A stretch of DNA of 29,003 nucleotides from an uncultured Legionella sp. (GTDB taxonomy: Bacteria; Pseudomonadota; Gammaproteobacteria; Legionellales; Legionellaceae): positions 1 to 29,003 of the forward strand of contig CAISKC010000126.1 in the NCBI GenBank assembly GCA_903885895.1. The letters run 5' to 3'. Made by a program: the position numbers and the translations under genes. Shown here piece after piece: positions 1 through 29,003 of this stretch. The notes beneath the pieces were generated by a model. That model ran no database searches, had not been told where the DNA came from, and was given only the letters and a program-made list of their open reading frames with translations. How positions within the stretch are numbered: the stretch's first letter is position 1; the number at the start of each line of letters is the position of its first letter.

Positions 1-686
1 AGCAAAGATAAAGATAACATGATGGTGGTGATGAAAGGTCTATAGTGGTTGCTTTCTTTTAAAGTCGGATTCGGTGTTTTGAATAATAACTGAGGTTTAT
101 AGATACGATGACGCTGAATAATTTTATGAAGATCTTCCATTAAATTTTCTAACACTTGCCGCCCGTCTGTACGCAGATGTTGTTCTCCCTCAAAGCCAGC
201 GATGAGGCAGTAATAAGCCAGCTCTAAGAGATCTAGGTATTGACTCCCATGGTCTTTGAGATGCGTTATGATGATGAAAAATTGAGACTCAGGCCCTAGA
301 TCATTGGCATTACTTGGTGTGAAGGCTTTGAATGCAGTAGGTTGGCCATATACGCGCAGATAATTTTTCCCTAGCAATTCGTCAATGGTCGCACTCAATA
401 AGTAATAGGCTAAAGCAATGGTGTCTTCTGCTGATTGCTGATTGACCAAGCGACTGTGAACGGCAAATAATTCATGTTCAAGATTCTCGCGCATGCTATC
501 CACTGCGGGCAATGTTTGACTGACGCATAAACGTTCTAATATAGATAAGACAGGACTTGCAGCCGCGACCAGCGGGTTGCTGGCCGCGTTAGAAGAAAAT
601 AATTTCGAGCGGAAATAGCCGGCCGGGGCTTGAATAGCCAATGGCAGCGTGAAAGGTTGCCCTGACACTTGAAGTTCGGCCGACAT
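1..686 (-). CDS. icmH: Type IVB secretion system protein IcmH/DotU (DotU/TssL family), 3' end runs off the window
   Basis: Not in the ORF track (no stop inside the window). Manual translation from ATG at 686 is open for 228 codons to the edge: MSAELQVSGQPFTLPLAIQAPAGYFRSKLFSSNAASNPLVAAASPVLSILERLCVSQTLP...AYYLLSATIDELLGKNYLRVY...YLDLLELAYYCLIAGFEGEQHLRTDGRQVLENLMEDL...RPFITTIMLSLSL. NPLVAAA, Y.L.ATIDE and LEL.Y.CL..GFEG...DGR are DotU-family motifs; a hydrophobic anchor begins at the edge. SD-like GAGGAG overlaps the ctpA stop, 8 nt before ATG. Confidence 0.85.
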   Translation of the reverse strand, partial: MSAELQVSGQPFTLPLAIQAPAGYFRSKLFSSNAASNPLVAAASPVLSILERLCVSQTLPAVDSMRENLEHELFAVHSRLVNQQSAEDTIALAYYLLSATIDELLGKNYLRVYGQPTAFKAFTPSNANDLGPESQFFIIITHLKDHGSQYLDLLELAYYCLIAGFEGEQHLRTDGRQVLENLMEDLHKIIQRHRIYKPQLLFKTPNPTLKESNHYRPFITTIMLSLSL

Positions 687-698
687 CCAAAAAGCTCC

Positions 699-2036
699 TC
701 ATCGTTGCACCGACAACCCTTTCAAAATGGTTAATGCGGCATATAATTGATAATCATCATGTAGTAAGGTAGTTTCGTCAAGTGTTGGCTTATCGTTATT
801 TACCTTTTGAATTAGATTACCATTATTGAGGTGTCGGCTCAATTCAGATTCCGAAAGATCTATGAAACTTGTTTTTTCTGTGTTTTTTGACATGGTCATT
901 TCTTCTACAACAATATCAGGTTTGATCCCTTCGGCTTGAATGGATTTGCCGGAAGGGGTGTAATATAATGCAGTGGTTAATTTGATAGCACGTTTATCAT
1001 CTAGTGGCAATACGGTTTGTACAGAGCCTTTGCCGAAGCTGCGTGTCCCTACGATGATGGCTCTCTTATTGTCTTTTAAGGCTCCGGCAACGATTTCAGA
1101 GGCAGAAGCGGAACCACCGTTAATTAATACGATCATGGGTGCATTATTCAGAATGTCTTTCGTGTTAGCCATAGCGGTAAATTTGGATCCAGGGAGTCGT
1201 CCTTGAGTAAATACAATCATTTCTCGCTTGCCATTTTTTTCTTTTTCTAAGAAGGCCCCAGAAATTTGAATAGCTGAATCTAATAGTCCTCCAGGATTAT
1301 TTCGCAAATCTAAGATGAATCCTTTGAGGTGTCCGCCAGCTTTTTGCTTTAAAGATGCAATTGCGCTGAGCATCTCTTTGCCTGTCATGGTTTGGAATTG
1401 GGTTAGACGCACGTATCCATATTCTTTGTCCAATAAACGGTCTTTGACGCTTTTGATTTCTATGTTTTCTCGTACAATGGAAAAAACAAGTGGTTTGGGA
1501 TTGCCTTTGCGGATAACCGTCAATTTGATAGCAGTACCTGGTTTGCCGCGCATCATGTTTACAGCATCTTTTAACTCTAGGCCTTGGACGTAACTTTGAT
1601 CGAGCTTAATGATATAATCTCCTGGTTTGATGCCGGCCTTGAAGGCTGGCGCATCGATCAAAGGGGAGATGACTTTGATGACCCCATCTTCAATAGTAAC
1701 TTCTATGCCTACACCACCAAATGCGCCATTCGTCGAGGATGTCAATTCTTTAAACTCAATTTCATCTAAATAAGCTGAATGCGGGTCTAAGCCGCTTAAC
1801 ATGCCGCGAATGGCATTATCAAATAATGCTTTATCATTTGTTTCATTTACATAGAAGTGTTTAATCAAACTGATGGCTCTGGAGAACCTTTCTACGTCTT
1901 CCATTTGGATTTGTTGTTCGGCAACATCTTCTTCACCCATCATTTCCCGCGTAGGGATAGCGTAGGCTGCTAAAGAAATAGAGAGAGTGAGCGTGGTTAG
2001 TGCTACAGGAATACAGTTGCTGATATGCTTAAACAT
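699..2036 (-). CDS. ctpA: Carboxyl-terminal processing protease, S41A family, with PDZ domain
   Basis: 445 aa; N-terminal signal-like segment; LDPHSAYL, GGVGIEV, PDZ (PAFKAGIKPGD), LDLRNNPGGLL, catalytic Ser (SASASEI) and Lys (FGKGSVQ). Confidence 0.95.
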   Translation of the reverse strand: MFKHISNCIPVALTTLTLSISLAAYAIPTREMMGEEDVAEQQIQMEDVERFSRAISLIKHFYVNETNDKALFDNAIRGMLSGLDPHSAYLDEIEFKELTSSTNGAFGGVGIEVTIEDGVIKVISPLIDAPAFKAGIKPGDYIIKLDQSYVQGLELKDAVNMMRGKPGTAIKLTVIRKGNPKPLVFSIVRENIEIKSVKDRLLDKEYGYVRLTQFQTMTGKEMLSAIASLKQKAGGHLKGFILDLRNNPGGLLDSAIQISGAFLEKEKNGKREMIVFTQGRLPGSKFTAMANTKDILNNAPMIVLINGGSASASEIVAGALKDNKRAIIVGTRSFGKGSVQTVLPLDDKRAIKLTTALYYTPSGKSIQAEGIKPDIVVEEMTMSKNTEKTSFIDLSESELSRHLNNGNLIQKVNNDKPTLDETTLLHDDYQLYAALTILKGLSVQR

Positions 2037-2289
2037 GAATTTTACCCCAGGAATAACATATTCGATATTATTCAGTATAGCTCAATCTGAGGTGGTCAAT
2101 GGGTGTTGCTGTAAAAAATCGCCTGGTTATCAAAAATTTTCCTGTAAACTTCTACGCTTTACCGCGCATTTTATTTGCACTGTGATCCGGGTAATGGGTT
2201 AAATAGGTCATTTTTTCAACAGTTGTTGGATATGTGGGACCAACCAATCTAGATAAGACTGGATAATACTGTGTTCGATTTGTATATTT

Positions 2290-2348
2290 TAGGACTTACG
2301 CAAAATCCCGATTTCTTCGTTCGATTTAGGTATTTTGCGTAAGTCCTA
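2290..2348. mobile_element. 59-bp MITE-like element with 17-bp perfect terminal inverted repeats and 5-bp flanking direct repeat
   Basis: TAGGACTTACGCAAAAT (2290-2306) and ATTTTGCGTAAGTCCTA (2332-2348) are exact reverse complements; TATTT flanks both sides (2285-2289, 2349-2353). Lies 18 nt past the envC stop. Confidence 0.7.
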
Positions 2349-2366
2349 TATTTACTTCATAAATGC

Positions 2367-3476
2367 TCATGTCTTAGATAACCAATCTAGCGGAGAGATG
2401 GCTTTGCCATTTTTTCTGACTTCGAAATACAAGCCAGGTTGTTTCGAAATGCCACCATGTCCGACGGTCGCGATTTGTTCACCTTGGTTTACTGTATCGC
2501 CCATATGTTTCATCAGGCTATGATTATTCGCATATAATGTCATGAGGCCCCAACCATGGTCAACGATCATTAAGAGTCCATACCCATTTAACCACTCGCA
2601 AAATACTACTTTTCCAGGATAGATGGCATGCACGGGTGTTCCTTCTGGACCGTACAGCATAATGCCTTGATGCAATGTATGGATTTGGCTGGCATCCACA
2701 TTGATAGGGTTCGGCAGTTTTCGTTTCATAGAGGACATGGCATGGTGGGTGCGAGTCACGGATGCTTGATTAAGCTTGTGTATGATTTTTGATAAATTAT
2801 CACGATTCCTTTCATAATGACCCAATGTGGTTTCTTGTGTGAGCATTTGTTGATGCACAGATTGGAGTACAGTTTGATAGTGATTTTTATGGAGCTGTAA
2901 TTGTCGTTGTTCAAGTTGCGCTTGGATCTGCATACGATGTAGGGCTGCAACTTCGTGTTGTAGAGTATGTTGCGCTTTTTGTAAAACATTTTGTGTGCTT
3001 TTGATCTCTTGCAAGAGATATTCGTGAGCATGGATAGTATATTGATAATAAGTCAGGAGTTTATCTATGTCGTTTTTTTGCGCAGGGTTGAAGATCCATG
3101 CCAAAGGCTGATGCGGTGGTTTTTTATAGCGTGCTTTGATTTGCTGTGTGAGCAATGTTTGTAGATGCGCATATTTTTGACTGGAATCTGATATTTTTTG
3201 TTCAATTTGAATGATGTCCATCTTTTTCAAAGAGATTTTTTGCTGAATTGTACGCAATGTTTGTTCATTATTTTTGATTGTTTTGTCAGTAGCAGTTAAT
3301 TCACGATGTAATTGTGTTTGTTGCGTATGTGAGTGCGTTAAGTCTTTTTGCAAGACAGAAATTTTGTGATCTAATTGCTGTAAGCTGCGCTGTGTGTCTG
3401 ACATAATTTGACTATGTGTGATGCTAGGATGTAGGCACAAGGTCATTCCAAATGCAGTGAGGGATCTTTTAAACAT
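2367..3476 (-). CDS. envC: Murein hydrolase activator EnvC-like protein (coiled coil + degenerate M23/LytM domain)
   Basis: Likely start ATG 3476 (MFKRS..., 8-nt overlap with the gpmI stop). Long Gln-rich coiled coil, then LytM domain (GTPVHAIYPGKVVF..WLNGYGLLMIVDHG...LYFEVRKNGKAISPLDWL) lacking the Zn-binding HxH, as in EnvC; canonical position between gpmI and ctpA. Confidence 0.85.
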   Translation of the reverse strand: MFKRSLTAFGMTLCLHPSITHSQIMSDTQRSLQQLDHKISVLQKDLTHSHTQQTQLHRELTATDKTIKNNEQTLRTIQQKISLKKMDIIQIEQKISDSSQKYAHLQTLLTQQIKARYKKPPHQPLAWIFNPAQKNDIDKLLTYYQYTIHAHEYLLQEIKSTQNVLQKAQHTLQHEVAALHRMQIQAQLEQRQLQLHKNHYQTVLQSVHQQMLTQETTLGHYERNRDNLSKIIHKLNQASVTRTHHAMSSMKRKLPNPINVDASQIHTLHQGIMLYGPEGTPVHAIYPGKVVFCEWLNGYGLLMIVDHGWGLMTLYANNHSLMKHMGDTVNQGEQIATVGHGGISKQPGLYFEVRKNGKAISPLDWLSKT

Positions 3477-5007
3477 GATTGGCCCACAACGCATGGCCTG
3501 TCATTTCTTTAGGAGGTTGGATGCCTAATAAAGTCAGAATAGTGGGCGCAATGTCAATTAAGCTTCCCAGTTCTTGCTGAAATTGCCGTTGTGGGTCGCC
3601 GACGTACAGAAAAGGGACGGGTGAACAAGTGTGTGCAGTATGAGGTTGCTGGGTTTGGTCATCAAACATAAATTCTGCATTACCATGATCTGCTGTGATA
3701 AATAAATGTCCGTTTACTTGTTGGATGGCCGCCCCAATTTTTTCTAAGGCGTGGTCAATGGCTTCTATGGCAGCAACTGTTGCCTGAAAATGACCAGAAT
3801 GCCCCACCATATCAGCATTAGCAAAATTGCAAATAATCACATCAAAATGTTGTGATGTGATGGCATCAATCAAAGCTGTTGCAAGTTGCGCGACACTCAT
3901 TTCAGGCTGTAAATCGTAGGTGGCAACTTGTGGCGATGGGATCATGATACGCTCTTCTCGTTTAAATTTACAATTTTCCCCGCCGTTGAAAAAGAAGGTG
4001 ACATGTGCATATTTTTCGGTTTCGGCAATTCGCAATTGACATAATTCATGCTGTGCTAGGACTTCACCGAAGGTCTGTTGTAAATGACGAGGTGGGAAAA
4101 CCGATTCAGTAGGTAATTGCGGATCATAGGGTGTCATGCTAACAAAATGAGCTAAATGCGGTACGGTTTGGCGTGTAAACCCCTGAAAATCGGGTGCAAG
4201 AAATGCCGCAGTTAATTGTTTTGCACGATCCGCGCGGAAATTAAAATAAAAAAGCGCGTCTCCGTCGGCGATGGGTGTGGGTGACCCAATTTGAGTGGGT
4301 GGAAAAAATTCATCGCTGAGTCCTTGATCGTAATAAGCATGGATGGCTTCTTCTACGCTGGCGTATTGATGAGGGCTGTGGCCAGTTGTTAAGAGCTGGT
4401 ATACCGGCTCAATACGAGGCCAACGCTGATCGCGATCCATGGCCCAATATCGTCCACACAGGGAACGTACTTTACCAACTGGGTATTGGTGAAGTATCGT
4501 TTGCAATGATTGGAAACTTTCTTGAATTTGTTTAGGCGGTACGTCGCGACCGTCTAAAAACAGATGGATATTGATTTGAGTGTAATGCTGTTTTGCACAT
4601 AGTTTGAGAAATGCAAAGAGATGATTTTGATGGCTATGGACACCTCCATGCGACAGTAAGCCCATGATGTGAATGGCTTTTTTTGTGTCTTTGGCATCCT
4701 GAATCATACGAAGCAAGACAGGGTTGTTCTCAAAATCACCCGTCTCAATAGCTTGATTGATAAAGGTCAAATCTTGTAATATTTTTCGTCCTGCCCCAAT
4801 ATGCATGTGTCCTACTTCGGAATTTCCCATTTGGCCAGTGGGCAGGCCGACAGCTGTCCCAGAGGCATCAAGCAAGACATGTGGGCATGTTTGCCACCAA
4901 TGAGTCCATTGTGGAGTATGCGCTGCTGCAATGGCGTTTTGACTAGGATTTTCGCGATAACCCCATCCATCTAGGATAATCAGAACGACTGCTTTTTTAT
5001 TTACCAT
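3469..5007 (-). CDS. gpmI: 2,3-bisphosphoglycerate-independent phosphoglycerate mutase
   Basis: ILDGWG, GLPTGQMGNSEVGH (catalytic Ser), HLFLDGRD, GRYWAMDRD, NFRADRA, AETEKYAHVTFFFNGG, NFANADMVGH, TADHGNAE. Start ATG 5007 preferred over GTG 5016. Confidence 0.97.
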   Translation of the reverse strand: MVNKKAVVLIILDGWGYRENPSQNAIAAAHTPQWTHWWQTCPHVLLDASGTAVGLPTGQMGNSEVGHMHIGAGRKILQDLTFINQAIETGDFENNPVLLRMIQDAKDTKKAIHIMGLLSHGGVHSHQNHLFAFLKLCAKQHYTQINIHLFLDGRDVPPKQIQESFQSLQTILHQYPVGKVRSLCGRYWAMDRDQRWPRIEPVYQLLTTGHSPHQYASVEEAIHAYYDQGLSDEFFPPTQIGSPTPIADGDALFYFNFRADRAKQLTAAFLAPDFQGFTRQTVPHLAHFVSMTPYDPQLPTESVFPPRHLQQTFGEVLAQHELCQLRIAETEKYAHVTFFFNGGENCKFKREERIMIPSPQVATYDLQPEMSVAQLATALIDAITSQHFDVIICNFANADMVGHSGHFQATVAAIEAIDHALEKIGAAIQQVNGHLFITADHGNAEFMFDDQTQQPHTAHTCSPVPFLYVGDPQRQFQQELGSLIDIAPTILTLLGIQPPKEMTGHALWANHV

Positions 5008-5076
5008 AATTGCCACTTAATTTTTTTTCATAAAGAGGGTAAACTATAGGCCATTTTTGTCAATGGAAGAAGTAGT

Positions 5077-5811
5077 TTGAAGCAAAAAATACCACAGCAT
5101 GTGGCCATTATTATGGATGGCAACGGTCGTTGGGCCGAACAACGTGGATTAGCGCGCAGCGAAGGGCACCGCAAAGGTGCGGAAGTTGTTAAAAAAATTG
5201 TTCGTGCTTGTGTGGACAAACAGATTCCAGTTTTAAGTGTTTGGGCTTTTGGACGAGATAATTGGGCTCGACCGGCATCAGAGGTAGATTTCTTGATGCA
5301 ATTACTCTTATCTGTATTAGATCTTGAGTTGGATGAATTACATCAGGCGGGTGTGCGTTTGGTTTTTACTGGGGATAGAATAGGGTTGTCAGAGATATTA
5401 CAGCAAGCTATCACGACCGCAGAAGCGTACACGGCAAACAATGAATGTTTGATTTTGAATGTGGTTTTTAATTACAGCGGTAAATGGGATATTTTACAAA
5501 GCGTGAAAAAAATAGCGCAAGATGTGGTGGATGGTGATATAAGTATCCAGGATATTGATGCCGCATTGTTTTCTTCTTATCTAAGTACCCACTATTTGCC
5601 TGATCCAGATTTATTTATTCGGACTAGTGGTGAGCAGCGAATCAGTGATTTTTTTCTGTGGCAATTGGCGTATACAGAATTGTACTTTTCTGAGCTAAGT
5701 TGGCCAGATTTCACGGCTGAAGAATTTACTGCCGCGATCAATTTCTTTGCGGAACGTGAGCGACGTTATGGAAAAACCTCAAAACAATTGGAAGAAAAAA
5801 CCTATGTTTAA
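5077..5811 (+). CDS. uppS: Undecaprenyl diphosphate synthase (cis-prenyltransferase)
   Basis: TTG start; PQHVAIIMDGNGRWA, GHRKG, NW.RP, PDLFIRTSGEQRIS.F.LWQLAYTELYF; first gene of the uppS-cdsA-rseP-bamA cluster. Confidence 0.94.
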   Translation: MKQKIPQHVAIIMDGNGRWAEQRGLARSEGHRKGAEVVKKIVRACVDKQIPVLSVWAFGRDNWARPASEVDFLMQLLLSVLDLELDELHQAGVRLVFTGDRIGLSEILQQAITTAEAYTANNECLILNVVFNYSGKWDILQSVKKIAQDVVDGDISIQDIDAALFSSYLSTHYLPDPDLFIRTSGEQRISDFFLWQLAYTELYFSELSWPDFTAEEFTAAINFFAERERRYGKTSKQLEEKTYV

Positions 5812-6589
5812 GCAGCGATTTTTTACAGCCATTATTCTAATTCCTCTGGTTTTGATGGGTATTTATTATGCAAACGATGCTGTGTTACTGGGTATCATTG
5901 GGATAATGACTGTAGCGATGGGATGGGAGTGGTCAGCATTAATCCCTATCGAAGGGCCTGCTACGAAATGGCTCTTTGTCGGAGTGCTTGCTTTACTTAT
6001 TTGGCCAATGCATTTGGTTTTAACCCCATGCTTATGGGCGAATCCTATTCTTTGGTTTGGTATTTTGTTGGCAGTTGTGCTTTATCCGAAATCACGCCCA
6101 GTTTGGGGGCATGCTTGGCTGATGTTAGGGGTGGCATGGTTTTCTTTGAGCCTGTTTGCTAATGGGATGTGGGCATTGTTTCATCATGAGCAAGGCCGCT
6201 CATTATTGGTTTATTTGCTGTGTTTGGTATGGGCGACGGATATTGGGGCGTATATGTTTGGAAAATTATGGGGAAAACATCGCCTTATTCCTCAGGTAAG
6301 TCCTGGTAAAACATTTGAAGGATCGTTAGGGGGTCTGATTCTAGGTCTAGGTGTTGGCGTGTTGGGATATGTGTATTTTCAGCCGCAGCATGTTTATAGT
6401 TGGTTTGTCCAGGCTGTCGCCTTGATTGGGGTCTCTATGTTGGGTGATTTATGGATGAGTATGCTAAAACGCCGGGTACAGATAAAAGACACAGGACATA
6501 TTTTACCTGGTCATGGAGGTATCTTAGATCGTTTGGATAGTTTGATTGCAAGTCTGCCATTTTTTTACTTATTTATGCAAAGTTGCTAG
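5804..6589 (+). CDS. cdsA: Phosphatidate cytidylyltransferase
   Basis: Likely start ATG 5804 (MFKQRFFTAIIL) overlapping the uppS stop by 8 nt; polytopic membrane protein with WATDIGAY, SPGKTFEG, GDLWMSMLKR...IKDTGHILPGHGGILDRLDS. Confidence 0.94.
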   Translation: MFKQRFFTAIILIPLVLMGIYYANDAVLLGIIGIMTVAMGWEWSALIPIEGPATKWLFVGVLALLIWPMHLVLTPCLWANPILWFGILLAVVLYPKSRPVWGHAWLMLGVAWFSLSLFANGMWALFHHEQGRSLLVYLLCLVWATDIGAYMFGKLWGKHRLIPQVSPGKTFEGSLGGLILGLGVGVLGYVYFQPQHVYSWFVQAVALIGVSMLGDLWMSMLKRRVQIKDTGHILPGHGGILDRLDSLIASLPFFYLFMQSC

Positions 6590-7929
6590 GACCTATAGTG
6601 TATTCGGTATTTTATTTTGTTTTGACTCTGTTATTACTGGTTTTCGTGCATGAATCAGGCCATTTCTTGGTCGCACGTTGGTGTGGTGTCAAAGTGTTGC
6701 GCTGTTCTTTTGGATTCGGAAAAGTATTAAGTACATGGCATGACAAACGTGGTACTGAATATGTATTGTCATTATTTCCTCTCGGTGGATACGTAAAACT
6801 GCTGGATGAGAATGAGGCGCCTATAGCACGTGTTGACCGGAGTCAGTCATTTGACCATCAGCCTGTTTGGGCACGAGTAGCTATTGTGATTGCGGGTCCT
6901 TTATTCAATTTTTTATTTGCGTTTTTGATGCTGTGGATAGTGGCTATCAGCGGTATCAAATCATTTGCACCAAGAATTGAATATGTCAAACCGGGTAGTA
7001 TTGGTGCACAAGCGCATATAGGAAAGATGCAGGAAATTATAGCGCTTAATGGTAAAAAAATTAATAATTGGCGTGATGTCCATTATGTGTTGATACCGCT
7101 GCAGGGTTCAACTCGTGCTGTGTCTATCACTGTGAAAGCGCTGCACGATGGTTCTGTGACGGTTCATTATTTACCGTTGGCGCATTGGACGTTTGATACA
7201 AAACATGCTGATTTGTTAGAAAGTCTGGGAATGGTGCCTTTGTTCCCAAAACTGCCAGTCATGATCGATACGGTTTCTCCTCAGTCAGCTGCACAATCTG
7301 CTGGATTAGTACCAGGTGATGAAATCATAGCAGTGGATCATCATCCTATACTCGATTGGCGCATGTTGAGTCATTATGTGCGAGCTCGGCCAGGTGCTGA
7401 AGTGAGTATAGAAGTGTCTCGTCAAGGTAAACCCTATACGTTTGTGGTGCATTTGCAAACGAATAAGAAGGATAATACAGGGCTTTTGGGCGTCGGCGCT
7501 AAGCCGCCGGAGATTCCGGCGGATTGGTTGCGCTTAGAACGGAGTGGGCCTATTGCAGCAATTGGGCAAGCATGGGGGCAAACGCTCAGTTTTACAAAGA
7601 TGACGTTTACACTAATGGGAAGAACGGTTATAGGCAAAGTACCGTTTGAGCATTTGAGTGGTCCAATAGGCATTGCTAGAGCCGCGGGAGATGCCGTACA
7701 GTTCGGCATGGTGTATTACTTGTTTTTTGTTGCATTGTTGAGTATTAGTATCGGTGCGTTGAATTTGTTGCCAATTCCGATGTTGGATGGTGGTCGGTTG
7801 TTATATGAGTTGATTGAATTCATCCTGCGGCGTCCTTTGTCCAAAGAATTTAAAATGAAGGGTATTTTCTTGGGTATGGTGTTGGTATTGCTTCTGACCC
7901 TAGTAGCGCTTTATAACGATTTAACTTGA
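6583..7929 (+). CDS. rseP: RIP metalloprotease RseP (site-2 protease, PDZ domains)
   Basis: HESGH zinc motif, AGPLFNF, PDZ region, LSGPIGIA, NLLPIPMLDGG. TTG start overlapping the cdsA stop (start position uncertain). Confidence 0.93.
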   Translation: MLGPIVYSVFYFVLTLLLLVFVHESGHFLVARWCGVKVLRCSFGFGKVLSTWHDKRGTEYVLSLFPLGGYVKLLDENEAPIARVDRSQSFDHQPVWARVAIVIAGPLFNFLFAFLMLWIVAISGIKSFAPRIEYVKPGSIGAQAHIGKMQEIIALNGKKINNWRDVHYVLIPLQGSTRAVSITVKALHDGSVTVHYLPLAHWTFDTKHADLLESLGMVPLFPKLPVMIDTVSPQSAAQSAGLVPGDEIIAVDHHPILDWRMLSHYVRARPGAEVSIEVSRQGKPYTFVVHLQTNKKDNTGLLGVGAKPPEIPADWLRLERSGPIAAIGQAWGQTLSFTKMTFTLMGRTVIGKVPFEHLSGPIGIARAAGDAVQFGMVYYLFFVALLSISIGALNLLPIPMLDGGRLLYELIEFILRRPLSKEFKMKGIFLGMVLVLLLTLVALYNDLT

Positions 7930-7989
7930 TTGGGGGTGGGGACTCGTGTTAGGGTCGCCACAAAAATATTTTTTCAAATAATAAGAATT

Positions 7990-10296
7990 ATGAAAACTAT
8001 CCGTAAAAGACTGATGTTGGTTGCGTGCTGTGCGAGTGCATGGGTTTCAACTGTGTCTGCGAGCCAAGGTTTTATTGTTCATGATATCAAAATCAATGGC
8101 TTGAAACGTGTCAGTGAAGGGACTGTGTTGAACTACCTACCAGTTCAGGTAGGAGAGGAAGTCAACGCGGATTCTACGCCTAAAATTATTCGTTCTTTAT
8201 ATGAAACAGGCTTTTTTCAATCCGTTGTGTTGGAGCGACAAGGTTCTGTTTTAATTGTTCAAGTGGTCGAGCGTTCAACAATTGGTTCCATCACAGTTGT
8301 GGGTAATAACGAGATCGCTGGCGATAAAATGAAAGATTTACTTAAAGAAATTGGTTTGGTGAAAGGCCAGGTCTATCAACGTTCCTCCTTAGAGATACTT
8401 AAAAAGAATTTAAAGCAAGCTTATAATGCGCGCGGAAAATACAATGCACGGATTACTTCTAAAGTCACGTCGTTGACTGAGAATCGAGTGGCTATTAATG
8501 TGATCATCTCTGAAGGTCGTGTATCACGGATCAAAGACATTAAAATTATTGGTAATCATGATTTTCCTACCCATGAACTATTATCCTATTTGTCGCTGAA
8601 AAACAGTAATTTCATGACATATTTCACTAAAAAAGATCAGTATTCTAAGGTGGAAATGGATGCCTCCTTAGAGTCATTGCATTCTTTTTACTTAGATCAT
8701 GGTTATTTGAAGTTTAAAATTGTTTCATCGCAAGTGTTATTGGCGCCTGATCGGAAAGATGTGTTCATTAACATTTATATTTCAGAAGGGCCGCAGTACC
8801 GATTTTCTGGCTATGATATACAAGGTAAAACCATTATTTCGAAAGAAAAATTGGCACCATTGATTGAGATCAAAGCTGGAGAAGTGTTTTCTCGTAAATA
8901 TGTGACGCAATCTATTTCTGCAATAAATGCCGCACTAGGCGATATTGGTTATGGGTTTCCTGTAGTCAATGCGGAACCCGTCATTGATGAAGTGCATAAA
9001 ACAGTATCTATTCGTTTTATGATAGATCCCGGTCGCCATGTCTATGTGCGTAGAATTAATTTTCACGGTAATACCAAAACTTCTGATGATTTGTTGCGAA
9101 ATATTATCCGTCAATCGGAAGGGTCATTATTATCATTGCATAATATTAAAGAATCAGAGCGGCAATTACGCTTATTGTCTTATTTGAAAGATATTGATAT
9201 TAAAACGACCCCCATTCCTGGGGCGAATAATCAAGTTGATTTGGATGTTCAAGTCGCTGAGGCGCCTTCAGCTGAAGCCAGTGCCTCTATCGGTTATGGT
9301 ACAACCGGACCACAAGTCAATGCGGCGCTCAATCAATATAACTTTATGGGTACTGGTCGCACAGTTGGTTTTGGATTTGATGCGAGTTGGTGGGGACAAA
9401 ATTATTCTTTTAACTATTTTAATCCCTTCTATACGCAAAACGGTATTGGCCGTGGTATGGATGTTTATTTTCAAAAAGTAGATCCGCGCCATTTAGACGT
9501 GAGCATGTATAATTCGGATCGCTTTGGTGGAGATGTGAATTATTCTATGCGGTTGAGTGATGCCAGCAGTGTCCAGCTTGGTTATGGGTATCAAGGTTTG
9601 GATATTCGTTCGGTTGGGGGTGTGCAATCCATTCAAAATTTTGTCAATTTACATGGTAAACAATTCAATCAGGTCCGTTTGGCAGGTGGGTGGAGTCGCA
9701 ATTCGTATGATCGGATGCCGTTTCCAACGGATGGTACCAATCAACAAGCGGTCATGTGGTTGGTATTACCTGCTTCATCGAATTCATTGAATTATTACAA
9801 AGGCAACTACCAAGCCCATTTATATCAACCGCTGTACAAAGAATTCATTTTGAGCCTTTTGGGCAGTGTTGGTTATGGTAATACTTATAATAAAGCGGGA
9901 TTGCCGTTTTATGAAAACTATTTTGCTGGGGGTATTGCTCAGCCTGGACAAGTGCGTGGTTATGAAAGTTATTCTTTAGGTCCCGTCGACAATTTCGGTA
10001 ATGCGTTGGGTGCGAACTTATTGCTCAATGGTTCTGCAGGTATTGTGCTGCCTTATCCTTTGAGCCGTGAAACAATCCGTTCTACCTTGTTTATCGATGC
10101 AGGAAATGTGTTTGCTGAAGGTATTCCTGCTAATCTGACTGGTTCTGCATCTGGACCATTGCGTTTTTCTGGTGGTATTGCTCTTGAATGGCGTTCTCCA
10201 CTGGGGCCATTGGCGTTTAGTGTTGCGGCACCTATCAATAAACAACCTAGAGACGAAGCGCAGTATTTCCAATTCTCTGCATCAACTGGGTTTTAA
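7990..10296 (+). CDS. bamA: Outer membrane protein assembly factor BamA
   Basis: Likely start ATG 7990 (MKTIRKRLML..., signal peptide); POTRA repeats (IKINGLKRV, ITVVGNNEI, IKIIGNHDF, INFHGNTKT), beta-barrel with VRGY loop-6 motif, terminal Phe. Confidence 0.96.
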   Translation: MKTIRKRLMLVACCASAWVSTVSASQGFIVHDIKINGLKRVSEGTVLNYLPVQVGEEVNADSTPKIIRSLYETGFFQSVVLERQGSVLIVQVVERSTIGSITVVGNNEIAGDKMKDLLKEIGLVKGQVYQRSSLEILKKNLKQAYNARGKYNARITSKVTSLTENRVAINVIISEGRVSRIKDIKIIGNHDFPTHELLSYLSLKNSNFMTYFTKKDQYSKVEMDASLESLHSFYLDHGYLKFKIVSSQVLLAPDRKDVFINIYISEGPQYRFSGYDIQGKTIISKEKLAPLIEIKAGEVFSRKYVTQSISAINAALGDIGYGFPVVNAEPVIDEVHKTVSIRFMIDPGRHVYVRRINFHGNTKTSDDLLRNIIRQSEGSLLSLHNIKESERQLRLLSYLKDIDIKTTPIPGANNQVDLDVQVAEAPSAEASASIGYGTTGPQVNAALNQYNFMGTGRTVGFGFDASWWGQNYSFNYFNPFYTQNGIGRGMDVYFQKVDPRHLDVSMYNSDRFGGDVNYSMRLSDASSVQLGYGYQGLDIRSVGGVQSIQNFVNLHGKQFNQVRLAGGWSRNSYDRMPFPTDGTNQQAVMWLVLPASSNSLNYYKGNYQAHLYQPLYKEFILSLLGSVGYGNTYNKAGLPFYENYFAGGIAQPGQVRGYESYSLGPVDNFGNALGANLLLNGSAGIVLPYPLSRETIRSTLFIDAGNVFAEGIPANLTGSASGPLRFSGGIALEWRSPLGPLAFSVAAPINKQPRDEAQYFQFSASTGF

Positions 10297-10454
10297 GTTC
10301 CGGGGCTTTTCAGATTCAAATGATTTATGCTACGATAAGCCCTGTTTTTGATTTGTTGTAATCAGTCGTTACTTTTTTGACGTTTTTTCAGGTGTTAAAA
10401 TGTGAATGGGTGGTTATGACCAAGCGAAGTGTTCAGTATATTTTGGAGATAAGA

Positions 10455-10952
10455 ATGAAGCGATTAAATATGTGGTTGATGGCGATATTAGCTATGACTA
10501 GTGTTGCGGCGTATGCAGCTGACTCAAGAATTGGGGTGGTGGATTTGCAAAAAATTATGCAGACATCTGCACAGATGAAAACAATTCAAGATAAATTAGA
10601 AGCTGAGTTCAAAACTCGTCGTGATAAATTGATTGCGATGGAAGCGACTTTGAAAAAAAATATGGAAGATTTCAAGCGTGATACAGCTGTTTTGAGCCAA
10701 TCTCAGCGTAAAACCTTAGAGAAAAAAATTGTGAGTGATCAACAACAATTCGAACGTGATGGTCAACAATATCAACAAGAATTGAGTACGGCTCATAATG
10801 AGGAAATGGAAAAATTCTATAGCAAAATCCGTAAAGCGATTGCAACAGTAGCAGAATCTGAAAAATATGATCTCGTATTTCAAAAAGATGCTGCACCTTT
10901 TAGTGTAGACAAATTGGATATGACAGCGAAGGTCATGCAAGAGCTTAAATAG
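10455..10952 (+). CDS. skp: Periplasmic chaperone Skp/OmpH
   Basis: Likely start ATG 10455 after GGAG; signal peptide, RIGVVDLQKI, coiled-coil body, YDLVF...DMTAKVMQEL; follows bamA. Confidence 0.92.
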   Translation: MKRLNMWLMAILAMTSVAAYAADSRIGVVDLQKIMQTSAQMKTIQDKLEAEFKTRRDKLIAMEATLKKNMEDFKRDTAVLSQSQRKTLEKKIVSDQQQFERDGQQYQQELSTAHNEEMEKFYSKIRKAIATVAESEKYDLVFQKDAAPFSVDKLDMTAKVMQELK

Positions 10953-10979
10953 GGTTTCTTTATCTTGGTTGAAATGGCG

Positions 10980-11058
10980 CATTATCCGGAGCGCAGAGAA
11001 GAATCTCTATGATTAGGCACACCTTGCCAGGAGAGCATTCGATACGGTCTGGATGATG
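10980..11058. repeat. Decayed palindromic (REP/RPE-like) element
   Basis: 29-nt arms 10980-11008 and 11030-11058 pair at 19/29 Watson-Crick positions plus 3 G-T; the left arm resembles the GTCATCCTGAGCGCAGCGAAGGATCT repeat type (from memory, unsearched). Confidence 0.5.
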
Positions 11059-11097
11059 TGAGCTATTGTGACGTAAGTTGGCTAATTGTTCATATGT

Positions 11098-11224
11098 TGT
11101 AACTGCTCATACCATCCGTCTTTGCGAGCGCAGCAAAGCAATCTAGTGGCCTAATGCGGTGTCGATAAAAACCACTAGATTGCTTCGCCTACGGCTCGCA
11201 AAGACGGGGGGGTGAGCAGTTACA
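11098..11224. mobile_element. 127-bp composite MITE-like element: 12-bp TIRs, 6-bp target-site duplication, internal CGTC-type palindrome
   Basis: TGTAACTGCTCA (11098-11109) / TGAGCAGTTACA (11213-11224); ATATGT direct repeat at 11092-11097 and 11225-11230; two further perfect 14-bp stems inside (11116-11129/11194-11207 and 11136-11149/11172-11185) around a 22-nt loop. Confidence 0.8.
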
Positions 11225-11269
11225 ATATGTTTTATTTTTGTAAACCCCTATTACTAAGAGAGAAGTTAG

Positions 11270-11731
11270 ATGAACAACTCGGTGGATGCGAATACCATAT
11301 TACGCCTGTTACCACACCGTTATCCATTCTTATTGGTGGATCGTGTCTTGGATTATAAACCCTTTGAATTTTTAACAGCCATTAAAAATGTTAGTATTAA
11401 TGAGCCGTTTTTCGTAGGACATTTTCCAGGTAATCCGATTATGCCCGGTGTCCTGATATTAGAGTCTTTGGCACAAGCCGGCGCAATTTTTTCTAATTTA
11501 TCGCGCTCACCAGAGGAAGGGTATGAGTTTTTGTATTTTTTTGCGGGCATCGATAATGCAAAATTTAAACAAGTCGTGACGCCTGGTGATCAGCTATCGT
11601 TACGTGTGACTTTGAATGCGCAAAAGCGTGATTTTTGGAAGATGCATGGTGAAGTGTATGTGGATGATAAATTGGCTTGTTCAGCTGATTTAATGAGTGC
11701 CGCAAAGCAAGTTAAAAAGGAAAAAATATAG
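11270..11731 (+). CDS. fabZ: 3-hydroxyacyl-ACP dehydratase FabZ
   Basis: LLPHRYPFLLVDRV, KNVSINEPFF.GHFPGNPIMPGVLILESLAQ, F.QVVTPGDQL. Confidence 0.97.
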   Translation: MNNSVDANTILRLLPHRYPFLLVDRVLDYKPFEFLTAIKNVSINEPFFVGHFPGNPIMPGVLILESLAQAGAIFSNLSRSPEEGYEFLYFFAGIDNAKFKQVVTPGDQLSLRVTLNAQKRDFWKMHGEVYVDDKLACSADLMSAAKQVKKEKI

Positions 11732-12498
11732 TGATATCTGAGCAAGCGATCATCCATCCATCGGCAAATATTGCTGAGGGTGTTGTGATAGGTCCTGGTA
11801 CGATTATTGGTGCTGATGTAGAAATTGGTGCAGGTACTTGGGTGGGGCCTCATGTGGTTCTTCAAGGCCCAACCAAAATTGGTGAGAATAATAAAATTTT
11901 TCAATTTGCCTCGGTGGGTGATGCACCTCAGGACAAAACATACCAAAATGAACCGACACGTTTAGAAATAGGCAATAATAATATTATTCGTGAATTTTCT
12001 ATGATTAGTCGTGGTACAGTCAAAGGCGGCGGTGTAACGCAAATTGGTAATGATAATTTCTTTATGGCGTATACACATGTTGGACATGATTGCCGGATTG
12101 GAAATTATGTTACGATGATCAATTATTCTGCGTTATCTGGGCATGTTACCGTTCGTGATTATGCTTATATCGGAGGTTATGCGGCAATCCATCAGTTTTG
12201 TCATGTTGGTGCTTACGCATTTGTAGCGCGCGCAACGTATATTACGAAGGATATATTGCCTTATTTAATGATTGCCGAAGATACCTCTGCTTGCGGACTC
12301 AATACAGTAGGATTACGGCGTGCAGGGTTTTCATCTCTGACCATCGATAATTTGCGCCGAGCCTATAAAGTTATTTTTCGTAAGGGGTTCACGATTCAGC
12401 AAGCAATCGCAGAATTAGAAGCTATGCGATCGGAGTGTCCAGAAGTGAGCACTTTGATAGACGCTTTGAACCTGTCTAAGCGTGGTATCCTTCGCTAA
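11731..12498 (+). CDS. lpxA: Acyl-ACP--UDP-N-acetylglucosamine acyltransferase LpxA
   Basis: Hexapeptide left-handed beta-helix repeats; HVGHDC (H119 aligns to E. coli catalytic H125), LSGHV, HQFC, GLN.VGLRR.GF; GTG start shares one base with the fabZ TAG. Confidence 0.96.
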   Translation: MISEQAIIHPSANIAEGVVIGPGTIIGADVEIGAGTWVGPHVVLQGPTKIGENNKIFQFASVGDAPQDKTYQNEPTRLEIGNNNIIREFSMISRGTVKGGGVTQIGNDNFFMAYTHVGHDCRIGNYVTMINYSALSGHVTVRDYAYIGGYAAIHQFCHVGAYAFVARATYITKDILPYLMIAEDTSACGLNTVGLRRAGFSSLTIDNLRRAYKVIFRKGFTIQQAIAELEAMRSECPEVSTLIDALNLSKRGILR

Positions 12499-12542
12499 GC
12501 ACGTTCGATCAGCTTTGGCGATGATGTAGCGCTGCGCGCGAT

Positions 12543-12565
12543 GGTTGGGTCAAGGCCCAACCTAC
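12543..12565 (-). repeat. GTAG-type REP hairpin between convergent genes; possible terminator of the lpxA operon
   Basis: Minus strand reads GTAG-GTTGGG-CCTTGA-CCCAAC-C; plus strand gives a 7-bp stem GGTTGGG/CCCAACC followed by TACTTATTTTTC. Confidence 0.6.
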
Positions 12566-12584
12566 TTATTTTTCTTATACACAC

Positions 12585-14027
12585 TCAACTTTTTCGTCCT
12601 CCACGGGATTTCGTAGTCCCGTGCTGCGGGTGTTCATCTGCCATGGGTGCAGCAGGCGCTGGCGGCGTGGTGATTTCTTGAATGAACTGTTTGGAGCCTT
12701 TGAGTGGATTATTATTGGGTAGTGTGGCAATCAGTGCTGTCAGTTCTTCCTTGAATGTTTGGTGAGCTTGCATGCGTGCTGGAAATGCCATGGTTTGATG
12801 CTTCGTGTTTTCTGCTATTTGCCATAGAATCAATTTATTAGATATATCTAATAGTAAGCGGGATTCTTTACCTTGCGGGAGACTTTGCGCAAATTTTTTG
12901 ATGGCTTCTGAGAGCTTGGTGAGCGCATTGAAATTGGCGATATGGTTAGGATCTTTTTCCGCATCTTGTCTAAAAAAACTGTTTCTGGATGCAACTTTTT
13001 TTTCAAGGTAGGCAACGCGGTCGGTTGCGATAGTTAATAAACGTTCGCTGAATGTATTTTTTAGTGCTACACGCTCGGGATTATTAATCTGCTCTAGCGT
13101 CAGTGTTTTTTCTTGTACGAGCTTTATTGTTGCAGATTGTGCTTGTCTTAATGTTTCTAGCGGTGCTATTTTTCGTTCGAATGCTTTATCGTGCATTTGC
13201 TTGGTTAATGTTTCGCATTCTTTAGTAGTACTCGCTATTTGTTTTTGTAATTGCTTGATAGTTTGCTTTGATTCTTCTATCGCTCTTCTAGTGTCGGAAA
13301 GTTGCGCAATGGTGCTTTTTTGATGGAGCATTTGCAATTTTTCAGCAGAGATATGCTGTTCTTGGGTCTGGAGTTGTTCTAATGTTGCTTCGATCTGAGC
13401 GTAATCGCTGATGGACTGGGTGATTTGTGCTATCTCTTCCGTAACATAAAGTAATCTTTCTTGTTCATGTGCTAGCGGATCCGTACGCCATCCTAGAAAG
13501 CTTAGAAGGTTGCACAAGATCTTAACGACTATATTTAGTCTTTCCTCAAGAGAGGTTAAATATACAATTTCATCTGCAATACGGTCCAAGACAGCTAGCT
13601 TTTCTTTGAGCTCTATTTGTAGTTTTTGCTCAGTGCTACTGCTAATATAAGGGTGATTTTCACGAAATGCTGCGATTTCCTCTGAAATCTCAATTTTTTG
13701 AGTCTCTAATGTTCTCAATGATTCATCAATAGAGTTTTGGTTTCTTTCAATGGCAGCATAAGCATCTACAAGTGATTCATTGGCTCTAAGTTTGGTTTCG
13801 TGTTTGACTAAGGCTGCTTCCCATTGTGCTATGAGATCGTGTTTCGTGTCGATGTTTTCTATAATCGATGCGTGTTTGTGACGCTGCTGCTCGATAGCTT
13901 CTATATTCGAAATCTTCTCATCTAATACACCGATCTCGTTTCTTAAGCGGGTGATATCTCTGTTTAGGTTGGCTACCTGGGCTGTGGTGCTTTGTTGATA
14001 TTCGTCTCTCTCGGCTCTAAAGTCCAT
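12585..14027 (-). CDS. Hypothetical coiled-coil protein, candidate Dot/Icm effector
   Basis: 480 aa, heptad-rich (E/Q/K/I/L), one hydrophobic stretch at residues 166-180, Pro-rich then basic C-terminal tail; SD-like AGGA upstream. No family recognised; effector status is inference only. Confidence 0.8.
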   Translation of the reverse strand: MDFRAERDEYQQSTTAQVANLNRDITRLRNEIGVLDEKISNIEAIEQQRHKHASIIENIDTKHDLIAQWEAALVKHETKLRANESLVDAYAAIERNQNSIDESLRTLETQKIEISEEIAAFRENHPYISSSTEQKLQIELKEKLAVLDRIADEIVYLTSLEERLNIVVKILCNLLSFLGWRTDPLAHEQERLLYVTEEIAQITQSISDYAQIEATLEQLQTQEQHISAEKLQMLHQKSTIAQLSDTRRAIEESKQTIKQLQKQIASTTKECETLTKQMHDKAFERKIAPLETLRQAQSATIKLVQEKTLTLEQINNPERVALKNTFSERLLTIATDRVAYLEKKVASRNSFFRQDAEKDPNHIANFNALTKLSEAIKKFAQSLPQGKESRLLLDISNKLILWQIAENTKHQTMAFPARMQAHQTFKEELTALIATLPNNNPLKGSKQFIQEITTPPAPAAPMADEHPQHGTTKSRGGRKS

Positions 14028-14076
14028 TTTGGAGTTCCTGTAAAATAATTTGATAAATTAAATCACTATTAATATT

Positions 14077-14104
14077 AAATTAGCACAGTATGGGCGTATT
14101 GCAA
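14077..14104 (-). promoter_or_regulatory. Possible sigma70 promoter for the coiled-coil gene
   Basis: Minus strand TTGCAA-N16-TAATTT with TG at the extended -10 position, about 50 nt upstream of the ATG. The region is AT-rich, so a chance match is possible. Confidence 0.3.
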
Positions 14105-14135
14105 GTTGTTTTATAGGCCATATCAGTTTGTTCTA

Positions 14136-14945
14136 TTAATTCTTTCGGTGTTTGCTAGGGTGTGTTGTTTTAGATTCTGCATCAGGATCTTCTGAATTTT
14201 TCTTAGTGGCGTTGTTGTTAGGTGATCCGGGGATGAGTTTCGTATAAATGCTAGTAAAGAAGCTGACTTTTAAGAGTGTTGATTGGTCTTTGTTGGGTTT
14301 TGGCGTGAAGCCGGTGATGCCAATAGACTTTAGTTTATTAAGAAAATAATTAAATTCAGAGTCTTTGATATCTAAAATAGCTTGATCATGGATATGAAAT
14401 TCTGAGCTATCTATTTGGTGCTGTAACTCATCTATGATCATAGTGAGCGTTTTGTATTTCTGCTTGTGGTGATGCAGGATATCTATTTTCATGATGGAAT
14501 GTTCGAACTTGGTGATTTTCTTCTCAAGTAGTTGTTGGTGAGTACGGGCGGCTGTAAGGAGCATTTCTATACGATTAATTTTAGTCGTATCTTCATCAAA
14601 TAAGGGTATGTCATCATCGAGCTGAGCATTGATAACTGTTTCAATTTCATCAACTTTTTGTAGAGCATATTTTAAACTATGTTCAGATGGAAATAGTAAT
14701 TGTAAAACTGCTCCAAATTTTTTATGGATTTCTTATTGTAAATAGTATTTGACGAAATCATTTAAACGATTCCTTTCGCGTAGCAGGTCGGTGATTTTAG
14801 CTTGAGTGACAATGCTTAGTTGCTTATAGCGTTTCAATTCAGGATCGGATAACCCCATTTTTTCGTCAAATAGGCTTACTTTGCCGCCTAAAATGCTTTC
14901 ATCAGAATGCTGAGAAGAGGATTTGCGTGATTTAGGGCGAGTCAT
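14136..14945 (-). pseudogene. Orphan 269-codon helical protein gene interrupted by one in-frame TAA
   Basis: Track ORFs 14733-14945 and 14136-14564 share a frame and the 56 codons between them are open (EIHKKFGAVLQLLFPSEHSLKYALQKVDEIETVINAQLDDDIPLFDEDTTKINRIE); the only break is TAA at 14733-14735. Confidence 0.75.
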
Positions 14946-15138
14946 ATTCCAGCATTCCTCTGATATGAATAAATATTGGGTCTACAGTAAATTATTAGAC
15001 CATAAGGTCGGTATAGTCAAATTAGTGCAAAATAAAAACATATAAAAAGGGTGTTTATGACTCTAGGAGACATAAGGTATATTTTATGAGAAGGTTCATG
15101 TATAATTTTCGGCTAATTTGTAAAATTATGGTGTTGTG

Positions 15139-15543
15139 ATGTGTGGCATAAAAATACTGAGCTTGACTGGGTTGTTGTGGACCTGCTCCATGTTGTTTGC
15201 TGCTGATTTGAATGATAAACAATGGACTGCTTCCCGCTTAATGTGTCAAAAATCAGTCTCTTATCTTGTAAATGGTGCTAGTTCAGAGGTGCTGGTCAGT
15301 GGTTCTTTTGAAAATGGTGACTCGATTTATTTTGTGATGCCACCTAAATCTTCTCATGCTTTGGATTTTGAAATAAAATCTAACTATTGGTTTTCTCCTA
15401 AAGCCAAACATCACACGGCTACTGTGACAGCGACCAACGCTGTAAACGGGGAGCATTTATTTTCTGGTACCGTTAATTCATGTGACAACCTTATTATTAC
15501 CGGGCCAGTGCGTATGCATGCGTATCAAATGAATTGGGCGTAA
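15139..15543 (+). CDS. Hypothetical exported protein
   Basis: About 134 aa; Sec-type signal peptide (KILSLTGLLWTCSMLFA-A), beta-rich mature part with two Cys; TATAAT at 15101-15106 upstream. Start may be GTG 15136 or ATG 15139. Confidence 0.7.
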   Translation: MCGIKILSLTGLLWTCSMLFAADLNDKQWTASRLMCQKSVSYLVNGASSEVLVSGSFENGDSIYFVMPPKSSHALDFEIKSNYWFSPKAKHHTATVTATNAVNGEHLFSGTVNSCDNLIITGPVRMHAYQMNWA

Positions 15544-15576
15544 TCTTGATGGCGTGCAGCGTAAAGAAAGTTTTGG

Positions 15577-16056
15577 TTATTGGACCAGTTCTAATAATCC
15601 ATTTACTGCGATGCTCACACATGTTTTGCGTATCGTGGCGCGGGTGCCACTGAGATGATGGACTTGGGTGCGCGTGGGTTGGTTGTGACATGCCCATGCA
15701 AACCAAACGGTGCCAACGGGCTTTTCCAAGCTGCCGCCCTCCGGGCCTGCAATACCGCTGATTGCGAGGCTGAGTTGAACTTGAGTGCGTTGTAATAGTC
15801 CTTCTGCCATTGCCGTGACGGTTTCTTGGCTGACAGCACCAAATTGACTTAGTATTTCGGGCGTGACGCCAAGAAATTGTTGTTTGGCGGCATTTGAGTA
15901 TGTCACCAATCCACAGTCAAACCACTGAGAGCTACCTGGATAAGCGGTCATTGCAGCTGATACAAGGCCACCTGTGCAAGATTCGGCTACTGCGCAGCGG
16001 TTATTTTTTTGAATCAGGCGTTTCGCTAAGCGTTTTACCAATAATGGGTTAGCCAA
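15577..16056 (-). CDS. pncC: CinA C-terminal domain protein / nicotinamide mononucleotide deamidase PncC
   Basis: AVAESCTGG, GLVTYSNAAK, GAVS, SGIAGPEGG, KPVGTVW; TTG start overlapping the upstream gene's stop by 8 nt. Confidence 0.9.
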   Translation of the reverse strand: MANPLLVKRLAKRLIQKNNRCAVAESCTGGLVSAAMTAYPGSSQWFDCGLVTYSNAAKQQFLGVTPEILSQFGAVSQETVTAMAEGLLQRTQVQLSLAISGIAGPEGGSLEKPVGTVWFAWACHNQPTRTQVHHLSGTRATIRKTCVSIAVNGLLELVQ

Positions 16057-16762
16057 AAATTTCTTCCAAGAACGTATTAATTAATTGCGTAGAACGCTGT
16101 GCCGCTGCAGCAGAAAACATTAAGCCTAGCTCTGTATCATGCGCATGCGGGTTGGTGAATGCATGTTTTGTGAGACCGAAGCTATGGGCTTGCCAATCGA
16201 CTTTTTGATGGGTCATTTCCTGACAAAAAGTCGTCAATTGTTCTGGGGGAACCATAGGATCGTCATAGCCATGTAACGCTAATATTTTAGCGGTTATGGT
16301 TTGATTTGGCAGCTCCTTGGGTTGATGTAAGAGGCCATGCACCGAGATAGCACCTTTGAGATCTGCACCGCTCCGTGCAAGATCCAACGCGCATAATCCC
16401 CCGAAACAATAACCCACAATCGCAATTTTCTTTTGATTGACTTCCGGTAATGCGCTGACTGCATCGAATGCGGCTTGAATGCGTGTTCGTAGCAGTAGGC
16501 GATCTTGCATCAATGGTTGGATCAATGCTTGTTTCGCAGCATTGGTTTTTTCAGTATGTCCTAAACCAAACATATCAATGGCGAAGCCGACATATCCTAA
16601 TTCAGCGAAAAGGTGCGCTTTTTGTTGAAAAAATTCATTTTGTCCAGACCAATCATGCGCAATCAATACCGCAGGTTTGGGTTGATCATCTTTCTCTGTA
16701 TAAGCAAGATACCCATGTAATTCATGTTCATTATGATGATAAATATGTTTGGAATGATGCAT
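16049..16762 (-). CDS. Dienelactone hydrolase family protein
   Basis: Nucleophile elbow GYCFGG, HGYDDPMV (Asp), KHAFTNP (His); PAVLIAHDWSG. Confidence 0.9.
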   Translation of the reverse strand: MHHSKHIYHHNEHELHGYLAYTEKDDQPKPAVLIAHDWSGQNEFFQQKAHLFAELGYVGFAIDMFGLGHTEKTNAAKQALIQPLMQDRLLLRTRIQAAFDAVSALPEVNQKKIAIVGYCFGGLCALDLARSGADLKGAISVHGLLHQPKELPNQTITAKILALHGYDDPMVPPEQLTTFCQEMTHQKVDWQAHSFGLTKHAFTNPHAHDTELGLMFSAAAAQRSTQLINTFLEEIFG

Positions 16763-16833
16763 AATGTCTAGCCAATGGATGCGTATAGTTCATTAGTGTA
16801 TGATGAACATATGAGCTTCGCAATGGGTTTTTT

Positions 16834-18543
16834 ATGGATCTTGTCAAAACACAAGTGAATCAAGAGTTCGAGCGTGCCTTACGCCTACAAGAACACGGTG
16901 ACTATGAACAAGCTGTTGTGGTGTATCAGCGCTTGCTGCAAGATGACCCTAAAAGAATGGCTGTTTGGGGATATCTAGCGATTGCATATTTAGAGGCCGG
17001 TCGTGGGCAGTTGGCATTGGACACTTTGGACAAAGCCTTAGGCTTGGCGCCTAACGAAATTAATTTACATATGCAACGAGCTTATGTTTGTAAGCGTTTA
17101 CAGCAGCCTGAGCAAGTCATCGCGCATTATCAACATGTATTAAGTCTGAATCCTAATTATGCGAAGGCACATAACAATCTTGCTGCAGAATATGCCGCCA
17201 GTGATTGCTATCAATTGGCTTTACAACATTATCGGCATGCCGTGCATTGTGACCCTGCGCTGGTTCCTGCTCATTTTAATTTGGGCATGTTATTGCTGCA
17301 GCACGGAGAATGGGACGCTGCAGAAACACAGTTTCGTAATGTGCTTATTCTTGATCCTGACCATGAGGCGACTTATTATTATCTCGGCACGCTGTATTTA
17401 GAAATGCATAAATTGGATGAAGCAGAGACAGCGTTACAATTTTTATTGAGCCGATCGCCAGAACATGTGGACGGTTGGGTGAATCGAGGTGTGGTTGCGC
17501 TAAAACTGAAGCAAGAACAGACGGCGATTGATTATTTTACTCAAGCATTGATTTTGGATAACCATCATCGTGAAGCACGCAATAATATGGCTGCAACCTT
17601 GATTCATTTTGATCGCTACGAGCCTGCTTTGCAATATTATGCCGGATTACTCCGAGATGAACCGCGTAATGTGGAGTATTTGTATAATTCTGGTGTAGCC
17701 GAAATGGGATTGGGGCATTTACAGGCAGCACAGCAATTATTTCAACAAGTCTTGACGATAGATGTGCGGCATTTTGGTGCGTTAAGTAATTTGGCGGCTA
17801 TTCAGATGCGCTTGGGGGATCGTCTTGCGGCCTGTGCATTGTTGGAACGTGCGCTGGTGATACAACCGCAAGATGCTGCCAGTCGTTTTATGCTGCAAGC
17901 TTTGCGTGGAGATCGACAAGAACAACAGGCTTGTCCAGAATATGTGCAAGATTTGTTTAATCATTATGCTGTTTATTATGATGCACATATGGAACGAGTT
18001 TTGGACTATGCTGTTCCACGACGGTTGTGGCAATTATTGCATCAAGATCCTGTGCGCTCTTATCCGAGGGCGTTAGATTTGGGATGTGGGACAGGGTTGA
18101 GTGGTATGATTGTACGCCCTCTGACGCAGCATCTGACGGGGGTGGATTTGGCAGCCAAAATGCTTGCAATTGCAAGAGGGAAAAGCATTTATGATGAGTT
18201 GATAGAGGCGGAATTATTGGCATTTTTACAACAGAATACGGTAAAATATGATCTCGTGGTCGCAGCGGATGTTTTGCCATATTTAGGTGATTTATCTCCC
18301 TTACTGGCTGTTATGTCTACACAGTTGACATCGGGGGCTGTATTTTGGTTTACTACCGAAATCAGTACGGATGTACCATGGGTCTTACAAAGCAGTATGC
18401 GTTTTTGCCACCATCCTGATTATATTCAGCAGGTATGCCAACAACATCAGTACACCCTTATTCATCAAGAAACAATAGTAGCTCGTAAGCAAGATGAACA
18501 GGATTTGAAAGTAAATTTATTTGGAGTGAAGGGGAGTTTATGA
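16834..18543 (+). CDS. TPR-repeat protein with C-terminal class I SAM-dependent methyltransferase (COG4976-like)
   Basis: About 10 TPR-like repeats (AHNNLA, AHFNLG, TYYYLG, ARNNMA, ALSNLA), then YVQDLFNHYA..YD, ALDLGCGTG, LTGVDLAAKML, YDLVVAADVLPYLGDL. Confidence 0.88.
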   Translation: MDLVKTQVNQEFERALRLQEHGDYEQAVVVYQRLLQDDPKRMAVWGYLAIAYLEAGRGQLALDTLDKALGLAPNEINLHMQRAYVCKRLQQPEQVIAHYQHVLSLNPNYAKAHNNLAAEYAASDCYQLALQHYRHAVHCDPALVPAHFNLGMLLLQHGEWDAAETQFRNVLILDPDHEATYYYLGTLYLEMHKLDEAETALQFLLSRSPEHVDGWVNRGVVALKLKQEQTAIDYFTQALILDNHHREARNNMAATLIHFDRYEPALQYYAGLLRDEPRNVEYLYNSGVAEMGLGHLQAAQQLFQQVLTIDVRHFGALSNLAAIQMRLGDRLAACALLERALVIQPQDAASRFMLQALRGDRQEQQACPEYVQDLFNHYAVYYDAHMERVLDYAVPRRLWQLLHQDPVRSYPRALDLGCGTGLSGMIVRPLTQHLTGVDLAAKMLAIARGKSIYDELIEAELLAFLQQNTVKYDLVVAADVLPYLGDLSPLLAVMSTQLTSGAVFWFTTEISTDVPWVLQSSMRFCHHPDYIQQVCQQHQYTLIHQETIVARKQDEQDLKVNLFGVKGSL

Positions 18544-19496
18544 GATTTTTAGGACGCTTGATACGTAGCTGGCTCATTAGCGAAAACAATTATAATCCAG
18601 ATAGTTTAGAAAGTAATACGATAGATTGGCTTAGAGTTGTACCATTTGTTTTACTTATTTTGAGTTGTGTTTTTGTTTTTTATGTGCATTGTTCTTTGAT
18701 TGCAGTGATGACTGCGGTGTTCCTCCTTTTTTTCCGTGCGTGGACAATTTGTGCATTCTATCATCGTTATTTTTCACATAAAACGTTTAAAACCAATCGG
18801 TTTTGGCAATTTATATTTGCTGCACTTGCGGGTACGGCTATTCAACGTGGGCCATTATGGTGGGCGTCACATCATCGCCAACATCATATGGTCTCTGATC
18901 AACCAGACGATGCGCATTCGCCCGTTCAGCATGGGTTTTGGTGGAGTCATGTTGGATGGTTCCTTACAAAAAAATATCACAATTATAATCCTGATCGTGT
19001 CAAAGACCTTGAAAGGTATCCAGAGCTTGTATTTCTTGAGCGCTATCATATTGTCATGCCTGTGTTACTGTTCTTCGTTCTTTTGATGATGGGTTGGCTT
19101 CTCCAAATGTATCGGCCAGAACTCAATACAGGAATAGGTGAAATGCTTGTTTGGGGCTTCAGTATCTCAACGGTTGCTTTGTTTAATGTTACGGCATTGA
19201 TTAATTCTCTTTGCCACGTATTTGGTACAAGACGCTACGATACGACCGATAATAGCAGAAATAATTTACTATTTGCGCTACTGGCTTTAGGAGAAGGCTG
19301 GCATAACAATCATCATCACTACCCTGCTTCAGCACGCCAGGGATTTATGTGGTGGGAAATTGATATTACTTATTACTTGATCAAATTAATGGAATGGCTT
19401 GGGATTGTTTGGGATGTGGCACCAGTCCCTCAAGCAGTTTTAGAAAAAAATTGGATTAAAAAACCTGATAATAAAAATGAAACGCTGGAGTTTTAG
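18540..19496 (+). CDS. Membrane-bound acyl-CoA/acyl-lipid desaturase (delta-9-like)
   Basis: Three His boxes HRYFSH, HRQHH, HNNHH; DSPHSP-like DAHSP, GEGWHNNHH, WWEIDITY; ATGA overlap with the upstream stop. Confidence 0.92.
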   Translation: MRFLGRLIRSWLISENNYNPDSLESNTIDWLRVVPFVLLILSCVFVFYVHCSLIAVMTAVFLLFFRAWTICAFYHRYFSHKTFKTNRFWQFIFAALAGTAIQRGPLWWASHHRQHHMVSDQPDDAHSPVQHGFWWSHVGWFLTKKYHNYNPDRVKDLERYPELVFLERYHIVMPVLLFFVLLMMGWLLQMYRPELNTGIGEMLVWGFSISTVALFNVTALINSLCHVFGTRRYDTTDNSRNNLLFALLALGEGWHNNHHHYPASARQGFMWWEIDITYYLIKLMEWLGIVWDVAPVPQAVLEKNWIKKPDNKNETLEF

Positions 19497-19563
19497 CGAT
19501 AAGCTTCCTGAGAAAGAGAGTGTGTTGAATAAGCGGTGTTATCTCTAATGGATATGAGGAATG

Positions 19564-19755
19564 TCATCCTACGCCTAGCGATTTGTCTGGCGTTGTTGCA
19601 TCCCCACGCAGGCTAGGATCCATTCATCGTTGTAGCATTGTGCTCAGAGGATAGATCCCCGCCTACGCGGGGAAGACATGTGAACAGAATGTCATGACAA
19701 ATGGTAAACTAGATTTTATGTAACAACGCCGGACTAGCCGCGAGATGTAGGCTGA
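19564..19755. repeat. Nested palindromic elements between convergent genes
   Basis: Outer 37-nt arms 19564-19600 / 19719-19755 (28/37 Watson-Crick) enclose an inner pair 19598-19623 / 19651-19677 of the GTCATCCCCGCG.AGGCGGGGATC type. Confidence 0.7.
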
Positions 19756-19775
19756 ATTTTTTGGTTACAAACAAA

Positions 19776-20168
19776 TCATAAATCTGTTTTTGTAACTGTC
19801 AGACCATGCTCATCTAATACCCAAACTGCATCGGCATTATTTTGGATGAAGACAGATTGACTGTATGAGCGGCATGATGAGGTCAATATACCGCAATAAT
19901 ACATTTGCATGACATAGATGCCGGCGAGATGTTGCGTATGATTTTCATCAAAAAATACGGTATGCGTACCAGGATAGATGTACCCTTTGTGGACTTCGCC
20001 ACTTGGATCTAAGAGTTCATAATGAACTTGAAAATTGTCGCCACGTTCAATGTAATTATTGATAATAATGTGATTGATGTAACTGACATGAGTAGGCTCA
20101 TCTGCATAGACAAATGGACTAAAACAGAGAGTGAGGATGAGTTGACAGAATAAAGCTATTTTTTTCAT
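19776..20168 (-). CDS. Hypothetical exported protein
   Basis: 130 aa; signal peptide MKKIALFCQLILTLCFSPFVYA-D; GGAG SD; beta-rich, His-rich mature part with a close Cys pair (YYCGILTSSC). Confidence 0.75.
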   Translation of the reverse strand: MKKIALFCQLILTLCFSPFVYADEPTHVSYINHIIINNYIERGDNFQVHYELLDPSGEVHKGYIYPGTHTVFFDENHTQHLAGIYVMQMYYCGILTSSCRSYSQSVFIQNNADAVWVLDEHGLTVTKTDL

Positions 20169-20198
20169 GATAAAATCTCCAAAAATGTATCAAATGAA

Positions 20199-20226
20199 CG
20201 TCATGCGTACTTTTTCTAGCATGACG
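20199..20226. repeat. Short CGTC...GACG hairpin (minimal CGTC-type repeat or terminator)
   Basis: CGTCATGC (20199-20206) / GCATGACG (20219-20226), 12-nt loop; followed on the minus strand by TTCATTTG. Confidence 0.4.
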
Positions 20227-20240
20227 CTACCGTTCCTTTG

Positions 20241-20319
20241 TCTACTTTGTTTTCCATGCTCTAATGGTCGCCGCAGAGATCTTTGATAGCGACCGTTAGG
20301 GCGTGGAAAACAAAGTAGA
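20241..20319. repeat. 79-bp palindrome just downstream of trxB
   Basis: 31-nt arms 20241-20271 / 20289-20319, 28/31 Watson-Crick; the three exceptions are all T-G on the plus strand. Confidence 0.8.
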
Positions 20320-20326
20320 GAGGGGT

Positions 20327-21349
<1,023 letters not shown>

Positions 21350-21351
21350 TC

Positions 21352-23718
21352 ATGATAAAACAAAATCGTTCACGCGAGTCCGAACCTTCTCAATCAACCG
21401 CTGCTCAACGTTTGACGAAACATATGACAGAGGGTGGTTTTATTTTAATTTTGGCTTTAGCCGTGTTGGTCTTGTTTTCTTTGTTGACGCATACAGCGCA
21501 AGATGAAACGGTGAATGCGGGTGGGAAAGTGGGCGAATTTATAGCGACTACTTTTTACCAAGTATTTGGCTATTGCTCCTATCTGTTACCCATTTTTATT
21601 TTTTATCTGGCGGGGAGTTTGTTGCTGGAGCATCGTGCTTTGTCGGTTCTTCATCAAGGCACGATGGTATTGCGTGCAGTGGGTTTGGTGTTGTTTATAT
21701 TGAGCATGTGCGGATTGGTTAATTTGCAAATGAGTCCTAATGAGACCGCCGGTATTCAGTTTTCGGGCGGTATCATTGGACAAATGTTGATGATACATTT
21801 GACACAAGCGCTGAATGTGCAAGGCGCCGTGCTTATTCTATCAGCTTTATTCATGGTTGGTATCTCTTGGGTGACTGGTTTATCTTGGGTTGTAGCGCTA
21901 GAATGGATTGGAAGTAAAGCTTCGCTGTTGACCAAGATCATTGCTCGCAAATTAGCCGATGCTTATGTCTGGGCGCAAGCAGCTTTACAGGAATTCTTGG
22001 CAGAAAGAGCTGCACAAGTAGAAGAAAAGATTGTACAAGATTTGAAACCGGTTGTATCAGTGAAAGCTGAGAAAAGACCGCAAGAGAACGTGCCAAAATT
22101 GATGACGAATTTACCGGCTACGGTACTTAAAGAAGTGAACATAGCGCTTAATCCTCCTAGTGATACGAAGAAAAAAGCATCAGCCGTCAAACGTGAAATA
22201 TCAGTCCATGAGGACGGAGATAGTGTATTACCACCTTTGGCATTACTATCGCCGGGGCATCCCAAACAAGTAATTTCTAGCGCCATGAATCAAGAATTAG
22301 AAAACTTATCTCGCAATTTAGAACAGCATTTGTTGGACTTTGGTATTCAAGTGGAAGTTGTGGCTGTACATCCAGGACCTGTGATTACTCGTTTTGAATT
22401 GCAATTGGCTGCGGGTATCAAAGCCAGTCGGTTGACTGCCTTAGCTAAAGATTTAGCCCGCTCGTTATCTGTAACCTCTGTGCGTATCGTCGAGATTATC
22501 CCAGGTAAAACAGTGGTAGGCATTGAATTGCCTAATCCTGTGCGTAATATGGTGTGTTTGTCGGACGTTTTATCAGCTGATGTATACCAGCAAGCGCATT
22601 CTCCTTTGACTTTAGCGTTAGGCGTGGACATCGCTGGTCATCCGATGGTGGTAGATTTGGCAAAAATGCCGCATTTGTTGGTGGCTGGCACGACTGGCTC
22701 AGGAAAATCAGTTGGCATTAATGCTATGATTTTAAGTTTATTATTCAAAGCGACGCCGGACGAAGTGCGTTTGATCATGGTCGACCCTAAAATGTTGGAA
22801 CTGTCTATTTATGATGGGATCCCACATTTGCTGACACCTGTGGTGACAGATATGAAAGAAGCTGCTAGTGCTTTACGCTGGTGTGTGGCTGAAATGGAGC
22901 GTCGTTATCGCTTGATGGCAGCGGTCGGCGTGCGTAATTTAGCAGGGTTTAATACCATGGTAACGGAGGCCAATACGCGAGGGGATGGCATCCTAGATCC
23001 TTTATGGAAAATTACGGATGCGCTAGATGTGGAAGCGCCAAAATTACAGCCATTGCCCTATGTCGTCGTCATCATTGATGAATTGGCCGATATGATGATG
23101 GTTGTGGGGAAAAAAGTAGAGCAATTGATTGCGAGAATTGCACAAAAAGCGCGTGCAGCTGGGATTCATTTGATTTTAGCAACACAACGACCTTCTGTAG
23201 ATGTGTTAACGGGTTTGATCAAATCTAATATTCCAACTCGGATTTCTTTTCAAGTATCTTCCAAAATTGATTCAAGGACTATTTTAGATCAGCAAGGTGC
23301 AGAGCAATTGTTAGGGCACGGGGATATGCTATTTTTAGCACCTGGTACGGGTGCGCCGTTACGAGTGCATGGTGCTTTTGTGGATGATCATGAAGTTCAT
23401 CGGGTGGCGGATGCTTGGCGAGCACGTGGCGCGCCAGATTATATTGAAGAAATTACACAAACAACCGGGGATCTTCTTGATGGGGATGCTGGAGAAGAAA
23501 AATCTGCTGTGGAAGATGCCGATCTCTTATATGATGAAGCGGTGGCGTTTGTGATGCAAACTCGTAAAGCGAGTATTTCTTCTGTGCAAAGACGGTTTAA
23601 AATTGGATATAACCGTGCAGCACGTTTGGTTGAGGAAATGGAACGTTGTGGTTTGGTTGGGCCGATGGAAGGCGGTTTTCGAGATGTGTTGGTCAATGCG
23701 GAAGTAGGGAATGAATAA
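21352..23718 (+). CDS. ftsK: DNA translocase FtsK
   Basis: N-terminal multi-TM domain, linker, motor domain with [14 protein letters not shown] (Walker A), [34 protein letters not shown]-terminal gamma domain ([22 protein letters not shown]). Confidence 0.97.
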
Positions 23719-24361
23719 ACATATTGCAATGCCTGGGTCCATCGTAAAGATATGGCAGGGGTTGCTGTTCAGTTGGCTGTGTACGATGTCGTTGGGGGCT
23801 CATGCAGATGCTCCGGAGACTGTGGTGCAAAATAAATTGTCTGCCATTCATACGTTGCATGCTCATTTTTCGCAAACAGTTCATGCTAAACGGCATCTGA
23901 TCTCAACTAGTTCTGGTGTGATGGTGGTGGCCAGACCTAATCGATTTCGTTGGCAAACGATGCGGCCTATGGCTCAGTCTGTGGTTGCGGATGGCAAAAC
24001 AGTCTGGATTTATGATGTAGAACTAGAGCAAGTGACTGTCAGTAAGCAAACACGCAAACTGGGAGTAGCGGGAGCCTTATTTTTAAGTGGAGATGCGGAT
24101 GCAGTTAAGCGTGATTTTAAGGTCACATCTCGCCAGCTTGGGACGACGGTCATCTTTGATTTACACGCTAAATCATCTAAATCTAGTTTTGATCGTGTGC
24201 GTTTAACGTTTAAGAAAGGTATTTTGGCTGACATTGAATTGGATGATCAATTAGGGCAACATACCGCTATTCACTTATCTCAAGTTGTGATCAATCAACC
24301 TCAGCCAGCCCGCTTATTTCACTTGCATATTCCAGCCGGCGTGGATGTGGTGCATCAATGA
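23711..24361 (+). CDS. lolA: Outer-membrane lipoprotein carrier protein LolA
   Basis: Signal peptide; [44 protein letters not shown]...PAGVDVV; follows ftsK. Start position uncertain. Confidence 0.92.
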
Positions 24362-27300
24362 GGCGCTTGAGAAAAAAATTTTGGCAAGGTACAGGGACAA
24401 GGATTTCTAAGCACGGATTGTTAACTGTTTTCCGTCATACCTGGAGTTTGTTAGCTGTTTTTTTGGTTGCTTTGGCTATTTTTTTTACTTTGTTTCGTGC
24501 GTTAACACCGTGGGTGAAGCAATACAGAGATCAAATCCAACAAGAATTATCGGTTTGGGTTGGTCAGAGTATTACTATTCATGATGTTGAGACGACTTGG
24601 TATTGGTTTACGCCAGTATTAAGATTTAATCAAATGGTCATCAGCGATGAGCAAGATCATGTGCTGCGCTTCAATCAAGTCATGGTTGGGATTGATTTGT
24701 TCAGTTCTTTGTTACATTGGCAGCTCCAACCAGGTGTGCTCTATGTGGATGAAGCTCATTTCAAGATTCAGCAACAAGATGATATTTGGCAAATTGAAGG
24801 GTTTGATTTACCAAATAAGCTACAAAAATCTGATAAACCATCTAGTTTATTACCTTTTCTGGGATTACTCGTAGCGCAAGATAAATTAATCATCAAACAC
24901 ATCTCAGCCGATATTACTTTACGTGATGGTAAGCATATCCCATTACAAAGCCTGCATATTAAGGCGGATCATCACGCACAAGACTATCGTATTTATGCGC
25001 AAGCTATTATCACAGGCAAGCCGGATGTTCATATGACCATGGTCGCGAAAGTGATGATGGACGGCAATGATTTTGAGACCTTATCAGGACAAATTTATTG
25101 GTCGGTCAATCGAACGAATTTGGCTTGGATTCAAACGTATTTCCCGCAAATGCCCGTACAGATTAAGCAAGGCACTGGGGGTGGAGAGGCCTGGGTAGAT
25201 ATCGTACATGGGCATTTGAAGACGGTGCAAGCTCGAGTGGAATTGAGTGATTTGACGGTACTAGAGCCTAATCGCACAAAACCGAGAACGTTACCTACTG
25301 TCACAGCAAATATGGCTTGGCAACATTTATCGTCAGGATGGCGGGTTACGGCTGACCATTGTTTGTTGAGTATGGATGGGATAGCGTGGCCAGAAAATGC
25401 ATTTATATTTGAATATCGTGAACCGATAGCTGAGTATCGTGGGTACGTTAAAACGTTACCGTTAAAACAATTGCTACAAACCGATTTTTCTTGGCCTAAA
25501 GAGATGGAACCGATCTTGGCGTTGAAGCCACGTGGCAATTTATATAATACGCAATTATCTTGGCAAAATGGGCAAGTGCGTGATGTGCTAACTAAATTTT
25601 CGGATTTGTCTTGGCGCGCGAAAAAAAATATGCCAGGGTTAACCGGGTTATCCGGTGCTGTGTATTGGCAGCCAACGGAAGGTCATTTGGACGTAGATGG
25701 TGAAAATACTGTGTTAAGTCTGCGAAAATCATTAGCACCTATTACGTTTGATACCTTTAATATTTCTTTAAACTGGCAATACTTAAGTCAAGGTTTGCGA
25801 TTGAGTTTGGATCGATTGGTATTAAGCCATCCAAATTTAGTTTTAAGTGCGACAGGTGTGTTGGATGATCCCATAGGACCTGCGGCCAACCTTCGGTTAC
25901 AAATGGATTTTTCAGCCAAAGAAGCGCAGTTTTGGTTGCCATATATTCCAAGTAAGGGCTTGAAACCCAAGCTCGATGTTTGGTTAAAACAGGATATCCC
26001 GCGTATTGCGCATGCCAGTGGGCGTATGCAAATTTCTGGACCTTTGGCCGATTTTCCTTTTGATGATAATCAAAAAGGGACATTTTCGATTCAATCCCAC
26101 GTGAATGGCGTAGATATACTCATTAATGAAGCTTGGCCAATGAATGCGGATATTGATGCCGATATTAATGTAAGTGGCCGGATGTTGCGGGCGGATGTTG
26201 ATCAAGCTAATTTGGCGGGTGTGACATTGCATCAAGTGAGTATATCTGTGCCAGATATTGGTATGGGGAAAGAGGTGTTTTTATTACATGGTATGGTGAA
26301 AGCACCGGGTGATCAGATCAAATCTTATGTATTTGCGACACCCTTAGTTAAGCGATTTGCACGTTGGCAGGCGGTGAGCGTGAAAGATCTATTGGGACTT
26401 GAGCTAAGTTTGGAAGTGCCACTTTATCCAGAGTCCGATCATGTCTATGCCAAAGGAATATTGGATTTTGATCAAAACGCTGTCGCTGTAGCGGTGGTAG
26501 ATAATGCTGCTGAGTTTTCTGGCGTAACGGGGCATTTGCATTTTAATGAATCTGGACTAACAAGTGGTGGTTTGGATGGATCGCTAGATGGATATCCTTT
26601 TGCAATGGGGGTGCAACCATTATTAGGGCCGCAAGCAGGAACTGAGATGCGGTTTGAAGGCGAAATAGCGATAGATTATCTTAAATACTTGGTTCACCAT
26701 CCTGTTTTTTCTTTGATGCAAGGGCGTGCCATTGTCACAGGTTTGTGGACTGTTTATCCAGATAATGCAGAGACTGATAAATTGTATCTGAATAGTTCAT
26801 TAGTAGGGATGGCGTTACATTTACCCAAACCATTCGGAAAATCAACGGCTGAGATTGTTCCTTTAACGGTTAACATTGATTTTTCTCCGAAACAGCGTAT
26901 GGATTTTCAAGTTCATTATGGTCAACAGGTAACAGGTTTGTTTACCATGCAAAAAAATGCGCAACAGAATTGGTTGACCACCGGTGGTTTTCATTTAGGA
27001 GAGGGTAGCTTCCCTAAGACGAATGCGTCAGGTTTGCGCATTAGCGGTTTGTTATCTAATGTAGATATGGACGCTTGGCAAAGAGTTTGGGAAAAATGGC
27101 CTCAGGAGTCTAGTTCTGCTTCATTGTTAACAAGTTTAAACGATGTGGACTTGAGCTTGGGTAATATGAGCTTTTCTGGGATGAATTATGCAAATGTCTC
27201 ATTGCATGCTCATCAAAATACGCCTAAAGAATGGTTGTTTAAAGTGCAGCAAAAGGATATTGCTGGTGATTTTACTTATAATTGGAGTAAAAATACGTTG

Positions 27301-28215
27301 TCGGCGCATATTGCACGTTTGAATATGGCAGCATTGCAATCATCCTCACATAAGAAATGGACCCCTAAGATGGCATCGATTCCTAATCTTGATTTGAAGG
27401 TGGATCAAATCAATTATAAGGGTGTAGAGATCGGTACCATCAGTTTAAACTCTTCGACCAAACCAGGACATTGGACTTTAAATAGTTGCACGATACAGGC
27501 GCCGGAATATCAATTAAATCTGCAAGGTGATTGGGTTGAACAGGATCAGCAAAGTGCTTCTAGCATTGAAGCGCAATTGCATATAGTTAGTTTGATGAAA
27601 GCGTTTGAGCGTTGGAACATGACGCCGGCAGTGGATGCTCATTTTGGACAAATGACACTTTCAGGAAAATGGCCAGGTGCATTTTATGATCTTTCCTTTC
27701 AGCAATTGAGTGGTAAAACATCTTTGGTTTTAAAAAATGGATATATCAGTCATTTGGATCGAGAAACAGAACAGAAATTAGGGTTAGGCAAATTATTGAG
27801 TATTTTGAGTTTGCAAACAATTCCACGACGTTTAAAATTGGATTTTAGTGATTTGGTGCAACAGGGTTACACTTTTGATGTATTCAAAGGTAATTTTAAA
27901 ATCCGACGTGGTGTGATGAGCACCGATGATAGTTTTATCGATGGCCCCGTCGCATTTGGACGGATGAAAGGTGATTTGGATTTGGTAAATAAATTGTATG
28001 ATTTGGATTTACGCATTTACCCTTATATTACAGCCAGTTTGCCCATGGTCGTGACATTAGCTGGCGGTGGCCCTATCGCGGGGATTGCGACCTGGGCAAT
28101 CTCGAGTTTGGCCTCTAAGGGGATGCAAAAAATCTCTGGTTACACGTATAAAATTTCAGGTCCATGGTTGAATCCTGTGGTACAGCAAGTAAGTATTGAT
28201 AAGAGTGTGCATTGA
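24358..28215 (+). CDS. yhdP: YhdP family AsmA-like bridge protein (TIGR02099-like)
   Basis: 1285 aa; N-terminal TM anchor followed by FRALTPWV..YR, long beta-rich body, C-terminal LKLDFSDL..QGYTFD, GDLDLVNKLYD...P, YKISGPW.NP; ATGA overlap with the lolA stop. Confidence 0.88.
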   Translation: MRRLRKKFWQGTGTRISKHGLLTVFRHTWSLLAVFLVALAIFFTLFRALTPWVKQYRDQIQQELSVWVGQSITIHDVETTWYWFTPVLRFNQMVISDEQDHVLRFNQVMVGIDLFSSLLHWQLQPGVLYVDEAHFKIQQQDDIWQIEGFDLPNKLQKSDKPSSLLPFLGLLVAQDKLIIKHISADITLRDGKHIPLQSLHIKADHHAQDYRIYAQAIITGKPDVHMTMVAKVMMDGNDFETLSGQIYWSVNRTNLAWIQTYFPQMPVQIKQGTGGGEAWVDIVHGHLKTVQARVELSDLTVLEPNRTKPRTLPTVTANMAWQHLSSGWRVTADHCLLSMDGIAWPENAFIFEYREPIAEYRGYVKTLPLKQLLQTDFSWPKEMEPILALKPRGNLYNTQLSWQNGQVRDVLTKFSDLSWRAKKNMPGLTGLSGAVYWQPTEGHLDVDGENTVLSLRKSLAPITFDTFNISLNWQYLSQGLRLSLDRLVLSHPNLVLSATGVLDDPIGPAANLRLQMDFSAKEAQFWLPYIPSKGLKPKLDVWLKQDIPRIAHASGRMQISGPLADFPFDDNQKGTFSIQSHVNGVDILINEAWPMNADIDADINVSGRMLRADVDQANLAGVTLHQVSISVPDIGMGKEVFLLHGMVKAPGDQIKSYVFATPLVKRFARWQAVSVKDLLGLELSLEVPLYPESDHVYAKGILDFDQNAVAVAVVDNAAEFSGVTGHLHFNESGLTSGGLDGSLDGYPFAMGVQPLLGPQAGTEMRFEGEIAIDYLKYLVHHPVFSLMQGRAIVTGLWTVYPDNAETDKLYLNSSLVGMALHLPKPFGKSTAEIVPLTVNIDFSPKQRMDFQVHYGQQVTGLFTMQKNAQQNWLTTGGFHLGEGSFPKTNASGLRISGLLSNVDMDAWQRVWEKWPQESSSASLLTSLNDVDLSLGNMSFSGMNYANVSLHAHQNTPKEWLFKVQQKDIAGDFTYNWSKNTLSAHIARLNMAALQSSSHKKWTPKMASIPNLDLKVDQINYKGVEIGTISLNSSTKPGHWTLNSCTIQAPEYQLNLQGDWVEQDQQSASSIEAQLHIVSLMKAFERWNMTPAVDAHFGQMTLSGKWPGAFYDLSFQQLSGKTSLVLKNGYISHLDRETEQKLGLGKLLSILSLQTIPRRLKLDFSDLVQQGYTFDVFKGNFKIRRGVMSTDDSFIDGPVAFGRMKGDLDLVNKLYDLDLRIYPYITASLPMVVTLAGGGPIAGIATWAISSLASKGMQKISGYTYKISGPWLNPVVQQVSIDKSVH

Positions 28216-28361
28216 GGGCTCACCTCTCCCTTTCAGGAGAGAAAAATTATGAAATTTGTTTATCTCAAAGAGTTTGCTTCACCAAACAGTGTTTGTTTTT
28301 CTTTTGTTTAGGGTCCATATATGTCAACAGACCCTAGTATAATGAGATTTAAGTCTGGCGT

Positions 28362-28835
28362 TCAATTGTGATTCGTGCGGGTTGTTCGTTTGGATATTTT
28401 TTTATCTAGATCGGTAGACTCTAGTTCTCTGTGCCGTTTTCCTTTTTTACTATCAAATAATGCTGGAGAGCCGCGATCAGAGGTTAATACAGATAAAGAA
28501 GATTGAAATCCCGAGATTGGTTGTTCTTTTGCTAGTTTTTTTTGTTTTACTTGTGCAGTTGATTGTTGAATAGCTAATTTAAAATGATTCAACAACTCCT
28601 GAGTTCGGCAAGAATTACGTGCTGAAGCCAATAGAACATCATAAATAAACTCATCTTCTTCGTTTTTGTTAGAAAATTCCGTCTCTGACACGGACAGTAA
28701 TCTTGCACATTTATCTTCAAAAGTTTCATGATTCATACCTCCTGATACAAACCAAATCACTGCTTTTGTTAGTGCAGGACTTATATCTGGAAACTCCTGC
28801 CGTAATTGTTTGTGAAGTTTTGTTAACATTGTCAT
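28362..28835 (-). CDS. Hypothetical helical protein, possibly the 3' part of a longer frameshifted gene; candidate effector
   Basis: 157 aa; no family recognised; weak SD; charged low-complexity C-terminal tail. Confidence 0.6.
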   Translation of the reverse strand: MTMLTKLHKQLRQEFPDISPALTKAVIWFVSGGMNHETFEDKCARLLSVSETEFSNKNEEDEFIYDVLLASARNSCRTQELLNHFKLAIQQSTAQVKQKKLAKEQPISGFQSSLSVLTSDRGSPALFDSKKGKRHRELESTDLDKKISKRTTRTNHN

Positions 28836-28864
28836 AGCTAATTTCTCATGTTTTTGAAAAAGAA

Positions 28865-29003
28865 TTAAAACCCGTTACTGTTTCTAGGTCTTTCTCCATA
28901 TTTAACCTTTTTCTTCGATTGTTCAATAGCATCACTTTCCATAGATGATAGTTTTTTACTTAATGTTTGGTAGTCTTCATTTTGATTTAAAATGTTTACC
29001 GCC
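28865..29003 (-). CDS. 3' end of a hypothetical ORF entering from outside the window
   Basis: Frame from 29002 is open for 45 codons (AVNILNQNEDYQTLSKKLSSMESDAIEQSKKKVKYGERPRNSNGF) to TAA at 28865-28867; the other two minus frames stop within 9 codons of the edge. Confidence 0.5.
   Translation of the reverse strand, partial: AVNILNQNEDYQTLSKKLSSMESDAIEQSKKKVKYGERPRNSNGF

What the first reader, a model, noticed from the sequence alone, without database searches (positions are those of the whole stretch)
1..5007. Dot/Icm polar-targeting gene icmH/dotU appended to the gpmI-envC-ctpA envelope/division cluster
Seen: an ORF missing from the track starts 12 nt after the ctpA stop, its SD (GAGGAG) overlaps that TGA, and it translates to a DotU-family protein. 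Established: DotU/IcmH with IcmF recruits the Dot/Icm machine to the cell pole in Legionella pneumophila; EnvC activates septal amidases; S41 proteases such as CtpA/Prc control peptidoglycan hydrolases; in many gammaproteobacteria the slot after gpmI-envC(-ctpA) holds yibQ. As I recall, L. pneumophila icmH is not next to ctpA. Inference: T4BSS nucleation may be co-expressed with cell-wall remodelling functions here, which could couple secretion-system placement to new-pole formation. This is my best candidate for an undescribed arrangement in the window.
Basis: partly seen in the sequence, partly recalled or inferred. Interest (0 to 1): 0.7.

Follow-up and report, generated by a model that had tools for sequence, protein, structure and literature searches.

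The report
icmH-icmF pair fused behind ctpA
An ordinary pair of Legionella secretion-machine genes (icmH/dotU and icmF) sits directly behind a cell-wall protease gene; this layout is shared by many uncultured Legionella relatives, so it is an inherited local gene order, not a one-off oddity.

Summary
On the minus strand, an ORF (686..3) starts 12 nt after the ctpA stop, with GGAG directly behind the TGA. It is a type IVB IcmH/DotU (NF038228, 277.6 bits, cut-off 50). It is cut at 228 aa by the contig end. Its tail and an overlapping icmF (NF038226, 1369 bits) lie on another contig (C447), about 17-19 nt away.

It is the only DotU in the genome. IcmK and IcmL are present, and no T6SS sheath gene was found.

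The arrangement is not unique. gpmI-envC-ctpA-icmH-icmF is contiguous in all 8 sampled genomes of the same genus and in 8 further Legionellaceae genera. Eight more genera have other genes in between, in seven of them a secreted adenosine-deaminase-like gene. The genera that look like classic Legionella, the deep branches of the family and 27 loci from other gammaproteobacterial families lack the linkage. The 12-nt junction is conserved across genera, so I infer read-through from ctpA, but this is untested.

L. pneumophila data show that tsp/ctpA is not co-transcribed with the envC-like gene upstream of it, which weakens the proposed link to cell division.

Another window of this scan noted the same layout. 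Interest is low to moderate.

The parts
3..686 (-). icmH/dotU, first 228 codons of about 260. The gene is cut by the contig end. The start of its C-terminal membrane helix (ITTIMLSLSL) is the last thing encoded in the window.
   Evidence: NF038228 at 277.6 bits and PF09850 at 107.8 bits. It is the only DotU match in the genome. It continues on G000:C447.
687..698 (-). 12-nt ctpA-icmH spacer, GGAGCTTTTTGG. The Shine-Dalgarno GGAG at 698..695 directly abuts the ctpA TGA at 701..699. There is no room for a terminator.
   Evidence: Read from the sequence. The same 12-nt layout, stop-GGAG-N8-ATGTC, is found in 5 other genomes of genus g1 and in g14; the spacer is 15-16 nt in g34 and g3.
699..2036 (-). 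ctpA/tsp, a periplasmic S41 C-terminal processing protease (445 aa; CtpB_N-like, PDZ and S41 domains).
   Evidence: TIGR00225 at 339.3 bits (cut-off 218.6) and PF03572 at 177.9 bits. Best solved relative is 7rpq_A, 'probable carboxyl-terminal protease' (P. aeruginosa CtpA from memory), at 396 bits.
2037..2366 (-). 330-nt envC-ctpA spacer. By analogy with L. pneumophila this is the likely place of the ctpA promoter. It holds a 59-nt palindromic repeat element.
   Evidence: ORF coordinates. In L. pneumophila the tsp start site lies in the lpg0500-lpg0499 spacer. The consensus scan found no sigma-70 site here.
2290..2348 (.). MITE/REP-like palindromic element with 20-nt arms (TAGGACTTACGCAAAAT...). 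It is a dispersed repeat.
   Evidence: Inverted repeat, 95% complementary. Its termini occur 31 times on 22 contigs of the genome. Contigs of other runs break off at its edges.
2367..3494 (-). envC-like amidase-activator gene (375 aa; coiled coil plus a degenerate LytM/M23 domain).
   Evidence: PF01551 at 95.3 bits. NF008644 EnvC at 138.6 bits, below its cut-off of 270. Full-length alignment to M23 chain 8tzk_E, and matches to chains deposited as 'murein hydrolase activator EnvC' (8hd0_E, 6tpi_A).
3469..5016 (-). gpmI, 2,3-bisphosphoglycerate-independent phosphoglycerate mutase (515 aa). As called, it overlaps envC by 26 nt.
   Evidence: TIGR01307 at 679.2 bits (cut-off 330.65); ORF list.

Best explanation

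In this lineage the pair is detached from the other dot/icm genes. It sits at the end of the co-oriented housekeeping run gpmI-envC-ctpA.

Shown:
- The identity of all five genes.
- The 12-nt junction with its ribosome-binding site and no terminator.
- The overlap of the icmH stop with the icmF start.
- Conservation of the same order, and of the same junction, in many genera of the family.
- Absence of the linkage from the genera that appear to be classic Legionella, from the deep branches and from the outgroups.

Inferred history:
1. The older state was gpmI-envC-ctpA followed by a secreted adenosine-deaminase-like (ADA-like) gene.
2. icmHF came to lie behind that gene.
3. The ADA-like gene was then lost or moved. 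That left ctpA and icmH 12 nt apart, a state inherited by a clade of at least six genera.

Inferred mechanism:
- icmH-icmF are transcribed by read-through from the ctpA promoter, which lies in the 330-nt spacer upstream of ctpA.
- icmH is translated from its own Shine-Dalgarno site next to the ctpA stop.
- IcmH and IcmF then act as in L. pneumophila: they stabilise the Dot/Icm complex and recruit DotC/DotH to the poles.

The confidence of 0.68 is for the whole statement including the inferred read-through; the gene identities and the conserved synteny alone I hold at about 0.97.
For: Gene identities.

It is the single DotU in the genome. IcmK and IcmL lie on contig C468, and no TssC was found in a genome 95% complete.

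Contig join:
- The end of C447 encodes ...SQRLLDYQAKNVFQHYSTMVKHGLLNE, then the stop.
- This matches the IcmH C-termini of four relatives. About 17-19 nt are missing between the contigs.
- The icmF ATG overlaps the icmH stop.

Distribution over one representative per genus, plus 8 genomes of the window's own genus:
- Directly adjacent in g1 (8 of 8, plus the window), g3, g6, g12, g14, g15, g27, g34 and g36.
- A 1.8-4 kb gap in g2, g7, g21, g22, g23, g24, g37 and g45. In seven of these the gap holds the same ADA-like gene; g24 holds other ORFs.
- None of the 30 best-scoring loci, all from genera g32, g4, g19, g5 and g21, has ctpA within 1.5 kb.
- In four complete g32 genomes ctpA is 0.24-1.9 Mb away.
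- In g32 genome G082, ctpA is followed by the ADA-like gene.
- None of 27 DotU loci from other gammaproteobacterial families has ctpA upstream.

An IcmH+IcmF tree rooted on 4 outgroups puts every linked state inside one 37-row clade (SH-aLRT 92). The tight junctions fall in a 14-row clade (SH-aLRT 95).

The junction stop-GGAG-N8-ATGTC, 12 nt long, is conserved in g1 and g14. No terminator-like site lies on the minus strand between 5016 and 1.

An independent 39.5-kb contig spans the junction.

The function of IcmF/DotU is taken from PMC6761968 and bioRxiv 10.1101/315721.
Against: - There are no expression data. No RNA run was available, so co-transcription is inferred from spacing alone.
- An internal promoter in the 3' end of ctpA is not excluded. 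A 9/12 sigma-70-like site lies at 781..753, but the number of such sites in the region is no higher than in shuffled sequence.
- The consensus scan found no promoter in the envC-ctpA spacer.
- The tree is a gene tree of the two proteins in question, built with a quick search, and 19 of its 49 inner branches are unresolved. The order of events (relocation, then loss of the ADA-like gene) is therefore the simplest reading, not a demonstrated one.
- The window's genome still has an ADA-like gene on C362, at 47.5% identity.
- Only one genome per genus was examined outside g1.
- The genome is fragmented (557 contigs) with 5.7% estimated contamination.
Confidence: 0.68

Rival explanations
1. Neutral adjacency without co-regulation. 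Deletion of the intervening ADA-like gene during genome compaction happened to bring icmHF next to ctpA. icmHF keeps its own promoter, embedded in the last ~100 nt of ctpA, and the layout has no regulatory meaning.
For: - The gapped state with the ADA-like gene exists in related genera.
- Genomes with the tight junction are small, 1.7-2.8 Mb.
- A weak sigma-70-like site lies at 781..753 on the minus strand.
- g1 genomes tolerate a 50-nt hairpin inserted into the spacer (L038, L040, L041), so exact spacing is not essential.
Against: - The 12-nt stop-GGAG-N8-ATG layout is kept in different genera (g1, g14; near-identical in g3 and g34).
- No terminator can fit in the spacer, so read-through from ctpA is hard to avoid, whether or not an extra promoter exists.
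- Promoter-like sites in the region are no more frequent than in shuffled sequence.
Confidence: 0.22
2. The linkage is selected because nucleation of the secretion machine (IcmH/IcmF) must be co-expressed with septal cell-wall remodelling (EnvC, CtpA). That would tie Dot/Icm placement to the formation of new poles.
For: - All five genes are co-oriented with short or overlapping junctions. In g3, g14, g15, g34 and g36 the envC-ctpA junction is also only about 3-26 nt.
- The linkage persists across many genera.
- DotU/IcmF direct polar localisation in L. pneumophila (abstract of bioRxiv 10.1101/315721).
Against: - The evidence is adjacency only.
- The genera that appear to be classic Legionella, and all sampled outgroups, work without the linkage.
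- In several genera an unrelated ADA-like gene lies between ctpA and icmH.
- In L. pneumophila, tsp is not co-transcribed with the envC-like lpg0500 and is a post-exponential, stress-induced gene.
- In the window a 330-nt spacer with a repeat element separates envC from ctpA.
Confidence: 0.08
3. Artefact or misidentification. Either the junction is a chimeric metagenomic assembly, or the ORF is a T6SS TssL rather than IcmH.
For: - The genome is a fragmented bin: 557 contigs, 5.7% contamination.
- The gene lies at a contig end.
- The NF038228 cut-off (50 bits) is lenient. Many non-Legionellaceae DotU genes pass it.
Against: - A 39.5-kb contig from another run spans the junction at about 98% identity.
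- Sixteen loci from other genomes have the same order.
- The score is 277.6 bits, against 68.7 bits for the T6SS model.
- The partner gene matches IcmF_IVB at 1369 bits, above its cut-off of 1000.
- No TssC was found.
Confidence: 0.02

Closest known systems
[quoted passage not shown]
   Same: - Both proteins score above the cut-offs of the NCBIfam 'equivalog' models for IcmH and IcmF (NF038228, NF038226).
- icmH comes before icmF, with overlapping stop and start codons.
- IcmH is tail-anchored.
- There is one copy per genome.
   Different: - In L. pneumophila the pair lies beside icmB in region II (locus tags in PMC6761968).
- Here it is detached from the other dot/icm genes; IcmK and IcmL are on another contig. 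It lies between ctpA and a convergent cyoD.
- IcmH is about 50-56% identical to the homologues in the genera sampled.
L. pneumophila tsp/ctpA (lpg0499), downstream of the M23 peptidase gene lpg0500
   Same: The order is the same: an envC-like M23 gene, then a spacer, then the S41 protease gene. The best solved relative is chain 7rpq_A, 'probable carboxyl-terminal protease' (P. aeruginosa CtpA from memory).
   Different: - In L. pneumophila, tsp has its own start site, an antisense sRNA (Lpr17), and is not polycistronic with lpg0500.
- In g32 genome G082 an ADA-like gene follows ctpA; here icmH follows it.
- Whether an Lpr17 counterpart exists here was not established. Rfam gave nothing.
T6SS TssL-TssM (DotU/IcmF-like membrane complex)
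   Same: It shares the DotU fold family (PF09850). IcmF also passes the TssM model (TIGR03348, 406 bits). The two proteins form a tail-anchored pair.
   Different: - The T6SS-specific DotU models score far below their cut-offs.
- No sheath gene was found in the genome.
- The open frame ends after about 260 aa with no further domain, whereas several non-Legionellaceae matches have open frames of 440-540 aa.
gpmI-envC-ctpA(-yibQ) envelope cluster of gammaproteobacteria
   Same: The three genes are co-oriented in the usual order. The envC-like gene has a degenerate LytM domain, as EnvC does.
   Different: The position after ctpA holds icmH-icmF here, and an ADA-like gene in other Legionellaceae. 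The yibQ claim itself was not tested.

Membership tests
IcmH/DotU of type IVB secretion systems (NCBIfam NF038228) | Scores above the equivalog cut-off and better than the T6SS DotU models | tested here: met
   277.6 bits against a cut-off of 50. The T6SS model NF005444 scores 68.7 bits against a cut-off of 520.
IcmH/DotU of type IVB secretion systems (NCBIfam NF038228) | DotU core domain followed by a single C-terminal membrane anchor | tested here: inconclusive
   The core domain PF09850 covers residues 38-218. The hydrophobic stretch ITTIMLSLSL begins at the window edge. The rest is inferred from C447 and from relatives (LLMAMYVGSQ...) across an unassembled gap of about 17-19 nt.
IcmH/DotU of type IVB secretion systems (NCBIfam NF038228) | Immediately followed by its partner gene icmF | tested here: met
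   IcmF_IVB (NF038226) at 1369 bits on C447, with 78 nt of the icmH tail before it. The two genes are contiguous in L004-L007 and in all other loci examined.
IcmH/DotU of type IVB secretion systems (NCBIfam NF038228) | The genome carries the rest of the Dot/Icm machine and no T6SS | tested here: met
   IcmK/DotH at 347 bits and IcmL/DotI at 206 bits on C468. No VipB/TssC match was found in a genome 95% complete. Only two core genes were checked.
IcmH/DotU of type IVB secretion systems (NCBIfam NF038228) | Stabilises the Dot/Icm complex and targets it to the poles | not testable with these tools
   This function is known from L. pneumophila only.
S41 C-terminal processing protease, CtpA/Tsp type | PDZ plus S41 domain architecture, with a score above the family cut-off | tested here: met
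   TIGR00225 at 339.3 bits (cut-off 218.6); PF03572, PF13180 and PF22694; 396 bits to 7rpq_A. The catalytic Ser/Lys pair was not inspected.
EnvC (murein hydrolase activator) | N-terminal coiled coil plus C-terminal LytM domain, with a score above the equivalog cut-off | tested here: inconclusive
   NF008644 scores 138.6 bits, below its cut-off of 270. The protein does align over residues 29-373 to M23 chain 8tzk_E and matches chains named EnvC.
EnvC (murein hydrolase activator) | LytM domain lacking the metal-binding residues of active M23 peptidases (HxxxD and HxH motifs) | tested here: met
   Read from the sequence and from the alignment to 8tzk_E. QGIMLYG stands where HxxxD would be, and GLYFEV where HxH would be. 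The motifs themselves come from general knowledge of M23 peptidases.
Single transcription unit ctpA-icmH-icmF | One mRNA spanning the junctions | not testable with these tools
   Only indirect evidence is available: the 12-nt spacer, no terminator-like site, and the overlapping icmH/icmF codons.

The most novel reading that the evidence does not exclude
In a clade of at least six uncultured Legionellaceae genera, icmH-icmF have lost their own regulation and are expressed only as the tail of the ctpA/tsp transcript. The step that nucleates the Dot/Icm machine at the poles would then be controlled by the envelope-stress, post-exponential programme that drives tsp in L. pneumophila. Going further, CtpA-controlled peptidoglycan hydrolases might open the cell wall where IcmH/IcmF seed the machine.
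Probability: 0.12. Interest if true: 0.5.

Novelty: new member of a known kind. Interest (0 to 1): 0.27.

Why it matters
The proteins themselves are standard. Three modest points of value remain.

1. The dot/icm loci are usually described from cultured Legionella, where icmHF sits beside icmB. Many uncultured genera of the family carry icmHF as a detached pair, fused to the end of a housekeeping envelope cluster. Annotators and secretion-system detection tools that expect co-localised genes should take this into account.

2. The conserved 12-nt junction gives a clean, testable case of a virulence-machine gene pair captured by a housekeeping promoter.

3. The three states give a stepwise history that can be checked on a species tree: ctpA-ADA, then ctpA-ADA-icmHF, then ctpA-icmHF.

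None of this yet supports a mechanistic link between secretion-system placement and cell division.

Tried and rejected
- **RNA evidence.** No RNA holder was listed for window 1-2400, so nothing can be said about expression.
- **Known RNA families.** The Rfam scan of 1-5400 gave only one sub-threshold hit: Rp_sR47, 28.4 bits against a gathering score of 60, at 1063-1130 on the plus strand. I treat it as chance.
- **Promoters and terminators.** The counts did not exceed those in shuffled sequence: 16 against 13.1 promoter-like sites and 6 against 5.2 terminator-like sites. The sites at 781..753 and 2563..2534 are therefore not evidence.
- **Contig overlap.** There is no exact overlap between the end of C447 and the start of C126. 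The join rests on homology to relatives.
- **Order-level search.** It returned only the same family, because the taxonomic order as held contains no other family. I used a class-level search for outgroups instead.
- **Literature.** Searches for icmH with ctpA, for icmF/dotU with Legionellales and synteny, and for icmH/icmF with operon found no paper describing the linkage. The library is incomplete, so this is weak evidence of novelty.
- **L. pneumophila genomes.** The genomes flagged as limited (G133, G140, G157) were not scored. I assume L. pneumophila is among them. Its neighbourhood was taken from locus tags in papers, not from sequence.
- **Structure and complex prediction.** I did not run these, because the report makes no binding claim.


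Full report
**What is in the window.** Four co-oriented ORFs lie on the minus strand of window 1-5016.
- gpmI is 5016..3469. It matches TIGR01307 at 679 bits.
- An envC-like gene is 3494..2367. It has a coiled coil and an M23/LytM domain. It scores 138.6 bits on the EnvC model NF008644, below the cut-off of 270. It aligns over residues 29-373 to M23 chain 8tzk_E and also matches chains deposited as EnvC.
- The LytM domain lacks the metal-binding motifs: QGIMLYG and GLYFEV stand where active M23 peptidases have HxxxD and HxH. This fits an activator rather than an enzyme.
- ctpA/tsp is 2036..699. It matches TIGR00225 at 339 bits, and its best solved relative is chain 7rpq_A, deposited as 'probable carboxyl-terminal protease' (P. 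aeruginosa CtpA from memory), at 396 bits.
- A fourth ORF is 686..3 and runs off the window.

**The junction.** On the minus strand the junction reads CAACGA-TGA-GGAGCTTTTTGG-ATG-TCG.

**Identity of the fourth ORF.** The 228-aa translation matches PF09850 DotU at 107.8 bits. It matches the type IVB equivalog NF038228 at 277.6 bits, while the T6SS DotU models stay far below their cut-offs.
- The window is the first 29 kb of contig C126, in a genome of 557 contigs (2.82 Mb, 95% complete, 5.7% contamination). The gene is therefore truncated by the assembly, not by biology.
- It is the only DotU in the genome.
- The one IcmF match is a 970-aa frame on the 3.8-kb contig C447. It matches NF038226 IcmF_IVB at 1369 bits against a cut-off of 1000.
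- The 78 nt upstream of that icmF encode ...SQRLLDYQAKNVFQHYSTMVKHGLLNE, then the stop. This is the C-terminus of IcmH in the four nearest public relatives. About 17-19 nt are missing between the two contigs.
- The icmF ATG overlaps the icmH stop.
- IcmK and IcmL lie on contig C468, and no T6SS sheath gene was found.
- The gene is therefore the genuine icmH of a Dot/Icm system, followed by icmF and then a convergent cyoD.

**Is the junction real?** Yes.
- A 39.5-kb contig from a groundwater metagenome run covers window 1-2400 in one piece. It has 40 differences and continues 19.8 kb past the window start.
- Short contigs identical to the window come from a lake-water run, which may be the source sample.

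**How common is the arrangement?**
- Four named MAG loci have gpmI-envC-ctpA-icmH-icmF contiguous. They are Legionella sp. 2055-AUS-E, a Legionellaceae bacterium and two uncultured Legionella sp., with IcmH 75-90% identical to the window's.
- I located IcmH in 140 of 149 sampled Legionellaceae genomes. I then fetched up to 7 kb upstream for one representative of each genus and for all 8 genomes of the window's genus.
- ctpA is directly adjacent in g1 (8 of 8), g3, g6, g12, g14, g15, g27, g34 and g36.
- ctpA lies 1.8-4 kb away in g2, g7, g21, g22, g23, g24, g37 and g45.
- ctpA is absent from the upstream flank in 20 genera. In 15 of them 5-7 kb of flank was available (g4, g5, g13, g16, g17, g19, g30, g32, g33, g35, g40-g44); in 5 the flank was only 0.7-3.2 kb, enough to exclude direct adjacency only (g9, g10, g11, g18, g38).
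- Four genera could not be judged because the contig ends too soon.
- None of the 30 best-scoring IcmH loci, all from genera g32, g4, g19, g5 and g21 (large genomes, many of them complete), has ctpA within 1.5 kb.
- In four complete g32 genomes the two genes are 0.24-1.9 Mb apart.
- None of 27 DotU loci from other gammaproteobacterial families has ctpA upstream.
- Another window of this scan, from a different genome, carries a first-reader note of the same layout.

**History.**
- In seven of the eight gapped genera the intervening gene is a ~490-aa secreted adenosine-deaminase-like (ADA-like) protein. In g24 the gap holds other ORFs.
- In g32 genome G082 the same ADA-like gene follows ctpA directly, with icmHF elsewhere.
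- An IcmH+IcmF tree rooted on four outgroup loci places the unlinked genera g40, g13, g16, g30, g41, g11, g18, g4, g32 and g44 at the base.
- Every linked state falls inside one 37-row clade (SH-aLRT 92). The tight junctions of g1, g3, g12, g14, g15 and g34 fall in one 14-row clade (SH-aLRT 95).
- The simplest reading is ctpA-ADA, then ctpA-ADA-icmHF, then ctpA-icmHF.
- This is a quick gene tree with many unresolved forks, so the order of events is an inference.
- The window's genome keeps an ADA-like gene on C362.

**Mechanism.**
- The 12-nt layout stop-GGAG-N8-ATGTC recurs in the window, in five other g1 genomes and in g14. The spacers in g34 and g3 are 15-16 nt.
- Nothing in 12 nt can terminate transcription, and no terminator-like site lies on the minus strand between gpmI and the window start. 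Read-through from ctpA into icmH-icmF is therefore the most likely mode of expression.
- This remains untested. No RNA run was available, and an extra promoter inside the end of ctpA cannot be excluded.
- Three g1 genomes carry a ~50-nt hairpin insert in this spacer, so exact spacing is not essential.

**The proposed link to cell division.**
- In L. pneumophila, tsp (lpg0499) lies downstream of the M23 peptidase gene lpg0500. It has its own start site and an antisense sRNA, is not polycistronic with lpg0500 by RT-PCR, and is induced in the post-exponential phase and during infection (bioRxiv 10.1101/2020.12.08.417196).
- In the window a 330-nt spacer with a repeat element separates envC from ctpA.
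- If icmHF ride on a neighbour's promoter, the neighbour is the protease, not the septal activator.
- DotU/IcmF stabilise the complex and recruit it to the poles in L. pneumophila. No result here connects that role to EnvC or CtpA.

**Verdict.**
- The gene identification and the contrast with L. pneumophila are right.
- The arrangement is real and conserved, and it is not described in the papers I could search.
- It is common in uncultured Legionellaceae. Its functional meaning is unproven, and the division-coupling idea has no support beyond adjacency.
- It is a normal icmHF pair in a lineage-typical genomic context, and of modest interest.

Noticed in passing
window 2290-2348; also L038 and L041 (ctpA-icmH spacer): A MITE/REP-like palindromic element with 20-nt arms (TAGGACTTACGCAAAAT...). 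Its termini occur 31 times on 22 contigs of this genome, with inner parts of varying length. Contigs from other metagenome runs break off at its edges. Two genomes of the same genus carry an insert ending in the same terminus (TTTTGCGTAAGTCCTA) inside the ctpA-icmH spacer. A third (L040) has a different hairpin there.
   Followed up: partly
L050:5308-6780, L115:3787-5277, and G000 contig C362:155-1597: A secreted adenosine-deaminase-like gene (~490 aa; TIGR01430 at 86-93 bits, below the cut-off) follows ctpA in many Legionellaceae and separates ctpA from icmH in seven genera. The window's genome has a 47.5%-identical copy on another contig.
   Followed up: partly
G000 contig C447:323-688 (+): cyoD (cytochrome o ubiquinol oxidase subunit IV, TIGR02847 at 106 bits) converges on the end of icmF. 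The icmHF pair is therefore not next to any other dot/icm gene in this genome.
   Followed up: yes
L066:2533-3013 (genus g24): In g24 the ctpA-icmH gap holds two small overlapping ORFs (86 and 76 aa) that look like a toxin-antitoxin pair, plus a 477-aa ORF, instead of the ADA-like gene. None of them was identified.
   Followed up: no
window 1063-1130 (+): A sub-threshold Rfam hit to Rickettsia sRNA47 (28.4 bits against a gathering score of 60), antisense to ctpA. It is probably chance, but L. pneumophila does have an antisense sRNA (Lpr17) at the 5' end of tsp.
   Followed up: no
window 1-2400 in public runs: Near-identical sequence is found in groundwater, lake-water and freshwater metagenomes from several studies. 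A strain about 98% identical is assembled into a 39.5-kb contig in a groundwater run. This suggests a widespread freshwater Legionellaceae lineage.
   Followed up: partly
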